In this document: piece after piece, positions 1-64,000 of the stretch | How positions within the stretch are numbered: position 1 is the first letter of the stretch | Layout of the letters: every line of letters starts with the position of its first letter | Source: a virus | Taxonomy: Duplodnaviria > Heunggongvirae > Uroviricota > Caudoviricetes | Strand: one strand, 5' to 3' | IMG/VR virus record: IMGVR_UViG_2778261035_000005 | Length of the DNA stretch: 64,000 nucleotides | Notes under the pieces: model-generated | What the model saw: the letters and a program-made list of their open reading frames with translations, nothing else | Told to the model about the DNA's origin: nothing | The model's database searches: none | Program-made: the position numbers and the translations under genes

Positions 1-1038
1 AAGATGTCCAAGTCTCGCGGCACCTTTATTAAAGCCAGCACCTGGCTGAATCATTTTGACGCTGACAGCCTGCGTTACTACTACACTGCGAAACTCTCTT
101 CGCGCATTGATGATATCGATCTCAACCTGGAGGATTTCGTTCAGCGCGTGAATGCCGATATCGTGAACAAAGTGGTTAACCTGGCCTCCCGTAATGCAGG
201 CTTTATCAACAAGCGTTTTGACGGCGTGCTGGCAAGCGAACTGGCTGACCCGCAACTGTACAAAACCTTTACTGATGCTGCTGAAGTGATTGGTGAAGCA
301 TGGGAAAGCCGCGAATTTGGTAAAGCGATTCGTGAAATCATGGCGCTGGCTGATCTGGCTAACCGCTATGTCGATGAACAGGCTCCGTGGGTGGTGGCGA
401 AGCAGGAAGGGCGCGATGCCGATCTGCAGGCGATTTGCTCTATGGGCATTAACCTGTTCCGCGTGCTGATGACGTACCTGAAACCGGTACTGCCGAAACT
501 GACTGAACGTGCAGAAGCATTCCTGAATACAGAACTGACCTGGGATGGTATCCAGCAACCGCTGCTGGGCCATAAAGTGAATCCGTTCAAGGCACTGTAT
601 AACCGCATCGACATGAAGCAGGTTGAAGCACTGGTGGAAGCATCCAAAGAGGAAGTAAAAGCCGCTGCCGCGCCAGTAACTGGCCCACTGGCAGATGATC
701 CGATTCAGGAAACCATCACCTTTGACGACTTCGCCAAAGTTGACCTGCGCGTGGCTCTGATTGAAAACGCGGAGTTTGTCGAAGGTTCTGACAAACTGCT
801 TCGCCTGACGCTGGATCTCGGTGGCGAAAAACGTAATGTCTTCTCCGGCATTCGTTCCGCTTATCCAGATCCACAGGCACTGATTGGTCGTCACACCATT
901 ATGGTGGCCAACCTGGCTCCGCGTAAAATGCGCTTCGGTATCTCCGAAGGCATGGTGATGGCTGCTGGCCCCGGCGGGAAAGATATCTTCCTGTTAAGCC
1001 CGGATGCTGGTGCTAAACCAGGCCACCAGGTTAAGTAA
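1..1038 (+). CDS. metG: methionyl-tRNA synthetase, C-terminal part (5' end upstream of window)
   Basis: Frame open from window edge; translation starts at class I KMSKS motif and ends ...AKPGHQVK, recognised from memory as enterobacterial MetRS; stop 1036-1038. Confidence 0.93.
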
Positions 1039-1059
1039 TTAAGCAACCATTCTTCACAA

Positions 1060-1085
1060 TGCCCGGCAATACGCTGGGCATTTTC
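1060..1085 (+). terminator. rho-independent terminator after metG
   Basis: GC hairpin tgcccgg...ctgggca followed by TTTT. Confidence 0.5.
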
Positions 1086-1121
1086 ATTTAGACACAATCC
1101 CTTCTGATTTACACATACCCT

Positions 1122-1188
1122 AAAACAATTTGTTTTCTGCCTTTTGTTGATTGAGATAATAAACCACATAAGAAAACAACTTGTTTTG
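1122..1188 (+). promoter_or_regulatory. promoter/operator cassette: two AAAACAA-N-TTGTTTT palindromes flanking a GATAAT box
   Basis: Palindromes at 1122-1136 and 1173-1187, GATAAT at 1154-1159, immediately upstream of RBS/ATG 1200; same cassette recurs at about ten other gene starts. Confidence 0.55.
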
Positions 1189-1199
1189 GAGTGGTTTAA

Positions 1200-1499
1200 A
1201 TGTTGAACATTACCCAAGCCTACCAGGTGGCATTGATCAGCTCATCTCATACATCAGAGGAAGATGCTCGCCGATTCATGATCGCAAGCAATGAGCTGGA
1301 TTGGGTTTCACAAATTGAGTACGGTTGCATTGTCCACGCCGGGTTACAGGACGATGACTGGAAAGATGAGTTGCGTCGATATGGTATATCCGAGGGCGCG
1401 ATTGCGAACATTCAGAAAGTACTTGATGTAGGCTTTGACTCTGTACATTTTGATTGTGGCGCACCGGTCGTTGAAGGGCTTGAGTGCTGGCAATGGTAA
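1200..1499 (+). CDS. hypothetical small acidic protein (99 aa)
   Basis: ORF with GGAG RBS just 5'; own promoter-palindrome cassette. Confidence 0.55.
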   Translation: MLNITQAYQVALISSSHTSEEDARRFMIASNELDWVSQIEYGCIVHAGLQDDDWKDELRRYGISEGAIANIQKVLDVGFDSVHFDCGAPVVEGLECWQW

Positions 1500-1535
1500 T
1501 CCGGCAATCGCTTCATACTAGATAACGGAGAATTT

Positions 1536-1721
1536 ATGCTTAAAGAAGACTCATATCTACTAAAGGCGCTTGAAATGCGTGGCGTTGAACCTACAGTGAA
1601 AAACGCCCACGATATCTACCTTCAGTTTTCACCGGAGCTGAAACGGCTCATAAATCAATACGGGGTTAATGACTCAAGTGTTAAAGCGATGATAGATGAT
1701 GAATTAGACCATCTCATCTAA
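1536..1721 (+). CDS. hypothetical small protein (61 aa)
   Basis: ORF with GGAG-like RBS (acggag) upstream; short. Confidence 0.4.
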   Translation: MLKEDSYLLKALEMRGVEPTVKNAHDIYLQFSPELKRLINQYGVNDSSVKAMIDDELDHLI

Positions 1722-1873
1722 TCGTTATCCTATGATAATGGTTTCACTTTGAGATTGTTATTTTTCATAGCCAAAGCTGATGTTTGTGGAAGGTGGATTG
1801 ATAAACGGATGCGTATTTAGGTTATACAAGTGAGAAAATTGATAATATATAAACGCGATTTTTATGTGATGGA

Positions 1874-2443
1874 ATGGATGTGATGGAAACCCAGAACCAA
1901 CAAACAAAACCTCTGAATAACATTTATGCGTGGATTCTAGCGTTCATGCCTTTCTTCTTTGGAGTATTGCCGGAAGAGTATACCAATTACGCTATTATAA
2001 TTGGGGGTGTAACTACCATCGGTTTGTTAGTAGCTGACAGAATGGCTCTATCGGAGTCTGGCTGTGAACCACCTTCAATTCTATGGGGGGTATTCCTCCT
2101 GCCTGTCTATCTCTGGAAGCGCGCGACTATTACAAAAGGCAGCAGAGTGCCATTTATCATAATCGTTGCGTCGCTGGCTTGGATTATCTTCATCGGCATC
2201 CCACACAAGGACGAGGTTGCTCTTGAAGAAGCAGCCTGCCCTCTCGTGACAACTATTCTGAAAGAGAATAACGGTTCGACTGCACCAAAATGTATGAAGG
2301 TGACAATAGAGGACAAGGTGACGGATAAGTTCTATAGAGCAACGGCTACACTAGACAATGGTAATGACATTAACATTACTCTGGAACTTACCGGTGACAG
2401 GAACTTCTACGTCCGTGTTCCAAATGTTTATCTGAACAACTAA
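1874..2443 (+). CDS. hypothetical membrane protein (189 aa)
   Basis: ORF with several hydrophobic helices in N-terminal two-thirds. Confidence 0.5.
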   Translation: MDVMETQNQQTKPLNNIYAWILAFMPFFFGVLPEEYTNYAIIIGGVTTIGLLVADRMALSESGCEPPSILWGVFLLPVYLWKRATITKGSRVPFIIIVASLAWIIFIGIPHKDEVALEEAACPLVTTILKENNGSTAPKCMKVTIEDKVTDKFYRATATLDNGNDINITLELTGDRNFYVRVPNVYLNN

Positions 2444-2569
2444 CGGTTGCAACTTATTGATAATGGCGGTCACAATTTGATTCTTTTCTATAAGAATCCG
2501 TTGATCGCCACTACTCCCCTTCCATACCTGCAATCATAACCTTAAATATCAATAGGTTATGGTTGTTTA

Positions 2570-3300
2570 TACAAATAAGAAAACAACTAAATAACAGATC
2601 AACGAAACGTCAACGCTTTCACCCGATTTGGTCTAAAAAATTGATGTTTTCACACATCACTTCTTATACCCGTAACTCTACGCAGCAGACAGCGCCACAG
2701 CGTCCAATTTTCACCACAGACGACTCAACACACCACCAACAAAAACACACGCTCAAAATCGCTCCCGTTGCGTTACATAACCATATAAACAACTTATTTT
2801 CAGGCATAACAAAACAACTAAATAACACACATGCCATTCCCCAAAACAACCAACCTCTTTATGGCAGGCTACCGAAAAGACCCACCTCTTCTTCCCAGGC
2901 TACCGGACAACCAACCTAACTTTCACAGGCAATCCGAAAACATTCATACGCGCGATACCCACGATACGCCATTCCCCAAATAGCGAAGCACACCAGAATC
3001 ACTGAAACCCCCAACGAAGCCTGTAACCGCAAGGTTTCTCTCAATCCCAAAAGACACGAAACATAACAATCACGGGAAATGCCATTACCCAATACACGAA
3101 TAACTACAAAAGCCTTTCACACACTCCAGACAAACAACTCAAACACAACAACGAAAGGAATCGCCCACCTGCCATTACTCCATACACAGAGAAGAACAAT
3201 CACCAAAACGACGAGAACACCCCATAGAAGAACCACCGCAAAACGAACGAAACCACATACACCGACAGAGAAAACAACACACCCAATTCACCAACAGAAA
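2570..3300. other. strand-asymmetric A+C-rich tract (G and T nearly absent on + strand), no credible ORF
   Basis: Direct reading: long runs of only a/c; internal repeats (aaaacaactaaataaca at ~2580 and ~2810); ORF-track proteins here are low-complexity T/P/Q/H/N/K strings. Confidence 0.8.
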
Positions 3301-3484
3301 TAGTCGCCGTATAGAACATTCTGGAAGGAGTGAGCATTAACGCCTATAGAGAGGTTGAGACAGATAAAACACAACATGTATAGCGAAGAAGCCAGGTATG
3401 TATAAGTGGGGAGGGAAGGAGGGGTGTCGCCTCCTTTTTCGTATTTATTCAACTCCTGATTTTATCCCCCCGTAACACCCCTAC

Positions 3485-3645
3485 GGTCAGCCTTCGGTCA
3501 ATACAGGGAAAAGGCTGCATCCTGCTACAGAAACGGCTGGGTTGCCTTCGGGGAACGGCTGGGGATTTTCAGGGAAACGGTCGAGTTGCCTGTGTGGATT
3601 TCGGGAAAAGGCTCGATGCCGGTTCAGGAACGGCGGCGTACCGGT
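3485..3645. repeat. iteron-like array of ~6-7 degenerate ~22-bp direct repeats (core GGGAAACGGCTGG)
   Basis: cagggaaaaggctg / cagaaacggctgggttgcc / tcggggaacggctgggg / tcagggaaacggtcgagttgcc / tcgggaaaaggctcgatgcc / tcaggaacggcggcg in tandem. Confidence 0.6.
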
Positions 3646-3953
3646 ATAGCGAGAGGGAGAGTTGCGGCTACCCACCTGTAATGTGCGGGAAGAAGAGAGG
3701 CGCTCACGTGCAGGTGAACTTACTTACCGCTGGATTCCCTCTGAATGCCCAGCTACAGCATAATTGTGCCAGACAGCCAACGGGTCACAATCGATTTCAG
3801 TAGGTTTTCGGGGAGATGATTATTCTGCCCACCAGCCACCTTCGGCTACTAAATCAGAATAATGTAAAAAGTGTACTCGGTACTGAACCTGAAAACTCAC
3901 TGCCAAAACCACATTCACCGGAATAAAATCCTTTTTCGACTGTGCGTTATTGC

Positions 3954-3990
3954 GATAATAACACCATCAAGAAAACATGTTGTTTAAGGA
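3954..3990 (+). promoter_or_regulatory. promoter/operator cassette (GATAAT + palindrome)
   Basis: gcgataataacaccatcaagaaaacatgttgtttaagga; near-identical to cassettes at 6091 and 6575. Confidence 0.55.
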
Positions 3991-3997
3991 TTGCTTT

Positions 3998-4327
3998 ATG
4001 TTTACAAATATCGACATCAACCAAATCAAGAAATTAACTCAAAAAGAGTTTGATCAGTTTTATGAGTTAGAAGGTTGGTCTTCCACTCTGATCAATTCGC
4101 GGTGGGTGCTTGAGCTGATGACTCGTGATGACGCACCTGCTTTGATGATTTGCGACATGGGTGAAGATGCTGACTTTATGGATATGAGCGAATTTTGTGT
4201 GGACACATACAACCGCAGCCAGAAGTACTACTTCACATGCGATAGCGAAAATGACGTGATTTCTAAGGTCTATCTTCACCTCGTCCAGCATTGGGACGTT
4301 CAGGAGTTTCTTGAAGTATTCGAGTAA
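3998..4327 (+). CDS. hypothetical small acidic protein (109 aa)
   Basis: ORF; ATG 3998 chosen because the track start at 3977 lies inside the operator palindrome; RBS aagga upstream. Confidence 0.55.
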   Translation: MFTNIDINQIKKLTQKEFDQFYELEGWSSTLINSRWVLELMTRDDAPALMICDMGEDADFMDMSEFCVDTYNRSQKYYFTCDSENDVISKVYLHLVQHWDVQEFLEVFE

Positions 4328-4453
4328 CCCCAACCAAAGCCAGCATTGCTGGCTTAATTTCTCTATAGCCGCAGGGAAGAACCTGCATATAGCTCATGCA
4401 CCTGATCAATATGCTTTGTAGCCGTTTTCTTACTGGTATTATTTACGCCATTG

Positions 4454-4469
4454 AGAAAACAAGTTGTTT
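4454..4469 (+). promoter_or_regulatory. operator palindrome GAAAACAAGTTGTTTA
   Basis: Perfect AAACAA-G-TTGTTT palindrome 12 nt upstream of ATG 4481. Confidence 0.5.
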
Positions 4470-4480
4470 ACGGAGTTGTG

Positions 4481-4792
4481 ATGAAAAAATCATTGGTTCT
4501 TGGTCTGGACAAAGACCAGAAGAGAAAAGAGAAGCCTACGCTGGTTGCTCAATTAACTTTGCTGGACATCGTTGCCAATGGAACCTCTATTCGTCTGTTC
4601 CGTGAAACAGCGGTGTCTTTCGATAAAAACACCTTTACTCGTTATGTAATGAATGTTCGTCGCCAGCGTGGAAAAGGCTGGGTGGCATTTCAAAGAATGT
4701 GGCCGGAACATCAGCTCGAACTGGCTTTGATGGAAGTTAACCGCGTGGCCCAGCAAGAGATTCAGAGAGCATCAGTGATGGCAATAGCCTGA
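4481..4792 (+). CDS. hypothetical protein (103 aa)
   Basis: ORF, RBS acggag; track TTG start 4451 lies in operator so ATG 4481 preferred. Confidence 0.55.
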   Translation: MKKSLVLGLDKDQKRKEKPTLVAQLTLLDIVANGTSIRLFRETAVSFDKNTFTRYVMNVRRQRGKGWVAFQRMWPEHQLELALMEVNRVAQQEIQRASVMAIA

Positions 4793-4826
4793 TAATGTGC
4801 AAGTGGTAATTAGTCGACCGTACGAC

Positions 4827-4856
4827 AGCCCCGCCATCCTTACGGGGCTTTTTTGT
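4827..4856 (+). terminator. rho-independent terminator
   Basis: agccccg...cggggct hairpin followed by TTTTTT. Confidence 0.65.
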
Positions 4857-4918
4857 ATTGTAAGTACATACTTACGATCATAGAATAGAAAAATAACCAA
4901 TACACTACGGAGAGTGAA

Positions 4919-5314
4919 ATGACCGTTAAACGCGAAAAACTGACAGTTGATGTTTACTATGCCTCTGAAACCGCCGAAGGTAAGAATGTGGCAAAAATTA
5001 CCGTTGTTACGTACAACACCGAAACTGGTGCCGAAGTCCAGGCCAGTACGATCGTGCGTAAAGGTGATGCCTCCGGCGGCGAGTACGCGACTCAATACCA
5101 GTCCATTCTCGATGCAACTGACCCGCTGCTGCTGAAAATCGAGAACTACTTCCGCCAGGTTGATGAAGAGGTGTTTGAAACCATGATGAATATGGTTAAC
5201 ACCGTATTCGCCTCCAGCCTGAATACCAACACTACCTGGATTGGTCAGTACGGCCTGCGCATTACCTCTGGCATTCCTGCCGACACCTTAATCCCTGAAA
5301 GCGTATTCGCTTAA
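4919..5314 (+). CDS. hypothetical protein (131 aa)
   Basis: ORF with RBS (ggagag) upstream and terminator downstream. Confidence 0.55.
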   Translation: MTVKREKLTVDVYYASETAEGKNVAKITVVTYNTETGAEVQASTIVRKGDASGGEYATQYQSILDATDPLLLKIENYFRQVDEEVFETMMNMVNTVFASSLNTNTTWIGQYGLRITSGIPADTLIPESVFA

Positions 5315-5323
5315 TCCTCTTTA

Positions 5324-5350
5324 AATGGCGCGTAAACCGCGCCATTTTAT
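5324..5350 (+). terminator. rho-independent terminator
   Basis: aatggcgcg-taaac-cgcgccatt hairpin then TTAT. Confidence 0.6.
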
Positions 5351-5357
5351 TATGCCC

Positions 5358-5380
5358 GATAACAATTTGTTTTCTGCCTT
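5358..5380 (+). promoter_or_regulatory. operator palindrome (AACAATTTGTTTTCTGCCTT variant, as at 1122)
   Basis: gataacaatttgttttctgcctt matches 1120-1141 nearly base for base. Confidence 0.5.
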
Positions 5381-5431
5381 ATCTGATTTGTGAAAATGAT
5401 TTCACTGAAGCAACTTAATAAGGAAACCATC

Positions 5432-5806
5432 ATGGGACTTGATATCTATATCGAGACGCAGCCTAAAAACGATCTGAATAACGAGGCATCCAGAAAGCAG
5501 GTTGCTTACTTCCGTAAGTTCAATGCGCTCGTTGGGTGGATGGAGCGCAACGTAGGTGAAGTCGAAAATTGTGAGCTTTTAGAATTAACGATGAATGACA
5601 TTTGCCTTCTGAAAGCTCATTTGATGCACATAAACGAAAGCAATTGCGAAGAGTACTTGCCTACCCGGGAAGGTTTTTTCTTCGGCAGTCAGGAGTACGA
5701 CGAAGGTTACTGGCATGATGTGGGGGAGTTGAAAGAGCTTGTGGAAGATCTGATTAAGAACCACGACTTTCACAATAATAGACTGACCTTCTGCGCCTGG
5801 TGGTAA
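5432..5806 (+). CDS. hypothetical acidic protein (125 aa)
   Basis: ORF; ATG 5432 has aaggaa RBS, upstream GTG/ATG candidates do not. Confidence 0.5.
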   Translation: MGLDIYIETQPKNDLNNEASRKQVAYFRKFNALVGWMERNVGEVENCELLELTMNDICLLKAHLMHINESNCEEYLPTREGFFFGSQEYDEGYWHDVGELKELVEDLIKNHDFHNNRLTFCAWW

Positions 5807-5808
5807 AT

Positions 5809-5952
5809 ATGGGCGATTTCAAGAAACGCCTGAAGGAGAGAGCCGAGATGGTCAGAAAGCGAAACGCCTCTTCTGTCATCAGATACGCAAGGCAGTTTAG
5901 TCGCAACAACAAATCAGTTGAGGAAAAGATCCTTAGCGTAATCGGGCGATAA
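5809..5952 (+). CDS. possible small basic peptide (47 aa), translationally coupled
   Basis: ATG overlaps stop context of previous gene; ends just before terminator hairpin; below ORF-track size cut-off. Confidence 0.3.
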   Translation: MGDFKKRLKERAEMVRKRNASSVIRYARQFSRNNKSVEEKILSVIGR

Positions 5953-5956
5953 TTAT

Positions 5957-5982
5957 TAAGACCACCAGCATTGGTGGTCTTA
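5957..5982 (+). terminator. rho-independent terminator
   Basis: aagaccaccagcattggtggtctt hairpin; paralogous to hairpin at 6429. Confidence 0.6.
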
Positions 5983-6090
5983 AATGACTTTTAATAACCT
6001 AAGGTTAATTTTAAACCTGGCTATCAACTTCCAGAACCTTTCTTGTGTATTCAGCCTGTATTAACTTCTTTTATGCCTTATCTACACTGC

Positions 6091-6122
6091 GATAATTACA
6101 CCAACAAGAAAACAACATGTTT
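6091..6122 (+). promoter_or_regulatory. promoter/operator cassette (GATAAT + palindrome)
   Basis: gcgataattacaccaacaagaaaacaacatgttt. Confidence 0.55.
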
Positions 6123-6141
6123 ACGCAGTGAGGATATGCTC

Positions 6142-6423
6142 ATGACTGATTTCACCATTACCACCAAAGCACAAAATGTATTCCTCGAATCATGGCTGGA
6201 CTTGCCGGAAACAGAACAGCAAGAAATGGATCATGTGGATTATGACGAGCAGGTAAGCACGCGATTCTTCCACTTTGAGGGCTGCGTTTACGACATTGCC
6301 GACTTCATGCGAGATGACCGCTTCCCTGAATGGCACGCCAGTTATCCACTAAACGCCTTTGCCATGCTGATGATCCGTGTGGATGATTCAGGGGATACCA
6401 TCGACATCGGTCTGCTCCACTAA
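6142..6423 (+). CDS. hypothetical small acidic protein (93 aa)
   Basis: ORF; ATG 6142 is 7 nt after RBS tgaggat; many D/E residues. Confidence 0.55.
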   Translation: MTDFTITTKAQNVFLESWLDLPETEQQEMDHVDYDEQVSTRFFHFEGCVYDIADFMRDDRFPEWHASYPLNAFAMLMIRVDDSGDTIDIGLLH

Positions 6424-6428
6424 AGGCT

Positions 6429-6452
6429 AAGGCCACCAATGCTGGTGGCCTT
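6429..6452 (+). terminator. rho-independent terminator
   Basis: aaggccaccaatgctggtggcctt hairpin. Confidence 0.6.
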
Positions 6453-6574
6453 AAATGACCATCCTGTTTCCCTCAGGCTAATAACACCAACCTCTTACCT
6501 CCAGGCAACCGACAAACCCACCTGTTCCCGTCCGGCTACCGCAACTTTCCACTTTGACGCCTTATTCGTACAAC

Positions 6575-6607
6575 GATAATTAACACCAACAAGAAAACAA
6601 TTTGTTA
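6575..6607 (+). promoter_or_regulatory. promoter/operator cassette (GATAAT + palindrome)
   Basis: acgataattaacaccaacaagaaaacaatttgtta. Confidence 0.55.
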
Positions 6608-6627
6608 TTTACGATAAGGAATTAATC

Positions 6628-7110
6628 ATGAATTTTATCGCTACTGTGAACGCACCCGCACATGGCAATATCGCTGTAACGTTCTCTGACATTGAAAAAC
6701 GAGTACTTGGTGCATGGCGCGACAATGAGACGGTAGAACTGTCAGTACAAGAAAAATGCATTATTGCACGCGACATCATTGGTAATCGTCGTTACTCGCG
6801 GGTATTTGAGAAAGCGTATGTGGTAAATTCTGGATTCGGAACGTTCGTCTTCCCGGTACGCTCCGGGCGATTCTGCCAGTCCAAGCTGATTGAGTTCGCT
6901 ACGCAGATTTCTGTCTGGATTAAAACTCAATCGTCGTTCAAATTTTCCGACGATGAAGCAGTATCGCAGGGGATGCGAATCGCCAACAATGCAATTAAAT
7001 GCAAAAATATTACGTATACCGCTGGCGTTGACACATGGAAACTGTTTTGCGCTAACTTTATGCTGAATGTATACGCAAGCAACCGCATCCACATCCTTGA
7101 TGGCGTGTAA
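6628..7110 (+). CDS. hypothetical protein (160 aa)
   Basis: ORF with RBS aagga and downstream hairpin. Confidence 0.55.
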   Translation: MNFIATVNAPAHGNIAVTFSDIEKRVLGAWRDNETVELSVQEKCIIARDIIGNRRYSRVFEKAYVVNSGFGTFVFPVRSGRFCQSKLIEFATQISVWIKTQSSFKFSDDEAVSQGMRIANNAIKCKNITYTAGVDTWKLFCANFMLNVYASNRIHILDGV

Positions 7111-7115
7111 CTGAG

Positions 7116-7141
7116 AAGAGGGCCAGAAACGGCCCTTTCTC
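7116..7141 (+). terminator. terminator-like hairpin
   Basis: gggcc-agaaac-ggccc with flanking AGA/TCT. Confidence 0.45.
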
Positions 7142-7144
7142 TAT

Positions 7145-7290
7145 AGACACCAGCTGCCGCAGGGAAATTTTCAGAAACGGCGAGGAACGTATTCATGAGC
7201 CGACGGGAAACGGCCAGGATTTTTTCGGGAAACGGCTGCATTCGCCTTTATGTAGAAAAAAACATCGGGAAGCTGGTGGAATCCAACCAG
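7145..7290. repeat. second iteron-like array (GGGAAACGGC units)
   Basis: cagggaaatttt / cagaaacggcgagg / acgggaaacggccagg / tcgggaaacggctgcattcgcc / atcgggaagctgg. Confidence 0.55.
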
Positions 7291-7655
7291 CGGTTGTCGG
7301 ACAGGCGAGCGGGGAAAATTATGATGACTTTCGTCGCCTGAGACATCCAGATTTCTTTCGTAGCATAATCACATACGTGATTAAGTGGTGTGATTATGTG
7401 AAAAATCACGCGCACATAATACGCGAGCGGATACGGAACAAAACAAAATGCCGATCCGCGCCGACAAATAAACGCGGATCACATAGCAAGACTAAAAGCC
7501 AATGATTAACCATACGCTATAGCGCAATATAACGCGTTTTAAGCGCGTTAATGTGTTAAGTAATGGGTATGTACTGGTAAGGATATAAAAGCGCGTCTAT
7601 GGCGTTATTTGGGTGCTTATTTTTATGTTGTTGGAGTGAGTTAAAGACAATAAAA

Positions 7656-7722
7656 AACGCGCCATCATTGGCGCGTTATGGTGGGAGTATTGGAAACGAA
7701 AAAAAGCGCCCATAGTGGGCGC
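7656..7722. terminator. pair of hairpin terminators (bidirectional) at 3' end of leftward operon
   Basis: aacgcgcc-atcatt-ggcgcgtt and gcgccca-tag-tgggcgc flanked by A-run / T-run. Confidence 0.6.
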
Positions 7723-7728
7723 TCGATT

Positions 7729-7959
7729 TTATTTGTGTAAACTGATTTTAAATCCCATTTCTACAAACGCTTTTAACATTAAAAATATATCAGCGTCGTT
7801 CACGTCTGCTTTTTTTCGCTCCTGGTCGCTCAATAAGTCAATTTTGCGCGTCGTTTCATCTATAAGCTCGACTGCGCGCCCAGCGTAACCAGCGATCCCA
7901 GCGATGCGATTAACATAATATTCATTATGGACGTTAACGCCAGCGATAAGAACAAACAT
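7729..7959 (-). CDS. hypothetical protein (76 aa)
   Basis: ORF, last gene of leftward operon. Confidence 0.45.
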   Translation of the reverse strand: MFVLIAGVNVHNEYYVNRIAGIAGYAGRAVELIDETTRKIDLLSDQERKKADVNDADIFLMLKAFVEMGFKISLHK

Positions 7960-7980
7960 GATTAAGCTCCTTAAAAAAAA

Positions 7981-8184
7981 TTAAATAGAATTTTGAAGTT
8001 TTCCGATTAATGCGCTTAAACGTAAGTATTCACGTTTGCGCTTGCAATCTCGCTTGCTGTTAAGCAAATCAGAAAACGTAAAATTTAATTGGTCGCGTTG
8101 CGCGATTAAATCATCGATTAATTCCAGTTTATAAGCGCGATACTTTGCGCGATATTCCGCGCGGATCTTGTCATAGCTGACCAT
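7981..8184 (-). CDS. hypothetical protein (about 68 aa)
   Basis: ORF; start moved to internal ATG 8184 with aaggag RBS, because hairpin 8202-8220 overlaps the track start. Confidence 0.45.
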   Translation of the reverse strand: MVSYDKIRAEYRAKYRAYKLELIDDLIAQRDQLNFTFSDLLNSKRDCKRKREYLRLSALIGKLQNSI

Positions 8185-8201
8185 TTTTAAAGCTCCTTTA
8201 A

Positions 8202-8220
8202 AGCGCCCATAGTGGGCGCT
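8202..8220. terminator. intercistronic hairpin (same sequence as 7706-7722)
   Basis: agcgcccatagtgggcgct repeated verbatim. Confidence 0.5.
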
Positions 8221-8232
8221 TGATTCCATTAA

Positions 8233-8883
8233 TTACGCTTTGAAAGCATCAGCTAAATAATTGTAGAAATCATTTTTAATGAAGCGATATTGCTGAGTAC
8301 CAGCTTTCGCGCTCCCAGCTCCTTTGACTTTTTCAACAAGTCCAAGACGTTCGCAAAGATTGATCAACTGGTTGGCTTGAGTATAGCCAGCGTCCAATTT
8401 AATTTCACACGCTTTTTTAGCTTCATTCATTAAATCGAAAACAGCGCCATTGGTGAACGTGTCGATCTCGTCGTTAATCATATCGATTAAAGCGAATACA
8501 CGAGATCCTGACATATCAGCGATGGAATAAACGCATTTACCAGATTTAATTGATTTAACCAGATAAACCAGTTTTTCCAGAGAATAACTATTAGTCATTG
8601 CATCACGGAAAAATACTTCTGGCGCTTGTTTGCTTGCTTTAATCGCATAGTAGAAAACAGAGCATAATTTTTCGTCTTCTACTGCGTTTACGACGTTGTT
8701 GATGAAGTAAGCAAGTTTAGTGGTCGCAGCTTGCATATTTGCTTTGTCTGCTTTAGTGTGCGTACCATTTTTATAATGTTCGTTATATGTTTGAGTTGCC
8801 AGATCTGCTTTTTCGCGCAGTTCATCGGATACAATAGATGCAGCTTCAATGATGGATTTTTTAGAAATGATAATGTTAGCCAT
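8233..8883 (-). CDS. hypothetical protein (216 aa)
   Basis: ORF with RBS aggaaa. Confidence 0.55.
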   Translation of the reverse strand: MANIIISKKSIIEAASIVSDELREKADLATQTYNEHYKNGTHTKADKANMQAATTKLAYFINNVVNAVEDEKLCSVFYYAIKASKQAPEVFFRDAMTNSYSLEKLVYLVKSIKSGKCVYSIADMSGSRVFALIDMINDEIDTFTNGAVFDLMNEAKKACEIKLDAGYTQANQLINLCERLGLVEKVKGAGSAKAGTQQYRFIKNDFYNYLADAFKA

Positions 8884-9166
8884 GATAATTTTTCCTTATG
8901 TAAATTTAAAATTTATTGTCGTTAGCGTCTTCGCTTTCGACGAGTTCAATTATCGATACGCGAAAAAAGATTGCAAGTGTTTTTTTTAAATTTTTTGCAG
9001 GGATGAAAGTCCTAGAAATAAAAGCGAGATCGTCGAAGGTGTTCCCTAAATAAATAATCGATTGCGGCTTTAGACCTTATATATATTTAGGTTATTTGAT
9101 TTGTAGATATAAAGAAGTGATGTGAAAAATAATAACCGGACTTAGCCGGTTATTAACCTTATAGAT

Positions 9167-9475
9167 TTATTGAACAGACTCTACAGCCTTACGATTGGTG
9201 TCAAATAGCGCATCAACGAACTGTGCCGATGACTCGCTAGATTCGCAATCCAACATTGCCCGTTCTTCATTTGCCACTTTCTTACACAGTTCCACATTCT
9301 CACCTATCGCTTTTCCTGCTTTTACGGCTGCCGAAAATTGATACATGCAAACTGATACATTCTGAGACGTTGAGCACACGTCATTCATCAGCGACTGAAT
9401 GACAGGCTTATAGTCCATTGCATTTGCCGCAACTGAGCAAAGTAAAAATAATGGTGGTAACAATATCGATTTCAT
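9167..9475 (-). CDS. secreted Cys-rich small protein (102 aa)
   Basis: N-terminal signal peptide MKSILLPPLFLLCSVAANA; 6 Cys in mature part. Confidence 0.55.
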   Translation of the reverse strand: MKSILLPPLFLLCSVAANAMDYKPVIQSLMNDVCSTSQNVSVCMYQFSAAVKAGKAIGENVELCKKVANEERAMLDCESSESSAQFVDALFDTNRKAVESVQ

Positions 9476-9478
9476 AAC

Positions 9479-10003
9479 TCAAAAAGGCAAAATTCGTTCA
9501 ACCCAATCGAACAAAACAACTATTTTTCTACCGTTCTCGACACGTAGTGTAACCTGACAAGCATCTGCGCCTGCTGACACCCCCTCAATTTCACGGCCAT
9601 CCGCCATGTACACCCTTATAGATTTGTTTGCTTTGTAGGCTTGGTTGCAAATTGCAAAAAAATCGCGGCGTGATGGCCGATTATCGACATAATCAGGGTG
9701 AACTGTTAGTCGACCTTTGAAATCGTGAGCGATACTGTCAACCACACCTGATTCAATTGTACTAATGCGTTCAAGTGGGAGCCTTATACGATTTTCTTTG
9801 TCAAAAGGGGCTGGGCAAAGGTCAACTTTGTTACGAGATGGCATGAGGCCATAAACGTACATGCAAAACGCCTGGCCATCTTCGAGAGTGACCCTTACAG
9901 GAATTTGTTCTCTGCGCCAGAACATCAGTAGTTTTTCAACGTTAGTGTAATCTCGCGGCCAGAGTTCAGCTTGGATACCGTAGGTAATATCTTTGGTTGT
10001 CAT
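9479..10003 (-). CDS. hypothetical protein
   Basis: ORF; start trimmed to ATG 10003 to avoid overlap with upstream lipoprotein gene. Confidence 0.45.
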   Translation of the reverse strand: MTTKDITYGIQAELWPRDYTNVEKLLMFWRREQIPVRVTLEDGQAFCMYVYGLMPSRNKVDLCPAPFDKENRIRLPLERISTIESGVVDSIAHDFKGRLTVHPDYVDNRPSRRDFFAICNQAYKANKSIRVYMADGREIEGVSAGADACQVTLRVENGRKIVVLFDWVERILPF

Positions 10004-10007
10004 GTCA

Positions 10008-10430
10008 TCACAGAGTTGTTGGCAGAATGTCGATGTCACCAGAATTGCTGGTGAACACCCTGAACGCTTTTGTGTCTCCATTCTTCAGAGTCGTTTCTCG
10101 CTCTTGACGAGCGGGGTTTAGAGCACATAAACCTGCACCTTCAAGAGATGCACCCACAATTAATTCTCCGGCATTTAAATGGAAAGTCGCTTTTTCGCCT
10201 GTAGCCAGTTTTGCGACAGTTTCGCCGTTGATGAAAATGGAAGCATCACATCCAGCTCCTACAAAACCTGTGTCTCTCATTACCACCAACGTAGCTGGCG
10301 CTGCGCTTTGATACTTGAACACTTTGGCCTGCGGTGCTGGTTTGGCGTCATGGATTGATATTGGGCGTGATTGGCACGCGGTAAGCATCAACACTGGTAA
10401 CGTTAGTAGAGGGAGAAGCGAGTATTTCAT
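10008..10430 (-). CDS. lipoprotein (141 aa)
   Basis: Signal peptide with lipobox LTAC (MKYSLLPLLTLPVLMLTAC). Confidence 0.6.
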   Translation of the reverse strand: MKYSLLPLLTLPVLMLTACQSRPISIHDAKPAPQAKVFKYQSAAPATLVVMRDTGFVGAGCDASIFINGETVAKLATGEKATFHLNAGELIVGASLEGAGLCALNPARQERETTLKNGDTKAFRVFTSNSGDIDILPTTL

Positions 10431-10498
10431 GATAGTTTTAGAACAGAAAGTGAACAGTATGGGAGACTTCATCTTTGTCTCCCTAATTGATAGCGTGA

Positions 10499-10777
10499 TT
10501 ATTTTAATCTGCTTAATAGCGTTTCGAGATCTTCCTTTGTCATATTAGAGTTCTCATAGATACGCATGATTTTCTCACGAGTCTTAGCGGAAGCCCCGAC
10601 AGAAGATATAACCTTGTCAAAGTCGGCCATTGTCAATTGTTCCAGAATGGTATTTATGACTTCAGCCTTAGACATTTTGATATTTTTTTCTTTTAGTTTC
10701 ACTTGAAACTTTCCAAGTTTGTCATTGGCCTTATCAGACAATGCTACCTGACAGTAAGTTGTTTTCTTTTCACTCAT
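10499..10777 (-). CDS. hypothetical protein (92 aa)
   Basis: ORF directly downstream of helicase gene, 2-nt gap. Confidence 0.5.
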   Translation of the reverse strand: MSEKKTTYCQVALSDKANDKLGKFQVKLKEKNIKMSKAEVINTILEQLTMADFDKVISSVGASAKTREKIMRIYENSNMTKEDLETLLSRLK

Positions 10778-10779
10778 AA

Positions 10780-12339
10780 CTAATCTCGTTTCAGAACTCC
10801 AAAATCGAATGCTCCATCAATAGGCAATACACCTTCTGCAAAGCCAGGTGTGGTGTCGATGATGTGTTTTCGCTCATAAGAGTGAGACAACAGGTATTTG
10901 TTGCTAATGTCAATGAAATCAGTGATAAAACACACGTTTGCCTGATTTTTTTTGGCTCGTAAGCCACGACCGACACGCTGTCTCATTTCAACTTCTGCTT
11001 TCCCACCACCAGCAAGAATGACCGCACCAACGCTTGGCACATCAACACCAACATCCAGAATAGTCGAGCCTATTAAAACATCTATTTCACCAGACGCTAA
11101 ACTATTCAGCTTTGCTTGCCTTGTCGTCTGGTTAGATTCCCCATAGATGAAATCAACTTTAAGACCTGACTCCTTCATCATCTCCATCAGGATTTGCCCG
11201 TGGCGTTTAAGACGAACCAGAGTCATGCAGTTGAGTGAATGTTGCTTATAAAGCAATGCCTCGCGCACAATGGCCTCGTTACGTCCCAAATTATACACGA
11301 TCCCCAACTGATAAGCCTTTTGGTAGGCGGTGCTCATACCAACTCTAAAATTGAGGTGTTTGTTGGCAAGTTCGGCCTTGATTCTGGCCTCGTCTGGCTT
11401 GTAGGCAACTTTATGATAAAGGAAGTACGGCTTTGCCAGAATGCCTCGATCAATCAGGTACTTTTCTGTGACTTTAATTTCAATTCGCCCGGCCACCGCC
11501 ATCAGGCGCATGTTGGCTTCCGTCGAATCCTTCATGAACGGCGTGGCTGTAAGCGCCAGACGATAGTCTGCGTTCACACATAATCTGGCGATGTCATAGA
11601 AATTTGAGCCTGAAGACTCATGCGCCTCTTCCAGAATAAGAAGAGAGACACTTGAAAGGAAGCGTTTCACCAACTCCCGACGTTTGAGGTGGTAGCTTTT
11701 CTTATCTGGTGTTGCATCGCGTGGTGGTTCTTCGAGGAAACTTGCAAGAGTTTGAACTGTAGCGACGTTGATATGTCGTGATACCTGGAACTCACCCGAG
11801 CCAATGACTCCAACCTTTTGGTCTTTTAACCACGGTTCGCCATTTTCGGCGCGGTAGTCGATGGATCTCTGGAAGTTTTCGGCCATTTGAAACATCAGAA
11901 CAGAGCGGGTTGTTAAAAATAATGTCATTCGACCGATACGTGCAGCTGCTTTGCAGGCAACGTTAGATTTCCCGCCACCAGTAGCGATCTGCGCAATCAT
12001 CATTCCCTCTCGAACCAGTGTTTCCACAGTCTGATCCTGATACGCATAATCAGGATTGTATGGGAATGGGTTAACCGCAGGATTTGGTTTACCAAGCGCC
12101 GGGGCTTTGTCTTTGCGGATATGAACACATTTGATGCCCGCCTTGTTCAAGTTCGCCGCTACAGGCTTGGCAAAGCCAGCAGGGAACGAGTTTCTACTCC
12201 AGTTGAACATCGTGCTTGTGCCCTTCCAGTCGCCAGTCTCGACTTCGTAGCTCAACATCTGTTGCACCATTTGCTTTACCTTGTCATCTGCGCCAGAAAT
12301 AAGCGCATTAACTGCGTTAGATACAATCCGAACAGTCAT
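10780..12339 (-). CDS. superfamily 2 DEAD/DEAH-type helicase
   Basis: Walker A ATGGGKS, DEAH-like LILEEAHE, motif III LTATP, motif VI QRVGRGLR. Confidence 0.8.
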   Translation of the reverse strand: MTVRIVSNAVNALISGADDKVKQMVQQMLSYEVETGDWKGTSTMFNWSRNSFPAGFAKPVAANLNKAGIKCVHIRKDKAPALGKPNPAVNPFPYNPDYAYQDQTVETLVREGMMIAQIATGGGKSNVACKAAARIGRMTLFLTTRSVLMFQMAENFQRSIDYRAENGEPWLKDQKVGVIGSGEFQVSRHINVATVQTLASFLEEPPRDATPDKKSYHLKRRELVKRFLSSVSLLILEEAHESSGSNFYDIARLCVNADYRLALTATPFMKDSTEANMRLMAVAGRIEIKVTEKYLIDRGILAKPYFLYHKVAYKPDEARIKAELANKHLNFRVGMSTAYQKAYQLGIVYNLGRNEAIVREALLYKQHSLNCMTLVRLKRHGQILMEMMKESGLKVDFIYGESNQTTRQAKLNSLASGEIDVLIGSTILDVGVDVPSVGAVILAGGGKAEVEMRQRVGRGLRAKKNQANVCFITDFIDISNKYLLSHSYERKHIIDTTPGFAEGVLPIDGAFDFGVLKRD

Positions 12340-12382
12340 AAACCTCTTTCCTTAGTGCCTTTTGTATGTTATTTGGCTATTA

Positions 12383-12404
12383 TAATAAGTAAGTGATTAC
12401 CTAG
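12383..12404. promoter_or_regulatory. TAAGTA-family motif in divergent promoter region
   Basis: taataagtaagtgattacctag between helicase (-) and ParB-like (+) genes. Confidence 0.4.
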
Positions 12405-13102
12405 TGGATTGTAGCAATAAAATGGATGTAAAAATCACGATTTTGCAGGTTGATGTTGCCAACCTTCGCCCGAATACCTGGAACACCAATTCGGTTGGTG
12501 CGCAGAATTTTGAAAAACTGAAAGGTTCTATCGAAAAATTGGGCTTTTTTAAGCCAATTTTGGCTCGTGAACTTGAAGATGGATTTTTTGAAATCCTCGG
12601 CGGCGAACATCGCTGGCGTGCTGCTATTGAGCAAGGAATTTCAACGGTTCCGGTGCTTTCTGTGGGCAAAATTAGCGATGTCGTAGCTAAACAGATGTCA
12701 CTGGTGGACAACGAGCGATACGGTGAAGACGACCAAATCGCATTGCAACGCTTCATTGAAGAAATTCAGTCAGAACTTGACTATCAACTGTCTGAAATCG
12801 CCCCGTATGACGACGAAATCTCGATGGTTTTAGCAAAAGAGGCGGCAATCGACCTTGAAGCACTGGAGGCGTTGTCTCGTGGTAGTGATGAGCCTGTCGA
12901 TACCGACAAACGAGAGAAAACCGAACGTGTGGGTGCGGAACATCAGACCATGCGCTTCAAAGTAACTTTCGATGCGTCAGATCGTGTTGCAGAAACCATA
13001 AAAAACATCATCAAAGAGCAGGCTATTAACACCGGTAATGAAATGGAGAACGCTGGTGAGGCTCTGGTGTGGCTGGTCGACTACTACAAGGAGCGTATGT
13101 AA
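12404..13102 (+). CDS. ParB/Srx-like nuclease-domain protein
   Basis: ParB N-terminal domain signature ...FEILGGEHRWRAA...; GTG 12404 or ATG 12422. Confidence 0.7.
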   Translation: MDCSNKMDVKITILQVDVANLRPNTWNTNSVGAQNFEKLKGSIEKLGFFKPILARELEDGFFEILGGEHRWRAAIEQGISTVPVLSVGKISDVVAKQMSLVDNERYGEDDQIALQRFIEEIQSELDYQLSEIAPYDDEISMVLAKEAAIDLEALEALSRGSDEPVDTDKREKTERVGAEHQTMRFKVTFDASDRVAETIKNIIKEQAINTGNEMENAGEALVWLVDYYKERM

Positions 13103-13770
13103 TGACCAAAAAGTTTGAAATCGTATATCGCGACCCGGCAGATCTTATTCCCTATGAGATGAATGCCAAAAAGCATGATGAACAGCAGATCCGAGATCTA
13201 GCCGCAGCCATTAAAAAGCGCGGATTTGACCAGCCAATTACGGTCGATAAGAACGACGTAATTATTACTGGCCACGGCCGCCGTGAGGCTGCAATTTTTG
13301 CTGGACTTGAGCGCGTACCGGTTATTGTTCGCGATGATCTCAGTGATGACGAGGTTCGTGCGAAGCGCCTTGAAGATAACCGACTTGCCAGCATTGATTA
13401 CGATGCAATTAAGCTACAGAAAGAGCTTGAGTCGCTTGTTCTGGACGATATCGAGGTTTTCGGCTTTGAAGAGCGTGAGTTGAATGTTCTCGTTGGCAGC
13501 ATGACAGAAGAAATGGACACCGACTCGCTAGTTATCGATCTTGGCGAAGAAACTAAACGACAGAAGGATGAACACACCGAGATCAGTCGTGAAGTTGCAG
13601 CGGAAGAAGTACGTGTTGTCGACGTATTGGGCTTTAAAACGCTTCCTGCTGGCTCTGCCATTGTTGTTGGTGATTTGCTTGCCCACATGGAAGAAATGAC
13701 GGGAGAAAGCGGGGTAGACGCATTTGTGGCATATGCGGAGAAGATCTCTTCCGGGGAGATGGCTGCATGA
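13102..13770 (+). CDS. second ParB/Srx-like domain protein
   Basis: ...VIITGHGRREAAIFAG... ParB-like motif; start overlaps previous stop (taATGa). Confidence 0.7.
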   Translation: MTKKFEIVYRDPADLIPYEMNAKKHDEQQIRDLAAAIKKRGFDQPITVDKNDVIITGHGRREAAIFAGLERVPVIVRDDLSDDEVRAKRLEDNRLASIDYDAIKLQKELESLVLDDIEVFGFEERELNVLVGSMTEEMDTDSLVIDLGEETKRQKDEHTEISREVAAEEVRVVDVLGFKTLPAGSAIVVGDLLAHMEEMTGESGVDAFVAYAEKISSGEMAA

Positions 13771-14432
13771 GCAAATACATCATCAACGTATCGTTTCAGA
13801 CACGCGTAAATAAAACCACGCGCACGTTGGAAATCGCTGAGTCGTTCGGGCTTGGCCTGGACGAAAAAGAGTGGACGCTTTACGACAATCTGGAGCTGGA
13901 AGTGAAGCAGGGCGATGTGGTGTACATCACCGGCCAATCCGGTTCCGGCAAATCCGTTGTGCTGCGCGAGTTGCAACGACAGATGAAGGATGAAGGGCTG
14001 TCTGTAGCCTCCATCGATGATTTTACCTTCGATAATGAGGTTAACGTCATCGATCAGTTGGGCAAAACGACCAGCGATGCGCTTGGGTTGTTATCTATGG
14101 CTGGTCTGAACGATGCATATCTGTTTGTTCGCAAGCCTTCTGAAATGTCAGACGGTCAGAAATATCGTCTCAAGATTGCCAAACTGATTGAGTCAGGCGC
14201 TAAAGTGTGGGCTGCTGACGAGTTCGGCGCTGTTCTCGACCGTGTAACCGCTCAGGTTGTGGCGTCTAACCTCCAGCGTGCCGCTCGAAAGGTTGGTGCG
14301 ACGGTAATGGTGGCGACGACTCACGAAGACCTGAAGAACGCGCTGCGCCCGGATATGCAGATCACCAAGCACTACAAAGAACGCGTGAAGGTGGAATATC
14401 ACAATGGTAGTCATGATGAGGTCCATTCATGA
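13767..14432 (+). CDS. ABC-type P-loop ATPase
   Basis: Walker A GQSGSGKS, ABC-signature-like MSDGQKYR, Walker B VWAADEF, H-loop ATTHE; overlaps neighbours by 4 nt. Confidence 0.7.
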   Translation: MSKYIINVSFQTRVNKTTRTLEIAESFGLGLDEKEWTLYDNLELEVKQGDVVYITGQSGSGKSVVLRELQRQMKDEGLSVASIDDFTFDNEVNVIDQLGKTTSDALGLLSMAGLNDAYLFVRKPSEMSDGQKYRLKIAKLIESGAKVWAADEFGAVLDRVTAQVVASNLQRAARKVGATVMVATTHEDLKNALRPDMQITKHYKERVKVEYHNGSHDEVHS

Positions 14433-15319
14433 CGGACATCATCATTAAACGCTACCGCCCTGAAGAGTTTCCGCGTCATCTGGACTTTCTGGAGCGAATG
14501 ACTGTTACAAAGGGAACTGTAGAGGACTGGCACGCTCTTAAGTCGCTTCACTACAAAACAGACGGCAAACCTTTCGCGCCAACTTACTATCGCTGCGAAC
14601 TTGATGACCGTCTGGTGGGCGTCGTGGTTATGGCTTACCCGAAACTACTGTTGGCACCTCGCCACCGCATGTTTCCTAAGTTGAAACCAACCACTAATAC
14701 CACCGTGGCTAACCAGTACTGGGGTCGGTACGTGAATAACAACTTTGCGGTGATCAGTCGCTCAGTTGTGGATACTCAGTATCGTGGCGTAGGCGTCTCT
14801 TATCGAATGATTAACCTGGTTAGCAGGATGCATGACCGGCCAATCATTGAGATCCAGTCCTCGATGAGCAAATACAATCCCTTCGCCATGAAAGCAGGGT
14901 TTAAGTTCATCCGCCCTGAGCGACCGAAGAGCTATGAAAGTGCACTGCGTGTATTCCAGCGCCATTTCCGTTCCGACCCGGGTGATAACGAGGCGATCGT
15001 CAAAGAGTTGTTCGCAATGAGCGAGTCTCGTCGTCGCCGTGCACTGCGTGATCTGGTGGCGGACTACCACAAGAACAGTTCCCTGGCAAAAGCTGGGCGG
15101 AATCGTGGCACGACGATTCAGGACATTGCCGACAGTCTGGTGGACGAGGCCAGCATTGTGAAGCTGCTCAAGGACATTCACAACCTGAGCTTTACGTCTC
15201 CGTTGTATGGTGTGTACCGAAACCCTGACTTTGGCCGTCGACTGCCTGACACGCTGCCACTGCTGGCATTCGACAAACAACCTTTGGATAAACCGTTAGA
15301 AATTGCTTTACCGGCATAA
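14429..15319 (+). CDS. GNAT-fold-like protein (296 aa)
   Basis: Acetyl-CoA-binding-like motif VVDTQYRGVGVSYRMINLV; weak assignment. Confidence 0.45.
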   Translation: MTDIIIKRYRPEEFPRHLDFLERMTVTKGTVEDWHALKSLHYKTDGKPFAPTYYRCELDDRLVGVVVMAYPKLLLAPRHRMFPKLKPTTNTTVANQYWGRYVNNNFAVISRSVVDTQYRGVGVSYRMINLVSRMHDRPIIEIQSSMSKYNPFAMKAGFKFIRPERPKSYESALRVFQRHFRSDPGDNEAIVKELFAMSESRRRRALRDLVADYHKNSSLAKAGRNRGTTIQDIADSLVDEASIVKLLKDIHNLSFTSPLYGVYRNPDFGRRLPDTLPLLAFDKQPLDKPLEIALPA

Positions 15320-15328
15320 GGATTTGCC

Positions 15329-15595
15329 ATGACGTTAACCGATAAACAAAAGGACATCATCAAAACGCTCAATCTCGGTTATGAGCGAGGTCATCTACTT
15401 GACCTGGACGAATTGCTTGAAGTTTTGCCGTACAAGACAACCAAGCAAAGTATCCAGTTCTCAATTCGCGCTCTGATAAAAAAGGGGCTGGTGGAGAAAG
15501 GGCATACGCGCCAACGCAGTGACAATCGCTATCACCGCCGGACTCTTGGGTTAACCACTTTAGGTCGAGCCAAAGCGAAGTTACTGGTGATGTAA
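15329..15595 (+). CDS. small basic protein, possible winged-helix DNA binder
   Basis: 88-aa ORF; helix-rich basic segment SIRALIKKGLVEKG. Confidence 0.4.
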   Translation: MTLTDKQKDIIKTLNLGYERGHLLDLDELLEVLPYKTTKQSIQFSIRALIKKGLVEKGHTRQRSDNRYHRRTLGLTTLGRAKAKLLVM

Positions 15596-15626
15596 TCGGT
15601 CTGGGAGCTTATTTAAAGACCTGCAT

Positions 15627-15675
15627 CTGTATATATAAATAATAAGTAACTTATTAAATATATACGGAAGCAGGC
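15627..15675. repeat. ~50-bp AT-rich palindromic element, copy 1
   Basis: ctgtatatataaataataagtaacttattaaatatatacggaagcagg; near-identical copy at 47203-47252. Confidence 0.75.
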
Positions 15676-15710
15676 TTCGTAAGACATGCCAGACCTAATT
15701 AAACACCCCA

Positions 15711-15750
15711 GAAAACAAGTTGGTTAGCAGATGCAGTAAACAAGTTGTTT
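15711..15750 (+). promoter_or_regulatory. operator palindrome plus half-site (GAAAACAAGTTGG ... AAACAAGTTGTTT)
   Basis: Same motif family as left-arm cassettes. Confidence 0.5.
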
Positions 15751-15751
15751 T

Positions 15752-15780
15752 AGAGCGCATGGACGCGCTCTGTGTGTTTT
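15752..15780 (+). terminator. terminator-like hairpin in leader of packaging operon
   Basis: agagcgc-atggac-gcgctct followed by gtgtgtttt, 12 nt before TerS start. Confidence 0.45.
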
Positions 15781-15790
15781 AGAGGGATCT

Positions 15791-16423
15791 ATGACGGTCG
15801 AAAAAGACGAGGTAAAAACTCGCCTGACACCAGCGGAGTGGGCCGAAGCTGAAGCCAAATGGACGTCAGGCGAATATACACTCTCAAAGCTGGAGGAAGA
15901 GTACGGCATTCGTCGTGAAACACTCTCCAGACATTTCAAAAAGCGAGGATTAGAGAAAGGCGCGGACTCTGTTGGGAAGATGGTTCGTGAGTCTCTTAAA
16001 TCTGACGCAGAGCTTCGCGCTAAAGCCCGTGCGGAAAAGATAGAAGAACGTCGTACACGTTATGACGGCTGGGCGTATGCGTTGGGGCAGATGGTGATGG
16101 TCGAAGTCACTACGGCCAAACGTGAGGGTAAGCCTTTAGGGGCGATTGAGGATTCTCTCAAGAGCTTACAGAGAGCCAGTAATACCCTTGCAAAATGCTT
16201 TGAAGTTTCGTCCAAAGCATTGGGCATGGATCATGCGGAAAATGACGAGGAAGAAATTCCGAACCTGGTATTTGGTGAGCTTACGCCTTCCCAGGTGGCG
16301 AAATTACGTCAGGAAGACGACGAGCCTGAAATCATCGATGACGAATTGCTTGAGACGTTGGAAGAAGAAGCTCTAAGCGAATTTGATGCGACAGATGATG
16401 GAAGTGAAGGGGAGGACGAATAA
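15791..16423 (+). CDS. terminase small subunit candidate
   Basis: Position immediately 5' of TerL with ATGA overlap; HTH-like N-terminus, acidic C-terminus. Confidence 0.5.
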   Translation: MTVEKDEVKTRLTPAEWAEAEAKWTSGEYTLSKLEEEYGIRRETLSRHFKKRGLEKGADSVGKMVRESLKSDAELRAKARAEKIEERRTRYDGWAYALGQMVMVEVTTAKREGKPLGAIEDSLKSLQRASNTLAKCFEVSSKALGMDHAENDEEEIPNLVFGELTPSQVAKLRQEDDEPEIIDDELLETLEEEALSEFDATDDGSEGEDE

Positions 16424-17679
16424 TGGCAATCCCGTCCTCGCTCAGTCTTGTGCAACTGCATTCTGGACAGATGAAAGTCTTCCAGTCTCCGCATCGATTT
16501 AAAGTTGTTTGTGCTGGTCGACGCTGGGGAAAATCCCGGTTGTCGATCTCCACTATTATTCGTGCGGCGGCAAAGGAAAAAAAGCAAAGGGTCTGGTATG
16601 TCGCTCCTACATACCAGATGGCTCGCCAGATTTTGTGGGACGATCTACAGGAAGTTCTGCCTCGTAAGTGGGTTAGGAAAAAGAACGACACCACGATGAC
16701 AATCGTGTTGAAGAACGGTTCGGAGATCGCCCTCAAAGGTGCTGATAAGCCTGACACTCTGCGCGGCGTAGCGTTGCATTTTGTAGTGCTTGATGAATTT
16801 CAGGATATGAAGGCTGACACCTGGTACAAGGTGTTACGACCTACTCTTTCATCGACACGCGGCGGTGCACTGATCATTGGTACGCCAAAAGGCTTCTCGG
16901 AATTTCACAAACTGTGGACTATAGGCCAGAACGTAGAGCTGCAAAGAAAGGGACAGTGGAAGAGCTGGCAGTTTGTAACTGCCGATTCTCCGTTTGTACC
17001 TACGGCGGAAATTGAAGCTGCTAAGAACGATATGGACCCGAAATCGTTCGCTCAGGAGTACCTGGCGAGCTTTGAGAACATGTCCGGGCGCGTTTACTAC
17101 CCGTTCGATCGTAACGTGCATGTAAAACCGCTTCAGTTCAACCCTCGGTTGCCTATATGGGTAGGGCAGGACTTCAACATTGACCCGATGTCTTCAGTAA
17201 TTTTGCAACCTCAGCCAAATGGTGAGCTATGGGCAATTGATGAATTGGTGCTCTTTTCCTCTAACACGGCAGAGGTTTGTGATGAGCTTGAGAGACGCTT
17301 CTGGCGCTGGAAATCACAGATAACGGTATTTCCAGATCCGGCAGGTGCTTATCGCCAACATGCTCGCGGGGAGTCTGACGTCGACATATTCAAAGAGAAG
17401 GGATTCTTACGTGTCGATTATTCGAAAAAGCACCCGCCAATTGCGGATCGTGTTAATGCTGTTAACCGAATGCTGATGACCGCATCTGGAGATATCCGGC
17501 TGTATATCGATCCGAAGTGCAAGCATTTGATTGATTCACTGGAAAAAGTCATCTACAAGCCTGGAACACGAGATATGGATAAGACAGGTGGCATTGAGCA
17601 TAGTGCAGACGCATTGGGCTATCCAGTACATCGTAGGTATCCAGTCAAAAACCGTGTTATTCTTGGTGGTTCTCGATAG
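16423..17679 (+). CDS. terminase large subunit
   Basis: Walker A CAGRRWGKS, Walker B HFVVLDEF, C-terminal nuclease-like region. Confidence 0.85.
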   Translation: MAIPSSLSLVQLHSGQMKVFQSPHRFKVVCAGRRWGKSRLSISTIIRAAAKEKKQRVWYVAPTYQMARQILWDDLQEVLPRKWVRKKNDTTMTIVLKNGSEIALKGADKPDTLRGVALHFVVLDEFQDMKADTWYKVLRPTLSSTRGGALIIGTPKGFSEFHKLWTIGQNVELQRKGQWKSWQFVTADSPFVPTAEIEAAKNDMDPKSFAQEYLASFENMSGRVYYPFDRNVHVKPLQFNPRLPIWVGQDFNIDPMSSVILQPQPNGELWAIDELVLFSSNTAEVCDELERRFWRWKSQITVFPDPAGAYRQHARGESDVDIFKEKGFLRVDYSKKHPPIADRVNAVNRMLMTASGDIRLYIDPKCKHLIDSLEKVIYKPGTRDMDKTGGIEHSADALGYPVHRRYPVKNRVILGGSR

Positions 17680-17705
17680 GTAAGTAATTATCTAAGGTTA
17701 TTCAA

Positions 17706-19280
17706 ATGGAATTGAACGACAAACAAATTAAGGATCTGGTGGCGCGACGCCACCCGGAATACGAAAAGAAAAAAGAACATTGGGACTTCCTCGCCAGCAC
17801 TTACGCTGGCGGGCGTGGTTGGTTTACAGACAATATCTTTCGTTACTTTAAAGAGGGAGATCAGGAGTTTAAGGAGCGAGTTGAACGTGCTTATCGCTTC
17901 AACCATACTCGTGAGGTGGTAAACCTCATCAACAAATATCTCTTTAAAGAAGACATTCATAGAAATATCGAAGAGGCACCAGAGCAGATCCGCATTTTCT
18001 GGAAACGTGCGACTCGCCAGAATGCCTCTATTGACTCATTTATGGCCGCTATTGATTTGCAGTCGTCTATTTACGGTCGCATATGGGTTGTTGTCGATAG
18101 CACGATGAGTGGTGATGTTGAGTCAGTAGCTGACGAGAAAAAGAAAGATGCTCGCGCCTACGCCTACTGGATTTCACCTCAGCAAATGCTGGATGTGGCA
18201 TGGGACGACGACGGGAATATGTTGTGGGCGTTAATTGTGGAAGTCGCTCGTGATGACGCAGATCCTTTTACTTCTACAGGTCAGGAATACCAACGTTATC
18301 GTCTGTGGACACAAAACGAGTGGTATCTGTTCCGTGAGGAAGTGAAGAAGGGCGCTGGTGGAGCAGGTCGCCGTCAGGCAAAAGTTATTTTAGAGGATAG
18401 CGGTGAGCATAATCTCGGCGTAGTTCCTGTGTTTCCTGTTGATTGTATTGGAGAAAGTGAATCACCGTATTTCAGCCCATCGTTGATCGATGATATCGCT
18501 TATCTTGATCGTGCGGTTGCAAACTATCTGTCAAACCTTGATGCCATTATTCAGGATCAGACATTTAGCCAGTTGGCTATACCGGTACAGTCGCTTTTAC
18601 CTGGTGATGAAAACCACACTAAAGTGCTTGAAATGGGCACAAAGCGAGTCTTCACCTACGATTCTGAAGGTGGAAACCAGCCGTTTTATCTGTCACCAGA
18701 CCCGAAACAAGCTCAGATGATCATCACTACGATTAAGACGGTGATTAACGAAATCTACCATTCAGTTGGTGTAGCTGGTGAGCGAACGAAGCAGGACAAC
18801 GCACAGGGAATCGATAATTCATCTGGTGCCGCAAAAATGTATGACTTCCAGCGTGTAAATAGCTTGCTTGTCACAAAAGCAGAGCGTCTGGAAAGGGCTG
18901 AACGCCAAATCATGCTACTGGTTGCGAAATGGATGGGGGTAGATCTGGACGAAGACCACTCTTTAATTGCGTATCCAGAAAGTTTCGATATTCGTGGCCT
19001 TACTGATGAATTTTCTGTTGCCGAGAAACTGTCATTACTTCAGGCACCGGACTCTGTACGTCGTCACCAGATGGAAATGCTTATTGAGAAGATTTTCCCG
19101 AACATTACTGAGGCGATGAAAAAGGAATTTGATAAAGATCTCTTGAATTTTCCTCCAAAAAATGATCTAAATACCCTTGAAAATAAGTCAGTACTTACTT
19201 ATGATCGTGGTACAGCCCAAGAAAGCGGGCAAGATCAACCCCGAGGGAATGGGGACTCATCTACTCAAGAGAACGAGTGA
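17706..19280 (+). CDS. portal protein
   Basis: 524-aa ORF directly after TerL; size and order. Confidence 0.7.
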   Translation: MELNDKQIKDLVARRHPEYEKKKEHWDFLASTYAGGRGWFTDNIFRYFKEGDQEFKERVERAYRFNHTREVVNLINKYLFKEDIHRNIEEAPEQIRIFWKRATRQNASIDSFMAAIDLQSSIYGRIWVVVDSTMSGDVESVADEKKKDARAYAYWISPQQMLDVAWDDDGNMLWALIVEVARDDADPFTSTGQEYQRYRLWTQNEWYLFREEVKKGAGGAGRRQAKVILEDSGEHNLGVVPVFPVDCIGESESPYFSPSLIDDIAYLDRAVANYLSNLDAIIQDQTFSQLAIPVQSLLPGDENHTKVLEMGTKRVFTYDSEGGNQPFYLSPDPKQAQMIITTIKTVINEIYHSVGVAGERTKQDNAQGIDNSSGAAKMYDFQRVNSLLVTKAERLERAERQIMLLVAKWMGVDLDEDHSLIAYPESFDIRGLTDEFSVAEKLSLLQAPDSVRRHQMEMLIEKIFPNITEAMKKEFDKDLLNFPPKNDLNTLENKSVLTYDRGTAQESGQDQPRGNGDSSTQENE

Positions 19281-19301
19281 TAAGTAACAAAAGGAATTTT
19301 T

Positions 19302-20189
19302 ATGAATCTGTGGCAAATGCTTTTGGCCCGTCGTGGTCTGATGGATGTCGCTGAAGCGCATGAGCGTGGAGGCGCTGGCGGTGTAGCTGCTGATAATGAG
19401 CAGAGTACACAAGATCCTGACAAACAGGGTGAACAAAAAGAGCAGCCGAAGGGCGATGACGAATACGCTGGCATGACTCAGGAAGAGTTACTGGCCGAAC
19501 TTCGTAAAACCAAGAAAGCTGGTGCTGAACTGCTGAAGGAGAACATGAAGCGCAAAGAGAAAGAGCGCACATTGGCCGATCAGCTTGCTCAGTACGGTGA
19601 TATCGATCCGGCTCGTGCTCGCCAGCTTTTAGAAGCTGAACAGGCCGCAGAAAACGCACGTCGTGAGGCGGAGCAAGCTGAACTGGAGCGTCGTGGTGAG
19701 TTCGATGCTGTTAAAAAACAGATGATCGAAGCACACCAGGCAGAGCTGGCACAGCGTGACGAACGTTATGCAGCACTGGAAAGTGAAAACGCATCACTGA
19801 AATCTCAATTAGTCGAGATGACCGTGGGCGCTTCCTTCAGTAACTCTCTCTTCCTACGTGACAAAGTTCTGATGACCCCGGCAAAAGCCCGCGTGATCTA
19901 CGGTTCTCATTTTGAAGTGGGTGAAGACGGTAGCGTAGTGGGTTATGACAAACCGGCAGGTCACAAAGAACGAGCTGTTCTGGTTGACGGTGAAGGTAAG
20001 CCGTTGCCGTTTGAATCCGCGATTGAACGCATTGTGCGGGCAGATCCGGAAGCTGACGCATTGATGCGTAGCGAAGCCAAGCAGGGTGTAGGCTCACATT
20101 CCAAATCGACCTACACAATATCCCAACCGAAGAACAAGTCGACTATGGATAAGTTGGCCTCCGGTCTGGGGAAAATTGGACTTAAGTAA
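19302..20189 (+). CDS. scaffolding protein
   Basis: Charged, coiled-coil-rich 295-aa protein between portal and capsid. Confidence 0.55.
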   Translation: MNLWQMLLARRGLMDVAEAHERGGAGGVAADNEQSTQDPDKQGEQKEQPKGDDEYAGMTQEELLAELRKTKKAGAELLKENMKRKEKERTLADQLAQYGDIDPARARQLLEAEQAAENARREAEQAELERRGEFDAVKKQMIEAHQAELAQRDERYAALESENASLKSQLVEMTVGASFSNSLFLRDKVLMTPAKARVIYGSHFEVGEDGSVVGYDKPAGHKERAVLVDGEGKPLPFESAIERIVRADPEADALMRSEAKQGVGSHSKSTYTISQPKNKSTMDKLASGLGKIGLK

Positions 20190-20214
20190 CATCTAAATCA
20201 AAGGGAATTGATAG

Positions 20215-21090
20215 ATGCCATTACTGCGTGAAGAAGCTGAAAAGCTGTCTAACAACGAACTTGAACAGGGTGTGATCGAAACTATCATCGATCGCGATGA
20301 CCTGTTTGCCATCCTGCCTTTTATGAAAATTAATTCAAAGGCATATCTGTACAACCGTGAAAAAACGCTGAGTGAAGCTACCTTCATCGACGTTAACGAC
20401 ACCATCCCTGAAGGTGCAGCAACCTTCGAAGAATGCGTTGCGAAACTGCGTATTCTGGCTGGTGACGTAGACGTTGATAAATTCCTGGCGACCACTATGG
20501 CCGACACCAACAACCAGTTGGCTATTCAGGTTCGTCAGAAAGTTAAAGGTCTGGCTCGTGCGTTCCGTCGCAACCTGATTTTGGGTGACTCCAGCTCCAA
20601 CAACAAGGCGTTTGACGGCATTCCACGCCTGATGCACGCAGATCAGAAGATCGATATCGCCGGTGCATCTATGACTTTCTCTATGTTCGACGAACTGGTC
20701 GATGCGGTGAAAGATCTTGGTGCTGACTGCATCATGATGCGTTCAGAGCACCTGCGTGCTTACCGTGCGCTGCTGCGTACAGTAAACGTAGGTCCGTCTG
20801 AAATCATGATGGAGAACTTCGGTCGTCCGATGCTGTGTCATAACGGCGTTCCGTTCATCATCAACGACTTCATCCCGACCGATGCTGGCAAAGCAAGCAT
20901 CTACTGCCTGCATCTGTCAGAAGAGAACGGCGTTACTGGTCTGTATGGCGGCGACAACGCAGGTATCGTTGTTGAAAACATTGGTACTGTACAGAACAAA
21001 GACGCAGTACGTACCCGTGTGAAGTGGTACTGCTCTCTGGCGAATAAGCACGATAAGGCTATCGCTGCACTGACCAATGTAAAAATTTAA
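20215..21090 (+). CDS. major capsid protein
   Basis: 291-aa ORF, strong RBS, followed by strong terminator; position after scaffold. Confidence 0.75.
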   Translation: MPLLREEAEKLSNNELEQGVIETIIDRDDLFAILPFMKINSKAYLYNREKTLSEATFIDVNDTIPEGAATFEECVAKLRILAGDVDVDKFLATTMADTNNQLAIQVRQKVKGLARAFRRNLILGDSSSNNKAFDGIPRLMHADQKIDIAGASMTFSMFDELVDAVKDLGADCIMMRSEHLRAYRALLRTVNVGPSEIMMENFGRPMLCHNGVPFIINDFIPTDAGKASIYCLHLSEENGVTGLYGGDNAGIVVENIGTVQNKDAVRTRVKWYCSLANKHDKAIAALTNVKI

Positions 21091-21122
21091 TCAGTGTGGT
21101 AGATAGGTAGTTATCTATGTTA

Positions 21123-21150
21123 AAGGGTGGGCTATACGCCCACCCTTTTT
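21123..21150 (+). terminator. rho-independent terminator after capsid gene
   Basis: aaagggtgggc-tata-cgcccaccctttttg. Confidence 0.75.
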
Positions 21151-21163
21151 GTAGGAGCGAGAA

Positions 21164-22084
21164 ATGCCAGAACAAAAGATGAAGATTACGGAAGAGGCAT
21201 TTTCGGATTTTACGGGGCATATGTGCCGTGCCGGATTTACCAATTCTATCTCCGATGAACCTTTAACCGAGCGGCAACAAAGTCAGCTATCTGCTTGTTT
21301 GCAGGCGGTTCCCCTCTCCCAATCCGTAAACATAACCCCGGCTTCACCGTCAGTTTTGGTTGGGAAAACTGTTCAACTTAGTGCAGGTATTAGTATGGGT
21401 AAGAGTGCCAGTTCATTCACCTGGAAGTCAGCAAATGACCAAATTGCAACCGTTAACGGCACTGGATTAGTAACTGGCGTAGCACCAGGCAAAGTAAAAA
21501 TTACTGCAACTGATCAGGAAACCCAGCTTTCCGCTTCAGTGGAAGTCACCGTAAATCCGGTAGCCGTTCAATCCGTAACGGTAACGCCAGAATCAACGTC
21601 TGTTGAGAAAGGGAAATCAGTCAGTCTGAAAGCGAATGTTCAGCCGTCAAATGCGACGAATAAGGCTGTTACCTGGTCTTCCAAAAATGAAGATAAGGCA
21701 ACGGTAGACCAGAGCGGGAACGTTACTGGTGTAGAAGTTGGCACTGCGACGATTGAGATCGTTTCCCAAGATGGCAGCAAAAAGGGAACTGCAACGGTGG
21801 AAGTAACTGCGCCTGTTGTGGCTGTTACCGGCGTCGAAATCGACCCAAATAGCACAACCGTTGAGGCAAACAAAACTGTTCAGCTGACCGCAAATGTCGA
21901 GCCGGCAGGAGCAACAAATAAAACCGTTACTTGGGAATCCAAAAATACCGAGTTTGCAACGGTGGATAGCGAAACCGGTGTTGTAACTGGCGTTGCGGCT
22001 GGTACTGCCACAATCGAGGTTACTACCCAAGATGGTAGCCACAAAGCGACAGCGACCGTAGAAGTCACTGCTGCACAGGAATAA
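21164..22084 (+). CDS. Ig-like (BIG2) repeat protein, probable capsid decoration
   Basis: Three tandem repeats of the pattern TVxLxAxVxPxxATNKxVTWxSxNxxxATVDxxGxVTGV. Confidence 0.7.
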   Translation: MPEQKMKITEEAFSDFTGHMCRAGFTNSISDEPLTERQQSQLSACLQAVPLSQSVNITPASPSVLVGKTVQLSAGISMGKSASSFTWKSANDQIATVNGTGLVTGVAPGKVKITATDQETQLSASVEVTVNPVAVQSVTVTPESTSVEKGKSVSLKANVQPSNATNKAVTWSSKNEDKATVDQSGNVTGVEVGTATIEIVSQDGSKKGTATVEVTAPVVAVTGVEIDPNSTTVEANKTVQLTANVEPAGATNKTVTWESKNTEFATVDSETGVVTGVAAGTATIEVTTQDGSHKATATVEVTAAQE

Positions 22085-22128
22085 TCAATATTGGGCGGCG
22101 AAAGCCGCCCATGTAGAGAGAATGCGTT

Positions 22129-22563
22129 ATGAAACCAGCAAAAATTGTTTTATTAGAACCGCAATTTTCCGGTTATTCGGGAATGTTGTGCGGCGTTCAG
22201 TTCGAGAACGGGGTGTCCGTAGCGGAGTTGCCTTTTATCGATCAGCAAAGGATTTGTGCCTCAATGCGAGCATCAACAGTCGAGGGCAAAAATGTTTCTC
22301 CGTCTGCCGCATACAGTGATCGTGGCGAGTTGACCGCAGACCTGATTACCGAGCCAGCAGCACCTGACATTGTGCCAATGAAACGTGGGACACCAGATGA
22401 ACCGGCCAAACAGATCCAGACTTTCACACGAGAAGAGTTGGAGTCAATTGCAGACAATGAAGGCATTGCCGGTCTACGTGTGATTGGTAATCAGGTTGGT
22501 GTCAAAGCGAAAGGAATTGTCGAGATGATTGAAGGCATCCTGAAAGCACAAGGCGGTGAGTAA
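22129..22563 (+). CDS. head/connector-module protein
   Basis: ORF in structural operon. Confidence 0.45.
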   Translation: MKPAKIVLLEPQFSGYSGMLCGVQFENGVSVAELPFIDQQRICASMRASTVEGKNVSPSAAYSDRGELTADLITEPAAPDIVPMKRGTPDEPAKQIQTFTREELESIADNEGIAGLRVIGNQVGVKAKGIVEMIEGILKAQGGE

Positions 22564-23396
22564 TGGCGCAGATCGACTCGTATCGTAGCGGTGAAGCTGT
22601 TTCCCTTTCATTTGCCTTCAACGTGCTGGATATCGAATCTGCTACCTACACAGTAAAGGACAGCACCGGGGCTATTCTCGTTGATGGCGAGCCGCTAGAA
22701 ATTACCAGCGGTCAAATGTCGATTCCGGTTGTCGTGTCGGCTGAATATAACCAGCTCTCTGAGAAAGAACGCGATCTGCGGTACGTCATTGTGAAGGCTG
22801 TTGCATCGGGTCTGACGCATGAAGAGCGGCAAATGTATGTTCTGCTGAATAGTTTTGAACTGTCGATACCAGAACAGTCGTTTGCAACTGTCGCTGATGC
22901 TCAAATGCAGGCGATCGATATGCTGAATGGGGACACTTTGCTGTCGGATGGTGAAGGCTTAATGCGCAAGCGTCTCATTGAGGCTACCAGACGAATTAAA
23001 ACTTTACCGTTCTCAATCCGCAAAATTCTACGTATCGACTTTGACCGATACGATCGCCCTCAAAATATGCTGAATGTGTATGACATTCCGTGGGGAGCAG
23101 ATGGAGCGTACCGGCATGATTTAGTCGATTGGGAAAAGATGACGCAGGAGAAGTTTGAAGAGTTCCCTGACTACTTCAAAGAAGCGTTGATGCTTGCCGT
23201 TGTCAACGAAGCGTGTGAGATCGCAAATGGCAATGATGTTGCCGCAGCACGAGAGGATGGCATTTTGTCAGAGTCAATCGGTGAAACAACCAACATGTAC
23301 CGTACCGGTAAAGCTGCAAACGTGCATGTGGCTCGCAGTACCTGGCGCTTGCTGGTCAGTTACATCAACAACCGTATGATTGTTCGCCGTGCGTAA
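22563..23396 (+). CDS. head/connector-module protein
   Basis: ORF, start overlaps previous stop. Confidence 0.45.
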   Translation: MAQIDSYRSGEAVSLSFAFNVLDIESATYTVKDSTGAILVDGEPLEITSGQMSIPVVVSAEYNQLSEKERDLRYVIVKAVASGLTHEERQMYVLLNSFELSIPEQSFATVADAQMQAIDMLNGDTLLSDGEGLMRKRLIEATRRIKTLPFSIRKILRIDFDRYDRPQNMLNVYDIPWGADGAYRHDLVDWEKMTQEKFEEFPDYFKEALMLAVVNEACEIANGNDVAAAREDGILSESIGETTNMYRTGKAANVHVARSTWRLLVSYINNRMIVRRA

Positions 23397-23475
23397 CGCC
23401 AGTCGCATTATTTACTTTTGGTCGAAAGGGTTTTTGGCCAGTAATGAGAGCGACCGACAACAACAGAGAGAGAGC

Positions 23476-23820
23476 ATGAATATTTCGTGGCAAACAGAAA
23501 TTGCGATCTACCGCTTTGGCGCAAAGAACGTTTACGGCGAGGCGCAATTACAATTCGTCAGGAAGACGAATGTCGGCGTGGTTAAGTTCGAACAGAGTAA
23601 TGAGAAATCGTCAGTTCGTGCTGATAGCTCTGGTAGTCGTGGTAAGGCGAGTCTGGAGCTGTTTGATGCTGTGTTAGTTGTCCCTTTAGAAGCGGCTGTA
23701 CAACTTGATGATGTGCTGATCCTTGAAGGTCAAAAATTAAAGGTGTCCAGTGTTCATCGCCGCTGGGGGCTACGAGGAAGACCTGGGCATCTTGAAGTAG
23801 GGGCGAATATATGGGTCTGA
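23476..23820 (+). CDS. head-tail joining protein candidate
   Basis: ORF; internal ATG chosen to avoid overlap with previous gene. Confidence 0.4.
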   Translation: MNISWQTEIAIYRFGAKNVYGEAQLQFVRKTNVGVVKFEQSNEKSSVRADSSGSRGKASLELFDAVLVVPLEAAVQLDDVLILEGQKLKVSSVHRRWGLRGRPGHLEVGANIWV

Positions 23821-24284
23821 AATACGATGCGCATCAGTTCAAACGTGCGGGGAATCGACTCAACAACAGCCAGAAAGCATTTAAGCGATATCTTATCCGG
23901 GACATGGAAAAGCTGGCGCGTTTGGTTGAGCGTCTCAGCCGTGCAATGGCCCCGCTGGAAACCGGATCTCTGGAGACAGCCATCTTTGCCAGGGTGATTA
24001 AAGAAGGTTATTCAGGGCTGCGTATTAAGCTTTCTGTGTCTGGAGCAAAACCACGTCAGGGGCATCCGGGCGTAGAAGTAGGTGACTATGCTAAGTACAT
24101 GGAGCTGGGTAAATACCGACTCGGTTATCTTTCTCGAATGAAGAACGTGACAAACCCACCAATTGCCGGTGTTAAACCCCGTGTTGGGCCACACTTTCTG
24201 GAAAGAGCGGTGGAAATTAGCGAGAAGCAGTTCTCAGAAGCGATTCTTGAGGCTGCCAGAAAAGCCGGATTTACGAGAGGTTAA
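23811..24284 (+). CDS. head-tail joining protein candidate
   Basis: ORF in structural operon. Confidence 0.45.
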   Translation: MGLKYDAHQFKRAGNRLNNSQKAFKRYLIRDMEKLARLVERLSRAMAPLETGSLETAIFARVIKEGYSGLRIKLSVSGAKPRQGHPGVEVGDYAKYMELGKYRLGYLSRMKNVTNPPIAGVKPRVGPHFLERAVEISEKQFSEAILEAARKAGFTRG

Positions 24285-24285
24285 T

Positions 24286-24669
24286 GTGTTTATTGAAGCG
24301 TTTGCAAGTTTGATGCAGAAGGCAAAGATTGGCACGGTCGGGACTGACATTTTCTGTCACTACTTGCCTGCCAATGTGAAATCTGGCGTCCTGCTTATTA
24401 ACCCAAATACCGGCATCAGCATCGATCATGAGCTACAGGGCTTTTATCACGAATCATTCACAATCATTGTGCGTGGTTCGTCAATTACTACGACGGTTGA
24501 GAAAGCCAATAAAATCATTGAGATGTTTCCAGTAGAGGAAACGGAATCTGGTGGTGTTTATTTTCGACTTGTACGACCGATGGCGATGCCAATCATTTAT
24601 CCCAAAAATGATGGGGCATTAATAGAAGCAGGCATTCCTGTTGAATTTGCTGGCTATTTATTGAATTAA
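24286..24669 (+). CDS. tail completion protein candidate
   Basis: GTG 24286 directly after previous stop; track ORF 24163 otherwise overlaps 120 nt. Confidence 0.4.
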   Translation: MFIEAFASLMQKAKIGTVGTDIFCHYLPANVKSGVLLINPNTGISIDHELQGFYHESFTIIVRGSSITTTVEKANKIIEMFPVEETESGGVYFRLVRPMAMPIIYPKNDGALIEAGIPVEFAGYLLN

Positions 24670-24677
24670 CTCAATTG

Positions 24678-24693
24678 GTAAGTATATACTTAC
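24678..24693. promoter_or_regulatory. perfect palindrome GTAAGTATATACTTAC
   Basis: Member of TAAGTA motif family, upstream of major tail gene. Confidence 0.45.
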
Positions 24694-24743
24694 TATTAGC
24701 GCAATGAATGCGTAGAATTAACGGAAAAAGGAGTTTTCCATCA

Positions 24744-25490
24744 ATGTCTAATACCCATGTAAAAAACATCAAACTTGGTGCCTGTAAGGTGTCGTTTGGT
24801 GGTGTGGATTTGGGTTACACCAAAGGTGGTGTTCAGGTTGAAGTAGCCACTGAAACGCTGAAAGTCACCGTCGATCAGTTGGGGCAGACCGTAATTTCCG
24901 AATTAGTTCAGGGGCGCAACATTACCATCACCGCGCCTCTGGCTGAGTCTGTACTCCAAAACATGGTTGACCTGATGCCTGGTTCTACTCTGAGCGAAGA
25001 TGACAACTCTGTCACGATCACATCTGCACAGGGCGTTAACCTGATTGATGTGGCGAAGGAGCTGGTTCTGACTCCGCAGGACACCACCGACTATGTGTTG
25101 ACCATCCCGAAAGCGGCAACCGCGGGCAACTTCACTATGACCTACCAGTCTGATGATGTTCGTGTGTTCTCTGTTCAGTTCAGCGCATACCCGGATGATG
25201 AAGGCGTTCTGGGCAAAATGAGCGGTCCTAAACCGGTAAAAACTGTGTCGATCTCACCGGAATCTCCAACCGTAAAAGCTGGAGAAACTGTGCAACTGAC
25301 AGCCGAAATCACTCCAGCTGATGCCGCAGACAAAACCGGTGTTTGGGAATCCGAAGACCAGGAAAAGGCCACGGTAGATCAAACGGGTCTTGTGCGCGGT
25401 GTGGCGCAGGGTACTGCAAACATCTCCTTCACCAGCAATAGCGGTTCTAAGAAGGCTACTAAGTCAGTAACGATTAACTCCGCAGATTAA
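24744..25490 (+). CDS. major tail protein with C-terminal Ig-like (BIG2) domain
   Basis: aaggag RBS before ATG 24744; C-terminus has the same BIG2 pattern as 21164 gene; position before G/GT and tape measure. Confidence 0.7.
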   Translation: MSNTHVKNIKLGACKVSFGGVDLGYTKGGVQVEVATETLKVTVDQLGQTVISELVQGRNITITAPLAESVLQNMVDLMPGSTLSEDDNSVTITSAQGVNLIDVAKELVLTPQDTTDYVLTIPKAATAGNFTMTYQSDDVRVFSVQFSAYPDDEGVLGKMSGPKPVKTVSISPESPTVKAGETVQLTAEITPADAADKTGVWESEDQEKATVDQTGLVRGVAQGTANISFTSNSGSKKATKSVTINSAD

Positions 25491-25545
25491 TCAGTAATTA
25501 AGCAGAGGCTCAGGATGAGCCTCTCTTTTAAAAGGATTTTAACCA

Positions 25546-25863
25546 ATGACCAAATTACTCGATCTCGATTCCATTCTGCCTCCGAAGAAAAGCATCAAAT
25601 TTGGCGGTCAGGAATATCCCATCGTTGAAATGACGGTAGGTCTGTTCGTTTCCATCAAGCAGATGGAAGGCAAAGATCTCATGAACATGTCTCCTGTTGA
25701 GCAAGTGACAGCTTATGCAGATCTGGTTCGTAAGGTTATCCCTTCAGTACCTGACGAAGTTCTTGAAAAACTGACTGTTCCGCAACTCCAGCAGATCTTC
25801 ACCTTCGCTATGGAAGTGATTGATGAAGAAAACGAAAAAGCGGCTGGCGAAGGGGCAAAGTAA
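25546..25863 (+). CDS. tail assembly chaperone (lambda G-like)
   Basis: Small ORF between major tail and tape measure genes. Confidence 0.6.
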   Translation: MTKLLDLDSILPPKKSIKFGGQEYPIVEMTVGLFVSIKQMEGKDLMNMSPVEQVTAYADLVRKVIPSVPDEVLEKLTVPQLQQIFTFAMEVIDEENEKAAGEGAK

Positions 25864-26213
25864 TTTCCCGCGATGAATCCGGGACAAGGACCGTCTCAAT
25901 AGATCTCGGATTCTATTTCAGTCGTGTAGTTGCTCACTACGCCGTGTCGCCATTAGAGCTACTGAACGTTCCTCTCACGATGTTCTGGATGCTCAGTCGC
26001 AATATAGACCGTCTGCGTGCGGAAGAGGATGTCCGCAACTTACAAGTCGCTCGTGCGTCCCAGGCGGATGGCGAGGCTGTGAAGGCGTTCATGGAGGGTT
26101 TGCAACTCAGGATTGGAAGACCAGTCGTAACAGATAAAGTCTACGATCCAAGCCAGGATAAGGCAGACCCTGACGCCAAAGAGCAACTGATGCAAATATT
26201 TGGCAGAGGATGA
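25857..26213 (+). CDS. frameshift extension of tail chaperone (lambda GT-like), reached by -1 slip
   Basis: The -1 frame is open across the G stop (CAAAGTAA) and continues to 26213, overlapping tape-measure start. Confidence 0.45.
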   Translation, partial: KVISRDESGTRTVSIDLGFYFSRVVAHYAVSPLELLNVPLTMFWMLSRNIDRLRAEEDVRNLQVARASQADGEAVKAFMEGLQLRIGRPVVTDKVYDPSQDKADPDAKEQLMQIFGRG

Positions 26214-29200
26214 CAAGGGAATGTCACAAAACGTAGAGTTTATCCTGTCGCTGGAAGACAAACAGTTTACAGCGTCAATCGATCGTGCGGGGAAACTGCT
26301 TACTCGATTTGGTGAGCAGGTAACAAAGCCTGCTCAAAAAATCCAAACCTTTGAACGCTCTTTGGGTTCGGTCGCCCGTATCATTGGCGTTCTGGAAAGC
26401 AAGCTCGATTCTACGGCAGATAAACTACAGGATGTAGCTGCCGGTTTTGAGCTTGCTTCAGATGCTACGCGTAAAATGCGTGGCAACATCACCAGCCTCA
26501 ATTCTGGTCTTAAAGCCCTGATTGAGCGCGTCGATACGACAACTTCTTCAGTAGATAAACTCACCGCGTCATTACGTAAAGTGCAATCAGAGCTAAATGA
26601 TTTCTCTGATTGGGCGACCTATGCAAGCAAAAGCGCAAGCCGCTTTGGTACGGAGGTCAAAGAAGCCTCTGCGTCCGTGAGTGGCATGAATACGCGCCTT
26701 AATACCACGACGAAGCGACTCAGTAATTGGGGTGTCACAACGAGTCAGGCTGCCGAGGGACTGAAAAAGGTTCGTGAGCAGATGGACGAAGTTATCGGAC
26801 GTCAGCAACTGATTAGCAAGCCGGTACGCGTTCGTACATCTGGCAGTGGCGATGGTGGTAGCGGGCAGCGTAGCGGCGCTTCTAGTCACAGCGGTAAAAA
26901 TAACGAAGGAGGTATGTTCTCTGGCCTTCGTGGCAACATTTTCCTGCTTGGCGAGATCGGAGATGCAGCCAGAACGATTACTGACATCATGTTTGGGTGG
27001 CAGAAGCCTATTGTTGAAGCTGCGGCCGAAATGGAACGTATGCGGGTGATGCTTCGAGGGTTGAATAAGGAGAAGTCCAACCCTGGCCAGGCTGCCGCTG
27101 ATGATATGAAGTACATCGTAGACATGGCGCAAAATGCGCCGTTCGCGATGCAGGCGTTAACAGATTCCTTCGTGAAGTTTCGTTCTGCTGGCTTAGATCC
27201 AACCGATGGCTCTCTGAAGGCGCTGGTGGACTCCGTTGCTCGTTTTGGTGGTGATAGTGAGCTGTTGAAACGTGCGGCTGTGGCCGTTCAGCAGATGTCC
27301 GGTAAGGGCGTCGTGTCAATGGAAGAGCTACGTCAGCAATTAGGTGAAGCCGTTCCTAACGCGATGCAGGCAATGGCAGACGCCGCAGGCATCACTATGG
27401 GGGAACTGACTAAAGCCGTTGCCAGCGGTACGGTTGAGGCAAAGCAGGCGTTGTCTCTGATGTTTGTTGGTCTGCGTGCGGAGAACGAGAACGCAGCGAA
27501 AGACATGATGCAAACCTACACAGGTGCGCTGGCACAACTTCAGACCTCATTTACGCTATTTGCAGATCGTGTTGGTCAGGCCGGATATCTGGATTCTCTA
27601 TCAAAGGGGATGAAAGAACTGGCTTCAATCATGAATAGCGCGGAAGGGATTTCGTTTGCCAATTCTTTAGGTTCGGGGTTAACGACGGCAATCGATGGGT
27701 TGCGTCAGCTTGCTCAATGGTTAGCAAAGAACCAAGAGTTGGTAATTAATCTCGGTAAGGTTGTGGCCGCGATGGTTGCGTTCAAACTGATGCGAGCAGG
27801 GGTCATGGGGGTAGTTGGCGCTGGCAGCCAGATGGTTAGCACCTTTGCCACGATGGCGACCGCTATACAGACTCCATTTAACCTCGGCGCTACAGCAGTA
27901 ACTCGATTCAATCGTGCGGCACGTCTGGGGCTGGCTCCGATCCCCTCTCTTATTTTCGCCATCCGTGGGGCGATTACGGGGCTTAAAGGCGCTTTTGCAG
28001 GATTAACGGCGTTCATTGCGGCAAACCCTATAGGGGCAGCATTTACAGTCGCCACTGTAGCTGTTGCTGGCCTAATCACGTACATGACCATGCTCCGCAG
28101 CGAAACTTCAAAGGTCGTTGACGAGATTAGGAAAATACCAGAGGCGATGACGGCGGCCAAACGTGCACAAATGGCCGACCGCGCAGAAAAGCTCGAAAAG
28201 CAGATTCTTGCTGATCAACGAGCATTAAAAACTGGTGAGGGTGTTAATTACGTATCTAACTCTGCCGGTGTTATTACTCACAAAGAGTCGAAGGCTGACA
28301 TCGAAGCACGCCTGAAAAAAAATCAGGAGGAGTATCAAAAGATAACCGGCACGATAGCTCTTGGTGACGGCGCTGTAGCAAAGCGTTTGGCTAAAGAGGC
28401 TGCCGAATCTCAGATTGAGAAAATTCGAGCGGAAAACCAGATTTTCGCGGCAACATTCGTGAAAGCCCGGCAAGAGGCTCTGGATAAGATCCGGAAAATC
28501 AATGATGACGGTTCACTTTCAGATGACGAAAAGAACAAGCTATTGGCACCGTTACGTGAAACGGTAAACAAAAGCTATCTGGAGCCTGCGCAAAAACTGG
28601 TTGATTCACTTTCTTCTCGTAAGAATGCGACCGAGAAGCAAATTGCGACTCTTAATGATCAGCTTGAAAAAGCCAAAAAGGATGGAAATACCGAGCAGAT
28701 CCAGAAACTGCAAGGCAGTATTCGTGGTTATCAGGAGCATTTGGAAGCCGTTGCTCAGGAGCTGACTCAGGCAGAGTTCGAGAGAGATAACGCGGCCAAA
28801 ACTGGTAAGGGCGTAATGTCAAACCAGGGGACTGTTCTGGGGTTAGGTACAACTGATAAAGCTGCTCAGAAGGCGTTGGCGCAATATATGCGAAACCAGA
28901 TGGATTCTGCGACTTATCAGCGTACTTTGCCTGACGGCACTCCGATGATGGACTTCGAAGGTAAGCCGATTATTGGGCCTAAACAACTCAAGACGCAGCT
29001 TAATTTGCAGAAAGCATCCAGTGCCAGCTCTCTGGAGAAAATGAGCGATGAAGAGCGTGCCGCAGCCATTGCCGCACTTACTAAAGCTCGTGAACAGGAT
29101 GCAGCAGCTGCCGAGAAAGCAGCCCAACGATCAGCTAACGCCTCGCAGCGTGCGGCCAAGAAGGAACAGGCAGCGCAACAGAAACTGGCAGCCGGATACC

Positions 29201-30774
29201 AGAAGGCTCTGGACAAGGCTGATCAGCTTATGGGGCAAATGGGTGAAAGCTCTAAGGCTACGGTATCGTTTGATCAGTCTCTTCGCGATACAACGAAATC
29301 GCTGACAGATTTGGCTAATGCGGTACCTAACGAGTTCATCACTCAAGAGATGATCGACAAGGCGAAAAAACGTCTTGAAGACCTCAAAAATGCGACACCT
29401 GAATATCGCGAGATGTTTAATCGCCGCAATGTTGAGCAGATGATCTCCACTTGGGCACCGGAGGCGGATTCCATTATTAGTGCTGGCTATACGCCGTCTC
29501 GCGAAGAGAAAGTTGCTGATTTCGAAGACACCTACAACCGCAATCTCAAAGCGTTGATAGAACTTCGTGATAAGGCGTCTGATCCTAAAGTTGTGGCGCT
29601 TTATACAAAGAAAATCAATCAACTGATTGCTGCTGGCAATACCGCGCTTATTAAAGAGACGGGGACTGCGACGCAGAAGTTGGCACTGGAATACGAAAAT
29701 CTGGCAGAGCAGATCGAAAGCACCTGGACTGATTTGTTTAGTGGCTTAACTGATGTCCTGACTGATTTCGTTATTAACGGGAAGATGAGCTTCTCCAGCC
29801 TATCTCAGTCCATTTTGAAAGATATCACCAATATGGTCGTGAAGTCGCAGATCACGCTGCCTCTAATGAACATGTTGGGGATGGGAACCACCGCAGCTGG
29901 TAGTTCACAGAGTGGTAATTTGCTCACCGGGGTTGCTTCCGCAGTTGCCAATCAAGGTGTGCGCATAAGCAACACTGTTAATGGCGACAAGTCGGTAGGA
30001 GAAGCCACGAAGGAGACGTCCAGTTCGGTAACTGGATTGGGGCAAACAACACAGCAGACCACCAGCGCAATTGGCACTGCAACAAATGCGATTGGTAGCT
30101 GGGTATCAGGGCTATTTGATAGCACCGAAGCCAAAGATGCTGAGACAAAAGCAGTGAAGGATTCCATCTTCTCGATGCAGAACCTCAGCTCTGTTACCGG
30201 CGCGCTGTCTGCCGCGTTTGCAATGCTTGGAGCTAATGCTTCCGGCTCTGGTAATAAGTGGTTGAGTTTTGGAGCAACGGTTGCATCTGGTCTTGTTTCA
30301 GCTTGGGCTGGCGGTGGTTTCGACAGCGTGACATCAAGCTCTGCTAAAACCGCAACCAGCAGTGTGGCTGACGGAACTAAAGGCATTCCTGCAATCCCGA
30401 AGTTTGCAAATGGAGGAATATTCGGAAAAGACGGCGTGATCCCGCTCCGGGCATACCAGAAAGGCGGTATTGCTAACTCGCCTCAATTAGCGTTGTTTGG
30501 GGAAGGTTCTATGAATGAGGCGTATGTTCCATTGCCTGATGGCCGAACAATCCCTGTAACGCTCAGTACCGATGGTATGAGTGGAGGCGGAAATGTTCTT
30601 TCTCCTGTATCAATTGAGATCAACGTCCATAGTGACGGTAGCACGACAGAATCCGGCGATACAGAAAGCATATGGAACAATGCCGCTCAACGGATGAAAG
30701 CAATCGCGCTTGAGACTATCGCTCAAGAGAAACGCCCTGGCGGGTCACTCAACCCAAACACTCAACGTAACTAA
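26200..30774 (+). CDS. tail tape measure protein
   Basis: 1524 aa, helix-rich with hydrophobic central segment; position. Confidence 0.9.
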   Translation: MAEDDKGMSQNVEFILSLEDKQFTASIDRAGKLLTRFGEQVTKPAQKIQTFERSLGSVARIIGVLESKLDSTADKLQDVAAGFELASDATRKMRGNITSLNSGLKALIERVDTTTSSVDKLTASLRKVQSELNDFSDWATYASKSASRFGTEVKEASASVSGMNTRLNTTTKRLSNWGVTTSQAAEGLKKVREQMDEVIGRQQLISKPVRVRTSGSGDGGSGQRSGASSHSGKNNEGGMFSGLRGNIFLLGEIGDAARTITDIMFGWQKPIVEAAAEMERMRVMLRGLNKEKSNPGQAAADDMKYIVDMAQNAPFAMQALTDSFVKFRSAGLDPTDGSLKALVDSVARFGGDSELLKRAAVAVQQMSGKGVVSMEELRQQLGEAVPNAMQAMADAAGITMGELTKAVASGTVEAKQALSLMFVGLRAENENAAKDMMQTYTGALAQLQTSFTLFADRVGQAGYLDSLSKGMKELASIMNSAEGISFANSLGSGLTTAIDGLRQLAQWLAKNQELVINLGKVVAAMVAFKLMRAGVMGVVGAGSQMVSTFATMATAIQTPFNLGATAVTRFNRAARLGLAPIPSLIFAIRGAITGLKGAFAGLTAFIAANPIGAAFTVATVAVAGLITYMTMLRSETSKVVDEIRKIPEAMTAAKRAQMADRAEKLEKQILADQRALKTGEGVNYVSNSAGVITHKESKADIEARLKKNQEEYQKITGTIALGDGAVAKRLAKEAAESQIEKIRAENQIFAATFVKARQEALDKIRKINDDGSLSDDEKNKLLAPLRETVNKSYLEPAQKLVDSLSSRKNATEKQIATLNDQLEKAKKDGNTEQIQKLQGSIRGYQEHLEAVAQELTQAEFERDNAAKTGKGVMSNQGTVLGLGTTDKAAQKALAQYMRNQMDSATYQRTLPDGTPMMDFEGKPIIGPKQLKTQLNLQKASSASSLEKMSDEERAAAIAALTKAREQDAAAAEKAAQRSANASQRAAKKEQAAQQKLAAGYQKALDKADQLMGQMGESSKATVSFDQSLRDTTKSLTDLANAVPNEFITQEMIDKAKKRLEDLKNATPEYREMFNRRNVEQMISTWAPEADSIISAGYTPSREEKVADFEDTYNRNLKALIELRDKASDPKVVALYTKKINQLIAAGNTALIKETGTATQKLALEYENLAEQIESTWTDLFSGLTDVLTDFVINGKMSFSSLSQSILKDITNMVVKSQITLPLMNMLGMGTTAAGSSQSGNLLTGVASAVANQGVRISNTVNGDKSVGEATKETSSSVTGLGQTTQQTTSAIGTATNAIGSWVSGLFDSTEAKDAETKAVKDSIFSMQNLSSVTGALSAAFAMLGANASGSGNKWLSFGATVASGLVSAWAGGGFDSVTSSSAKTATSSVADGTKGIPAIPKFANGGIFGKDGVIPLRAYQKGGIANSPQLALFGEGSMNEAYVPLPDGRTIPVTLSTDGMSGGGNVLSPVSIEINVHSDGSTTESGDTESIWNNAAQRMKAIALETIAQEKRPGGSLNPNTQRN

Positions 30775-30816
30775 CTATCGACTGCCCCGACCGGGGCAGT
30801 CTCACAAGGATGTGAG

Positions 30817-31152
30817 ATGGAAAGACAAACGTTTAATTGGTATCCAGATTACGAATCTGAAAAGAGCGTAAAACCGAATGTAACGGTACTTAATTTTGGT
30901 GATGACTACGAGCAGCGACAGGCTCAAGGTCTTAATCGTATTAAAGAAGAATGGTCGTTAACCTTTACCAGATCATACAACGAAATTAATGCAATCGATG
31001 ACTTCCTGACTGAGCGATCAGGTGTTGAATCGTTCTATTGGGTTAATCCAAGAGGCAAGCAGATTGTAGTTGTATGTGACAGTCATACGGTCAAGCGATA
31101 TCAGGGGTACTGTGTCTTAACTGCTACATTCAGACAAGTATTTGAGGCTTAA
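30817..31152 (+). CDS. minor tail protein (lambda M-like)
   Basis: 111 aa directly after tape measure; M-L-K-I-J order. Confidence 0.65.
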   Translation: MERQTFNWYPDYESEKSVKPNVTVLNFGDDYEQRQAQGLNRIKEEWSLTFTRSYNEINAIDDFLTERSGVESFYWVNPRGKQIVVVCDSHTVKRYQGYCVLTATFRQVFEA

Positions 31153-31234
31153 GCATCTGGATAAGTAAGTACTAATTTACTATCATTGTGGCGCTGACAG
31201 GATGTTAGCGCCTACTTATTTCAAGGATGAAACA

Positions 31235-31933
31235 ATGGGAATTAAAGCTGATATTCAGAGCTTATCTCCCTCTGCACTCATTGAGTTGTTCGTATTGGAT
31301 ATGTCGAACACAACTTCAGGGGGGAAGCTATTCTTCCACGCCGGAACAAACGAACTGATGCAACCGGTCGTCTGGCAAGGAGTGACATACGAGCCGTGGC
31401 CAATCAAAGCATCAGGCTTTGACAAAACTGGCCAGGGAACGTTGCCACGTCCAAAAATTCAGGTATCGAACTTTGCCGGAACCGTCTCTGCGGAAGTTCA
31501 GGCGAACGATGATCTTGTTGGCTGCCGCATTATTCGCAAGATGACGCTGGCTCGCTTCCTCGATGCCGTTAATTTTAAAGACGGCAACCCAACAGCAGAT
31601 CCAAACCAACATTTCCCGGATGAAATGTGGTTTATCGAACAGAAAACTCTCGAAACTCATCAGGTTGTCGAGTTTGAATTGTCCAGTGTGTTCGATTTGA
31701 TGGGGGTGCAACTGCCGTATCGTCAGATCATTAAAAACACCTGCCCGTGGAAATACCGAGGGCCAGAATGCGGCTATACCGGTCCATATTTCGACAAAAA
31801 TAACCAGCAGACGTCTATGTCTGGTGCGGATTACTGCACAAAACGTTATGACGCCTGTAATGCGCGTCGGAATTATTTTGCCGACGGTGTGATCCATTTT
31901 GGCGGATTTATTGGAGCTACGCGGTATGGGTAA
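31235..31933 (+). CDS. minor tail protein (lambda L-like)
   Basis: Cys cluster near C-terminus (CPWKYRGPECGY...C...C) as in L-type proteins. Confidence 0.7.
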   Translation: MGIKADIQSLSPSALIELFVLDMSNTTSGGKLFFHAGTNELMQPVVWQGVTYEPWPIKASGFDKTGQGTLPRPKIQVSNFAGTVSAEVQANDDLVGCRIIRKMTLARFLDAVNFKDGNPTADPNQHFPDEMWFIEQKTLETHQVVEFELSSVFDLMGVQLPYRQIIKNTCPWKYRGPECGYTGPYFDKNNQQTSMSGADYCTKRYDACNARRNYFADGVIHFGGFIGATRYG

Positions 31934-32723
31934 TAAAGCAATCCCTGAGCTTGGCTCTGACGTTATGCAGCGAATCTATCTCTGCGCCATAAATCGCTAC
32001 CCTAATGAAGCGTGTGGCTTTCTGGTTAGAACTAATGGCGACAAATATCGCTTTATGGAAGCGCGGAATGTTTCGGAGAACCCGCAGAACACTTTTGTAA
32101 TGCACGTTGACGACATTATGGCGGCAGAGGATGCGGGTGATGTTATCGCAATCTGGCATTCACATACTGATGAATCAGCAGAAGCATCTTATGCCGATCG
32201 TGCAGGCTGCGAAGCGACGGAAGTTCCGTGGATGATTCTGGCTATTCGCAAGAATGTTGAGGGAGATGCCCCTTTCCATTTTAGCGAGATGAATGTGATC
32301 ACACCTGATGGTTTCGAAATGCCATACCTGGGCAGACCGTATGTATTTGGCGTATTTGATTGCTGGATGTTGTGTCGGGACTATTTGAAGCGTGAGTTTA
32401 ACGTCGAACTAAACCCGAACGCACACCTGCATATTCCATCGTGGTACACCGGCGATAACGACATTCTCGATCAGAACTACCGAAACGAAGGATTGGTACG
32501 GCTTGCGCCCGGAACAGAACCTCAACGTGGGGACGTCTTCTTTATCCAATACGGAAAAATGCCTGACCACTGTGCGGTTTATATCGGCGATGGAATGATT
32601 CTTCATCACCAGATCGACCGCCTTAGTTGTCGTGCTTATTACGGCGGGATGTATCAGAAACATACGACGCATCACTTGCGTCACAGAGACTTGCTCAAGG
32701 GAGATGAGACGTGTCTGAGTTAG
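31926..32723 (+). CDS. tail tip protein (lambda K-like; JAB/MPN + NlpC/P60)
   Basis: JAMM-like IWHSHTDESAEASYAD and Cys/His peptidase motifs (FDCWMLC, HCAVY). Confidence 0.75.
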   Translation: MGNKAIPELGSDVMQRIYLCAINRYPNEACGFLVRTNGDKYRFMEARNVSENPQNTFVMHVDDIMAAEDAGDVIAIWHSHTDESAEASYADRAGCEATEVPWMILAIRKNVEGDAPFHFSEMNVITPDGFEMPYLGRPYVFGVFDCWMLCRDYLKREFNVELNPNAHLHIPSWYTGDNDILDQNYRNEGLVRLAPGTEPQRGDVFFIQYGKMPDHCAVYIGDGMILHHQIDRLSCRAYYGGMYQKHTTHHLRHRDLLKGDETCLS

Positions 32724-33304
32724 TTCATGTGCAGCTTGGCGGCCCTATGGCCAAACATTTTGGCCGCCACTGGCATCTAAAGGTGCGCAATACAAAACAG
32801 GCTCTGGATTTAATTGAGGCCAACAAGCCAGGGTTTAAAGCATGGATGAAGCGCAACATCAAAACCTATGACAGATACCACATCCAGATCACCAATAAAC
32901 AGGGCCACAAGTGGTCTGTGGACGAGAGTGAATATCAGATGATGGGGCAGTCTGACAACATTGCAAAAATCCGCATTACCCCTGTTCCGCGAGGGAGCGG
33001 CGGATCTGCTTTTGGGTGGTTTCAGACGGTAGTAGGGGCCGCTTTGTTGGTTGTATCGGCGGTAATGATGCCTGCTTTAGCACCTCTCGGTTTGTCACTG
33101 ATGATGGGCGGTATATCACAAATCATATCGCCGCAAGCCACTAACGAAAGTGTGAGGCAAGCGGATAATTCGAACTCATATTATTTCGACGGCCCTCAAA
33201 ATACAGAAAACCAGGGAAACCCAGTACAACTTATCTACGGCGAGGAAATTCTGGTTGGCTCACAGGTTGTGAGTTCTTCAATCACGATTGACCAGCTAAT
33301 GTAA
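32711..33304 (+). CDS. tail assembly protein (lambda I-like)
   Basis: 197 aa with hydrophobic glycine-rich centre; position. Confidence 0.65.
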   Translation: MSELVHVQLGGPMAKHFGRHWHLKVRNTKQALDLIEANKPGFKAWMKRNIKTYDRYHIQITNKQGHKWSVDESEYQMMGQSDNIAKIRITPVPRGSGGSAFGWFQTVVGAALLVVSAVMMPALAPLGLSLMMGGISQIISPQATNESVRQADNSNSYYFDGPQNTENQGNPVQLIYGEEILVGSQVVSSSITIDQLM

Positions 33305-33315
33305 ACAAGGATTTT

Positions 33316-36300
33316 TTGAACATGGAACAGTTCAAGAAGAAAAAGCTACCGCTGTTTATTGCCGGTGCGGGTGGTAAAAAAAGCAGCAAAAGCTCCAGCC
33401 GTACACCGGTTGAAGCCGACGATACCGTAAATTCTCGTGCAATGGCCGCTATCCTCGATCTTCTTGGGGAAGGGGTAATTGGCGGCTTAGTAAATGGCGC
33501 AAGATCTATTTTTATCGACGATCTGCCGATTGTAAATGAAGACGGTTCCTCCAACTTCAGCGGAATCACATGGGATTTTCGCGACGGTTCACAAGACCAG
33601 ACTCCAATGTCTGGCTTTGATTTCGTTGAAACGCCTAAATCCGTCAATATCCAGTTAAAAAAAACACATTATGTAACGGTTTCAATCGATAACGATGAAG
33701 CTGATCGGGTTCGTGTCATCATGAAGTTTCCTTCTTTGCGAAGCATAGATAAAAAAACTGGTGACACGAACGGTACGACTGTTGAGTACAAGTTCCAGAT
33801 AGCAAATGGCGACTCAACATTTGTAGATGTGGTCGCGGAAGGTGAAAAAAGCGTTGGCATTAAGCTAACAGCAAAGAAGACCAGCGTTTATTACCGTAGC
33901 TACGAGCTGAAGCTGCCTAAGCCTGGACGCGCATACAAGGTTCGTGTAGTCCGTATTACCGATGATAACAGTAGCCAGTATCTCTATAACGATACATGGG
34001 TGGATTCAATCGGGGAAATTGTCGATACACCGATGAACTATCCAAACTCTGTTTTAGTTGGATTGAAGGTAAACTCTGAGCAATTCGGCAGCACCATGCC
34101 ATCTCGCTCTTATCTGGTGCGTGGCCTAAAAATTCGAGTACCTTCAAACTATAACGAGTCCAGTAACACTTACGCTGGGGTATGGGATGGCACTTTTAAG
34201 CTGTTGTCTTCTTCGAACCCCGCGTGGATTCTCTTTGATTTGCTGACCAATGCTCGATATGGCCTTGGTCAGTATGTGTCGGAATCTATGATTGACCTTG
34301 GCCAGTTGTACCAGATTGGTCGATATTGTGACGAAGAGGTCGATGATGGCTTTGGTGGCAAAGAGAAACGCTTTGCAATCAATACGCAGATCACCAGTCG
34401 ACAGGACGCATACCGACTAATTCAGGATATTGCTGGAGCATTCCGCGGCATGGTGTTTTGGGCTGGTGGGATGGTTAACATCATGCAGGATAGCCCATCA
34501 GATCCGGTAATGATGTTTACCAACTCTAACGTCAAAGATGGATTGTTTACCTATAAAGGTTCTGCGCGTAAAGATCGCCCATCCGTTGCGCTCGTAACCT
34601 ACAACAACAAGGAGGACGGTTATAAGCAAAACATCGAGTACGTTGAAGATCAGGACGCAATGCGCCGTTATGGTGAGCGTAAGACAGAAGTCGTAGCATT
34701 TGGCTGTACAAGCCGAGGGCAGGCTCACCGAGTTGGTTTGTGGCTTTTATATACCGCCAGAATGGAGTCGGATGTAATTACATTTACTGCCGGCTTAGAC
34801 GCGTCATTTCTGATGCCTGGTGAAACCGTTCTGATTCAGAACAAATATCGCGCAGGCAAACGTAACTCAGGTCGAATTGTGGCGTTTACCAAAAACAGCG
34901 TCACACTCGATGCGCCGGTGTCGTTAGCCAAAGGCGGCTGCTTTATTCGAATACTGAATCAGGAAGGCAAAATCGTTGAACGCGATGTTCTTGAAACTGG
35001 CGAAAATATAACAAAAGTTACGTTTTCAAAATCCCTGTCTTCGGCTGAAACGCCTGTTTTGAACGGCGTCTGGACTATTACAGAACCAGACCTCGAACCT
35101 ATGCGCGTTCGCATCGTTAACATCGCGCAGGGGGAAACGCCGGGTAGCTTTGACATCACCGCTGTTGAGAACAATCCGTCTAAATATGAGGCGATCGACA
35201 ATGGTGCAACGCTTATCCCGCAAAATACGACGGTATTGGACCCGACTTACTCCAAGCCGTCTAATTTGCAAATCACCGAAGGGACTTATCTCTCAAGCCC
35301 TGGCAACCTGTCAGTAAAACTGACTGCAACATGGGAAGGGAAATCTCCAGAGTATTGGATCAGTTGGCGACGTTCTGATGAAAACAATGTATCGAACTGG
35401 CAATCGGCGCGTGTAACCGAAGAGCAATACGAAATCGTTAATGTTGCGGAGAATGGACGCTACGACTTCCAGCTGTATGCGGTTTCATTCAACGGTAAAA
35501 AAACAGAGATTATCAGTACCGTTTATCAGGTGCTGGGCACAATGACACCGCCAGATGCCCCAACGTCATTAACGGTCGTTGGAGACTATCGTAATGTGAT
35601 ACTGAATTGGGTTAATCCAGATTCGGTAGACCTTGATCACATTAATGTTTACGCATCCCAGACCAACAATCTGGATACGGCGAAACTGATCGCAGAGTCT
35701 GCAAGCACCACCTTTACACATGCTGGTCTTGGGGATAGCGAAACGTGGTATTACTGGGTTCGAGCATCGAACAAGCGAGGTATGTTAAGTCCTCCGAACT
35801 CAAACTTGGGTACAGAGGCGACAACTCGCGATGTACTGTCGTTCCTGACTGGCAAAATTACATCTTCCGAGCTTGGTCAGGCTCTGCTTGAGGACATCAA
35901 CAGCAAAGTCTCTCAAGAAGCAGTTGACGAGTTAAATGAGCATATCAACCAGAGCGTCGAATCTTTGGAGGGGTCGGTAAACGACGTTAAGGAAGATATA
36001 GCTGAATTAGATAAGCAGTTCAGCGATAACCTCGCGGATTTTGAAATAAAATTCAACGAGCGTAGCGATGCTTTGGAGAACGCACAAACCGAGCTTAAAG
36101 GTGAGGTTTCGGCAACGATCGACAAGGTCAATGAAGCGTTTGAAAAAATTGATGCTACTGATGCTGCAATTGTTGAAATCGAAAACACCGTATCTGAACA
36201 CGATAAAGCTCTCGCTAATACAGTCGAGGCAATAAAGGCTGCAAGAGATGAAGCGGCGGCTCTTATTGCTAAGGAAAGCGAGGCTCGTGTTGAAGGCGAT

Positions 36301-38049
36301 GCTGCAAACGCTAAACAATTGGAAGTGTTGCAGTCAACGGTAGAGGAAAGCTCCGCTGCCGTTGAAGAAATGAAAAAGACGGTTGCAGAGGTCGATCGTG
36401 CAAGTGCAGAACTGACTACGAACATTGAGGCTTTGGCCAAAACAAATATTGACCTGGCTCTTCGTCAAGATGAAGACCAGCACAAGCAGATGGTCAATAA
36501 CGCGAAGATCGCAACAACACAGAAAACCTTTGCTGATGATATGTCTGCAATGGCCACGAAGGTTGAGGAAATTCGCGTAGAAATTGGCGAAGACATTAAG
36601 GCCAGTATTCTGGAAGAGTCCACCGCTCGTGCCGATGGCGATGAAGCGTTGGCAAAGCGTGTCACTCAGCTGCAATCTAAGTTTGAAGGAGATATCAGCG
36701 CGGCGATTAGTACAGAGCAGGAGGCTCGTACATCTGCCGATGAAGCTCTGACGACACAGATCACTCAGCTTGAGTCGAAAGTAAGCAACGATATCGTCGC
36801 AGCTATTAAGGAAGAGCAAGAAGCCCGAGCAACGGAAGATTCGGCTCTGGCAAGCCAGATCACCCAACTTCAGGCAAAGGTTGATGATGATATTTCTGCT
36901 GCAATACGTAGTGAGCAGGAGGCCCGAGCAAGCGGGGACTCTGCGTTAGCCAAACAAATAAACCAGCTTCAGTCAAAGGTTGACGGTGATATATCCGCGG
37001 CCATCACTCAGGAGCAGGAGGCCAGAGCAAGTGCTGACCAGGCGCTCTCACGAGAAATTAACAGCCTGCGAGCACAAACCGGAACTGATATTGCCGCAGC
37101 GGTTGCTGTAGAGACAAAAGCAAGGACTGATGCCGATAGTGCATTGTCTACCCAGATTACGTCTCTTACAGCAAAAGCTAATGATCTCGAGGCGTCTCTT
37201 GCCAGAGAAACAACGGCTCGTGCAGATGGTGATACCGCTTTAACAAAAGAGGTTTCAAGTTTAAAAGCACAGACAGCGAAAGATATTAGTGCGGCCGTTG
37301 CAGTTGAAACGCAGGCTCGAACTGATGCTGACTCGGCGTTGTCGTCTCAGATCACCAAGCTGACCTCTCAATACAAAGAGGATATTAAAGCGGCTGTAGC
37401 AACCGAAACGAAAACGCGTACAGAGCAAGATGCTGCATTGGCGACTCAAATCACAAACTTAGAGTCTCAAACAGCAGCCAACATTTCTGCGGCGGTCACA
37501 ACTGAAACGACAGCGAGAACGCAGGCAGATAATGCTCTAAGTGGGCGAATCGATACTCTGAAAGCAGAGGTGGATGGAAATACCGCGACAATTCAACAGC
37601 AGGCAACAGCCATTGCTGATACCAACAAAAAAGTCTCAACCGCGTGGACGTTGAAAATGGAGACTTCAACGAGCGGAGGGCAGAAGTATGTTGCCGGTAT
37701 TGCGCTTGGTATCGACACCACCGGTCTTTCTCAGTTTTTGGTGCAGGCGGACAGATTTGGTTTGGTCAACTCTGTTAACGGGAAGATCACCACGCCATTT
37801 GTTATCGAAAACAGTATCGCCTATATGAATGGTGCGTATATCAAGGATGGCACAATCACCAATGCAAAAGTAGGCGATCTGCAATCTACCAATTTTGTTA
37901 GCGGTAGATCTGGATGGCGGTTCGGCAAAAATGGAACGCTTGAGATTAACGGTAATAGCGGCGGCAATGGGCGATTGGTCATAAATGGTCAGCGGATTGA
38001 CGTTTATGACGATAACAACGTCCTCCGAGTGAGAATTGGCCTTCTGTGA
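33316..38049 (+). CDS. host specificity / central tail fibre protein (lambda J-like) with inserted tandem coiled-coil repeats
   Basis: 1577 aa; J-like N-terminal two-thirds; ~36.25-37.6 kb holds ~14 repeats of EQEARxxADxALxxQITxLxSKVxxDIxAAI. Confidence 0.8.
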   Translation: MNMEQFKKKKLPLFIAGAGGKKSSKSSSRTPVEADDTVNSRAMAAILDLLGEGVIGGLVNGARSIFIDDLPIVNEDGSSNFSGITWDFRDGSQDQTPMSGFDFVETPKSVNIQLKKTHYVTVSIDNDEADRVRVIMKFPSLRSIDKKTGDTNGTTVEYKFQIANGDSTFVDVVAEGEKSVGIKLTAKKTSVYYRSYELKLPKPGRAYKVRVVRITDDNSSQYLYNDTWVDSIGEIVDTPMNYPNSVLVGLKVNSEQFGSTMPSRSYLVRGLKIRVPSNYNESSNTYAGVWDGTFKLLSSSNPAWILFDLLTNARYGLGQYVSESMIDLGQLYQIGRYCDEEVDDGFGGKEKRFAINTQITSRQDAYRLIQDIAGAFRGMVFWAGGMVNIMQDSPSDPVMMFTNSNVKDGLFTYKGSARKDRPSVALVTYNNKEDGYKQNIEYVEDQDAMRRYGERKTEVVAFGCTSRGQAHRVGLWLLYTARMESDVITFTAGLDASFLMPGETVLIQNKYRAGKRNSGRIVAFTKNSVTLDAPVSLAKGGCFIRILNQEGKIVERDVLETGENITKVTFSKSLSSAETPVLNGVWTITEPDLEPMRVRIVNIAQGETPGSFDITAVENNPSKYEAIDNGATLIPQNTTVLDPTYSKPSNLQITEGTYLSSPGNLSVKLTATWEGKSPEYWISWRRSDENNVSNWQSARVTEEQYEIVNVAENGRYDFQLYAVSFNGKKTEIISTVYQVLGTMTPPDAPTSLTVVGDYRNVILNWVNPDSVDLDHINVYASQTNNLDTAKLIAESASTTFTHAGLGDSETWYYWVRASNKRGMLSPPNSNLGTEATTRDVLSFLTGKITSSELGQALLEDINSKVSQEAVDELNEHINQSVESLEGSVNDVKEDIAELDKQFSDNLADFEIKFNERSDALENAQTELKGEVSATIDKVNEAFEKIDATDAAIVEIENTVSEHDKALANTVEAIKAARDEAAALIAKESEARVEGDAANAKQLEVLQSTVEESSAAVEEMKKTVAEVDRASAELTTNIEALAKTNIDLALRQDEDQHKQMVNNAKIATTQKTFADDMSAMATKVEEIRVEIGEDIKASILEESTARADGDEALAKRVTQLQSKFEGDISAAISTEQEARTSADEALTTQITQLESKVSNDIVAAIKEEQEARATEDSALASQITQLQAKVDDDISAAIRSEQEARASGDSALAKQINQLQSKVDGDISAAITQEQEARASADQALSREINSLRAQTGTDIAAAVAVETKARTDADSALSTQITSLTAKANDLEASLARETTARADGDTALTKEVSSLKAQTAKDISAAVAVETQARTDADSALSSQITKLTSQYKEDIKAAVATETKTRTEQDAALATQITNLESQTAANISAAVTTETTARTQADNALSGRIDTLKAEVDGNTATIQQQATAIADTNKKVSTAWTLKMETSTSGGQKYVAGIALGIDTTGLSQFLVQADRFGLVNSVNGKITTPFVIENSIAYMNGAYIKDGTITNAKVGDLQSTNFVSGRSGWRFGKNGTLEINGNSGGNGRLVINGQRIDVYDDNNVLRVRIGLL

Positions 38050-38142
38050 TAGTAGAAAAAAATATTTACATCGGTAAAAATAAGTAGGTACTTACTTTAT
38101 GGTGGGCAAGGATAGCCCACCAAATCAAGGAGCATATTCAAC

Positions 38143-41100
38143 ATGTGGTACAGGGAAGGTACTATCACATTTACACAGGGTAGCAATACCCTCGTTGGTG
38201 TTGGAACAGCCTGGAACGTAACAGCTAATGGTGTGTTGCCGGGCATGATCGTCATTGGCCCCGACAATAAGCTGTATGAGATCAAGCGCGTAACCAGTGA
38301 TACAAACATTGTTCTCTCAGAACCTTATACCGGCGAAACTCAGTCTGAAGTTCCGTGCCGAATCATTACGACCTATGAAGGTGACTTAACGCAGTTTAGC
38401 GCGCGCTTTACTGCACTAATGTCGCGTATGTCGGCTGATTCCAAGTCTATGCGCAGTTGGTTGACTGCTCTTGATGAGGTGACAATCGAGCGTGAAGACG
38501 GTACAGAAGTGACCGTTAAGCCGCTAATGCAGATCGTCAACGAGCACAACGAAAACGTTGAGTGGTATAAAAATAACACTGACGCGATTGATGCTGCTGG
38601 CGACAAAGCTCGTGAGGCGGCGGCCAGTGCTGCCGCAGCGGCAGAAAGCGCCAATACCGCTGGAGAAAAAGCATCTCAAGCGTCTCAAAGTGCATCCGCT
38701 GCGGCATCCTCACAAAGTGCTGCAAGTGCGAGTGCAACTGCTGCGAAAAGATCTGAAACGAACGCAGAGGCCGCCAAAGAAGCGGCAGCAGAATCAGCGT
38801 CTGTAGCATCGACCAAAGCATCGGAGGCTGCAATATCTGCGTCCAGTGCCTCTGCATCTAAGGATGCAGCCAAAGCATCAGAGACTAACGCTTCATCGAG
38901 TGCAAACGCGGCTGCATCATCGGCAACAGAAGCTGCAAATTCCTCTAAGGCAGCAAAAACGTCAGAGGCAAACGCAAAAGCATCTGAAACGGCAGCCGAA
39001 CAGAGTGCATCGTCTGCAAACAGTTCGAAATCTGCGGCAGAAGCGTCAGCAAGTGCAGCCTCAGCAAGTGCGGATAGTGCTTCATCAAGTGCAACAGCGG
39101 CAGGAAAATCTGCGGATAGCGCATTGTCATCCGCGACAACAGCTACCACAAAAGCGACAGAGGCGACGAGTCAGGCTACAGCTGCTAAAAATTCAGCATC
39201 GGCAGCAAAAACCTCTGAAACAAATGCAAAGACCTCAGAAGACAATGCTGCTTCCTCTAAGGCGGCAGCTGCTGAATCTGCAAGTTCTGCGTCTGCATCA
39301 GCCACCTCAGCATCCGCTTCAAAAGATGAGGCGACCAAGCAGGCATCAGCAGCGAAGAGCAGTGCTTCAACGGCATCCACGAAGGCAACAGAGGCGGCAG
39401 GCAGTGCGACAGCTGCATCTCAGAGCAAAACTGCTGCTGAATCCGCTGCGACCCGTGCGGAAGCTGCCGCTGATCGTGCTGAAGAGATTGCCGGTGCAGT
39501 TGCGATGGAAGACGCAAGCCTTACCACCAAAGGTGTTGTGAAACTTAGCAGTGCTGTCGACAGCACCAGTGAATCGCTGGCCGCAACGCCAAAAGCAGTT
39601 AAAGCAGCCAATGACAATGCGAATAGCAGGGTGCCATCTAACCGAAAAGTTAACGGTAAAGCACTGACTGCGGATATCACATTAACGCCGAAAGATATTG
39701 GTACTTTAAATTCAGTAACGATGTCTTTCTCTGGCGGGGCTGGGTGGTTCAAACTGGCTACGGTTACCATGCCACAAGCGAGTTCCATCGTTTACATCGC
39801 ATTGATTGGTGGCGCTGGTTACAACGTCGGCTCCCCACATCAGGCAGGCATTTCAGAACTGGTTCTACGAGCAGGCAATGGAAACCCCAAAGGGATTACA
39901 GGTGCTTTGTGGAAGCGTACAGCTGTCGGATTAACGAATTTCGCCTGGATCAACACATCCGGCGATACATATGATATTTACGTTGAGATTGGCAATTATG
40001 CGACGAGTGTAAATATCCATTGGGATTGTACTGCAAATGCGACAGTTTCTATTTATACATCGCCAACATATTCAGCGAGTAAGCCTTCCAGCGTTACCGA
40101 TGGTGTTGTTTATACGATGTATAGCACACATCAGAAACCGACGCCGTTAGATATTGGTGCACTGCCAACAACCGGAGGAACAGTTTCAGGTCCGTTGTCT
40201 GTTACTGGTGGGATCACCGGAACATTAAATGGTAATGCAAGTACAGCAACGAAATTACAGACGGCAAGATCTATCGGTGGAGTTGGTTTCGACGGTTCTG
40301 CCAATATTAATCTTCCAGGTGTAAACACTACGGGTAATCAGAACACCACTGGTAATGCCGCAACTGCTACAAAACTACAGACGGCAAGAACTATCGGCGG
40401 CGTGAGCTTTGATGGTACTGCAAATATTAATTTGCCAGGTGTTAATACGACTGGTAATCAGAATACAACAGGTAATGCGGCTACTGCTACGAAGTTGCAG
40501 ACTGCGCGTACTATTAATGGGGTGTCGTTTGACGGTTCGGCAAATATTTCCTTGTCACCAGCAAATATAGGTTGCCCAGCATCTCCTACTGGTTGGTTAA
40601 CTACAGGAAGTAATGGCGGAGCAATAACAACAGCCCAGTTAGTGACGTTATTGCAAAATAATGGAGCCTTTAACACAAAGTCATGGATTGCTCGATGTGC
40701 GTGGGCCTATGCCAATAGTGCAACCATACCAAATAGTGAAACTGGTTGTGGCGTTATTCCATTGGCAGGAGCTGTTATAGAGGTATTTAATAACGGTAGT
40801 AGCTCAAACAATTATACGATCCGTATAACAACGGCCACAACGACGAGTGTCTCTGGTGCTCTCACTAATGCGGAGTTTATCTATGTATTTAATGGCACAG
40901 ATTATTCTCCAGGATGGCGAAGAGTATATAACACGAAAAACAAACCAACAGCCTCTGATGTCGGTGCATTACCTCTTACCGGTGGTACATTATCTGGAGG
41001 TTTGACATCTTCTGGCGAGATCATTTCAAAATATGCAAATGGTTTCCGCATTGCTTACGGTAGCTTTGGGTTCTTTATCCGTAATGATGGGTCGAACACA

Positions 41101-42171
41101 TATTTCATGCTAACAGCATCAGGAGACACATTAGGTTCATGGAACGGTTTGCGACCGATTACAATTAACAATACCAGCGGTGCTGTATCAATTGGTAATG
41201 GACTAAATGTGACTGGTGGCGTAAATGGTAGTTTGAACGGTAATGCTTCAACAGCTACGAAGTTGCAAACAGCGAGAAACATCAATGGTGTTAAGTTTGA
41301 TGGCTCAGGCGATATCAACATTAATACATTGGTATCTCGTGGCCGAGTTACGGCGTTAAGCGGTTCTGCTCAAGGTACTGCTGGCATTCAAATGTACGAG
41401 GCGTACAGCAATAGCTACCCGACCACGTATGGCAACGTATTGCACATGAAAGGTGCGAGTGCTGCTGGTGAGGGCGAGTTGCTTATTGGCTGGAGTGGTA
41501 CGAGCGGTGCACATGCGCCGGTTTTCATTCGCTCCCGAAGAGATACCACTGATGCGGCATGGTCAGCGTGGGCGCAGGTATATACCGCTAAGGATTCAAT
41601 ACCTGGTGTGAATACAACCGGTAATCAGAACACTACTGGTAATGCTGCCACCGCCACAAAATTGCAGACAGCAAGGAAAATTGCTGGTGTGGCGTTTGAT
41701 GGCTCTGCCGATATTACTTTGACTGCGGCTAACCTTAATGCCTATACGAAAACAGAGGTAACAAACCTTCTAAGTTCCTATGTGAAGAGCAGTGCTCTTC
41801 CAAGTATGACTGTGCGAACTTCCTCTGTTTCAGGTGGGGATATGGGCATGAGTTTGTCCACATTCATTAGCCACCTAAAATCAAATGGGGCGTTTAGCAA
41901 AAGTTATTGGATTGGCTTTGGCGATGCTATGGGATTCAATGCTGGCAGTATCAACAATATAACGGGATTTGGTGCTGTAGAATTAGCAGAATCTATAATC
42001 GAAGTTTTTAATCTACCTAACGGTGATTATACAATTCGTTTAACAACGTCACATAAAGCTGACTACGGTGGAGTTACAAACGCAATCCTCGTTTATCACT
42101 ACCGTAGTAATAGAAGTCCGTCAGGTCAATGGCTGAAATTTGCAGGTACTGTTGGGGCAACAAGTAACTGA
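38143..42171 (+). CDS. side tail fibre (lambda Stf-like)
   Basis: Ala/Ser-rich KTSETNAK-type repeats and repeated GNQNTTGNAATATKLQTAR...FDGSANINLPGVNTT motifs typical of Stf/long tail fibres. Confidence 0.8.
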   Translation: MWYREGTITFTQGSNTLVGVGTAWNVTANGVLPGMIVIGPDNKLYEIKRVTSDTNIVLSEPYTGETQSEVPCRIITTYEGDLTQFSARFTALMSRMSADSKSMRSWLTALDEVTIEREDGTEVTVKPLMQIVNEHNENVEWYKNNTDAIDAAGDKAREAAASAAAAAESANTAGEKASQASQSASAAASSQSAASASATAAKRSETNAEAAKEAAAESASVASTKASEAAISASSASASKDAAKASETNASSSANAAASSATEAANSSKAAKTSEANAKASETAAEQSASSANSSKSAAEASASAASASADSASSSATAAGKSADSALSSATTATTKATEATSQATAAKNSASAAKTSETNAKTSEDNAASSKAAAAESASSASASATSASASKDEATKQASAAKSSASTASTKATEAAGSATAASQSKTAAESAATRAEAAADRAEEIAGAVAMEDASLTTKGVVKLSSAVDSTSESLAATPKAVKAANDNANSRVPSNRKVNGKALTADITLTPKDIGTLNSVTMSFSGGAGWFKLATVTMPQASSIVYIALIGGAGYNVGSPHQAGISELVLRAGNGNPKGITGALWKRTAVGLTNFAWINTSGDTYDIYVEIGNYATSVNIHWDCTANATVSIYTSPTYSASKPSSVTDGVVYTMYSTHQKPTPLDIGALPTTGGTVSGPLSVTGGITGTLNGNASTATKLQTARSIGGVGFDGSANINLPGVNTTGNQNTTGNAATATKLQTARTIGGVSFDGTANINLPGVNTTGNQNTTGNAATATKLQTARTINGVSFDGSANISLSPANIGCPASPTGWLTTGSNGGAITTAQLVTLLQNNGAFNTKSWIARCAWAYANSATIPNSETGCGVIPLAGAVIEVFNNGSSSNNYTIRITTATTTSVSGALTNAEFIYVFNGTDYSPGWRRVYNTKNKPTASDVGALPLTGGTLSGGLTSSGEIISKYANGFRIAYGSFGFFIRNDGSNTYFMLTASGDTLGSWNGLRPITINNTSGAVSIGNGLNVTGGVNGSLNGNASTATKLQTARNINGVKFDGSGDININTLVSRGRVTALSGSAQGTAGIQMYEAYSNSYPTTYGNVLHMKGASAAGEGELLIGWSGTSGAHAPVFIRSRRDTTDAAWSAWAQVYTAKDSIPGVNTTGNQNTTGNAATATKLQTARKIAGVAFDGSADITLTAANLNAYTKTEVTNLLSSYVKSSALPSMTVRTSSVSGGDMGMSLSTFISHLKSNGAFSKSYWIGFGDAMGFNAGSINNITGFGAVELAESIIEVFNLPNGDYTIRLTTSHKADYGGVTNAILVYHYRSNRSPSGQWLKFAGTVGATSN

Positions 42172-42189
42172 TTTAGACATTATTTATAT

Positions 42190-42221
42190 GGCTGTGAGGT
42201 TTAAAATGCGATCTCACAGCC
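42190..42221 (+). terminator. terminator after tail fibre gene
   Basis: ggctgtgag...ctcacagcc hairpin. Confidence 0.55.
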
Positions 42222-42290
42222 GCAATCATAGGGATATATTAGTGAGTTACTAGATACGAATTTGAACAGCCGTTAAACGGTATATACATA

Positions 42291-42310
42291 GATAGGTAAG
42301 TATATACCTA
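42291..42310. promoter_or_regulatory. palindrome ATAGGTAAGTATATACCTAT
   Basis: TAAGTA-family motif upstream of lysis cassette. Confidence 0.45.
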
Positions 42311-42373
42311 TAATTGAAAGGAGAAGTGTGATATAAATCCGCCATCCCGATTTGACTTTTCATGGAGGAAAAC

Positions 42374-42697
42374 ATGTCGAACGAGATGGCGGGCGTTACA
42401 ACAGAGCAAGTTGAGCGTATAGCCGCGATCGTTGCTCGGGAGGTTGTTGGCAAATTAGGTAAAGAGCTACGTGAAGAAATTGGCCAGGAGGTCAATGATC
42501 AGCTGAAAACCTACTTTGGTGATATGACCCCGGCGCAACATAGTATTCAACACTCCAATCTGGACAAACTCCTTAACCGGTTAGATTCCATCTCAAGTGG
42601 GTTCTTTGGCGGCATTGTTTCTAAAATAACGTCGTTCATTATTACCGCACTGCTTTTGGGGTTAGCCGCGTATGGCGTAAAAAGTGGACTGCAATAA
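42374..42697 (+). CDS. holin candidate (small protein with C-terminal TM helix)
   Basis: ggagg RBS before ATG 42374; hydrophobic ITSFIITALLLGLAAYGV; first gene of lysis cassette. Confidence 0.4.
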   Translation: MSNEMAGVTTEQVERIAAIVAREVVGKLGKELREEIGQEVNDQLKTYFGDMTPAQHSIQHSNLDKLLNRLDSISSGFFGGIVSKITSFIITALLLGLAAYGVKSGLQ

Positions 42698-42710
42698 CAG
42701 GAGATCAAGG

Positions 42711-43403
42711 ATGAAGACTCCGAGAGGCATTCGTAATAATAACCCCGGTAATCTTGATAAAGGATCACCGTGGCAAGGTCTGGTTGCGAATCCAGACGAA
42801 CCGCGCTTTTGCACGTTTAAAGACCCTGTTTGGGGGATTCGTGCGCTGGCGGTGACTCTAATTACCTACCACGATAAACGTCGCGCAAAAGACGGCACAA
42901 GTATCGATACCATTCGTGAAGTTATTGAACGCTGGGCACCGCCGAATGAAAACAATACTGACGCCTACATTAATGAGGTTTCTAAAGCCGTTGGTGTAAC
43001 CGCAGACATGATCATCGATCTGCATGATTACGACATCCTTCGACCTTTGGTTGAGGCAATCATTCGCCACGAGAATGGCCGAGGCCCGCTAAAAACGCTG
43101 AACACCTGGTATGCGGCAGAAGTTATTGAGGAAGGTCTGCGTCGAGCTGGCGTTGTTAAGCCGGTGAAAACCGTGAAGGCTGTTCCTGTAACTAAAGAAA
43201 CCGCAGGCGCAACTGTTACAGCAGGTATTGGTCTGGCGCAGCTGGCCGATGTTATGCCGCAGGTTTCCGCTGCTATGGATAAAGCACAAGGTCATATCTC
43301 TAGCGGGGATACAGTACGCATCATCTTCGGTATTGCCACTATTGTTGTGGCAGGATTCATTGCCTGGTCGCAGGTAAGAAAACATCAGAAAGGGATGGTC
43401 TAA
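42711..43403 (+). CDS. endolysin candidate with C-terminal membrane anchor (family not recognised)
   Basis: Position holin-X-Rz-Rz1; caggag RBS before ATG 42711; C-terminal hydrophobic helix. Confidence 0.35.
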   Translation: MKTPRGIRNNNPGNLDKGSPWQGLVANPDEPRFCTFKDPVWGIRALAVTLITYHDKRRAKDGTSIDTIREVIERWAPPNENNTDAYINEVSKAVGVTADMIIDLHDYDILRPLVEAIIRHENGRGPLKTLNTWYAAEVIEEGLRRAGVVKPVKTVKAVPVTKETAGATVTAGIGLAQLADVMPQVSAAMDKAQGHISSGDTVRIIFGIATIVVAGFIAWSQVRKHQKGMV

Positions 43404-43404
43404 T

Positions 43405-43656
43405 ATGCTAGGCAGCCTGATGACAAAGCTAAAAGTTGCTTTGATTACGCTGGCTGCCGTTCTTTTCGTTCTTGTCGGCGCTTACACGATGGGCGGGAAT
43501 GCGGCGCGACGAGCAATGGAAGAGAAGGCAAAACAGGAAGACAGAAAACGACTTCAAAGCACAGTGGAAGTGGTGAATGAGACGAGCAATAAAATACGTC
43601 AGAAAGATGCTTCTGCCGTTCATCGTGAGTTGTATGATAAGTGGGTGCGTCATTAA
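43405..43656 (+). CDS. i-spanin (Rz-like)
   Basis: N-terminal TM helix then charged coiled-coil-like segment; 83 aa. Confidence 0.6.
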   Translation: MLGSLMTKLKVALITLAAVLFVLVGAYTMGGNAARRAMEEKAKQEDRKRLQSTVEVVNETSNKIRQKDASAVHRELYDKWVRH

Positions 43657-43792
43657 ACCACAAACCGCCAGCGTATTGTTCTGCGATGGAGCTGGGCCTA
43701 TCTATATCAGCAATAATGATGTGATGACCGAAGAAACCGAACGCCAAATCCTTTTTCACAATACGATGGGAGAGAGAGTTTGCGGTTGGTGA
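43607..43792 (+). CDS. o-spanin (Rz1-like lipoprotein), overlapping Rz out of frame
   Basis: Lipobox MISGC; starts inside Rz in another frame and extends beyond it. Confidence 0.55.
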   Translation: MLLPFIVSCMISGCVIKPQTASVLFCDGAGPIYISNNDVMTEETERQILFHNTMGERVCGW

Positions 43793-43799
43793 TGCGAAG

Positions 43800-43817
43800 T
43801 TCCCCTCACTTGAGGGG
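43800..43817. terminator. bidirectional terminator between lysis genes and toxin gene
   Basis: cccctcacttgagggg hairpin. Confidence 0.55.
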
Positions 43818-43823
43818 AGTACA

Positions 43824-44345
43824 TTATTCTTCGAACAATTTTTCGATAGATTTTGTAGGATAGAACAAAGAACGCTCGTTGTTACCAACCAGCTGGATAA
43901 AGCCTAAACTTTTATAAAACGCCTTGGCTTTGTCATTTAACGCCTCAACGAAAAGTCCATGAATGCCTACAGCAAGAGATGCATTGTACACAACGCGCAT
44001 TGCATGTGTTACAAGCATTGAGCCAAATCCTTGACCTTGAAGGGACTTGTCCAAAGCCAGCCTACCCAAAGTAACACTTGGAACATTCCGATAAGGTACC
44101 TTCTTTTGCTGGCTTCTTGAAGGTAAGGACTCCTTTTCAAAGCAGCTACCTGACAAAGTGTAATACCCTAACACTTTTGGTCTGCCTTCTTTCGTGCAAA
44201 GCACATAAGCGCGAAGAATTTTTCCCTCATGCTGCCTTTTTAAGTGGTTGGTTAAAAAGGCATTTAGTGATTCTTCACCGCAATCAAAACCATTCAAATC
44301 ATAATCTTTCTCTCCAGAGAAAATTTCTATCTTTATATTATCCAC
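43824..44345 (-). CDS. GNAT-family acetyltransferase toxin (TacT/AtaT-like)
   Basis: GNAT motif GRLALDKSLQGQGFGSMLV; immediately downstream of DUF1778-type antitoxin. Confidence 0.75.
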   Translation of the reverse strand: MDNIKIEIFSGEKDYDLNGFDCGEESLNAFLTNHLKRQHEGKILRAYVLCTKEGRPKVLGYYTLSGSCFEKESLPSRSQQKKVPYRNVPSVTLGRLALDKSLQGQGFGSMLVTHAMRVVYNASLAVGIHGLFVEALNDKAKAFYKSLGFIQLVGNNERSLFYPTKSIEKLFEE

Positions 44346-44352
44346 GAGTAAA

Positions 44353-44622
44353 CTACTCCATGCTTTTCAGACGATCAGCAGCTCGTTTCAGCTTGTCGTT
44401 CGGTGCCGGAGGATTGCTTATAGCGTCCATAACCAGATTCCAGGATTCTTCATTCAGAACTAGTCTACGGTGTTGCTCTATAACTTTCACGGCACGTTCA
44501 GATGCACTGCTAACCATAAACTGAGTAATGCTCTGGTTAGACATTGCGGCAGCTTCCTCGATGATGCTTTTATCGTCATCGGTTAATCTCAAATCGATGC
44601 GCTGCTTTTTTAGTGCTGACAT
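44353..44622 (-). CDS. DUF1778/RHH antitoxin (TacA/AtaR-like)
   Basis: MSALKKQRIDLRLTDDDKSIIEEAA... characteristic N-terminus; antitoxin-first order. Confidence 0.75.
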   Translation of the reverse strand: MSALKKQRIDLRLTDDDKSIIEEAAAMSNQSITQFMVSSASERAVKVIEQHRRLVLNEESWNLVMDAISNPPAPNDKLKRAADRLKSME

Positions 44623-44890
44623 GTATTCCTCCTGATGGCCGTGATGTAGGAAGGCCATCAATCTCCTCTGTTCAAACTGAGTTTTCGACTCAAAAATTAC
44701 TTTAAAAGGCTATAGCCCATTACGTGTGCATTATCAAATTGTGTACGGCATATCACCGTACTTGTAATATAGAGGTCATTGTTACTTTTTTCAACAGACA
44801 AATACAAGCTATGATTGCCAATTGTTAATCACAACCTACCATTTAACCTTTACACCGCAGCCGTAGGCATTTAGGCTATATCACATATAA

Positions 44891-44906
44891 GAAAACAAGT
44901 TGTTTC
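44891..44906 (+). promoter_or_regulatory. operator palindrome GAAAACAAGTTGTTTC upstream of parA
   Basis: Same palindrome family as left arm. Confidence 0.5.
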
Positions 44907-44940
44907 AGACAATAATAATAGACGCAAAGGGAACTCTCCA

Positions 44941-45609
44941 ATGACCAAGATCTTTGTGGTTGGCGGCACAAAGGGCGGGCCTGGCAAATCCACCGTTGCC
45001 CAGCAAATTGCCGTTTGCCTGAAAGTCAAAAAGAAGAAGAAGGTTTATATCACTGATATAGATATTCAGCGCACGACAACAAGCTGGTGTGAAGACCGTC
45101 GACAGAACGAAGACCTTGAGCTGATTCCTTTTGCATACGTTCAGGATGACATCATTAAGCACCTAAAATCGCTTCAGGGTAGAGCTGAGTTTGTAGTGGT
45201 AGATGCTGGTGGCTTTGACTCCGAAATTCAGCGACAAGCGATGCTGATGGCCGACGTTATCATTATCCCGCTTCGTCCTAAGCGTCGTGATTTGAAATCT
45301 CTGCGTGACATCGATCCTATTATCGACAATGTTCGTAATGTAAACGATAAAGTGAAGGTCCGCGCGGTCATGAACCAGTGCCCGGCTTTGCCATCACAAG
45401 TGTCTCGCATTCTGGCGGCTAAAGAGATTGTCGAGACGTTTGGCATCGAGTCTGCGCCAGTCAATCTATATAACCGCAACGTCTACGATGATGCGGAAGA
45501 GTCTGGTCGTTCTATCTTTGAAATGACCGGTAGCGAGCGCGACAAAAAGGCGGAAGCCGAGTTTGAAGAATTTGTAGATTATCTGTTGAGTCTGGAGGAA
45601 GAAGAATAA
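44941..45609 (+). CDS. parA: ParA-family partition ATPase
   Basis: Deviant Walker A GGTKGGPGKST; 222 aa. Confidence 0.85.
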   Translation: MTKIFVVGGTKGGPGKSTVAQQIAVCLKVKKKKKVYITDIDIQRTTTSWCEDRRQNEDLELIPFAYVQDDIIKHLKSLQGRAEFVVVDAGGFDSEIQRQAMLMADVIIIPLRPKRRDLKSLRDIDPIIDNVRNVNDKVKVRAVMNQCPALPSQVSRILAAKEIVETFGIESAPVNLYNRNVYDDAEESGRSIFEMTGSERDKKAEAEFEEFVDYLLSLEEEE

Positions 45610-45968
45610 TGTCCATGAAAATGGGTGACCTAGCAAAGCGCAAAGAGCCTGATGCACCGGCCAAGAACACAACTCCTTTGCGCCAACCAGTCAGACCACA
45701 GGGACGCCCGACTCGTGGCAAAGAGAAAATTAAAAGCCGCACAATGTCACTGGAAGACGAATACTTCGAACTGCTGGAGATGATGAAGTTCATCCCTCGC
45801 TTCGAGAAATTCACCCGCTCTGATGTGATTCGTGCTGCTATTTTCCATCTTGCGGAGAAGACACCGCAGGAAATCGAGGACATCGTAAAGCTGAACGAGG
45901 CGATCACAGCTGCCGATGTCACGATGCGTACCGATGAAATTAAACGCGAGTTGATGAAGAAAGGTTAA
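45609..45968 (+). CDS. RHH centromere-binding protein (ParG-like)
   Basis: Basic disordered N-terminus + C-terminal RHH-like segment; ATGA overlap with parA. Confidence 0.55.
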   Translation: MSMKMGDLAKRKEPDAPAKNTTPLRQPVRPQGRPTRGKEKIKSRTMSLEDEYFELLEMMKFIPRFEKFTRSDVIRAAIFHLAEKTPQEIEDIVKLNEAITAADVTMRTDEIKRELMKKG

Positions 45969-45971
45969 TAA

Positions 45972-45997
45972 TGTGGGCTGTCTAGCCCACATTATTT
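45972..45997 (+). terminator. terminator after partition operon
   Basis: aatgtgggc-tgtcta-gcccacatt then TTTT. Confidence 0.6.
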
Positions 45998-46019
45998 TAA
46001 TTAAAGTGGAGTGATAATT

Positions 46020-46772
46020 ATGCATTCGTTAGTATTTGCATTTAAAAACATACTCAAGAATGTTATAAACATACTAGGGATGTTAAATATTTTTTTGTCT
46101 GTGAGGGTGAGGAGAAAAGATATAAAAGATAAATTAAAGGAACTTAACAAAGAAAAAGAACAATTAAAAAGCGAAGAAATTATTATTGATTTATACAAGA
46201 AAAAACTCGCATCTAGCAAGGGGAAAGCTAATGATAAAATCAAAGGAAAAATAATTCACTATATTATTGCTAGAGAGTTGGGGAATGATCCTGATAATGA
46301 AGATTTGCGACATAATCTTTTTACAAAGATAAAAGAATCAGAAGAACAGGTTGAAGTTCTGGTTCATCAAAGAGAAGTAAGTGAGCAGGCGAACAAAAAA
46401 GAAACGGTTGTCAATTTATTTTTATTGTATGAAAAAAATAAATTGTTTAAAGCTAAGGGGTTGGCTGTGTTTCTTATAGTTATAAACTTAATTATAGTTG
46501 CGACTCTCGATCTTCCAGCTTGGTCATTGATTATAAGTTTTTTTATTCTCTCTTTGATTATGTTGAAAGATCAGATACTTACTATTCGTGTCTCTAAAGG
46601 ATATTTTGGCACAAGTGCGTATGAAGCGGTTCAATTGCTTAAATTCATCAGAGAAAATTCAGACAAATTTGACTCAGATGATAATGACGGTAGCCCACGA
46701 CGGATATTGAATCCGAAGGGAACAACAAAAAAATCAGACAACCTATTCGATAAAGGGTGGCAAAATGTTTGA
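46020..46772 (+). CDS. AT-rich gene: membrane protein (about 250 aa)
   Basis: N-terminal TM, K/E-rich coiled-coil segment, two more TM helices; composition visibly more AT-rich than flanks. Confidence 0.55.
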   Translation: MHSLVFAFKNILKNVINILGMLNIFLSVRVRRKDIKDKLKELNKEKEQLKSEEIIIDLYKKKLASSKGKANDKIKGKIIHYIIARELGNDPDNEDLRHNLFTKIKESEEQVEVLVHQREVSEQANKKETVVNLFLLYEKNKLFKAKGLAVFLIVINLIIVATLDLPAWSLIISFFILSLIMLKDQILTIRVSKGYFGTSAYEAVQLLKFIRENSDKFDSDDNDGSPRRILNPKGTTKKSDNLFDKGWQNV

Positions 46773-47187
46773 CCTTGACGCCATCACTAAGTTCTTAAAT
46801 CAGTGTTTTGATCTACTTTTGCTCAAGCAGCCTTTAAGAACTGTTTTCGGAATACTGATTGGTTTCATTATTTTTGTTTTTGTTTACACGTTTAGGTTTG
46901 CGATAGCTCAAGATTTTTATGAAATAGATGGCGTGCATTACGCTGCATGTTTCGTCATCGGTGTTTTAGTTGTTCACACAAGAACATTTTTTGACGTTAT
47001 CAAGGGCACCGCAGTTGATGAAGAAATAGATAGTATGATCAGAGTTATTACGAAGCAGCCACACCTATCTAACCATCAAAAAAACATAATGATTGCTGAA
47101 ATACTTCAAAAAGAAATTGCAGCCATAAGTCAAAAGAGATTGGATAAAGTTGCACAAGAAATAACGGAGAAAAAGACAACTGATTAA
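46765..47187 (+). CDS. AT-rich gene: small membrane protein with two TM helices
   Basis: Overlaps stop of previous gene; hydrophobic segments LRTVFGILIGFIIFVFVYTF and VHYAACFVIGVLVV. Confidence 0.55.
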   Translation: MFDLDAITKFLNQCFDLLLLKQPLRTVFGILIGFIIFVFVYTFRFAIAQDFYEIDGVHYAACFVIGVLVVHTRTFFDVIKGTAVDEEIDSMIRVITKQPHLSNHQKNIMIAEILQKEIAAISQKRLDKVAQEITEKKTTD

Positions 47188-47202
47188 TTTAATTACCTGT
47201 TT

Positions 47203-47252
47203 CTGTATATAAATAATAAGTAACTTATTAAATATATATACGGAAGCAGGTC
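47203..47252. repeat. ~50-bp AT-rich palindromic element, copy 2
   Basis: ctgtatataaataataagtaacttattaaatatatatacggaagcagg. Confidence 0.75.
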
Positions 47253-47358
47253 TTTTAAAAGACACCCACCAGAACAACTCCCTTCCGTTTCCACTTCCAA
47301 AAACTGCCACCAGTCGCTATCATCCGCTCATTGTGATAAGTAAGTAACTACCTACCAG

Positions 47359-48108
47359 GTGAGCCACATGAGCCAAATCTTTTTCGATACCATCGACAAC
47401 AACCAGTACGACTTCATGACAGAGTGGAATACCGCTGTTATGGACAAGTGGGTTGCTGAAAACATTGGTTTGTCGCGCTGCAAAGACGAGGCTGAACTCT
47501 TCGAGACGAAGTGGTTTGATTACCGCGACATGCATCCTCTCATGGCCACCTGCCTTTTTACGGAGGCATACAAACGTCAGTACTCAAATATCATGCTGAC
47601 GCACGGTCGCGAACACTTTGAAACAGCTCCGTTCACCACCGGGTTAAAACGCCTGCCTTATCAGGAGTTGTCGACTGCCAATAAAACGTCTCTATGGAAA
47701 GCACGCCAGTTTGCTGACCGCTATTGCTGCTCATACGACTACTTTATCTCCACCGTTCTTTCCGCAGCTGCACGACGGCTGTGGGACAAGCTGCCGCGCC
47801 CACAGCATTTATGGCAGCCAGAACTGATTGAGATATTTGAAGAGAAATTAGCCAGACGCGCAACAACCCGTCTGGATGACTCTCTGGTTAGCTTTAAGCA
47901 TATGGGAGACATGCAGTTCAACCCGATTCAGGAAAGCTATTTTGAATGGATTCTGGAGCGTTTGCGCACCATCCCTCGCAGTAAGCGCATACGCGCAATT
48001 TTCTCCGCTATCTGGCTAATGGAAATCGTTCCAGAGCGCCTTATTTCCGCCCACTTTCCAGAAGAACTGGAAGAAGCACGGCGGTTTATTGATCCCCTAT
48101 CTAATTAA
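47359..48108 (+). CDS. hypothetical protein (249 aa), possibly replication-associated
   Basis: ORF (GTG 47359 or ATG 47368) immediately upstream of helicase. Confidence 0.5.
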   Translation: MSHMSQIFFDTIDNNQYDFMTEWNTAVMDKWVAENIGLSRCKDEAELFETKWFDYRDMHPLMATCLFTEAYKRQYSNIMLTHGREHFETAPFTTGLKRLPYQELSTANKTSLWKARQFADRYCCSYDYFISTVLSAAARRLWDKLPRPQHLWQPELIEIFEEKLARRATTRLDDSLVSFKHMGDMQFNPIQESYFEWILERLRTIPRSKRIRAIFSAIWLMEIVPERLISAHFPEELEEARRFIDPLSN

Positions 48109-48118
48109 CTAATACTAG

Positions 48119-48134
48119 AAAACAATTTGTTTAA
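48119..48134 (+). promoter_or_regulatory. operator palindrome GAAAACAATTTGTTTA upstream of helicase
   Basis: Same palindrome family. Confidence 0.5.
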
Positions 48135-48151
48135 AAAACAAAGGAAAGCAC

Positions 48152-49492
48152 ATGACCGAACTTTGCCATACAGGACGCGGGCTGTCCGAAGAGTTTGATG
48201 AAGATTTCCAGAACAGACTGACGGCATATTTTTGTCGTGATCACGAGTTTCTTACTCGTGCGGGAGATCTGGTTGTGCCTAGCCAATTTGCCAATGCGGC
48301 CAATGCCATATTGGTTAATATGGTTTCGGGCTATTACCGTATGTACAAGAGCGCGCCTTCTTCATCTGCGATTCTGGATATGCTTAAGCGTGCGAAACGC
48401 GATAAGACCATCCGTGAGGAACTCTTCCCGGATGTTGTTGCTGCGTTTAAGCGCATCCTTGCAGAAAAATTGTCTGATACCTCGTACATGGTTGACCAGG
48501 TATCCACATTCGCAAAAAGTGTAGCGTTTGATGATGCTCTGATTAAAGCTGCTGAACTGAAAGAGAAGGGCGACTTTCAGGGGGCGATGGCAATCATGGC
48601 CAAGGTTCAGCAGATAGGCTCGAACGAAGCGACCGGAATCTATGACTACTACACCTCCGCAAGTGAGCGATTGAAAGCGCGTGAATATGAGGCTTCAGAG
48701 GAGTATGTGCCAAACAGCATTACAACTGGACTCCCTCTGCTTGATAGATTGCTGTACCAAAAAGGCTGGGCAAAGCGCGAAATGGTGCTCTTCATGGGTT
48801 TTGCTAAATCCGGTAAATCGACCGCAATGGGTGAGTTTTCCATAAACGCAACGCTTGCTGGCTACAATGTTCTGTATCTCTCGCTGGAGGTTCACACCAC
48901 CATTTTATCCGACCGTTTTGATGCAAGATTGTCGGAGACAGAAATGTCCAAGCTGGTGGAACGGCGCGATGAGGTTCATCGTAAGTTGGCAGAGTTGGGA
49001 GCCACGAAGGGGATTGGTAGTTTGTGGGTGGTTGAGCGTCCGTCAGGAAGTATGTCACCGGCAGATCTGGACCGTATGCTTAACAGCATGAAAGCCAACG
49101 GCATGGTGCCTGACATGGTTGTTGTCGACTACGCAGATTTGATGCGTGCCAGTTATGACCTTCGTGATGATCGCGCCAACATTCGTAGTATCTACACCGA
49201 TTTACGTGCTCTTTATGACAAGCATAACGTTGCTGGAATAACGGCATCGCAGACAAACCGTGAAGGTGGCGCGTCAGAAGTTGCCACAATGATGCACGCC
49301 GCCGACAACATCGAAAAAGTACGTATTGCTGACCTGGTAATAACGATCAACAAAACCGAAGAAGAAGAAGCGAAAGGAGAGGCTCGTCTCTACTTTGCTG
49401 GTTCGCGTAACCAGCAGGGAGGGATCAGCATTCGCGTTAAACAAAACCTCGAACAAATGCGCTTCATTGAGCGAATCTTAGACGTTACCTAA
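48152..49492 (+). CDS. DnaB-like replicative helicase (RecA-fold)
   Basis: Walker A GFAKSGKST, Walker B VVVDYADLM. Confidence 0.65.
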   Translation: MTELCHTGRGLSEEFDEDFQNRLTAYFCRDHEFLTRAGDLVVPSQFANAANAILVNMVSGYYRMYKSAPSSSAILDMLKRAKRDKTIREELFPDVVAAFKRILAEKLSDTSYMVDQVSTFAKSVAFDDALIKAAELKEKGDFQGAMAIMAKVQQIGSNEATGIYDYYTSASERLKAREYEASEEYVPNSITTGLPLLDRLLYQKGWAKREMVLFMGFAKSGKSTAMGEFSINATLAGYNVLYLSLEVHTTILSDRFDARLSETEMSKLVERRDEVHRKLAELGATKGIGSLWVVERPSGSMSPADLDRMLNSMKANGMVPDMVVVDYADLMRASYDLRDDRANIRSIYTDLRALYDKHNVAGITASQTNREGGASEVATMMHAADNIEKVRIADLVITINKTEEEEAKGEARLYFAGSRNQQGGISIRVKQNLEQMRFIERILDVT

Positions 49493-49573
49493 AAAATAAG
49501 CGTGGAGAACACCTCCACGCTTGATTCATTGGTGAAACAACTTTTCTTTTGCCAAACCACAAAAGAAAAACAC

Positions 49574-50755
49574 ATGAGCCTTTATGTTATATCAACATTT
49601 AGGTTGGTAACAATATTGCCTGTTAAAAGTGGAATTATCGTGAGCGAGCTGAAAGAGTTAATTACCGAATTAGATTTTGAACAATGGTTGGACACTGAAG
49701 GTATCGTTTATCGACGTGGAGGCGTGAGTACTCGCGGTCGTGAAGTGAATATCAAGGAGTGTCCGGTATGCGGCAGCTCCAACTGGAAGGTATATTTCAA
49801 TCTGACCAGTGGCGTCGGTAAATGCTTCGCTGGTGATCATCCCGAAGAGATTCAGTTCAATAAGCTGGTCTTCCTCAAGCACTACAGCGGCAAATCACGA
49901 CGACAGTTCGAGGAATATGTGCAGAACGCCCTTCTTTCCCAGGGGTGGGCACCAAAGAAAGAAGAGCTAGTGCTTGCAAGCACAGTCGAGTTAGAGGGGC
50001 CAGTTGCACTCCCTCGTCATTACGAACTTCCTATAGATGGCCGTCTTCCAGACTATCTGGTTGAACGAAATATATCGCCTGAAATGGCAAAGTATTTTGA
50101 CCTACGATACTGCGTCGAAGGTAAGCACGCCTATGTAGATCCGTATACAGATCAGGTTAAAGGACAGATATTCGATATGCGAATACTGATACCGGTTTAC
50201 GATCTGGATGGGGTAATGAAGACATTTCAGGGACGAGACATTACCGGTACAGCAGAACGCCGCTACCTCTTTCCTATGCAGCTTCCAGCTTCAGGTAAGT
50301 TTCTCTACAACGGCTATAATGCAGTCGGCAAACAGACTGTAGTTGTCTGTGAGGGGGCGTTCGATGTTATGGGGGTTAAACGAGCTATTTTTGACGAAGA
50401 AACATTACGTGATTACGTGGAACCAATAGGAACGTTCGGGATGCATCTATCTGGTAACACCACTCAGGATGCAGAAGATCAGTTAGGCGCGTTCCTGACG
50501 CTCAAGGCGCGTGGGTTACGTAATGTGATCATGATGTGGGATAGTGAAAAGCAAGCTATACGAAACACTATGGCCGCAGCCAGGCGACTGACCAGTATCG
50601 GTCTTAATGTGAAAATTGCATGTTTGGGCGAGGAAGGACTCGACCCCGGCGATGCGACCCCGGGGCAGATTATCAAAGCCTACTATTGCGCAAAACCTTA
50701 CTCACGACAGCTTGAACTTTTAAGCAAGGTAAAAGGCATAGCAGCATTAGTTTGA
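49574..50755 (+). CDS. DnaG-type primase (zinc ribbon + TOPRIM)
   Basis: CPVCGSSNW...CFAGDH zinc ribbon; TOPRIM VVVCEGAFD and MMWDSEKQ; start uncertain (49502 GTG / 49574 ATG). Confidence 0.75.
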   Translation: MSLYVISTFRLVTILPVKSGIIVSELKELITELDFEQWLDTEGIVYRRGGVSTRGREVNIKECPVCGSSNWKVYFNLTSGVGKCFAGDHPEEIQFNKLVFLKHYSGKSRRQFEEYVQNALLSQGWAPKKEELVLASTVELEGPVALPRHYELPIDGRLPDYLVERNISPEMAKYFDLRYCVEGKHAYVDPYTDQVKGQIFDMRILIPVYDLDGVMKTFQGRDITGTAERRYLFPMQLPASGKFLYNGYNAVGKQTVVVCEGAFDVMGVKRAIFDEETLRDYVEPIGTFGMHLSGNTTQDAEDQLGAFLTLKARGLRNVIMMWDSEKQAIRNTMAAARRLTSIGLNVKIACLGEEGLDPGDATPGQIIKAYYCAKPYSRQLELLSKVKGIAALV

Positions 50756-51892
50756 ACCAGTATTAGTCACGTACACATTGACCGAAAATGATTTAACTTC
50801 TGTGTTGAAGTTGTCAGTCATTACCGCGAGGTAGGCATTCTTGGTATCTCTGAATTGCTTCAGTATGATTTGAACGTTATCGGTGCAAACAAACGAGGTA
50901 GCCAGATTGCCTCCTTTCTCTGAAAAATCCTTCAGGAAGGTGCAGTCAACTTTGCCATCATTAGCGGTGAAGGTAGCATCATCACCCTGCCAGGTAAATG
51001 TAGCGTTAACGCCCTTATCAATGGATTTAGCAATAAGTCGCTGGGTGGCGGATTTTGTTTTGGCTTTGGAAGCCGGCGCTCGATATTTGCCGCTTTCTTT
51101 CAGTTCTGCAATGTAATCACAGCCATTTTTATCTTCTTTATCACAAGCAGCCTGATAAAGCTCAGCTGCTTTTTTATAGTCTTTTTTAACCCCTTCACCA
51201 TACTCATACATAATGCCAAGATTTGTCATGGCATCGGCGTTTCCGAGTTCAGCAGCTTTTTTATACCACTTAATTGCTTCGGCATCGTTGCGTTTAACAC
51301 CTAAACCGTCATCGTATAAGGTGCCTAATGCGAACATGCCATCTGAACTACCTTGATCCGCCGCTTTTTTGTAATAAGTAAAAGCTTTTTTATAACTCTT
51401 TTGTACACCTTTACCATATTGGTAATACGCACCAAGAAGGTAGCTAGCTTTAACATACCCGGCATCAGAGGCTAGATTGAAGTATTTAATGGCGAGCGCA
51501 TGATCTACTTTACCAAGCATCCCCTTTTGATAAATAGCACCAAGATTGTTATAGGCTCTACCTTCACGAGCATCTCCCGCAAGTTTGTAGTACTCAACTG
51601 CTTTATTTAAGTCTTTATCTACACCCTCGCCAAATGTGTACATAACCCCAAGTGCATAATATGCTACTTTGTCTCCCTTTTCTGCAGCGAGATCAATCCA
51701 CTTCTTGGCCTCAACTACATCCTTATCAAAACCATTGATACCATCAAAATAATTTGTCCCTAACTCACTTTGTGCTGCGGTATCCCCTGCGGTAGCGGCT
51801 TCTATCAGCGTTTGTTTATTGTCTGCGTTAACGAATCCAGAGCTAAAAAGCAAAGTTAATGCCAGCAACGATGAAGATTTTATGTATTTCAT
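50747..51892 (-). CDS. secreted Sel1-repeat protein
   Basis: Signal peptide MKYIKSSSLLALTLLFSSGFVNA, then ~8 Sel1-type repeats and a ~110-aa C-terminal domain. Confidence 0.8.
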   Translation of the reverse strand: MKYIKSSSLLALTLLFSSGFVNADNKQTLIEAATAGDTAAQSELGTNYFDGINGFDKDVVEAKKWIDLAAEKGDKVAYYALGVMYTFGEGVDKDLNKAVEYYKLAGDAREGRAYNNLGAIYQKGMLGKVDHALAIKYFNLASDAGYVKASYLLGAYYQYGKGVQKSYKKAFTYYKKAADQGSSDGMFALGTLYDDGLGVKRNDAEAIKWYKKAAELGNADAMTNLGIMYEYGEGVKKDYKKAAELYQAACDKEDKNGCDYIAELKESGKYRAPASKAKTKSATQRLIAKSIDKGVNATFTWQGDDATFTANDGKVDCTFLKDFSEKGGNLATSFVCTDNVQIILKQFRDTKNAYLAVMTDNFNTEVKSFSVNVYVTNTGSN

Positions 51893-52125
51893 ATTTTTTG
51901 TTCTGTTGATATAGGATGAACAGTTTAGACGCGGCAAGTGTCAAGTGTGCGAAAAATGGTACTTAAATTTAGTTAATATGTCAGCTTTGTTGATTTAGTT
52001 TATGGTCGGTAAAGTTACTAGGAAACTAATAACCATAAGAAATAGTACGTCATTTAATTATTGTGGCACTGCTCGTGTTTTGATTAACTAATACCTGCGA
52101 TAAATATAAATAAAGGGAAGCCAAC

Positions 52126-52539
52126 ATGAGCAAAAATAAGCTGATTTTAACAGGAGCTTTATTGTCTTTGTTTGCTTTAGTGGGGTGTAAGCCTACAGAC
52201 GAGAAGGCTATTGCTCTGGGCCAACAAGCAATTGCGGATGATATGAAAGATCCCACGTCGGTGATGTTTAGGAAAGATAAGTTTGTCAGGACTGATCATG
52301 ACGATGGGAGTGTGACAGGCTTTGTGTGCGGAGAATTGAACGCCAAAAATGGCTTTGGTGCATACGTGGGCTATCACTCATATGTTGTTGAACTCGAAAT
52401 GAAGCCAAAGGGCATGTTTTCGAAAGGGGTGGTATACAAAATCCTATCGAAGTCGTTGGCACCTAATGATCCTCATGACTTACAGCGTTATAAGCAGGTC
52501 TACAGAAAGATGTGCAACAGTGAGGCTGTAGCTCATTAA
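52126..52539 (+). CDS. lipoprotein
   Basis: Lipobox LVGC in MSKNKLILTGALLSLFALVGC; RBS aaggga. Confidence 0.65.
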   Translation: MSKNKLILTGALLSLFALVGCKPTDEKAIALGQQAIADDMKDPTSVMFRKDKFVRTDHDDGSVTGFVCGELNAKNGFGAYVGYHSYVVELEMKPKGMFSKGVVYKILSKSLAPNDPHDLQRYKQVYRKMCNSEAVAH

Positions 52540-52664
52540 TGGTGAATGCCGGGCAGACTATAAGCCCGGCATCTTCGTATAGGGAACTATTGCGCCTAAA
52601 ATGATAAGTAGATACATACTTAGTTTTTTGTAAGAATACTTTCATCTGTTAGCTAGGAGTTGGT

Positions 52665-53441
52665 ATGAAAGACGAAATTCAGAAATTGGCCTGTGACATC
52701 ATTGATAAAACAGGTTTAGAAATCAGCGAGGGCAGTCGACTAGACATCATTGGAAAGGCCGTCAATACAGCAATGAATCATATCGCTGCTCGTATGGACG
52801 AGATCCCGCTACCAGGGTTGCCTTATCTGAAAGTTGAGTTACACGTATGGGGCGAACCTTCTTGTGCACGGCGTTCTGCATTAGTTGTTTTTATTAGCAA
52901 AGAAAACCCGCTCAGTCTTAAAGTGCAGGTTGGAGCATGGCTTGATGGCAGAGTGATCTACACAAATACCGTTTTTTGTCTTTCAAACGACGAAACTATT
53001 GAAGCGGCCATTCAAGAAGCAGTTCTAGCAATGCGCAGCAGCGGTTTGATGAAGAATAACTACGAAGAGTACTTGCGTTCGATAAGTGGTGAAAAGACAT
53101 TATCTCTGAAAGCAGATTTCGTTACCCCGAAAAATCTGTTGGAAGTTTTGATTAATAAAGGGGCTAATAGTGCCGTAAATGTAATCAGAGAGAGTGAATA
53201 CGCGTCTCTTTGGGATATGTGCAAAAGCCAGTTGGATCTTGTGCATATCGTTGTTGATGCGGGGAAGGCTTGTGATGGCGTAATGGCGGAATTTGCTGGG
53301 AAGATGGTCAGGATTGCTAACGAATTACCGATGATTAAGCAAGAGGCTAAATCATACGCCACCAATCATGTCACAGAGCTTCTTGCCCCTTATCGCTTAG
53401 AAAGCGATCAGCGCAAGATGATTAGCTGGGGAAGTTGGTAA
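52665..53441 (+). CDS. hypothetical protein (258 aa)
   Basis: ORF with RBS aggag. Confidence 0.5.
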   Translation: MKDEIQKLACDIIDKTGLEISEGSRLDIIGKAVNTAMNHIAARMDEIPLPGLPYLKVELHVWGEPSCARRSALVVFISKENPLSLKVQVGAWLDGRVIYTNTVFCLSNDETIEAAIQEAVLAMRSSGLMKNNYEEYLRSISGEKTLSLKADFVTPKNLLEVLINKGANSAVNVIRESEYASLWDMCKSQLDLVHIVVDAGKACDGVMAEFAGKMVRIANELPMIKQEAKSYATNHVTELLAPYRLESDQRKMISWGSW

Positions 53442-53508
53442 GCTCTCTGTGTGTCGTTTTTTACGCAAACAATGATAGGTAAGCACAAGATTATTTCTGG
53501 CGGTAATT

Positions 53509-53979
53509 GTGAAAGCTGATTTATCAAAAATCCCTTCTATTTCAGGAAATAACGGTTATTCACTTCGTTGTGAGGAAGTAAAGATAAACGGTGAGTCGGC
53601 ATATTGCAGCTATTCCGTTTGCCAGCACACCATTCTTGCCTTCAAAGAAAACCGTCTTCCTCGAACTTCTTTCCAGTCGTGCGCAACCGCTATTAAAGCA
53701 GGCAAATGCAAGGCGTTAAAAATGATGGTTGAAGAGATTCGTAAAGGAGAATCTCTGTATTTCGAAGATATGACCGCACTCATTAAGGAGGTTGAAGAAC
53801 GGAATAAACAAGCCAGAACTATAAAACGAAAACGTGACAGTGTAACGATTAATAGCATGGTTAAGAAGAGCGCCACATCACAAACAGCGATCACTGACGT
53901 GTATGCGGCGTTGCTTGAAGAAACAACAAAAGAAACACATGAGCAAATCGATCAACATATGGAGGCAAAACAACAATGA
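53509..53979 (+). CDS. hypothetical protein with Cys-rich N-terminus
   Basis: ORF (GTG start); C-x11-C-x4-C-x17-C arrangement. Confidence 0.45.
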   Translation: MKADLSKIPSISGNNGYSLRCEEVKINGESAYCSYSVCQHTILAFKENRLPRTSFQSCATAIKAGKCKALKMMVEEIRKGESLYFEDMTALIKEVEERNKQARTIKRKRDSVTINSMVKKSATSQTAITDVYAALLEETTKETHEQIDQHMEAKQQ

Positions 53980-55298
53980 AAAAGTTGATCGCACTTAAGC
54001 ATAAGCTGGACGAAATGAAAGCTATGGGAACCAATGCAAAAAAAGAGGCATTGGCCAACATGGATGACTTCGAGCAAAGCATGGTTTCATTGATGCTCAA
54101 CCCTTTCATCCGTTTTGGGGTAAAGAAATACAAAGTGGTAGAGCCGCTTAGTGAGTCCGTCCCAAGTGACGAAAAAGCCATTGATATACTGAATAAGCTG
54201 GCCTCTCGCGAGCTGACGGGGAACGCAGCAATAGCTGCTGTTGAGTCTATCGTGGCGTCAATGTGCGCCGATGGGCAGGACGTCTTCCGTCGTTTCCTCT
54301 TAAAAGATCCGAAAGCTGGCGTTGGGATTAGCCTATGCAACAAGGTTTTTGAAAATCCCATTCCGAAATTCGAGGTGCAGCTGGCGTCACCGTATAAAGA
54401 AAAAGGCGACAAATACCCCTTCAAGCCAAACCCTAAAGCAAAATGGCCGATGATTGGCAGCCTTAAGCTCGATGGTTTGCGAGTAATTTGCGAGGTTATT
54501 GTTGACGAGGAAGAGGTTAACTTCCTTTCTCGTACTGGTAATCCAATCACGTCTCTCGATCACTTAAAGCCAGCCATGCTCGAATTAGGCAAACTTTCAG
54601 GCCACAAACACATCTTCTTCGATGGTGAAGGAACAGCCGGTTCATTTAACCAGTCCGTATCTGCATTGCGCAAAAAGAACGTGCAGGCAATTGGCGCTAT
54701 TTATCATGTTTTCGACTTCTTCCTACCGGAATGGCGAGCACAGGCTAAATCCAAAGAGTATGCAAAGACAGGTATGAAGCTGAAAGAGCGCCTGGCTATG
54801 CTGGTGGCGTTGTTCAAAAACGATCGCAGTGAAGGCTACACACAAGACATTCACCTGCATCCGTTCTACATCATCCATAGCCACGAAGACTTCATCGAAC
54901 GCTTCATGAAACGCCTGGACGATAACGAAGAAGGGGAGATGGGCAAAGATCCGAACTCTGTTTACGAGTTTAAACGTACCCGCAGCTGGTGGAAGTTAAA
55001 AGACGAAGACTCAGAAGATGGTGAAATTATCGACTTTGAGCCGGGCGACCCGGACTCTGGTTTTGCCAACACGCTTGGAAAAATTGTTATTCGCCTTGAA
55101 AACGGTGTGATTGTTCGTGCGAGCGGCATTAAGCATAAATATCTGGACGAGATCTGGAACAACAAAGAGAAGTACCGTGGTCGTATTGTCGAGGTTCATT
55201 GTCACGAGAAAACGCCGGATGGCAGCTTACGCCACCCACGACTGAAATGGCCGCGTTGCTTACGCGATACAGAAGATCGAATCGGAGATAAAGAATGA
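53976..55298 (+). CDS. ATP-dependent DNA ligase
   Basis: Adenylation motif I KLDG (SLKLDGLRVI) with downstream nucleotidyltransferase-like motifs. Confidence 0.75.
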   Translation: MKKLIALKHKLDEMKAMGTNAKKEALANMDDFEQSMVSLMLNPFIRFGVKKYKVVEPLSESVPSDEKAIDILNKLASRELTGNAAIAAVESIVASMCADGQDVFRRFLLKDPKAGVGISLCNKVFENPIPKFEVQLASPYKEKGDKYPFKPNPKAKWPMIGSLKLDGLRVICEVIVDEEEVNFLSRTGNPITSLDHLKPAMLELGKLSGHKHIFFDGEGTAGSFNQSVSALRKKNVQAIGAIYHVFDFFLPEWRAQAKSKEYAKTGMKLKERLAMLVALFKNDRSEGYTQDIHLHPFYIIHSHEDFIERFMKRLDDNEEGEMGKDPNSVYEFKRTRSWWKLKDEDSEDGEIIDFEPGDPDSGFANTLGKIVIRLENGVIVRASGIKHKYLDEIWNNKEKYRGRIVEVHCHEKTPDGSLRHPRLKWPRCLRDTEDRIGDKE

Positions 55299-55474
55299 TG
55301 CTCGGCTGGATGATTGCATTTTTAGCAGTTGGTTTTTTCATCGGTATTGTGGTGATGTCCAGTTGCATTAATGACTACATTAAAAACGGTGTTATAGAAA
55401 GACGCGGTCGCATTTATCGCATTGTAGAAATAACCAACACCGTGAAGGAGATTAAGGATGATCGTATTAAGTAA
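55295..55474 (+). CDS. small single-TM protein (59 aa)
   Basis: ATG overlaps ligase stop; paralogous to 55670 ORF; below ORF-track size cut-off. Confidence 0.35.
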   Translation: MMLGWMIAFLAVGFFIGIVVMSSCINDYIKNGVIERRGRIYRIVEITNTVKEIKDDRIK

Positions 55475-55673
55475 ACGGGAGAAGGAAACACTTTATGAAA
55501 TCAGTAAGTGGCCGGAGTTCCCTGAGTACTGGAAGCCTAAAACGCGGGCTAAGTTAGAGCGGTTAGGGTTGGTTGCAAACGTTTCTGAAACGAGGGGGTC
55601 GGCCAACTACCAGTTAACTGATAAAGGGAAAGTATTGCTACAGCAATTAGTAGAATCAGGAGCGTTAAAATGA
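55458..55673 (+). CDS. small protein (71 aa)
   Basis: Good RBS aaggag before ATG 55458. Confidence 0.5.
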   Translation: MIVLSKREKETLYEISKWPEFPEYWKPKTRAKLERLGLVANVSETRGSANYQLTDKGKVLLQQLVESGALK

Positions 55674-55822
55674 TTCCATACATCTCATTAGCTTTTATGG
55701 GTGGCTTTCTTATCGGCTTCGGCATCTGTCGTGATTTAATTAAGCAGGAACTTAAAACCAAAACACTGTGCATCGGAAAGCGTGTGTATCGGGTAGTTCA
55801 TGAAACAAAGGTTAGAAAATGA
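55670..55822 (+). CDS. small single-TM protein (50 aa)
   Basis: MIPYISLAFMGGFLIGFGIC...; begins with the 13-bp repeat AATGATTCCATAC. Confidence 0.4.
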   Translation: MIPYISLAFMGGFLIGFGICRDLIKQELKTKTLCIGKRVYRVVHETKVRK

Positions 55823-56109
55823 GCAATTTAACTTCTTGGGACTGGTGGTTGGCCACCTATTTCTTAGCGGCCGGAGTCGCATTCGCCTTTTACGTAGGTC
55901 AGTTAGTCGTAAAACTGTTGCTGATTAAATTTGCTAGTCATAAACGTATCGATGATGGTCTGTGGCGTCTTGGCACCCTGGTGGAAACTCGCTACGGGCA
56001 ACTTAAGGAGAACGAAACCATTACTATCCAAGCGAAACGATTCACTGCCACCATCACAAGAACACCTAGTCGTAGAGTGGCCTTGATCAAAAAAGTCGCA
56101 ACCGAATAA
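55819..56109 (+). CDS. membrane protein (96 aa)
   Basis: ATGA overlap with previous ORF; N-terminal TM helix. Confidence 0.5.
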   Translation: MSNLTSWDWWLATYFLAAGVAFAFYVGQLVVKLLLIKFASHKRIDDGLWRLGTLVETRYGQLKENETITIQAKRFTATITRTPSRRVALIKKVATE

Positions 56110-56115
56110 AAACAC

Positions 56116-56140
56116 AATGATAAGTATTTACTTACTTATC
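56116..56140. promoter_or_regulatory. palindrome GATAAGTA-N6-TACTTATC
   Basis: gataagtatttacttacttatc. Confidence 0.45.
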
Positions 56141-56682
56141 TTTTATGTATAAGATGACTTTGTTTTCGTTGAGACGCGACTGTTTGAACTTAAATACAAG
56201 TGCAAACGAAGAAGTCTATCTGGCAGTAGCCTAATAAGCCAAACACCAGCGAGGTCAGTTTCCAGCCTCGTTACCGAAATGGGACACACTGAGCGAGTGT
56301 GATTGCAGAACGCAGGAGGGAACATGAATGTTCCCTCCGATGAAGTAACAGAATGGGCGGTCAGTATATTTTCAACTCATATACGACTCCCGGATTCTTA
56401 TCCAATGACCGCCCATCCTGTTACGTCATTTTGTTCAATTATGTCGTTTATACTGGGTTAAAAAGCGGCGACGTAGCCCGGCTGGTATGGTTAGCCAGCA
56501 CACAACGTTGAGGCCATTACATTTTTATCAATTCTAAGGTTCTATTCACAGAGATACCGGCGAGCGTTGATATGTAACATGTTGGGCAAACATTCAATCG
56601 GAGTAGTGGCCTCAACGTTGTGAAGACAGGATAGTTGTGTAGGTTTAACCACTGTTGCCATTGGTGCCTGTTTTCACAACAA

Positions 56683-56772
56683 ATGATTCCATACATCACA
56701 TTGTATAAATTACAAAGTAAGTGCAGTCCTCAGAAACATCATCTACTTAAAGATTTTGCCTTCTACTATTGA
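56683..56772 (+). pseudogene. truncated duplicate of the 5' end of the 55670 small-ORF
   Basis: AATGATTCCATAC repeated; frame closes after 29 codons. Confidence 0.3.
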
Positions 56773-56888
56773 GCGAAGTCGAAAGCGTCTGGCACTAACG
56801 AAAAGTGCAAGTAGCGGTGCGTTTCCTGGCAGAAACTAAACCGTCGCGATTGGCACTGTTGAGTAATAAATACTGGCAGTGCCGAATT

Positions 56889-56963
56889 GATGGTGTAGCT
56901 CAGCGGTAGAGCAGTTGGCTGTTAACCAACTGGTCGGTGGTTCGAATCCACCCACCATCGCCA
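56889..56963 (+). tRNA. tRNA-Asn (anticodon GTT)
   Basis: Cloverleaf read by hand: acceptor gatggtg/caccatc, anticodon loop ctGTTaa, T-loop ggtggttcgaatccacc, 3' CCA. Confidence 0.85.
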
Positions 56964-56965
56964 AT

Positions 56966-57041
56966 GCCGGTTTAGCTCAGTTGGTAGAGCACCTGCCTTG
57001 TAAGCAGGATGTCAGCGGTTCGAATCCGTTAACCGGCACCA
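56966..57041 (+). tRNA. tRNA-Thr (anticodon TGT)
   Basis: acceptor gccggtt/aaccggc, anticodon stem cctgc/gcagg, loop ctTGTaa, T-loop ttcgaat, 3' CCA. Confidence 0.85.
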
Positions 57042-57254
57042 ACACAACAGGAAAGAGCATTGAGAACCGCCGAGACTGCCCTGTTTGAAGCGTAAGTCCG
57101 TGCAAACGTCATACAGTGCTCTTTTCGTTGTGGTGAATGCGGCTAAGCGCACGCGGGGAAATGGTTATATTGATCCTTTGTGATGACTATTGGCTCCGTC
57201 CACGGTGGATAACCAGCCAAAGGACACCGGGAAGCACCCGGCACCACAACAATT

Positions 57255-57341
57255 GGAGAGTAGGGAGCATGGTGCTCAAGCGGTCTTGAAAACCGTCCCA
57301 TTGCGCAAGCGATGATGGTTCGATTCCATTACTCTCCGCCA
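57255..57341 (+). tRNA. tRNA-Ser-like (anticodon TGA, long variable arm), D-arm atypical
   Basis: acceptor ggagagt/actctcc, anticodon loop ctTGAaa, variable-arm hairpin cattgc-gcaa-gcgatg, T-loop ggttcgattcc, 3' CCA. Confidence 0.6.
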
Positions 57342-57496
57342 GACACAGCGTTGAGCGGTTTGGCCTTTTAATCACCCAGATTAAGACTCCGCTAACATAA
57401 ACCAGACCGCTCAACGCTGTGATAGACAATTACGGCAGACGTTCTTAACCATAGCTTGCTAACATCCTAGCAACACTTTTTTTCAGCGCAAAATTC

Positions 57497-57521
57497 AAAG
57501 GGGCTTCGGCCCCTTTTTGGC
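57497..57521. terminator. bidirectional rho-independent terminator
   Basis: aaaggggcttcggcccctttttgg. Confidence 0.75.
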
Positions 57522-57525
57522 TGGG

Positions 57526-58806
57526 TTAATTAAAACCGAATGAATCAAGTTCTGCTTTTAATTTATCGACCATTTTTTCAACTTCAACCACAATTTCGCC
57601 AATCACCTTTTCTTTGTGTTGATTAGAGCTAAGTTCAAAATAGGCGTTATATAACGCATAACGAGACAGAAAATTTCTAATCTCATTAGCGGGTCTAATG
57701 GTGTAGCCATCGGTTAACACGATATCGGTCTGTCTAGAGTGCTTCTCGTTGAGTTTTATTAGCCGCTTTATCTGTTTTTCATCCTTGAGCACTATCACTT
57801 TGTTAGCTGCAATTTCAAGCTCCCAGCCGACAAAATAACGCAGCGTAGAATTTAATTTAGCCACTTCCTCGGCTGCAATTTCCATTTTCAGCTCAATGTA
57901 GTTTCGCATATGCATAGGTAGGTCATTAAATCTTTGCAGCAAATGTTGTCGGCAGGGGTTGTTGTAAGACCAAAGAACTGCAAACGTAAGCCTATGATAA
58001 CAGCTTATCGCATTGGTATTACAGGCCGAATCACCAACAATCATGCGATCAACATAAAACTCTACGTCTTTTTGGTATTCTTTATTGAATATATCAGCGG
58101 CATAGGTGTCCAGGTAATGAACTTTAGATATTGCATCTTCAAAGAAAAGTTCATTTTCGAAGAAGTTGTATTTGTTCAGGAGACGATAAAGTTTCTTTGC
58201 GTCGTAGGTTTTGCTATTGTCGACATTAAGACCAAAAATAGCAATCAGCAGACTTACTTTTGGACTAATGCTGTTGCGCAGTTGTTCTATGTAAGATCTC
58301 TTTTCACTATCCGCAGATGACGGCAGATAGAAGTCTTTATCTACATAATTTAGAATTAAAATAATGTGGTTAACATACTTAATATAAACAGGGTTTTTTG
58401 TTGCATAGTAATAAACGCCCTTGACGACTTTTATATTCAATTTCAAATTGTACTGACTATCATCCAGTAAGGTTTTGTTAACATCCTCAAGTAATTTATT
58501 ATGCTGTTCAAGTAATATGCCGTACCATTCCTTAAAAGAAGATTTTTTCATTTCAAGAAGCGAAGCCGCCGTCAGCCTGGTCGCTCTCATTGCCGCCTTT
58601 GCACTATGCCTTGCCTCATAAGCGGCCCATGCTGTGGCTAAAAAGGCAAGTGAAGTAGCAAGCGTACCTATAACCTCTACGTTTTCCTTGACGGTATCCC
58701 AGAAAATAATCATCACTGTCCCAAGTATGAGGATTAACAAAACAGGCATTTTATCAGTGTCTTTGGTTAATTTTGAAACTGAATGATACCTAATCGACCA
58801 TACCAT
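57526..58806 (-). CDS. AT-rich gene: membrane-anchored protein (426 aa) of unknown function
   Basis: Two N-terminal TM helices then ~330-aa soluble domain; no motif recognised; composition visibly AT-rich. Confidence 0.6.
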   Translation of the reverse strand: MVWSIRYHSVSKLTKDTDKMPVLLILILGTVMIIFWDTVKENVEVIGTLATSLAFLATAWAAYEARHSAKAAMRATRLTAASLLEMKKSSFKEWYGILLEQHNKLLEDVNKTLLDDSQYNLKLNIKVVKGVYYYATKNPVYIKYVNHIILILNYVDKDFYLPSSADSEKRSYIEQLRNSISPKVSLLIAIFGLNVDNSKTYDAKKLYRLLNKYNFFENELFFEDAISKVHYLDTYAADIFNKEYQKDVEFYVDRMIVGDSACNTNAISCYHRLTFAVLWSYNNPCRQHLLQRFNDLPMHMRNYIELKMEIAAEEVAKLNSTLRYFVGWELEIAANKVIVLKDEKQIKRLIKLNEKHSRQTDIVLTDGYTIRPANEIRNFLSRYALYNAYFELSSNQHKEKVIGEIVVEVEKMVDKLKAELDSFGFN

Positions 58807-58955
58807 TTCAGCTAGTTTAAAGCTGTCTTGCCGGTTCTAGTGTGTCAACCTCACAAAGCCATTTCTGCTTAGTAACCAAACACATTAAATAGGTAATGAC
58901 TCACCTATTCATTTTAGCTATAGTCACGACACTTACTCACTTGAAAGGACTCTAT

Positions 58956-59081
58956 ATGGGAAACAAACGTAAACAGGCGCGTCGCGCAGCTCGTCAGGCA
59001 GTGAAGTCAAAGCCACGCATCCACGGCTACGAAATTGACACAATCATCGTTAATGAACAGCAGTTGCACGAGGTGAAGTGA
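58956..59081 (+). CDS. possible small basic protein
   Basis: ATG 58956 with RBS aaggac; ATGA overlap with glutaredoxin gene. Confidence 0.3.
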   Translation: MGNKRKQARRAARQAVKSKPRIHGYEIDTIIVNEQQLHEVK

Positions 59082-59326
59082 TGAAAGTCGTTATCTACGG
59101 ACGAGATAACTGCTCATACTGCAAACGTGCGGTCGAGCTGGCGAAGCAACTAAAGGGACATGGCTACGGTGATTATGAGTACATAAACATCACCACTGCC
59201 GGTATCGATAAGGAAAAACTTAGCGAAATTGTTGGTAAACCGGTAGAGACTATCCCCCAGGTGCTGATCGATGGCCAGCCGATTGGCGGATACACAGAGA
59301 TGGCATCTTTCGTAAGTTTCTTATAA
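59078..59326 (+). CDS. glutaredoxin-like protein
   Basis: CxxC active site (YGRDNCSYCKRA) and thioredoxin-fold size (82 aa). Confidence 0.75.
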   Translation: MMKVVIYGRDNCSYCKRAVELAKQLKGHGYGDYEYINITTAGIDKEKLSEIVGKPVETIPQVLIDGQPIGGYTEMASFVSFL

Positions 59327-59364
59327 GTAAAAGCCACATCTTTGTACATATAGTACATATAACA

Positions 59365-59388
59365 AAAAAGGCCCATATGGGCCTTTTT
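59365..59388. terminator. bidirectional terminator
   Basis: aaaaaggcccatatgggccttttt. Confidence 0.75.
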
Positions 59389-59510
59389 CATAACTTCTAG
59401 CTAACCACTACAGTGGCTTAAAGACCACTTCACCCTTGCGTTCAGCTTCAGCTTTAGCAGTCATGAATCGTTTGATCATTTCGACTTTGCTAGCATGGAT
59501 AGTTTTAAAA

Positions 59511-60065
59511 TCAATCTTCCCTTTGTTTTGGGTAGTGTTGTGTTCGTATCGCATAGGAAGCTCCGTCATTTAAATAAGTTAGGCCACGCTCTTGTGTAAA
59601 TCTCTTCACATATCTCTTGTATGTGGCCATCAGTTCTTCGCGTTCTGCCGCAAAGAATAAAATCTGTATGCCTTCATTGTCGGCAACTTTGAGCATTAAG
59701 TCAACTAAAGTACCGTAAAGGTATTGAAGTTCACCTAAAGTAAGATTAAAAGACCCTTCGGGTTTGGCAAATACGTTAATTGGCTCTTCCGCTCCAAGAG
59801 CGACATTCTGGAGCTGTTCTTGCTGCCTGTCAAGTTGAATCATGTCCACAAAACTAACGACAGATACACACAACCCATAAACATCAGCACCTAACATATT
59901 ATGCATAGTTTCTGCGGCAACAGGATCTAAAGAAGGAGGGCAAAAGACTAAACGGTATCTAGCCTTACGAGCTTCATTGCCAGAGAAAACAAAGTCTATA
60001 TCTAAATATGACAGATCACCCGGCAATGAAGCCAAACCAGGTGTAACCAACTTATGCAAGTGCAT
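59511..60065 (-). CDS. hypothetical protein (184 aa)
   Basis: ORF. Confidence 0.45.
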   Translation of the reverse strand: MHLHKLVTPGLASLPGDLSYLDIDFVFSGNEARKARYRLVFCPPSLDPVAAETMHNMLGADVYGLCVSVVSFVDMIQLDRQQEQLQNVALGAEEPINVFAKPEGSFNLTLGELQYLYGTLVDLMLKVADNEGIQILFFAAEREELMATYKRYVKRFTQERGLTYLNDGASYAIRTQHYPKQRED

Positions 60066-60201
60066 CTGTCTCGAATCCCTCTTTATTAGTATAAGTTGTC
60101 TTATTGTACCCTACCAAACGTTTATATGCATTGTTATGTATTATTTTGATTTTCAATATTACCTCCTAGAACGAAGGGTAGATTTCAAAAAACGCACCCT
60201 C

Positions 60202-60234
60202 AATGATTCCATACCTACTATGTATGGAATCATT
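60202..60234. repeat. inverted repeat AATGATTCCATA-N9-TATGGAATCATT upstream of integrase (candidate recombination site)
   Basis: 12-bp perfect arms; left arm is third copy of AATGATTCCATAC (also at 55669 and 56682). Confidence 0.5.
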
Positions 60235-60332
60235 ACTGAAAATGAGTTACTTTTACTCTTGATCCTATAAGAATCTATGCCTAATATACTGTTTACTTAT
60301 ACAGTGCATCGGCGTAACTCGGTGATTGTCAT

Positions 60333-61436
60333 ATGAAAAATAGCTTTGACAGAGCACGCGCTGCGGAGAACACCTCAAAAGAGGCGATTGAGTATCTCGA
60401 AAGAGCATCTCAAATGCAGGCCGTTATGATCTCCCAGGTCAGCAATGACATGAGATTCTCGGACGCATTCATGTTATTCACTCGCTTATCTCTGCTGATA
60501 ACAAGACGTCGGCCAGAGATCGCTGTTCATTGTATTTTGATACATGTTTTGCCGCACATTGCCGATGTAAAAGTAAGTGATATTAATAGGTTCATGGTGA
60601 ACCAACTGGTCAACCCACTAATACTGGATGGCAAAATTGTTATGGGTCGCCGCGTTTTCTCTCTGATGAAGCAGTTCCTCAGCTGGTGCGCCTTCCAGGG
60701 GATGATCGACGTGTCACCGTTAAACGATATGTCACTTAACAAAGTTGCCGGTGGCGCAAAGCCCACACCTCGCGAGCGGAAGCTAACCGACGCAGAGGTA
60801 TGGGTGTTCTGGAATATATGGGACTACTTCAATGTGTGTGCTGGTACAAAATGGGCGGCCAGGCTATGTCTTGTATCCGCAAGACGACCTGACGAAGTAC
60901 TGCGGGCTAAAAAAAGTGAGTTCAACCTCCAGCGTGGGGTTTGGAATCAAGGCAAGAGAAACAAATCAGCCCGTGAGCATTCTCTGCCTTTAAGCACATT
61001 AATGCGCACATGCATTGAAGAGTTATTCGAATATGGTAAAGGCAGCCAGTGGCTTGTGCCTTCGAATAAAAAAATCGGGAAAGATCTTCCGATGTCTAAA
61101 GTGGCAATAGCCCAGGCATTACGCCGTATCCTGGAACGACCAGAACTGATGGAGCTTGAGCCATTTACACCACGAGATTTGCGTCGTACTGCGCGTAGTT
61201 ACTTCCCAGCATTAGGCATAAGCCAGGAGGTATCACGTAAAATCATGAACCACAGTCTTGAGGGGATAGATCGGGTCTACGACCGGCACGATTATATGGA
61301 CGAGATGCGAGACGCCTTAGAAAGTTTCTCGACGTACATCGCATCAATCGTAGAGCAACCGGATTTAGACGAAATTGACCACAAATTCAAGGGAGATCGT
61401 CTATCGACAGAGCTTATTCGTGTAAATTTTTCATAG
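60333..61436 (+). CDS. tyrosine integrase / site-specific recombinase
   Basis: C-terminal catalytic motifs ...PRDLRRTARS... and NHSLEGIDRVYDRHDY (H-x-x-R ... Y). Confidence 0.75.
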   Translation: MKNSFDRARAAENTSKEAIEYLERASQMQAVMISQVSNDMRFSDAFMLFTRLSLLITRRRPEIAVHCILIHVLPHIADVKVSDINRFMVNQLVNPLILDGKIVMGRRVFSLMKQFLSWCAFQGMIDVSPLNDMSLNKVAGGAKPTPRERKLTDAEVWVFWNIWDYFNVCAGTKWAARLCLVSARRPDEVLRAKKSEFNLQRGVWNQGKRNKSAREHSLPLSTLMRTCIEELFEYGKGSQWLVPSNKKIGKDLPMSKVAIAQALRRILERPELMELEPFTPRDLRRTARSYFPALGISQEVSRKIMNHSLEGIDRVYDRHDYMDEMRDALESFSTYIASIVEQPDLDEIDHKFKGDRLSTELIRVNFS

Positions 61437-61817
61437 AGACTTTATGGCCTCAACAACCTTTTGTGATGCGCCTTTCTCTTTACCGAATCGCTCGTTATAT
61501 GCAGCAAGAACCTGTTTTTCGTCCTCGTTAAGAGGAGCAGTGCCTTCTTTGTATAAAAATGCTGCGAGTTCGGGTTGGCGTTCTTCCAGCACCATCATCA
61601 TAAGACGACTTGGCTCAATACCCAGTGCCAGCGCCAGCGGACGAACCTTATCGATAGGCAAAGGAATTTTGCCGCTTTTAATTAAAGAAAGGTTGTTGGC
61701 GTTTTTATACCCAATTGTTTTGGCTATCTGGGCCTGGCTCATAGGTGAGGATTCAATCAACCCTGCGATAAAAGCAGCGTAGCGACTTTCTATAAATTCA
61801 ATCTTGTTGTCAGACAT
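61431..61817 (-). CDS. XRE-family HTH repressor (CI/Cro-like)
   Basis: HTH MSQAQIAKTIGYKNANNLSLIKSGK; divergent from downstream rightward genes. Confidence 0.7.
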   Translation of the reverse strand: MSDNKIEFIESRYAAFIAGLIESSPMSQAQIAKTIGYKNANNLSLIKSGKIPLPIDKVRPLALALGIEPSRLMMMVLEERQPELAAFLYKEGTAPLNEDEKQVLAAYNERFGKEKGASQKVVEAIKSL

Positions 61818-62068
61818 TGTTACAACCTTTGCGCGTTCAATTCTCTCTGGTAAGTGCTTACCGATATTACATCAAAGGTTAGGGTTGTAAAGCTATTATC
61901 ATTTTTTTCGGCAGGCACTTTAAAGACCGGACAAAGACCAATGCATGGTGAAAAACTAGCCCCAAATAGGTAAGAAAATTAACTTGCATCTAATATGGAT
62001 GTATTCAGTATTGATATAAATTTTAGTAGTATTCCTTACAATAGTATAAGTAAGAATGGATTGATTGA

Positions 62069-62281
62069 ATGAACACCACTATTTCCAGCCTAATAGCTCT
62101 TGAGATCGGACACGTACAAAAATTAGCTGATGAGTGTGTAGCTGACATCCTCACCGAGCTACCGAATGAGCAGATTGAGGTTGGTGTGAATGACACAACT
62201 GGCTTTATATTCGAACTTAACAACAAACGCTTCACGCTTATCAATACCGGCTCCGGGTCTTTAGCCGTCAGAACCTGTTAA
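62069..62281 (+). CDS. small protein (70 aa), Cro-position
   Basis: ORF divergent from repressor. Confidence 0.35.
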   Translation: MNTTISSLIALEIGHVQKLADECVADILTELPNEQIEVGVNDTTGFIFELNNKRFTLINTGSGSLAVRTC

Positions 62282-62379
62282 TCCCTCTTCTACCTGCGCG
62301 AATGGCTTAGTTCCCTGTTCGCGCAGTGCTACATTAAACACACTAGTAAATAATTTGTTTTCATAACAAAGGATTAGCC

Positions 62380-64000
62380 ATGTCCAAAAAACGTTCCATC
62401 AAAGAGGTTCAGGACTTCCGTGACAGTGTAAAACGAGTAGTCGCTCTCCTTTCAGGTAAAAACATCCCTGTTGCAGAACGAGGGGACGACGCTTATGTAC
62501 GCTATAACGATGATGGAGAGCCAATTCTCGTAAACATCCCATCAATCCCAGATAACGCAACACCGGCATTGATGAATGCAGTACGCGGATTTCTAGATCA
62601 TGAAGTTGCTCACATTTTGTTTACCGATATTCATGTGTCCAACAAAATGAGAGAAAAAGGACACGTCCCTTCCTGGTCACTATGGAATGCCTTAGAAGAC
62701 GTGTTCATCGAGCGAAAAATGGGGCAGGTCTTTAACGGAACAAGACGTAATCTGATGGCAACTCAGCGCCTGATAATCGAAAAAGTCTTTAAACCAAAGG
62801 CTTCAGAGGCTATTACTTATTGTGGCAAAGATCAGCGCGCGCTTTTTCTAAACTTCTTTCTCTGTCCGGTTGTAAGAGCCTGGGATGGCCAAGCACCGTT
62901 CGTAGATTTCATGGATGAATACTGGCCTGTCATTGAGAAACCAATTTCATTATTAAAAGAACATGGTATCGATGTGGCCGTGCGTAACATGTCTTGCACC
63001 GAGGATTGTTTAAAGGTGGCTGCGACCATAGCTAAGATCCTCAAAGACACAGAAAGTGAAAGCAAAGGTAAGGAGTCAGCTCCGGGAAAAACTCCCGATC
63101 CTTCAGACGCTGACCAAGCGGATTCCTCTGGAGAAAGTAATGAAGACAATGAAGATCACAAGACACATGAGATGCTAGATAACCACATATCTATAGATGA
63201 TGAGTCACACGGTAAGTACATACATGATGATAACGATAGTGATGATTCAGATAATTCTGAATCATCAGAAACAATATTCGATGATACAAAAAATGATAAA
63301 GAGGTATTAGATTCTGATACTTCCAATAGCGCGACGACAGAAGCAACTACCTCGGATCACGAAAAAAGAAAAACGGCAGAAGACGGCTCTTCAGACATTC
63401 CCACTCCGTCCAAAATGAGTCTGGAAGAGGCTTTAGAGGAGCTTGATAGCATGGAAGATGAAGTCGGAGGCATGACAGAAGATGCACTATCCGAAACGAT
63501 TAAAAGCGAGTTAACAGAAAGCTCGAAAAGCGAATACAGGCCATACAATCGCTCATACGACTTCATCGGTTCGATTGATCAGGCAGAAGCCCATATCAAA
63601 CGGCTTATTAAAACATTCTCCGATATTGATTTAGGTGGATATCCAATCAGCCGTTATCGCATCGTTCCTGAAGGCAACCAACTCTTCGACAAATATATTG
63701 AAAAGCATCTTTCGTCAGGTGTTTCGTCGACGCTGGCAAAAGACCTGGAGCGTGCAATTGCAAGCAGAAACAGAGTTCAGTTTATACCGGGCCAGCGTCG
63801 GGGGCGCATTCATGGTTCTAGTATCTACAGATTAGCAATGAATGATGATCGCGTGTTTCGTAAAAAAGAAGAATCTAAGGCCGTTAACGCCTGTGTTCAA
63901 CAAGTGATTGATTTATCAGGTTCAATGAGCGGCGAAACGATTAAACTGGCTCTTGCAAGTGCATATACCATCGCCGATGCGCTTGATCGAATAAATGTTC
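62380..64000 (+). CDS. CobT-like protein with acidic linker and C-terminal vWA domain (3' end beyond window)
   Basis: ATG 62380 after palindrome taatttgttttc and RBS aaggat; D/E/S-rich region; MIDAS motif DLSGSM near window end; not in ORF track because no stop in window. Confidence 0.65.
   Translation, partial: MSKKRSIKEVQDFRDSVKRVVALLSGKNIPVAERGDDAYVRYNDDGEPILVNIPSIPDNATPALMNAVRGFLDHEVAHILFTDIHVSNKMREKGHVPSWSLWNALEDVFIERKMGQVFNGTRRNLMATQRLIIEKVFKPKASEAITYCGKDQRALFLNFFLCPVVRAWDGQAPFVDFMDEYWPVIEKPISLLKEHGIDVAVRNMSCTEDCLKVAATIAKILKDTESESKGKESAPGKTPDPSDADQADSSGESNEDNEDHKTHEMLDNHISIDDESHGKYIHDDNDSDDSDNSESSETIFDDTKNDKEVLDSDTSNSATTEATTSDHEKRKTAEDGSSDIPTPSKMSLEEALEELDSMEDEVGGMTEDALSETIKSELTESSKSEYRPYNRSYDFIGSIDQAEAHIKRLIKTFSDIDLGGYPISRYRIVPEGNQLFDKYIEKHLSSGVSSTLAKDLERAIASRNRVQFIPGQRRGRIHGSSIYRLAMNDDRVFRKKEESKAVNACVQQVIDLSGSMSGETIKLALASAYTIADALDRINV

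What the first reader, a model, noticed from the sequence alone, without database searches (positions are those of the whole stretch)
15627..15675. A ~50-bp AT-rich palindromic element present twice, 31.6 kb apart
The sequence ctgtatata(ta)aataataagtaacttattaaatatata(ta)cggaagcagg occurs at 15627-15675 (before the packaging operon) and 47203-47252 (before the replication module). The core aataagtaacttatt is a perfect palindrome, contains a T4-late-promoter-like TATAAATA, and is flanked by short GC clamps. It could be a strong shared promoter, a binding site (pac or parS-like), or a recombination hotspot delimiting a module.
Basis: seen in the sequence. Interest (0 to 1): 0.55.

Follow-up and report, generated by a model that had tools for sequence, protein, structure and literature searches.

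The report
Repeated palindromic terminator hairpin at module borders
The two matching AT-rich sequences are copies of a conserved 55-bp palindrome that occurs three times in every SSU5-type phage-plasmid checked. It sits right after the last gene of one gene block, and it most likely works as a transcription stop that shields the next block, so this is a neat but fairly ordinary regulatory element.

Summary
A 33-nt exact repeat lies at 15632-15664 and 47206-47238 (0 of 100 shuffles). The true unit is larger: a 55-bp imperfect palindrome (15620-15674; 47196-47250) with GC-rich 14-nt arms, CCTGCTTCCGTATA / TATACGGAAGCAGG, around an AT-rich centre.

The window is an E. coli SSU5/pHCM2-type phage-plasmid. 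Complete relatives (SSU5, Cyrano) carry three copies at the same relative positions:
- before terS
- before the DnaB/primase module
- after the Dam methylase gene

About 800 PLSDB plasmids hold a match.

Each copy starts a few bases after a stop codon and lies about 110-119 nt ahead of the next start codon. Copies 2 and 3 are followed by a conserved T-tract on the coding strand; copy 1 never is. In published RNA-seq of the Cyrano lysogen, expression falls at least 100-fold across the gap that holds copy 2.

Best reading (about 0.55): a triplicated intrinsic-terminator/insulator hairpin at module boundaries. This is firm for copy 2 and weak for copy 1.

Unexplained:
- The arms are more conserved than the flanking genes.
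- Symmetric outer boxes flank the arms.
- Cargo DNA junctions fall exactly at the left arm of copy 2.

A DNA-level role is therefore not excluded. The promoter reading is not supported, and pac and parS readings get no positive evidence.

The parts
15620..15674 (+). Copy 1 core palindrome (55 bp): left arm CCTGCATCTGTATA 15620-15633, AT-rich centre with the inner palindrome AATAAGTAACTTATT 15641-15655, right arm TATACGGAAGCAGG 15661-15674. No T-tract follows (CTTCGTAAGAC).
   Evidence: RNA fold of 15596-15700 on the + strand is -44.2 kcal/mol, z = -9.2. Tail score -2.49, borderline.
15598..15607 (.). Left outer box GGTCTGGGAG. It starts 3 nt after the stop codon of the 88-aa ORF (15329-15595) and pairs with 15689-15695.
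   Evidence: outer stem predicted in 8 lineages, conserved in sequence, no covariation
15689..15695 (.). Right outer box CCAGACC, directly followed by the -10-like TAATTA at 15696-15701.
47196..47250 (+). Copy 2 core palindrome (55 bp): left arm CCTGTTTCTGTATA 47196-47209, inner palindrome 47215-47229, right arm TATACGGAAGCAGG 47237-47250. It starts 8 nt after the stop codon of ORF 46765-47187.
   Evidence: Core hairpin -23.3 kcal/mol. The + strand folds better than the - strand, -26.1 vs -19.6 kcal/mol.
47251..47256 (+). T-tract TCTTTT immediately 3' of the copy 2 hairpin, the U-tract of the predicted intrinsic terminator.
   Evidence: Tail score -3.64. At least 5 T in the first 8 nt in 84% of the distinct copy-2 flanks in relatives. 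Retained where the core is inverted.
47269..47275 (.). CCAGAAC box downstream of copy 2, the counterpart of the right outer box. The left outer box is missing here because cargo DNA abuts the left arm.
47310..47323 (+). Conserved CCAGTCGCTATCAT with the -10-like TATCAT at 47318-47323. Probable promoter of the replication module; the matching sequence after copy 3 in relatives is CTCCAGACGCTCTAGAAT.
   Evidence: inference from conservation only
15713..15750 (.). Two AAACAAGTTG(G/T)TT operator-like palindromes (15713-15725 and 15738-15750) between copy 1 and terS.
   Evidence: 14 sites in the window against 0.47 expected; conserved in relatives
15751..15781 (+). Small GC-rich hairpin plus T-tract directly before the terS ribosome-binding site: a second terminator or attenuator in the late-operon leader.
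   Evidence: -12.4 kcal/mol, tail score -3.4; compensatory change in L179

Best explanation
The element belongs to a three-copy family of 55-bp palindromes that is conserved in SSU5/pHCM2-type phage-plasmids. The arms are GC-rich and the centre is AT-rich.

Each copy sits a few bases after the stop codon of the last gene of one co-directional gene block. It lies about 110-119 nt ahead of the first gene of the next block: terS and the late genes, the DnaB/primase replication genes, and the genes after dam.

When transcribed on the coding strand it folds into a long hairpin closed by a stem of about 17 bp. At copy 2 (47196-47256), and at copy 3 outside the window, a U-tract follows directly, so RNA polymerase terminates there. 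This insulates the lytic replication module from the parA/cargo operon, which is expressed constitutively in the plasmid prophage.

Copy 1 (15620-15674) forms the same hairpin without a U-tract. It is at best a weak terminator or a 3'-end hairpin, and it is backed up by a small canonical terminator at 15751-15781 in the terS leader.

What is shown: the repeat, the hairpin potential, the positions, the T-tract statistics, and the gene-level expression step at the Cyrano copy 2. What is inferred: that termination happens at the hairpin itself, the role of copy 1, and that the identity between copies comes from duplication plus gene conversion.
For: Family and copy number:
- The window is an SSU5-like phage-plasmid.
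- SSU5 and Cyrano each have three copies at the same relative positions.
- The element is present in 74/76, 78/80 and 71/73 loci found through the downstream gene. All six misses are loci with little upstream sequence.
- 800 PLSDB plasmids hold a match, at 2,802 places.

Hairpin:
- Core -23 kcal/mol. For the ~105-nt stretches, z = -9.2 and -5.7 against shuffles.

T-tract:
- At least 5 T in the first 8 nt after the right arm in 84% of copy 2 flanks and 81% of copy 3 flanks, against 0% for copy 1.
- Tail score at or below -2.5 in 97% and 100% of cases, against 20% genome background.
- The T-tract stays on the coding-strand side when the core is flipped.

In vivo (Cyrano lysogen RNA-seq table, PMC9928086 supplementary file 2):
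- CYRAN_28/29/30 average 49.8 / 89.1 / 54.6, against 6.2 for CYRAN_31.
- In 8 of the 10 log2(FPKM+5) columns, values are 8.6-10.4 against 2.6-4.2 (2.32 equals zero expression).
- The step falls across the 193-nt gap that holds copy 2 (31159-31211).

Sequence variation:
- Non-Watson-Crick arm variants are mostly G-U on the coding strand: 50 against 11 that would be G-U only on the other strand.

More distant relatives:
- They have other hairpins with T-tracts in the same gaps: K. oxytoca pCAV1099-111, Xenorhabdus and the K. michiganensis type, and a canonical terminator after the parA operon in GCA_022968745.
Against: - Copy 1 has no T-tract in any lineage of the core family.
- The arms are more conserved (0.90-0.97 mean pairwise identity) than the flanking coding DNA (0.78-0.82).
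- Covariation is marginal: 3 compensated pairs, reached by 24 of 500 shuffles. At arm position 9 the two sides vary independently.
- RNAalifold covariation terms are positive.
- The coding-strand wobble bias is absent in copy 3 (9 vs 7), and there the other strand folds better in 12 of 20 cores.
- Conserved symmetric outer boxes lie beyond the T-tract, so they would not be part of a terminated RNA.
- In GCA_022968745, a different palindrome and the parA-operon terminator are separate entities, and the palindrome flanks a cargo gene on both sides.
- The RNA-seq evidence is at gene level, from a relative, and covers one of the three copies only.
Confidence: 0.55

Rival explanations
1. DNA-level cis site. 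The invariant arms, and possibly the outer CCAGAC boxes, are bound by a phage protein, or the palindrome extrudes as a cruciform or hairpin in DNA. It would then serve lytic replication (an AT-rich unwinding element flanked by binding boxes), or give programmed breaks that start T4-type recombination-dependent replication, or act in packaging initiation at copy 1.
For: - The arms are more conserved than the neighbouring genes, and covariation is weak.
- Symmetric outer boxes, and extra CCAGA(A)C boxes downstream.
- Copy 1 keeps the palindrome without a T-tract and lies just upstream of terS/TerL.
- Function seems independent of orientation, because the core flips in place.
- The genome encodes T4-like UvsW, UvsY, gp32-like SSB, a RecA-like protein, SbcCD-like proteins and a RuvC-like protein, according to the Cyrano annotation.
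- Distant relatives have long AT-rich, GC-clamped palindromes before terS.
- The SSU5 record is broken inside copy 1.
Against: - Arm-to-arm distance varies (cores of 51-57 bp, (TA)n slippage), which is awkward for a protein bridging both arms.
- GC skew shows no inflection at the copies.
- The SSU5 record break falls exactly where SSU5 copies 1 and 2 stop being identical. That fits an assembly break at a repeat rather than a physical end (inference).
- Three pac or cos sites per genome would be unusual.
- The T-tracts tied to the coding strand need a transcriptional explanation anyway.
Confidence: 0.2
2. Recombination linker. The main significance is evolutionary: identical 55-bp sequences at the three module borders act as portable homology or a fragile palindrome where modules and cargo are exchanged between phage-plasmids.
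For: - Homology to six relatives begins at window 47183-47206, the left arm of copy 2.
- 15 clusters of upstream flanks against 3 downstream for copy 2.
- Mosaic arm alleles: CCTGCTTCCG and CCTGCGTCTG occur in all combinations.
- Lineage-specific centre variants are shared by copies 1 and 2, which indicates gene conversion.
- In-place inversions.
- In GCA_022968745 a cargo gene is flanked by two copies of another palindrome.
Against: - Copies 1 and 3 show no flank turnover (1-2 upstream and 2-3 downstream clusters).
- Variability upstream of copy 2 may simply reflect an accessory region that ends at an essential element.
- This reading does not explain the T-tracts, the purifying selection on the arms or the fixed distance to the next gene.
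- No site-specific recombinase is conserved. The integrase at 60333-61436 is absent from the SSU5 annotation.
Confidence: 0.1
3. RNA hairpin that does not act by termination: an RNase III processing site or a 3'-end stabiliser, comparable to the T7 intercistronic RNase III sites or lambda sib, where read-through RNA forms the longer outer stem.
For: - Long near-perfect dsRNA: a stem of about 17 bp, an inner stem of 7-8 bp and an outer stem of 7-8 bp; -44 kcal/mol for copy 1.
- The outer stem would form only in read-through RNA at copies 2 and 3.
- Conserved primary sequence among copies is also a feature of the T7 RNase III sites (own knowledge).
Against: - No covariation in the outer stem.
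- No Rfam family matches.
- The left outer box is lost at copy 2 in this window and in several lineages without loss of the core.
Confidence: 0.1
4. Shared promoter (T4-late-like TATAAATA or sigma-70) driving the packaging and replication operons.
For: TATAAATA is present in both copies on the coding strand, and both copies lie upstream of operons.
Against: - The motif is variable in relatives (TATAACTA, TAAATAAATA, TACTAAATA) and moves to the other strand where the core is inverted.
- The scan finds no sigma-70-like promoter on the coding strand in the element.
- Separate conserved promoter-like blocks lie 20-70 nt downstream.
- Genes downstream of the Cyrano copies 1 and 2 are silent in the lysogen.
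- No gp55-like factor is annotated (not tested further).
Confidence: 0.03

Closest known systems
Rho-independent (intrinsic) terminators, for example lambda tR' or T7 T-phi
   Same: A GC-clamped stem-loop directly after a stop codon. Copies 2 and 3 are followed by a T-tract on the coding strand. There is a large expression step across the site in vivo (relative).
   Different: - The hairpin is unusually long (55 nt) with an AT-rich, partly unpaired upper half.
- The same sequence is used three times per genome and is conserved across at least 8 genera.
- One of the three copies has no T-tract.
- Symmetric outer boxes are present.
Lambda sib/tI retroregulator (a terminator nested in a longer RNase III hairpin)
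   Same: An inner terminator hairpin lies within a longer inverted repeat whose outer arms would pair only in read-through RNA (copy 3, and ancestral copy 2).
   Different: No evidence of RNase III cleavage. The outer stem shows no covariation and is dispensable at copy 2 in this window.
REP/BIME and ERIC-type intergenic repeated palindromes of enterobacterial chromosomes
   Same: Multi-copy imperfect palindromes placed after stop codons. In those families they can stabilise mRNA, terminate transcription and bind proteins. They evolve in concert.
   Different: Only three copies, at fixed syntenic positions in a phage-plasmid. There is no sign of mobility and no RAYT transposase. The sequence is unrelated.
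Conserved boundary ('linker') sequences between modules of lambdoid phages
   Same: A short conserved non-coding sequence at module borders that coincides with homology breakpoints (copy 2).
   Different: Here the sequence is a strong palindrome with terminator features. Breakpoints are seen at one of the three sites only.
loxP and other Cre-family target sites
   Same: The arm CTGCTTCCGTATA resembles the loxP repeat ATAACTTCGTATA (own knowledge of loxP). The host element is a phage-plasmid, like P1.
   Different: The spacer is 27 bp instead of 8. The only tyrosine recombinase in the window has no detectable PDB relative and is missing from the SSU5 annotation. The resemblance is treated as chance.
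Viral origins with an AT-rich palindrome flanked by initiator boxes (for example HSV oriS)
   Same: An AT-rich centre between inverted conserved boxes, several copies per genome, and one copy next to replication genes.
   Different: No initiator has been identified, there is no skew signal, and the T-tracts are tied to the direction of transcription.

Membership tests
Intrinsic (Rho-independent) terminator | Stable GC-rich stem-loop in the transcript | tested here: met
   Core hairpins -23.5 and -23.3 kcal/mol. For the ~105-nt stretches, z = -9.2 and -5.7 against shuffles.
Intrinsic (Rho-independent) terminator | U-tract immediately 3' of the stem on the transcribed strand | tested here: inconclusive
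   Copy 2: TCTTTT, tail score -3.64, conserved in 84-97% of relatives. Copy 1: CTTCGTAAG, tail score -2.49, and no lineage has at least 5 T in 8. Met for copy 2, not met for copy 1.
Intrinsic (Rho-independent) terminator | Located downstream of a co-directional gene or operon end | tested here: met
   The cores start 25 nt (copy 1; its outer box 3 nt) and 8 nt (copy 2) after the stop codons of the + strand ORFs 15329-15595 and 46765-47187.
Intrinsic (Rho-independent) terminator | Transcript level drops across the site in vivo | tested here: met
   Gene level only, in the relative Cyrano: CYRAN_30 averages 54.6 against 6.2 for CYRAN_31. In 8 of the 10 log2(FPKM+5) columns, 8.6-10.4 against 2.6-4.2. 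Copies 1 and 3 are uninformative because both sides are near background. Not testable for this window itself.
cos / pac packaging site | Adjacent to the terminase genes | tested here: inconclusive
   Copy 1 is 116 nt upstream of the terS-like gene. Copies 2 and 3 are about 31 kb and about 78 kb away.
cos / pac packaging site | Virion DNA ends map to the site | not testable with these tools
   The SSU5 and Cyrano records start inside copy 1. The break coincides with the point where SSU5 copies 1 and 2 diverge, as expected for an assembly break at a repeat, and Cyrano shares the SSU5 start point. No end-mapping data were found.
parS-type centromere | Site next to its parAB operon and bound by the cognate ParB | not testable with these tools
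   ParB_N-domain genes lie 1.9-3.2 kb upstream of copy 1. A ParA-like gene lies 1.6 kb upstream of copy 2. Three dispersed copies and a variable spacer do not resemble known plasmid centromeres (own knowledge). Binding was not tested.
Cre/lox-type recombination site | Two 13-14-bp inverted repeats around a 6-8-bp spacer | tested here: not met
   The arms are separated by 23-29 bp.
Cre/lox-type recombination site | Cognate tyrosine recombinase conserved with the site | tested here: not met
   The integrase at 60333-61436 (Pfam Phage_integrase) has no PDB sequence relative. No integrase is annotated in SSU5, which has all three copies.
T4-type late promoter | Invariant TATAAATA at -10 in a fixed orientation, used by a gp55-like sigma factor | tested here: not met
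   The motif varies and changes strand in relatives. It occurs 5 times in the window against 1.9 expected. A search for a gp55 homologue was not done.
Replication origin | Unwinding element plus initiator sites, with a compositional skew switch | tested here: inconclusive
   An AT-rich centre and repeated CCAGA(A)C boxes exist. There is no skew inflection in Cyrano. The neighbouring 249-aa protein has no initiator-like fold. The plasmid repA/iteron region is elsewhere.

The most novel reading that the evidence does not exclude
The palindromes may not be mere terminators. They could be dedicated cis sites of the SSU5-type lytic programme. The sequence-invariant arms, and possibly the CCAGAC boxes, would be recognised by a phage factor, or the palindrome would extrude as a hairpin or cruciform. 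The result would be one of two things. Either a regulated (antiterminable) module switch, or programmed breaks or unwinding sites that let a circular plasmid prophage start T4-like recombination-dependent replication. The second would also make the sites hotspots for module and cargo exchange.
Probability: 0.2. Interest if true: 0.65.

Novelty: new member of a known kind. Interest (0 to 1): 0.38.

Why it matters
SSU5/pHCM2/pMT1-type phage-plasmids are common in clinical Enterobacterales: 800 PLSDB records hold a match. Some members carry resistance genes (the phage name vB_Kpn_1825-KPC53 implies blaKPC; not checked here).

A conserved three-copy terminator/insulator would explain how a plasmid prophage keeps its lytic replication and packaging modules silent. 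Neighbouring maintenance and cargo genes are transcribed in the same direction.

The element marks the exact downstream edge of the cargo-variable region. It gives a simple 28-nt signature (the two arms) for finding module borders and cargo-insertion points in this family.

It also warns that database records and short-read contigs of these elements tend to break at the repeat. If the arms turn out to be protein or structure targets, they would be the first cis sites defined for the lytic cycle of this group.

Tried and rejected
- **Chance repeat:** rejected.
- **Physical genome end (cos):** the SSU5 and Cyrano records start inside copy 1. The break is exactly where SSU5 copies 1 and 2 diverge, so an assembly artefact is more likely. 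Several IMG/VR contigs also begin near a copy. No end-mapping literature was found.
- **lox-like site:** the arm resembles the loxP repeat. The spacer is 27 bp, and the integrase is not detectably related to Cre and is not conserved.
- **Sigma-54 or another promoter in the outer boxes:** no match by eye. A general CCAGAC-N-TAnnnT promoter class is not enriched in the window (6 hits against 5.0 expected).
- **CTCCCAGAC as a genome-wide motif:** not enriched (9 against 8.6).
- **Rfam:** only sub-threshold miRNA-hairpin noise.
- **GC skew for an origin:** no inflection.
- **Covariation proof of an RNA structure:** marginal only.
- **Function of neighbouring genes:**
  - The 88-aa ORF gives only very weak winged-helix regulator hits.
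- **Literature:** searches for SSU5, pHCM2 and pMT1 with palindrome, cos, PhageTerm or inverted repeat found no description of the element. The SSU5 genome note, the D6/plasmid-prophage paper and a 2026 preprint were not held.
- **Second palindrome family:** TTAATGCTAATG..CATTAGCATTAA, found in a distant relative, is absent from the window, SSU5 and Cyrano.

Full report

Yes. The sequences are at the stated places.
- The repeat finder reports an exact 33-nt direct repeat at 15632-15664 and 47206-47238 (D19).
- A 27-nt core allowing three mismatches hits only these two sites, with zero matches in 100 dinucleotide shuffles.
- The inner AATAAGTAACTTATT is a perfect 7+1+7 palindrome.

It is a 55-bp imperfect palindrome at 15620-15674 and 47196-47250.
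- Left arms: CCTGCATCTGTATA (copy 1) and CCTGTTTCTGTATA (copy 2).
- Right arm: TATACGGAAGCAGG in both.
- Centre: AT-rich.

Copy 1 has further symmetric boxes outside the arms: GGTCTGGGAG at 15598-15607 and CCAGACC at 15689-15695.

**2. What the window is**

The window is 98-99.7% identical over the tested 2 kb to E. coli SSU5-like phage-plasmids (CMS-2020a, PhiR41_1, Cyrano). It is about 80% identical to Salmonella phage SSU5.
- Copy 1 lies between an 88-aa ORF (15329-15595) and the terS-like and TerL genes.
- Copy 2 lies between ORF 46765-47187, the last gene of a ParA-led block, and a 249-aa ORF followed by DnaB-like helicase and primase.

**3. It is a three-copy family at fixed positions**

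Complete SSU5 and Cyrano genomes each hold three copies:
- before terS
- before the 249-aa/DnaB/primase genes (SSU5 33458, Cyrano 31159)
- between the Dam methylase gene and a small ORF (about 78.1-78.3 kb)

The window contains the first two.

I sampled relatives through the downstream protein-coding gene rather than through the element sequence. The palindrome was present in 74/76, 78/80 and 71/73 loci. The six exceptions are loci with too little upstream sequence.

It also occurs in Yersinia pestis pMT1, Kluyvera and Buttiauxella. In PLSDB, 800 plasmids hold a match, at 2,802 places. They are mostly non-mobilizable replicons of about 105-115 kb, from Klebsiella, Escherichia, Enterobacter, Yersinia, Salmonella, Citrobacter, Cronobacter and Shigella.

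**4. Anatomy across the family**

- Arm positions 1-4, 7, 10 and 11 are invariant, and positions 12-14 nearly so, in 68 distinct cores. Variation sits mainly at positions 5, 6, 8 and 9.
- The centre stays AT-rich but varies. (TA)n slippage gives cores of 51-57 bp.
- Every copy starts a few bases after the upstream stop codon.
- Every copy ends about 110-119 nt before the next start codon.

The outer boxes GTCTGGGAG and CTCCCAGAC flank copies 1 and 3, and ancestral forms of copy 2. In this window, cargo DNA abuts the left arm of copy 2.

The core is flipped in place in some lineages while the flanks stay put:
- Cyrano copy 2 against SSU5 copy 2
- L228 against the window's copy 2
- apparently also SSU5 copy 3 against Cyrano copy 3

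Copies in one genome share lineage-specific centre variants, which indicates gene conversion. Both window copies have AATAATAAGT, and SSU5 copies 1 and 2 both have AATACTAAGT.

**5. Evidence for a terminator**

The transcribed (+) strand folds into a long hairpin.
- The cores fold at -23.5 and -23.3 kcal/mol.

A T-tract follows the right arm at copies 2 and 3. The table uses the distinct flank sequences from relatives.

| Copy | At least 5 T in first 8 nt | Tail score ≤ -2.5 | This window |
|---|---|---|---|
| 1 | 0% | 37% | CTTCGTAAG, -2.49 |
| 2 | 84% | 97% | TCTTTT, -3.64 |
| 3 | 81% | 100% | outside the window |

The genome background for a tail score at or below -2.5 is 20%. The scoring is my own implementation of the usual tail formula. 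The T-tract stays on the coding-strand side even where the core is inverted and the surrounding sequence has diverged.

Independent in-vivo support comes from the Cyrano lysogen expression table (PMC9928086, supplementary file 2).
- CYRAN_28, 29 and 30 (the ParA block, ending at 31134) average 49.8, 89.1 and 54.6.
- CYRAN_31 (starting at 31328) averages 6.2.
- In 8 of the 10 log2(FPKM+5) columns the values are 8.6-10.4 against 2.6-4.2, where 2.32 means zero expression.

That is a step of at least 100-fold across a 193-nt gap whose only strong structure is copy 2 (31159-31211). For copies 1 and 3 both sides are near background, so the table says nothing about them.

More distant relatives have different hairpins in the same gaps, often with T-tracts:
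- K. oxytoca pCAV1099-111 has a diverged palindrome plus T8 before terS. It has GC-rich terminator hairpins nested in longer inverted repeats at the other two gaps.
- Xenorhabdus and K. michiganensis-type elements have T-tracts too.

**6. What does not fit a plain terminator**

- Copy 1 never has a T-tract.
- The arms are more conserved (0.90-0.97 mean pairwise identity) than the flanking coding DNA (0.78-0.82) and the immediate flanks (0.69-0.73).
- Pairing is kept in 95.8% of cells, mostly through invariance. Only three pairs show compensated changes, which 24 of 500 shuffles also reach.
- At arm position 9 the four combinations CG, TG, TA and CA occur 20, 32, 10 and 6 times, close to independence.
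- RNAalifold covariation terms are positive.
- Non-Watson-Crick variants are mostly G-U on the coding strand: 50 against 11. This leans towards an RNA or + strand hairpin constraint. But the bias is carried by copy 2, it is absent in copy 3, and the counts are not independent events.
- The conserved outer boxes lie beyond the T-tract.
- In one distant K. pneumoniae element, another palindrome flanks a cargo gene on both sides, while a separate canonical terminator ends the ParA operon.

**7. Alternatives examined**

*Packaging site.* Only copy 1 is near the terminase genes. The SSU5 and Cyrano records start inside copy 1. The break is exactly where SSU5 copies 1 and 2 stop being identical, which fits an assembly break at a repeat; this is inference. 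Cyrano starts at the same point as SSU5.

*lox-like site.* The arm resembles the loxP repeat. The spacer is 27 bp, and the window's integrase is neither detectably related to Cre nor conserved in SSU5.

*Promoter.* TATAAATA is neither invariant nor fixed in strand. Conserved promoter-like blocks lie downstream instead:
- CTCCAGTCGCTATGAT after copy 2
- CTCCAGACGCTCTAGAAT after copy 3
- TAATTA plus two AAACAAnTTGTTT palindromes after copy 1

*Known RNA family.* None.

*Literature.* No description was found in the held library.

**8. Recombination aspect**

In the copy-2 locus, homology to all six phage records begins at window 47183-47206. Among relatives, the 40 nt upstream of copy 2 fall into 15 clusters at 70% identity, against 3 downstream. 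The core itself forms a single cluster.

The element is therefore the fixed downstream edge of a cargo-variable region. Mosaic arm alleles and in-place inversions show that recombination occurs within it. Copies 1 and 3 show no such turnover.

**9. Verdict**

The finding is real and belongs to a widespread, conserved three-copy family.
- Most likely function: a terminator/insulator hairpin at module borders. I put this at about 0.75 for copy 2 and about 0.3 for copy 1 acting as a terminator, and about 0.55 for the family overall.
- Secondary role: a recombination junction.
- Not excluded (about 0.2): a DNA-level or factor-specific role, suggested by the over-conserved arms, the outer boxes and the T-tract-less copy 1.

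It is a new member of a known kind and of moderate interest.

Noticed in passing
window 1123, 1174, 2787, 3973, 4457, 5360, 6110, 6595, 15713, 15738, 44893, 46436, 48120, 62348: The palindrome AAACAAnTTGTTT occurs 14 times (up to 1 mismatch) against 0.47 expected. It is embedded in longer promoter-like repeats (..GATAAT..AGAAAACAAnTTGTTT) upstream of + strand genes, including parA, DnaB and terS. It is probably a shared operator or promoter class of the prophage regulatory circuit.
   Followed up: partly
window 12384, 17675, 21098, 31160, 42291, 47335; related palindromes at 19183, 24674, 38080, 56116: A GATAAGTAAGTAnCTACCTA motif family lies just upstream of start codons. It carries stop codons in all three frames. 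It is conserved in relatives in front of the 249-aa replication-module gene. Function unknown.
   Followed up: no
window 15751-15781: A small GC-rich hairpin with a T-tract sits immediately before the terS ribosome-binding site. It is conserved in relatives, with a compensatory GC-to-AU change in L179. It looks like a leader terminator or attenuator of the late operon, as with lambda tR'.
   Followed up: partly
NC_018843.1 (SSU5) and OV696614.1 (Cyrano), record ends; IMG/VR contigs L014, L039, L090, L093, L100: Public records and short-read contigs of this family are often broken at or inside the palindrome. The SSU5 break is exactly where its copies 1 and 2 diverge, which suggests assembly breaks at a repeat rather than true genome ends.
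   Followed up: partly
window 46011-47187 and the equivalent region in L223-L302: The genes between the ParA block and copy 2 differ between otherwise near-identical elements. In Cyrano the block before copy 2 comprises ParA, a RelE/ParE-like gene and a hypothetical gene. This looks like a cargo hotspot whose downstream edge is the left arm of copy 2.
   Followed up: partly
NZ_CP011594.1 (L380-L382): 20670-20850, 56245-56585, 108525-108720: In K. oxytoca pCAV1099-111 the three syntenic gaps hold diverged structures. Gaps 2 and 3 share a direct repeat of about 50 nt, and both have GC-rich terminator hairpins nested inside longer inverted repeats.
   Followed up: no
L383 1290-1335 and 1835-1880 (K. 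pneumoniae GCA_022968745.1): A different palindrome, TTAATGCTAATG..CATTAGCATTAA, flanks a minus-strand cargo gene on both sides just upstream of the replication module. The same palindrome occurs in four IMG/VR contigs; one, L384, comes from a contig that also carries a copy 3 of the element (L340). It is absent from the window, SSU5 and Cyrano.
   Followed up: partly
[not shown]
   Followed up: partly
window 56889-57341; 40195-41732; 50747-51937: A tRNA-Asn/Thr/Ser cluster. Repeats with a 120-nt period in the tail-fibre gene (D1/D2). A minus-strand Sel1-repeat gene with a 216-nt period.
   Followed up: no

What the first reader, a model, noticed from the sequence alone, without database searches (positions are those of the whole stretch)
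25850..26213. Probable -1 programmed frameshift joining the two tail chaperone ORFs
The frame of 25944-26213 is open upstream across the stop of 25546-25863. A -1 slip at CAAAGTAA (lysyl-tRNA re-pairing AAG to AAA at the stop) would make a G-T-type fusion ending over the tape-measure start, the conserved arrangement in long-tailed phages. The slippery site is not the lambda GGGAAAG heptamer.
Basis: partly seen in the sequence, partly recalled or inferred. Interest (0 to 1): 0.45.

Follow-up and report, generated by a model that had tools for sequence, protein, structure and literature searches.

The report
Unannotated tail-chaperone frameshift in SSU5-like phage-plasmids
The two small genes between the tail-tube and tape-measure genes of this SSU5/pHCM2/pMT1-type phage-plasmid are almost certainly joined by a programmed -1 ribosomal slip at A_AAG next to the stop codon: the usual long-tailed-phage arrangement with an uncommon short slip site, and not annotated in any record examined.

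Summary
ORF1 (25546-25863, 105 aa) ends GCA AAG TAA. The -1 frame is open from 25827 to 26213.

The window is an E. coli SSU5/Cyrano-type phage-plasmid. ORF1 lies between the major tail protein and the tape-measure gene, and its predicted fold matches tail assembly chaperones.

Comparative evidence supports a -1 frameshift:
- A_AAG_TAR is invariant in every intact relative, down to about 65% protein identity.
- In many relatives a -1 frame TGA limits the overlap to 13 nt (AGGGGCAAAGTAA), which rules out the other candidate, GAA_AAA_G.
- The 125-nt "spacer" after the stop has no canonical start before 25944. It still varies like coding sequence in the -1 frame (variable sites 20/7/36 by codon position, p=2e-9), and its indels are multiples of 3.
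- Up to the stop, the periodicity follows the ORF1 frame.
- The homologous gene pair in Pseudomonas phage nickie carries the canonical C_CCA_AAG heptamer and a hairpin at the same place.

A conserved hairpin (25869-25926) with suppressed synonymous change is a candidate stimulator.

None of the annotated records I read marks a frameshift. It is a new member of a known kind, with a tetranucleotide slip site beside the stop. Interest is modest. No protein-level evidence exists.

The parts
24708..25490 (+). Major tail (tube) protein with C-terminal Ig-like domain; the upstream neighbour that defines the position of the chaperone genes
   Evidence: PHROG hits to 'Ig domain containing protein' (1.8e-162) and several 'major tail protein' families. 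Annotated 'Tail protein' or 'Ig domain containing protein' in Cyrano and SSU5.
25546..25863 (+). Gene G equivalent: tail assembly chaperone, 105 aa, ending ...GEGAK-stop. This is the normal (0-frame) product.
25857..25860 (+). Slip site A_AAG: tRNA-Lys re-pairs from AAG (25858-60) to AAA (25857-59). The next codon read is GUA (25860-62).
   Evidence: Invariant in all intact relatives. It is the only slip-capable position inside the 13-nt overlap left in many relatives. A_AAG is the most shift-prone Z_ZZN tetramer in E. coli (PMC4066793).
25861..25863 (+). ORF1 stop codon (TAA here, TAG in some relatives), directly 3' of the slip codon. Proposed slow-to-decode A-site codon ('shifty stop').
   Evidence: Always immediately follows AAG in all intact relatives, as either TAA or TAG. 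Family members at 38-48% identity still end in A-K.
25860..26213 (+). T segment: -1 frame extension of 117 codons (VISRDESG...IFGRG) plus stop TGA at 26211-13. Fusion product G-T = 222 aa.
   Evidence: Open frame. phrog_1131. Coding periodicity in the -1 frame from the first codon after the stop, 20/7/36 variable sites, chi2 40.1, p 2e-9. Indels only in multiples of 3. Colinear with the nickie conceptual G-T fusion, E 1e-20.
25869..25926 (+). Candidate stimulatory hairpin. Outer helix CGCGAU (25869-74) pairs with GUCGUG (25921-26). Inner helix GAAUCCGG (25875-82) pairs with UCGGAUUC (25906-13). Its base lies 8 nt after AAG and 5 nt after the stop.
   Evidence: RNAalifold and MFE predictions. 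Inner helix paired in 100% of 23 distinct sequences; 4 of 8 pairs vary and all stay compatible; one double compensatory change. Synonymous variation is suppressed over both arms (obs/exp 0.21-0.48) but about 1.0 in the loop. The L101 lineage keeps the same overall hairpin with a remodelled middle. Thermodynamic z-score is only -1 to -2.
26221..30774 (+). Tape measure protein (1517 aa from ATG 26221); the downstream neighbour.
   Evidence: phrog_1292 'tail length tape measure protein', E=0. Annotated as such in all annotated relatives.

Best explanation
Genes 25546-25863 and 25860-26213 are the G and T parts of a lambda-type tail assembly chaperone pair.

Most ribosomes terminate at TAA 25861-63 and make the 105-aa chaperone. 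A minority shift -1 when tRNA-Lys, decoding AAG 25858-60, re-pairs with AAA 25857-59. They then read GUA 25860-62 and continue for 117 codons, giving a 222-aa G-T fusion (...GEGAK|VISRDESG...) that ends 8 nt before the tape-measure start.

The site is a Z_ZZN tetramer, not a tandem-slippage heptamer. I think the slip most likely occurs with tRNA-Lys in the P site while the adjacent stop codon sits undecoded in the A site. The hairpin whose base lies 5 nt after the stop probably helps.

By analogy with lambda, G and the G part of G-T coat the tape-measure protein and the T part recruits the major tail protein, so the shift frequency sets the G:GT ratio.

Shown by computation: the frames, the conservation, the coding signature, the fold similarity and the synteny. 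Inferred: that the slip occurs, its efficiency, the P-site versus A-site route, the role of the hairpin, and the assembly function.

The confidence of 0.85 is for a -1 frameshift at A_AAG producing a G-T fusion. Within that, I put the P-site/stop route at about 0.55 and the A-site or translocation route at about 0.3.
For: - Gene order is major tail protein, G, T, tape measure.
- ORF1 has a chaperone-like fold.
- A_AAG_TAR is invariant in all intact relatives among 99 loci (70 unique) and in four further lineages. The -1 frame is open about 117 codons downstream in all untruncated ones.
- In SSU5, pMT1, AnCo3, Cronobacter and Kp N4b types a -1 frame TGA leaves only a 13-nt overlap.
- Variable sites by codon position: in the ORF1 frame up to the stop, 1/12, 3/12, 8/13. 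In the -1 frame right after it, 20/41, 7/42, 36/42, p 2e-9. Indels are multiples of 3.
- No canonical start lies between 25827 and 25944. GTG 25944 and ATG 25980 are not conserved, none of the candidate starts has an SD, and annotated starts differ between records.
- The homologous pair in phage nickie has C_CCA_AAG, a 6-bp hairpin 8 nt downstream, and T in the -1 frame. The conceptual fusions align across the junction, E 1e-20.
- Literature: A_AAG is the best tetramer in E. coli, reaching 5.6% with a pseudoknot (PMC4066793). CGA_AAG tetramer shifts are known in B. subtilis cdd and IS1222, and the lambda G:GT ratio is about 30:1 (PMC5009743). P-site slippage on X_XXN next to a slowly decoded codon is an accepted route (PMC10861913).
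- Hairpin support.
Against: - There is no protein-level evidence, neither proteomics nor a reporter.
- The motif alone occurs at chance frequency.
- Without a stimulator, tetramers barely exceed background in E. coli. The proposed stimulator is only moderately supported: one compensatory pair from one lineage, z-score -1 to -2, and both arms also encode conserved residues (ESG, GF).
- An in-frame ATG at 25989 is conserved, so some independent translation of a shorter T cannot be excluded.
- In nickie the stop lies one codon further downstream, so adjacency to the stop is not required across the wider family.
Confidence: 0.85

Rival explanations
1. Same -1 frameshift at A_AAG and the same product, by a different route. 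tRNA-Lys slips while in the A site or during translocation, as at CGA_AAG in cdd and IS1222 or the A-site codon of C_CCA_AAG. The downstream hairpin drives the slip, and the adjacent stop codon plays no mechanistic part.
For: In the homologous nickie signal, AAG is the A-site codon of a canonical heptamer and the stop is one codon further on. Sharma et al. interpret tetramers as A-site re-pairing. The hairpin base is 8 nt after AAG, a normal spacer for an A-site slip.
Against: The stop directly follows AAG in every SSU5-clade sequence, including TAA/TAG variants and proteins at 38-48% identity that still end in A-K. That suggests selection on adjacency. P-site re-pairing of tRNA-Ala or tRNA-Val (GCA to GGC or AGC, GUA to CGU) is poor and not conserved.
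Confidence: 0.3
2. No frameshift. The downstream ORF is translated on its own from an internal start (GTG 25944, ATG 25980 or ATG 25989), as in all public annotations. The conserved sequence upstream of that start would be a non-coding regulatory element or RNA structure.
For: ATG 25989 is conserved in all aligned relatives. Gene callers and PGAP annotate such ORFs.
Against: The 125 nt upstream of ATG 25989 shows a 3>1>2 codon-position pattern in exactly this frame (p 2e-9). Its indels are multiples of 3 and it has no stop in any intact relative. GTG 25944 and ATG 25980 are not conserved. None of the candidate starts has an SD-like sequence. The upstream peptide aligns with the nickie T segment.
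Confidence: 0.05
3. Termination-reinitiation. Ribosomes that finish ORF1 at the stop restart nearby on a non-canonical codon (for example AUU 25863-65), making a free T protein that is not fused to G.
For: The stop and the beginning of the conserved -1 coding region overlap. One ENA gene call starts at ATT 25863 (P0179).
Against: The codon at that position is ATT, GTT, ATA, GAA or GTA in different relatives, so it is not a conserved start. There is no SD. In characterised systems the T part works as a fusion with G (PMC5009743). The nickie homologue has a classical slippery heptamer.
Confidence: 0.04

Closest known systems
Phage lambda G / G-T tail assembly chaperones (-1 frameshift at G_GGA_AAG; Levin 1993; Xu, Hendrix & Duda 2004, 2013, 2014, as summarised in PMC5009743)
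   Same: Two overlapping ORFs between the major tail and tape-measure genes. The downstream ORF is in the -1 frame without its own start. The slip involves tRNA-Lys moving from AAG to AAA close to the end of G. The fusion ends just before the tape-measure gene.
   Different: The site is a tetramer (G_GCA_AAG or C_GUA_AAG, with no P-site re-pairing) instead of a tandem-slippage heptamer. The stop codon directly abuts the slip codon. There is no detectable sequence similarity to lambda G or T, and no Pfam chaperone family matches.
Homologous gene pair of Pseudomonas phages nickie and Nican01 (Nickievirus), gp141/gp140; frameshift inferred here, not annotated
   Same: True homologues: the G and T parts align colinearly (26% identity, E 1e-20), with the same synteny, T in the -1 frame, and the slip at a lysine AAG codon near the end of G.
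   Different: Nickie has a canonical C_CCA_AAG heptamer, one more codon (GCT) before the stop, and a compact 6-bp hairpin 8 nt downstream instead of the long-range hairpin.
Tetranucleotide A_AAG -1 frameshifting: Bacillus subtilis cdd (A_CGA_AAG) and IS1222 (G_CGA_AAG)
   Same: A single-tRNA slip of tRNA-Lys from AAG to AAA with a preceding codon that cannot slip. The level is low and depends on a stimulator.
   Different: A different gene context. cdd and IS1222 rely on an upstream SD-like element and/or a downstream structure. Here no conserved SD-like element was found, and the stop codon is adjacent.
E. coli dnaX (A_AAA_AAG with upstream SD and downstream hairpin)
   Same: It exploits the single enterobacterial tRNA-Lys(UUU), which prefers AAA over AAG. 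A downstream hairpin acts as stimulator.
   Different: dnaX uses a tandem heptamer with about 50% efficiency, and its shift shortens the product instead of extending it.
'Shifty stop' recoding (prfB CUU_UGA; antizyme), in which a slow-to-decode stop in the A site allows a P-site slip
   Same: A stop codon directly 3' of the slipping P-site codon. The level could depend on release-factor activity.
   Different: Those are +1 shifts with a regulatory purpose. Here the shift is -1 and sets a structural stoichiometry.

Membership tests
G/G-T type tail assembly chaperone with programmed frameshift (Xu, Hendrix & Duda 2004) | Two ORFs located between the major tail protein gene and the tape-measure gene | tested here: met
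   The order is 24708-25490 (major tail/Ig), 25546-25863, 25860-26213, 26221-30774 (tape measure). The same order holds in all annotated relatives.
G/G-T type tail assembly chaperone with programmed frameshift (Xu, Hendrix & Duda 2004) | The downstream ORF overlaps the end of the upstream ORF in another frame and lacks its own conserved start and RBS | tested here: met
   The -1 frame is open from 25827 (from 25851 in many relatives). There is no canonical start before 25944. GTG 25944 and ATG 25980 are not conserved and no SD is present. Annotated starts are inconsistent.
G/G-T type tail assembly chaperone with programmed frameshift (Xu, Hendrix & Duda 2004) | A conserved slippery sequence inside the overlap | tested here: met
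   A_AAG is invariant in all intact relatives and is the only slip-capable site in the minimal 13-nt overlap. It is a tetramer, not a heptamer.
G/G-T type tail assembly chaperone with programmed frameshift (Xu, Hendrix & Duda 2004) | The region downstream of the G stop evolves as coding sequence in the shifted frame | tested here: met
   Variable sites by codon position are 20/41, 7/42, 36/42 in the -1 frame (chi2 40.1, p 2e-9). Indels are multiples of 3.
G/G-T type tail assembly chaperone with programmed frameshift (Xu, Hendrix & Duda 2004) | The upstream product is a tail assembly chaperone by sequence or fold | tested here: inconclusive
G/G-T type tail assembly chaperone with programmed frameshift (Xu, Hendrix & Duda 2004) | The fusion protein is made at a low fixed ratio, is needed for tail assembly and is absent from virions | not testable with these tools
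   This needs western blot, MS and genetics. None was found in the literature searched.
Canonical X_XXY_YYZ tandem-slippage -1 PRF | A heptamer that allows both the P-site and A-site tRNAs to re-pair in the -1 frame | tested here: not met
   The sequence is G_GCA_AAG (C_GUA_AAG or A_GCA_AAG in relatives). The codon before AAG cannot re-pair and is not conserved.
Z_ZZN tetranucleotide -1 PRF (A_AAG type) | An in-frame Z_ZZN motif allowing cognate re-pairing of one tRNA | tested here: met
   A_AAG lies in the ORF1 frame at 25857-60. It is ranked the best tetramer in E. coli (PMC4066793).
Z_ZZN tetranucleotide -1 PRF (A_AAG type) | A stimulatory element: a downstream structure, an upstream SD-like sequence or a slow A-site codon | tested here: inconclusive
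   The adjacent stop is invariant. The hairpin 25869-25926 is conserved, shows synonymous-site suppression and has one compensatory pair, but its stability z-score is weak. The upstream AAGGGG/GGTGA is not conserved. There is no Rfam match.

The most novel reading that the evidence does not exclude
In the whole SSU5/pHCM2/pMT1 phage-plasmid clade the ancestral tandem heptamer (still present as C_CCA_AAG in Nickievirus) has been replaced by a minimal A_AAG tetramer fused to the stop codon plus a long-range hairpin. The G:G-T ratio would then be set by competition between release factor and P-site slippage. Tail-assembly stoichiometry would depend on host termination efficiency (RF1/RF2 level, growth state), which would be a natural -1 'shifty stop' in a structural gene.
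Probability: 0.35. Interest if true: 0.5.

Novelty: new member of a known kind. Interest (0 to 1): 0.35.

Why it matters
**Annotation.** 785 plasmid records in PLSDB match this region. They include Yersinia pestis pMT1-type and Salmonella pHCM2-type plasmids and Klebsiella, Enterobacter and E. coli phage-plasmids. All the phage records of this family match as well. In every annotated record I read, and in every listed plasmid row, this locus appears as two "hypothetical proteins", and the start of the second differs between the records I read in detail. Recognising it as a chaperone pair with a frameshift names both genes and restores about 28-45 missing N-terminal residues of the T part. One homologue in phage Nican01 is mislabelled apolipoprotein N-acyltransferase.

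**Tools.** Frameshift finders that look only for heptamers miss this site, for example the enterobacterial screen in PMC4066793.

**Biology.** It offers a natural, widely sampled case of a tetramer slip site directly beside a stop codon. That is useful for separating P-site from A-site slippage routes in E. coli. Otherwise it is the expected arrangement for a long-tailed phage.

Tried and rejected
- Alternative slip site GAA_AAA_G (25834-39): rejected. It is absent in divergent Klebsiella relatives (GAA GCC GC), and a -1 frame TGA downstream of it excludes it in SSU5, pMT1, AnCo3, Cronobacter and N4b types.
- G-run GGGG (25852-55): it allows only a +1 re-pairing and is not conserved.
- Upstream SD-like stimulator (AAGGGG 25850-55; GGTGA in some relatives): not conserved.
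- Local hairpin CCCG(25867-70)/CGGG(25880-83): not conserved in Photorhabdus or L099, and MFE and alifold prefer the long-range hairpin.
- Transcriptional slippage: rejected, because there is only an A3 run.
- Pfam scan of ORF1, T and the fusion: nothing significant.
- PDB sequence-profile search: nothing.
- Foldseek against PDB: nothing below E 0.6.
- Rfam: nothing.
- The search for related loci with distant family members P0034, P0036, P0043 and P0049, and with alignment A6: no loci, or no usable pattern. Because of this, the idea that distant members ending in ...GK, GKK or GNA use G_GGA_AAG-like heptamers rests on protein sequences only.
- L010 (JGI contig) is full of frame errors and was not used.
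- Xu et al. 2004 is not held in the library, so I could not check whether a tetramer next to a stop was already listed for a tail chaperone.
- Literature searches for SSU5 or Cyrano with frameshift or chaperone found no prior description.

Full report
**1. What the sequence shows**

ORF1 runs from ATG 25546 to TAA 25861-63 and encodes 105 aa ending ...AAGEGAK. The frame that holds the listed ORF 25944-26213 is -1 relative to ORF1. It is open from 25827, after TGA TGA at 25821-26, to TGA 26211-13. The two frames therefore overlap by 37 nt.

The first canonical start in the -1 frame after 25827 is GTG 25944. The last sense codons of ORF1 are GGG GCA AAG, followed by TAA. In the -1 frame this reads GGC AAA GUA AUU.

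Two details need adjusting. First, the -1 ORF stops 8 nt before the tape-measure ATG at 26221, the start annotated in every annotated relative, so it does not run over that start. Second, the heptanucleotide AAAGTAR occurs 25 times in the window against 19.7 expected. The motif by itself means nothing.

**2. What the element is**

The window is 99% identical to Escherichia phage Cyrano, which is the LF82 plasmid. It belongs to the SSU5/pHCM2/pMT1 phage-plasmid group. Twelve phage records and 785 plasmid records from Klebsiella, Escherichia, Enterobacter, Yersinia, Salmonella, Citrobacter and Cronobacter match the two ORFs.

The upstream neighbour (24708-25490) is the Ig-domain major tail protein. 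The downstream neighbour (26221-30774) is the tape-measure protein. None of the annotated records I read (eight loci in detail) marks a frameshift, and all 60 rows listed from the plasmid search show two "hypothetical proteins" under the match. In the records read in detail the second protein starts at GTG 25944, ATG 25980 or ATG 25989. Across protein databases its homologues have lengths of 74, 77, 86, 89, 108, 109 and 116 aa. One call uses ATT 25863 as its start, and others use internal Val GTG codons.

Cyrano makes siphovirus particles with a tail of about 259 nm, so the tail module works in this lineage. The paper describing it does not mention a chaperone or a frameshift (PMC9928086).

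**3. Is ORF1 a tail assembly chaperone?**

Sequence libraries do not help. Pfam gives nothing, and PHROG 893 (ORF1) and PHROG 1131 (T) have no assigned function.

A profile search found a family of 426 representative proteins of about 100-120 aa. An AlphaFold model built on 77 of them has a mean pLDDT of 85, with a beta-hairpin followed by helices.

- Against predicted viral structures, the best match and many further matches are named "Tail assembly chaperone" (best E 4e-5, TM 0.69). They include the long frameshift products of actinophages.
- Foldseek against the PDB and a PDB sequence-profile search found nothing.

Fold and position together make the chaperone assignment likely. Membership in a curated chaperone family was not shown.

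**4. Comparative test of the frameshift**

I collected 99 related loci (70 unique in this segment) from plasmids, phages, viral contigs and genomes. I then added Photorhabdus and three more divergent lineages.

*Slip site and open frame.* Every intact locus keeps A_AAG followed directly by TAA or TAG. In every untruncated one the -1 frame stays open for about 117 codons. The only exceptions are two damaged contigs, L010 and L090.

*Size of the overlap.* In SSU5, pMT1, AnCo3, Cronobacter and Klebsiella N4b types, a synonymous GGC to GGT change creates a TGA in the -1 frame. The overlap there is only 13 nt (AGG GGC AAA GUA A). This confines any shift to the last three sense codons plus the stop. 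The codons before AAG vary (GGG, GAG, GAA or GAC; GCA or GUA), while A_AAG never varies. The other candidate in the window, GAA_AAA_G at 25834-39, is excluded both by that TGA and by its absence in divergent relatives.

*Coding signature.* In 64 unique sequences, variable sites by codon position were as follows:

| Region | Frame | Position 1 | Position 2 | Position 3 |
|---|---|---|---|---|
| Last 37 nt of ORF1 | ORF1 | 1/12 | 3/12 | 8/13 |
| 25864-25988 | -1 | 20/41 | 7/42 | 36/42 |

For the second region chi2 is 40.1 and p is 2e-9. This is the same 3>1>2 pattern as in the ORF1 body and the rest of T. The only indels in the "spacer" are two 3-nt insertions. So the frame under protein-level selection changes from 0 to -1 at the stop codon, in a stretch with no conserved start codon and no SD-like sequence.

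*A distant homologue.* tblastn with a remote family member found the same gene pair in Pseudomonas phages nickie, Nican01 and relatives (Nickievirus, 112 kb), again between an Ig-domain tail protein and the tape measure. There the G homologue ends GCC CCA AAG GCU UAA. This contains the canonical heptamer C_CCA_AAG, cited as highly shift-prone in E. coli (PMC5009743). A GUCGAG-GCG-CUCGAC hairpin lies 8 nt downstream, and the T homologue is in the -1 frame. The conceptual G-T fusions of the window and of nickie align colinearly across the junction, with 26% identity and E 1e-20. The slip at a lysine AAG codon near the end of G is therefore ancestral to both groups. The SSU5 clade has lost the P-site half of the heptamer.

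**5. Mechanism**

The site is a Z_ZZN tetramer. In E. coli, A_AAG is by far the best tetramer. It reaches 5.6% with a strong pseudoknot but stays near background without a stimulator (PMC4066793). Natural precedents are CGA_AAG in B. subtilis cdd and in IS1222 (PMC5009743). Two candidate stimulators are present.

*(a) The stop codon.* It always directly follows AAG. P-site slippage on X_XXN while a slowly decoded codon occupies the A site is an accepted route (PMC10861913). Family members at only 38-48% identity still end in A-K.

*(b) A hairpin.* Its outer helix (25869-74 with 25921-26) begins 5 nt after the stop, and its inner 8-bp helix pairs 25875-82 with 25906-13.

- In 23 distinct sequences the inner helix is paired in every cell. 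Four of its eight pairs vary and always stay compatible. One pair changes on both sides, U-A to G-C, in Photorhabdus.
- Two further lineages keep the helix through G-U to A-U and U-A to U-G changes.
- The L101 lineage breaks two pairs but folds into the same overall hairpin with an extended middle helix.
- A synonymous-rate scan shows obs/exp of 0.37-0.50 around the slip site and 5' arms, about 1.0 in the loop, and 0.21-0.25 over the 3' arms.

Against the hairpin: its thermodynamic z-scores are only -1 to -2. The compensatory evidence comes from one lineage. Both arms also encode conserved residues.

I commit to a P-site slip at the stop, assisted by the hairpin, as the most likely route. An A-site or translocation slip gives the same protein and cannot be excluded. 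The nickie arrangement favours that alternative.

**6. Rivals**

- Independent initiation at the annotated starts does not explain the coding signature and the frame-preserving indels upstream of them.
- Reinitiation at a non-canonical codon next to the stop lacks a conserved start. That codon is ATT, GTT, ATA, GAA or GTA in different relatives.
- Transcriptional slippage would need a long homopolymer run, and there is only AAA.

**7. Novelty and weight**

This is the expected G/G-T arrangement of long-tailed phages, found in a large and medically visible group of phage-plasmids where no annotated record I read marks it. It uses an uncommon but known type of slip site. I rate it a new member of a known kind, of modest interest.

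The main practical gains are correct annotation and a natural model for tetramer-plus-stop slippage. No experimental evidence for the fusion exists in the literature I could search. The foundational survey (Xu et al. 2004) could not be read, so prior mention of a similar site in another phage cannot be ruled out.

Noticed in passing
window 25500-25529: A strong GC-rich hairpin (9-bp stem AGAGGCUCA/UGAGCCUCU at 25504-12 and 25516-24, loop GGA; whole fold -17.8 kcal/mol, z -3.3). It is followed by CUCUUUU and lies between the major tail gene stop and the chaperone gene. It looks like an intrinsic terminator or attenuator that would lower expression of the chaperone and tape-measure genes relative to the tail tube gene. 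The simple terminator scan missed it because the T run is short.
   Followed up: partly
window 26067-26120: A second zone of strongly reduced synonymous variation inside the T segment (obs/exp 0.27-0.38, peptide AFMEGLQLRIGR). Predicted folding is not unusual (z -0.4). The cause is unknown. It could be an RNA element, a recombination block, or codon-level constraint.
   Followed up: partly
window 25789-25860: Synonymous variation is already low (obs/exp about 0.45-0.65) over the last 25 codons or so of ORF1, upstream of the slip site. The -1 frame is closed there in many relatives. This may reflect an upstream element of the frameshift signal or a recently exchanged segment. No conserved SD-like sequence was found.
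   Followed up: partly
L104 1977-2207 (Pseudomonas phage Nican01, PP179318.1): The homologue of the T segment is annotated as 'apolipoprotein N-acyltransferase (lnt)', which is almost certainly a mis-annotation. In nickie and Nican01 the chaperone pair carries an unannotated C_CCA_AAG frameshift signal with a hairpin 8 nt downstream.
   Followed up: partly
L005 2258-2955 (Klebsiella pneumoniae pCRKP18622-1, NZ_CP027864.1): An IS1B element is inserted between the end of the T ORF and the tape-measure gene. The tail module of that phage-plasmid is probably inactivated or polar-disrupted.
   Followed up: no
L012 (MAG 'Bacillota bacterium' JAEWTL010000011.1) and L016 (MAG 'Candidatus Fimivivens' DALYYK010000001.1): Contigs 74-98% identical in ORF1 to this enterobacterial phage-plasmid are filed under Bacillota metagenome-assembled genomes. 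This is most likely a binning error.
   Followed up: no
alignments A4 and A6 (family of 426 representatives): Many distant family members end in ...GK, ...GKK, ...GKE or ...GN[AE]. This suggests G_GGA_AAG or G_GGA_AAC-type heptamers close to their stop codons. It is inferred from protein sequences only, because their DNA could not be retrieved.
   Followed up: partly

What the first reader, a model, noticed from the sequence alone, without database searches (positions are those of the whole stretch)
36250..37620. Host-specificity (J-like) protein carries a long tandem coiled-coil repeat insert
About fourteen consecutive copies of a ~27-aa unit (EQEARxxADxALxxQITxLxSKVxxDIxAAI) lie inside an otherwise J-like central fibre protein. 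This predicts an extended coiled-coil spacer not in the lambda J plan as I recall it; repeat number may vary and tune fibre length or reach.
Basis: partly seen in the sequence, partly recalled or inferred. Interest (0 to 1): 0.5.

Follow-up and report, generated by a model that had tools for sequence, protein, structure and literature searches.

The report
Modular coiled-coil shaft in phage J fibre
The central tail-fibre (J) protein of this SSU5-like E. coli phage-plasmid has a long helical shaft containing ten tandem 33-residue units; phage T1 and F-type pyocins have a shorter version of the same module, which in pyocin F7 was recently shown to refold into a beta-prism to open the tail tip.

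Summary
It is 10 tandem units of 33 aa (one of 32 aa), at aa 1099-1427 of a 1575-aa J-like protein (window 36616-37602). One degenerate unit lies upstream. It is not about 14 units of 27 aa.

The array is detectable only at protein level. Relative to lambda J, about 558 aa of helix sit between the last FNIII domain and the C-terminal Phage_Tail_Tip domain, and the lambda receptor-binding end is absent.

This insert is not unique. A unit profile finds 1252 protein clusters, mostly with the array directly upstream of the tip domain, and arrays reach about 20 units. Solved relatives, T1 gp33 and the F-pyocin central fibre, have shorter versions.

In pyocin F7 this shaft is a trimeric coiled coil that switches to a beta-prism and opens the tip (He et al. 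2026). Every unit here carries that paper's SxSxxMxxLxS motif twice, in opposite orientations, plus the E-R-D salt-bridge triad.

Unit number differs among near-identical SSU5-like J proteins (1, 5, 6, 9 or 10), including single-unit deletions. The 10-unit allele is nevertheless stable across about 165 E. coli plasmids.

Verdict: a new, long member of a known kind. Moderate-low interest.

The parts
33322..38049 (+). Gene for the J-like central tail-fibre protein (1575 aa, ATG at 33322). It is 99.7% identical to protein J of Escherichia phage Cyrano (pLF82).
   Evidence: Gene order M-L-K-I-J is shown.
33322..35901 (+). Hub and FNIII part (aa 1-860). It is collinear with lambda J 3-836 and at least 90% conserved among SSU5-like relatives.
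35902..36387 (+). Irregular proximal part of the helical shaft (aa 861-1022). Hydrophobic period is 3.55. It is poorly conserved (0.25-0.57), with 25-aa and 52-aa indels in relatives. Fold-switch motif hits in alternating orientation run from aa 921 to 1022.
36274..36372 (+). Lone degenerate copy of the 33-aa unit (aa 985-1017).
   Evidence: E 1e-5.
36382..36615 (+). Conserved island within the shaft (aa 1021-1098, contains LALRQDEDQHKQ). It is 0.73-0.84 conserved, and aa 1023-1075 are motif-free. It is a candidate docking site or non-switching insert; this is inference only.
   Evidence: The analogy is to the acidic docking kink of F-pyocin shafts (PMC12874032, PMC13455828).
36616..37602 (+). 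Array of 10 tandem units (aa 1099-1427). Nine units are 33 aa and one is 32 aa. Consensus: ExxARxxADxALxxQITxLxSKxxxDISAAIxx. Hydrophobic period is 3.65 (= 11/3).
37555..37668 (+). Junction where the helix ends and three beta strands are predicted (aa 1412-1449). These may correspond to the non-switching seed strands described for F7. The prediction has low confidence.
   Evidence: pLDDT 40-57 in this stretch; PMC12874032.
37588..37992 (+). Phage_Tail_Tip (PF09327, formerly DUF1983) beta domain (aa 1423-1557). The protein ends 18 aa later, with no lambda-type receptor-binding domain.
38143..42171 (+). Downstream side tail-fibre gene (1342 aa; P1/Mu S-like, with a T4 gp34 trimerisation domain). 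Its first 120 aa or so are conserved in SSU5 and PhiR41_1.

Best explanation
The region is the alpha-helical shaft of the trimeric central tail fibre. It lies between the last FNIII domain and the distal beta-prism (Phage_Tail_Tip) domain of a lambda-J-like protein. It belongs to a module shared with phage T1 gp33 and the F-type pyocin central fibre protein.

The distal 329 aa are ten tandem 33-residue units. Each unit is three hendecads: two with hydrophobic cores (L12/I16/L19 and V23/I27/A30-I31) and one ionic (E1/R5/D9). The array would form an under-wound, nearly straight three-stranded coiled coil of about 49 nm, or 4.9 nm per unit. The whole helix would be about 81 nm.

By homology with pyocin F7, the shaft is most likely metastable. 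On receptor engagement at the distal end it would refold into a triangular antiparallel beta-prism. Each 33-aa unit would supply one beta-hairpin: a forward strand ALxxQITxLxS and a reverse strand AAIxxExxARA. This would shorten the fibre, pull the tip to the envelope, open the tip and release the tape-measure protein. Units can be added or lost in register, so different lineages carry shafts of different length.

What is shown: the repeat anatomy, the position of the insert, the homology, the motif pattern, the periodicity and the copy-number differences.

What is inferred: trimeric coiled-coil geometry and lengths; the fold switch and its consequences; and any docking of the side fibre on the conserved island at aa 1021-1098.
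For: - Domain order and the position of the insert relative to lambda J.
- The shaft plus tip domain matches T1 gp33 (PDB 9l9p, E 4e-29), the F2-pyocin fibre (25vf, E 1e-24) and 9ze4 (E 3.5e-17).
- AF2 with a 17-sequence alignment gives one uninterrupted helix over aa 1091-1405 at pLDDT 80-92, followed by strands.
- The hydrophobic period is 3.65 in the array and 3.55 upstream.
- The published motif SxSxxMxxLxS occurs 25 times in aa 1099-1440, against 5.05 +/- 2.3 in composition-matched shuffles (maximum 14 in 500). In every unit it appears forward at unit position 11 and reversed at unit position 29.
- Motif density is 7.3 per 100 aa in the array, 0.85 in the tape-measure protein and 0.45 in the side fibre.
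- The same forward/reverse alternation, with about the same 33-aa period, is seen in the solved relatives T1 gp33 and F2 pyocin.
- The invariant E1-R5-D9 triad matches the buried Asp/Glu-Arg (i, i+4) salt bridges described for F7 (PMC12874032).
- Cryo-EM shows a trimeric coiled coil in F2, F7 and PA0641, and the alpha-to-beta-prism switch in F7. Mutants that block the switch are dead (PMC12874032, PMC13455828, bioRxiv 10.64898/2026.02.24.707460).
- Whole-unit indels occur between proteins more than 90% identical.
Against: - No experiment or trimer model exists for this protein.
- Both AF2 runs were monomeric and predicted helix only, never a beta form, so the switch is untested here.
- Sequence similarity of the F-pyocin shaft to the units is strong only for its last unit.
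- PA0641 was described as mainly heptad-based, with one stutter. The array here has 11/3 periodicity.
- He et al. note that lambda and T5 do not use this switch, so it is not universal among J-like fibres.
- A 330-aa switch region would be twice the length of the one demonstrated.
- No glycine kink or match to PyoF13 supports side-fibre docking.
Confidence: 0.6

Rival explanations
1. Static spacer. The array is a stable coiled-coil stalk whose only role is to set how far the distal tip domain, and whatever binds it, projects from the tail tip. Unit number tunes reach through O-antigen or capsule.
For: - Length differs in whole-unit steps between lineages.
- AF2 predicts only helix, with high confidence.
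- T1 gp33 is modelled as a fibre of about 370 A (PMC11945409).
- The shaft is the least conserved part of J, as expected for a spacer under few constraints.
Against: - A pure spacer need not keep small residues at fixed positions or the alternating SxSxxMxxLxS pattern in all 10 units. Six columns are invariant despite 42-72% nucleotide divergence.
- The homologous F7 shaft is demonstrably not static (PMC12874032).
Confidence: 0.25
2. Docking platform. The main role of the shaft is to carry the three side tail fibres, as in F2 and F7 pyocins. The repeats simply extend the rod beyond the docking site.
For: - F-pyocin side fibres dock on an acidic kink of the shaft (PMC12874032, PMC13455828).
- An 80-90-aa island here (aa 1021-1110, with QDEDQ) is 0.73-0.84 conserved, amid 0.22-0.57 in the flanks.
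- The side fibre encoded next door has a conserved N-terminus.
Against: - The side-fibre N-terminus has no detectable similarity to PyoF13 or any solved docking domain.
- The island contains no Gly or Pro kink.
- This does not explain the repeat array itself, which lies distal to the island.
- The idea is compatible with the best explanation rather than exclusive of it.
Confidence: 0.12
3. The apparent repeat is a compositional or chance effect of an Ala/Glu/Thr-rich helical segment, or an assembly artefact.
For: - TRF finds no DNA repeat.
- Many database homologues are partial proteins that break in this region.
Against: - Each unit scores E of about 1e-15 to 1e-20, and there are invariant columns.
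- The lag-33 autocorrelation is 2.18, against at most 0.31 at other lags apart from its harmonic at lag 66 (1.59).
- The identical 2147-nt sequence occurs in complete plasmids, about 165 at 95-100% identity.
- The same array is present in isolated phages Cyrano, SSU5 and PhiR41_1.
Confidence: 0.01

Closest known systems
F-type pyocin central fibre protein (PyoF10 / PA0641; F7 and F2 pyocins; PDB 25vf, 25vj, 26ci)
   Same: - It has a J-like hub and FNIII domains, then a long helical shaft, then a C-terminal beta-prism of the Phage_Tail_Tip type with no built-in receptor-binding domain.
- The shaft plus tip aligns at E 1e-24.
- The last units show the same forward/reverse SxSxxMxxLxS alternation.
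- It has an E/D-Arg salt-bridge pattern.
- A side-fibre gene lies downstream.
   Different: - The pyocin shaft is about 163-178 aa, with only one unit clearly matching the profile. Here the helix is about 545 aa, with 10 well-kept units.
- The pyocin shaft is reported as mostly heptad-based with one stutter. The array here has 11/3 periodicity.
- The pyocin has an acidic Gly-containing kink (RDDADDGNG) for side-fibre docking, and no such kink is seen here.
- The pyocin has PyoF11/F12 adhesins downstream, which are absent here.
- This element is a DNA-containing phage, not a tailocin.
Phage T1 gp33 central fibre protein (PDB 9l9p; PMC11945409)
   Same: - It is the best PDB match for the shaft plus tip (E 4e-29).
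- It has 33-aa periodic units (ALSREIDQLKAQIGDDIQASLTDIRE...) with the same motif alternation.
- It ends with the same ...LRVxIG C-terminus.
   Different: - It has only about 4 units, in a 1172-aa protein.
- Its C-terminal 352 aa were not resolved experimentally.
Lambda gpJ (PDB 8iyk, 8xcj)
   Same: - The N-terminal 836 aa are collinear (E 7e-125).
- The Phage_Tail_Tip region is homologous (lambda 839-971).
- The gene neighbourhood is the same (M, L, K, I, J).
   Different: - Lambda has no shaft at all between the FNIII domains and the tip domain.
- Lambda carries about 160 aa of C-terminal LamB-binding domain that is absent here.
- According to He et al., lambda does not use the large fold switch.
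J proteins of other SSU5-like phage-plasmids (SSU5, PhiR41_1, CMS-2020a, E. coli 1229-aa alleles, pHCM2/pMT1 types)
   Same: - They are orthologues. The first 860 aa and the tip domain are 78-100% identical.
- They have the same shaft design and the same conserved island.
   Different: - Unit number differs: 1, 5, 6, 9 or 10.
- There are 25- or 52-aa indels in the proximal shaft.
- Some carry an extra C-terminal extension of about 115 aa.
- The Klebsiella versions share only aa 1-900 and reach 4045 aa.

Membership tests
Lambda-type tip attachment protein J / TipJ (central tail-fibre protein) | N-terminal hub domains and FNIII domains collinear with lambda J | tested here: met
   Pfam PF24801, PF13550 and PF00041. 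Lambda J 3-836 aligns to aa 19-860 at E 7e-125.
Lambda-type tip attachment protein J / TipJ (central tail-fibre protein) | Encoded after the M, L, K and I tail-tip genes, downstream of the tape-measure gene | tested here: met
   Pfam hits for Phage_min_tail, Phage_tail_L and the NlpC/JAB K-like protein upstream. Cyrano annotation.
Lambda-type tip attachment protein J / TipJ (central tail-fibre protein) | Reaches the NCBIfam lambda_TipJ (NF049904) curated cut-off | tested here: not met
   530.5 bits against a cut-off of 1950. The model covers aa 23-959 only. The protein is J-like but not an equivalog of lambda J.
Lambda-type tip attachment protein J / TipJ (central tail-fibre protein) | C-terminal receptor-binding domain (lambda J about 972-1132) | tested here: not met
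   The protein ends 18 aa after Phage_Tail_Tip. Lambda matches stop at J residue 971.
Fold-switching coiled-coil shaft of central fibre proteins (F7 pyocin type, He et al. 2026) | Long helical segment between the last FNIII domain and a C-terminal beta-prism domain | tested here: met
   About 558 extra aa relative to lambda. AF2 helix over aa 1091-1405 at pLDDT 80-92.
Fold-switching coiled-coil shaft of central fibre proteins (F7 pyocin type, He et al. 2026) | Sequence homology of the C-terminal region to an F-pyocin central fibre protein (the authors' BLAST criterion) | tested here: met
   F2-pyocin fibre 25vf at E 1.1e-24 over aa 1240-1547. T1 gp33 at E 3.9e-29.
Fold-switching coiled-coil shaft of central fibre proteins (F7 pyocin type, He et al. 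2026) | SxSxxMxxLxS pattern recurring with alternating orientation | tested here: met
   25 hits against 5.05 +/- 2.3 in shuffles. In all 10 units the motif is forward at unit position 11 and reversed at position 29. Negative controls are at background.
Fold-switching coiled-coil shaft of central fibre proteins (F7 pyocin type, He et al. 2026) | Asp/Glu at M positions partnered by Arg four residues away | tested here: met
   E1, R5 and D9 are invariant in all 10 units.
Fold-switching coiled-coil shaft of central fibre proteins (F7 pyocin type, He et al. 2026) | Trimeric coiled coil in the resting state | not testable with these tools
   Only monomer AF2 was available. The hydrophobic period of 3.65 is compatible with a hendecad coiled coil.
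Fold-switching coiled-coil shaft of central fibre proteins (F7 pyocin type, He et al. 2026) | Three non-switching prism strands at the start of the C-terminal domain | tested here: inconclusive
   AF2 places three strands at aa 1412-1449 directly after the helix, but at pLDDT 40-57.
Fold-switching coiled-coil shaft of central fibre proteins (F7 pyocin type, He et al. 2026) | Both alpha and beta-prism conformations obtainable (experimentally, or by deep versus shallow alignment prediction of the trimer) | tested here: inconclusive
   The 17-sequence alignment and the single-sequence monomer model both gave helix only. The monomer setting cannot form a prism.
Fold-switching coiled-coil shaft of central fibre proteins (F7 pyocin type, He et al. 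2026) | Side fibres dock on an acidic kink of the shaft | tested here: inconclusive
   There is a conserved acidic island at aa 1021-1110 and a conserved side-fibre N-terminus. There is no Gly kink and no similarity to PyoF13.

The most novel reading that the evidence does not exclude
The 33-aa unit is the quantum of a fold-switch spring. Each unit stores a fixed amount of energy and contributes about 4.9 nm of helix that collapses to one beta-hairpin rung of about 1 nm. On this reading, the natural allelic series of 1 to about 20 units in otherwise near-identical J proteins would be selection matching stroke length and force to the thickness of the host's O-antigen or capsule layer. The SSU5-like phage-plasmids, with 1, 5, 6, 9 or 10 units on a hub that is at least 90% identical, would then be a ready-made titration series for testing how non-contractile tails generate force.
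Probability: 0.3. Interest if true: 0.55.

Novelty: new member of a known kind. Interest (0 to 1): 0.33.

Why it matters
How non-contractile phage tails obtain the energy to breach the envelope was only recently given an answer, for one pyocin: a coiled coil that refolds into a beta-prism.

This window shows a much longer and very regular version of that module. It sits in a widespread E. coli phage-plasmid lineage. About 4% of complete E. coli genomes carry an SSU5-like J gene, and about 3% carry this 10-unit allele.

The regularity gives a clean mapping of one 33-aa unit to three hendecads or one beta-hairpin. Natural alleles differing only in unit number offer a direct way to test whether length sets reach, stored energy, or both.

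For annotation, the array has no Pfam family and is invisible to DNA repeat finders. Such proteins are therefore labelled only as DUF1983 or tail tip fibre proteins.

Tried and rejected
- **DNA repeat finders.** TRF and the repeat finder found no array at DNA level. The repeat is old and diverged in nucleotides, so slippage-type hypervariability is rejected. This agrees with the length stability across E. coli plasmids.
- **AF2 runs.** A 17-sequence alignment and a single sequence were run as a proxy for the deep-versus-shallow fold-switch test. Both gave helix. Only monomers can be modelled here, so this says nothing decisive.
- **Foldseek.** Searching the model against PDB gave only weak matches to the lambda J fibre and the SU10 tip fibre, at TM 0.08-0.11, because of the long helix. 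It was not informative.
- **Side-fibre docking.** The search for a PyoF13-like docking domain in the downstream side fibre matched only P1/Mu S and T4 gp34 segments.
- **Supplementary data.** The supplementary tables of He et al., which would show whether SSU5 was among their 24 phages, are not held.
- **Antisense ORFs.** The ORFs at 35913-36440, 36007-36318 and 36334-36867 have no family hits. I take them to be by-products of the biased codon content.
- **Virion tail length.** The Cyrano virion tail measures 259 nm, against 230 nm predicted from the tape-measure protein (PMC9928086). This cannot be assigned to the fibre and was not used.
- **Chance or composition.** This explanation was rejected on the evidence listed under the fourth rival.

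Full report
**1. What is in the sequence**

The finding lies inside one long ORF, window 33322-38049 on the + strand, encoding 1575 aa. Pfam places four domains in it:
- FNIII-A_GpJ at aa 102-236
- Phage-tail_3 at aa 358-521
- fn3 at aa 745-824
- Phage_Tail_Tip (PF09327, formerly DUF1983) at aa 1423-1557

PHROGs assigns it to 'central tail fiber J'. The genes upstream are the tape-measure gene and homologues of lambda M, L, K and I. Downstream lies a 1342-aa side fibre resembling P1/Mu S.

The protein is 99.7% identical to protein J of Escherichia phage Cyrano, the SSU5-like phage-plasmid pLF82 of E. coli LF82 (PMC9928086). The DNA queried (window 33322-35880 and 35900-38046) is 100% identical to plasmid NZ_AP022089.1.

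**2. Checking the observation**

Protein self-comparison has a single sharp period at 33 residues. Mean BLOSUM62 is 2.18 at lag 33 and 1.59 at lag 66, and at most 0.31 at other lags.

There are ten contiguous units at aa 1099-1427, window 36616-37602. Nine are 33 aa and one is 32 aa. The consensus is ExxARxxADxALxxQITxLxSKxxxDISAAIxx. Columns E1, R5, D9, A11, L12 and L19 are invariant.

A unit profile scores each copy at E 1e-15 to 4e-20. It also finds one degenerate copy at aa 985-1017 and a partial copy at aa 1073-1096. It finds nothing else in the six-frame translation of the window.

The repeat is therefore real and far beyond chance. It is 10 x 33 aa, not about 14 x 27 aa.

At DNA level nothing is detectable. 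TRF finds no array, units share 42-72% nucleotide identity, and there are no long exact repeats. The antisense ORFs over the region have no family matches.

**3. Is it an insert relative to lambda J?**

Yes. Lambda J residues 3-836 align to aa 19-860, and lambda 839-971 align to aa 1418-1547. About 558 aa (861-1418) have no counterpart in lambda.

Conversely, lambda's last 160 aa or so, the LamB-binding domain, have no counterpart here. The protein stops 18 aa after the tip domain.

The extra segment has three parts:
- an irregular helical part at aa 861-1022
- a conserved island at aa 1021-1098
- the 10-unit array

**4. Physical character**

AF2 with a 17-sequence alignment predicts one uninterrupted helix from aa 1091 to 1405 at pLDDT 80-92. 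This is followed by three strands at aa 1412-1449, with low confidence, and then the beta-rich tip domain. Without an alignment AF2 again predicts helix.

The hydrophobic period is 3.65 in the array, which equals 11/3, and 3.55 in the upstream helix. One unit therefore reads as three hendecads:
- two with hydrophobic cores (L12-I16-L19 and V23-I27-A30/I31)
- one with an ionic core (E1-R5-D9)

This predicts an under-wound, nearly straight coiled coil. At about 0.148 nm per residue (my inference), a unit adds 4.9 nm, the array is about 49 nm and the whole helix is about 81 nm.

**5. Relatives and copy number**

Counts of units in related proteins, using the unit profile:

| Protein | Units | Source |
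|---|---|---|
| Window and Cyrano | 10 | |
| CMS-2020a (strain SCU-175) | 10 | |
| PhiR41_1 | 9 | |
| SSU5 | 5 | |
| Burkholderia KS9 | 7 (about 32-aa units) | |
| Vibrio P2 | 2 | |
| mEp043 | about 0 | |
| 1228/1229-aa J alleles on 105-114 kb E. coli contigs | 1 | |

- The 1229-aa alleles are about 98% identical to this protein over the first 860 aa.
- SSU5 differs by five units and a 25-aa indel.
- Among proteins more than 90% identical, single units are missing at different places. P0001 lacks unit 4, P0008 lacks unit 2, and PhiR41_1 lacks one unit relative to CMS-2020a.
- One complete plasmid is exactly 99 nt shorter, and another has an IS1 inserted in the gene.

The locus is not hypervariable, however. 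Of 5426 complete E. coli genomes, 225 carry the J hub. Of those, 165 carry this shaft at 95-100% identity. In a spread sample of 40 matching plasmids, 35 of the 37 full-coverage matches had exactly the query length.

Conservation along five SSU5-like J proteins:

| Region (aa) | Conservation |
|---|---|
| 1-840 | at least 0.87 (mostly at least 0.9) |
| 871-1020 | 0.25-0.57 |
| 1021-1110 | 0.73-0.84 |
| array | 0.22-0.57 |
| 1411-1575 | 0.78-0.97 |

A profile of the unit, searched against 1.84 billion representative proteins, finds 1252 clusters at E up to 1e-3 and 537 at E up to 1e-10. Of the best 150, 107 have a Phage_Tail_Tip domain directly after the array. Those 107 carry 4-20 units. The commonest spacing family-wide is 32 aa, followed by 36, 33 and 39. 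One J-like protein of 2138 aa has 20-23 units.

The module is therefore common, and ten units is upper-middle, not extreme.

**6. What is known about this module**

The PDB copy holds three relevant relatives:
- T1 gp33 (9l9p, E 4e-29)
- the F2-pyocin central fibre (25vf, E 1e-24)
- a 'J central straight fiber domain' protein (9ze4)

The literature on these says the following.
- For T1, the C-terminal 352 aa were unresolved and were modelled as a fibre of about 370 A (PMC11945409).
- For F2 pyocin and PA0641, cryo-EM shows a three-stranded coiled-coil 'alpha-helical shaft' on which three side-fibre trimers dock at an acidic, Gly-containing kink (PMC13455828; bioRxiv 10.64898/2026.02.24.707460).
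- For F7 pyocin, He et al. (PMC12874032) showed that the 163-residue coiled coil converts into a triangular antiparallel beta-prism on cell contact. This opens the tip and ejects the tape-measure protein.
- Gln substitutions at small residues block killing without blocking assembly.
- He et al. defined the pattern SxSxxMxxLxS per strand, with Asp/Glu at M positions paired to Arg four residues away. They predicted the same switch for 21 of 24 related siphophage fibres.

**7. Testing that description here**

The motif occurs 25 times in aa 1099-1440. Composition-matched shuffles give 5.05 +/- 2.3, with a maximum of 14 in 500.

In every unit it appears once forward (unit position 11, ALxxQITxLxS) and once reversed (unit position 29, running into the next unit, AAIxxExxARA). 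The orientations alternate strictly, as antiparallel strands require. One unit would therefore give one beta-hairpin.

The invariant E1-R5-D9 triad is the described salt-bridge arrangement.

Motif density is at background in the tape-measure protein (0.85 per 100 aa) and the side fibre (0.45), against 7.3 in the array.

The same forward/reverse alternation at about a 33-aa period is present in the T1 gp33 and F2-pyocin fragments shown in the PDB alignments.

Alternating hits also run through aa 921-1022. They are absent from aa 1023-1075, the conserved island.

The switch itself could not be tested, because the structure tool models monomers only.

**8. Interpretation**

The best-supported reading is that this is a long, modular member of the F-pyocin/T1 type of central-fibre shaft.

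The following are well supported:
- a helical shaft
- its homology to the T1 and F-pyocin shafts
- its modular structure
- its difference from lambda J

That it is a metastable coiled coil which fires by refolding into a prism is inferred from homology and motif conservation. I put that at about 0.5-0.6.

A purely static spacer remains possible (about 0.25). So does a primary role as a side-fibre platform, which is compatible with the best reading rather than exclusive of it.

The conserved island and the conserved N-terminus of the neighbouring side fibre fit docking. There is no kink, however, and no similarity to the pyocin docking domain.

**9. Novelty and score**

The kind is known: three structural papers from 2025-2026, and a prediction that it is widespread.

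What this analysis adds is modest:
- the exact 33-aa unit and its equivalence to three hendecads or one hairpin
- in-register gain and loss of units among near-identical phage-plasmid J proteins
- the population stability of the 10-unit allele
- the breadth of the unit family and the absence of a Pfam model for it

I rate it a new member of a known kind, with interest about 0.33.

Noticed in passing
L005 (Klebsiella phage pJN2-26, MZ779062.1 55798-67935): The J-like gene of Klebsiella SSU5-like phage-plasmids encodes 4045 aa. It shares only aa 1-900 or so with the window protein (about 81% identity) and then diverges. This is a giant central fibre with a different distal part.
   Followed up: no
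NZ_CP020118.1 41351-44273 (hit H60): In one complete E. coli plasmid an IS1 transposase interrupts the J gene within the shaft region. The gene is annotated there as two pieces.
   Followed up: no
Homologues P0021, P0024-P0027, P0030, P0069, P0071: The Salmonella Typhi (pHCM2-type 'VhsJ') and Yersinia pestis (pMT1-type) versions carry about 115 extra residues after the tip domain, ending ...LVFKA or ...LLFKA. The window protein lacks this extension. It may be a built-in receptor-binding domain.
   Followed up: no
window 35902-36120 (aa 861-930): The proximal shaft has its own length polymorphism that is not unit-based. There is a 52-aa gap in the 1229-aa E. coli alleles and a 25-aa gap in SSU5.
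   Followed up: partly
one search hit list: Many database homologues are 'partial' proteins that begin or end inside the shaft region. This suggests that short-read assemblies or gene calls often break there, even though the nucleotide repeats are diverged.
   Followed up: no
window 43445-44661 (- strand) and 44941-45968 (+ strand); Cyrano CYRAN_26-29 in L001: Just downstream of the lysis genes the element carries a KacT acetyltransferase toxin with its antitoxin, ParA and a RelE/ParE toxin, according to the Cyrano annotation. These are plasmid-maintenance functions adjacent to the tail module.
   Followed up: no
PMC9928086 (Cyrano virions): Putative Cyrano virions had tails of 259 +/- 12 nm, against 230 nm predicted from the 1525-aa tape-measure protein. 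Whether the tip complex or central fibre accounts for the excess is unknown.
   Followed up: no
window 38143-38500 (side fibre aa 1-120): The first 120 aa or so of the side fibre are highly conserved between the window, SSU5 and PhiR41_1, while the rest diverges or is truncated (1342, 1260 and 597 aa). This is as expected for an attachment domain.
   Followed up: partly
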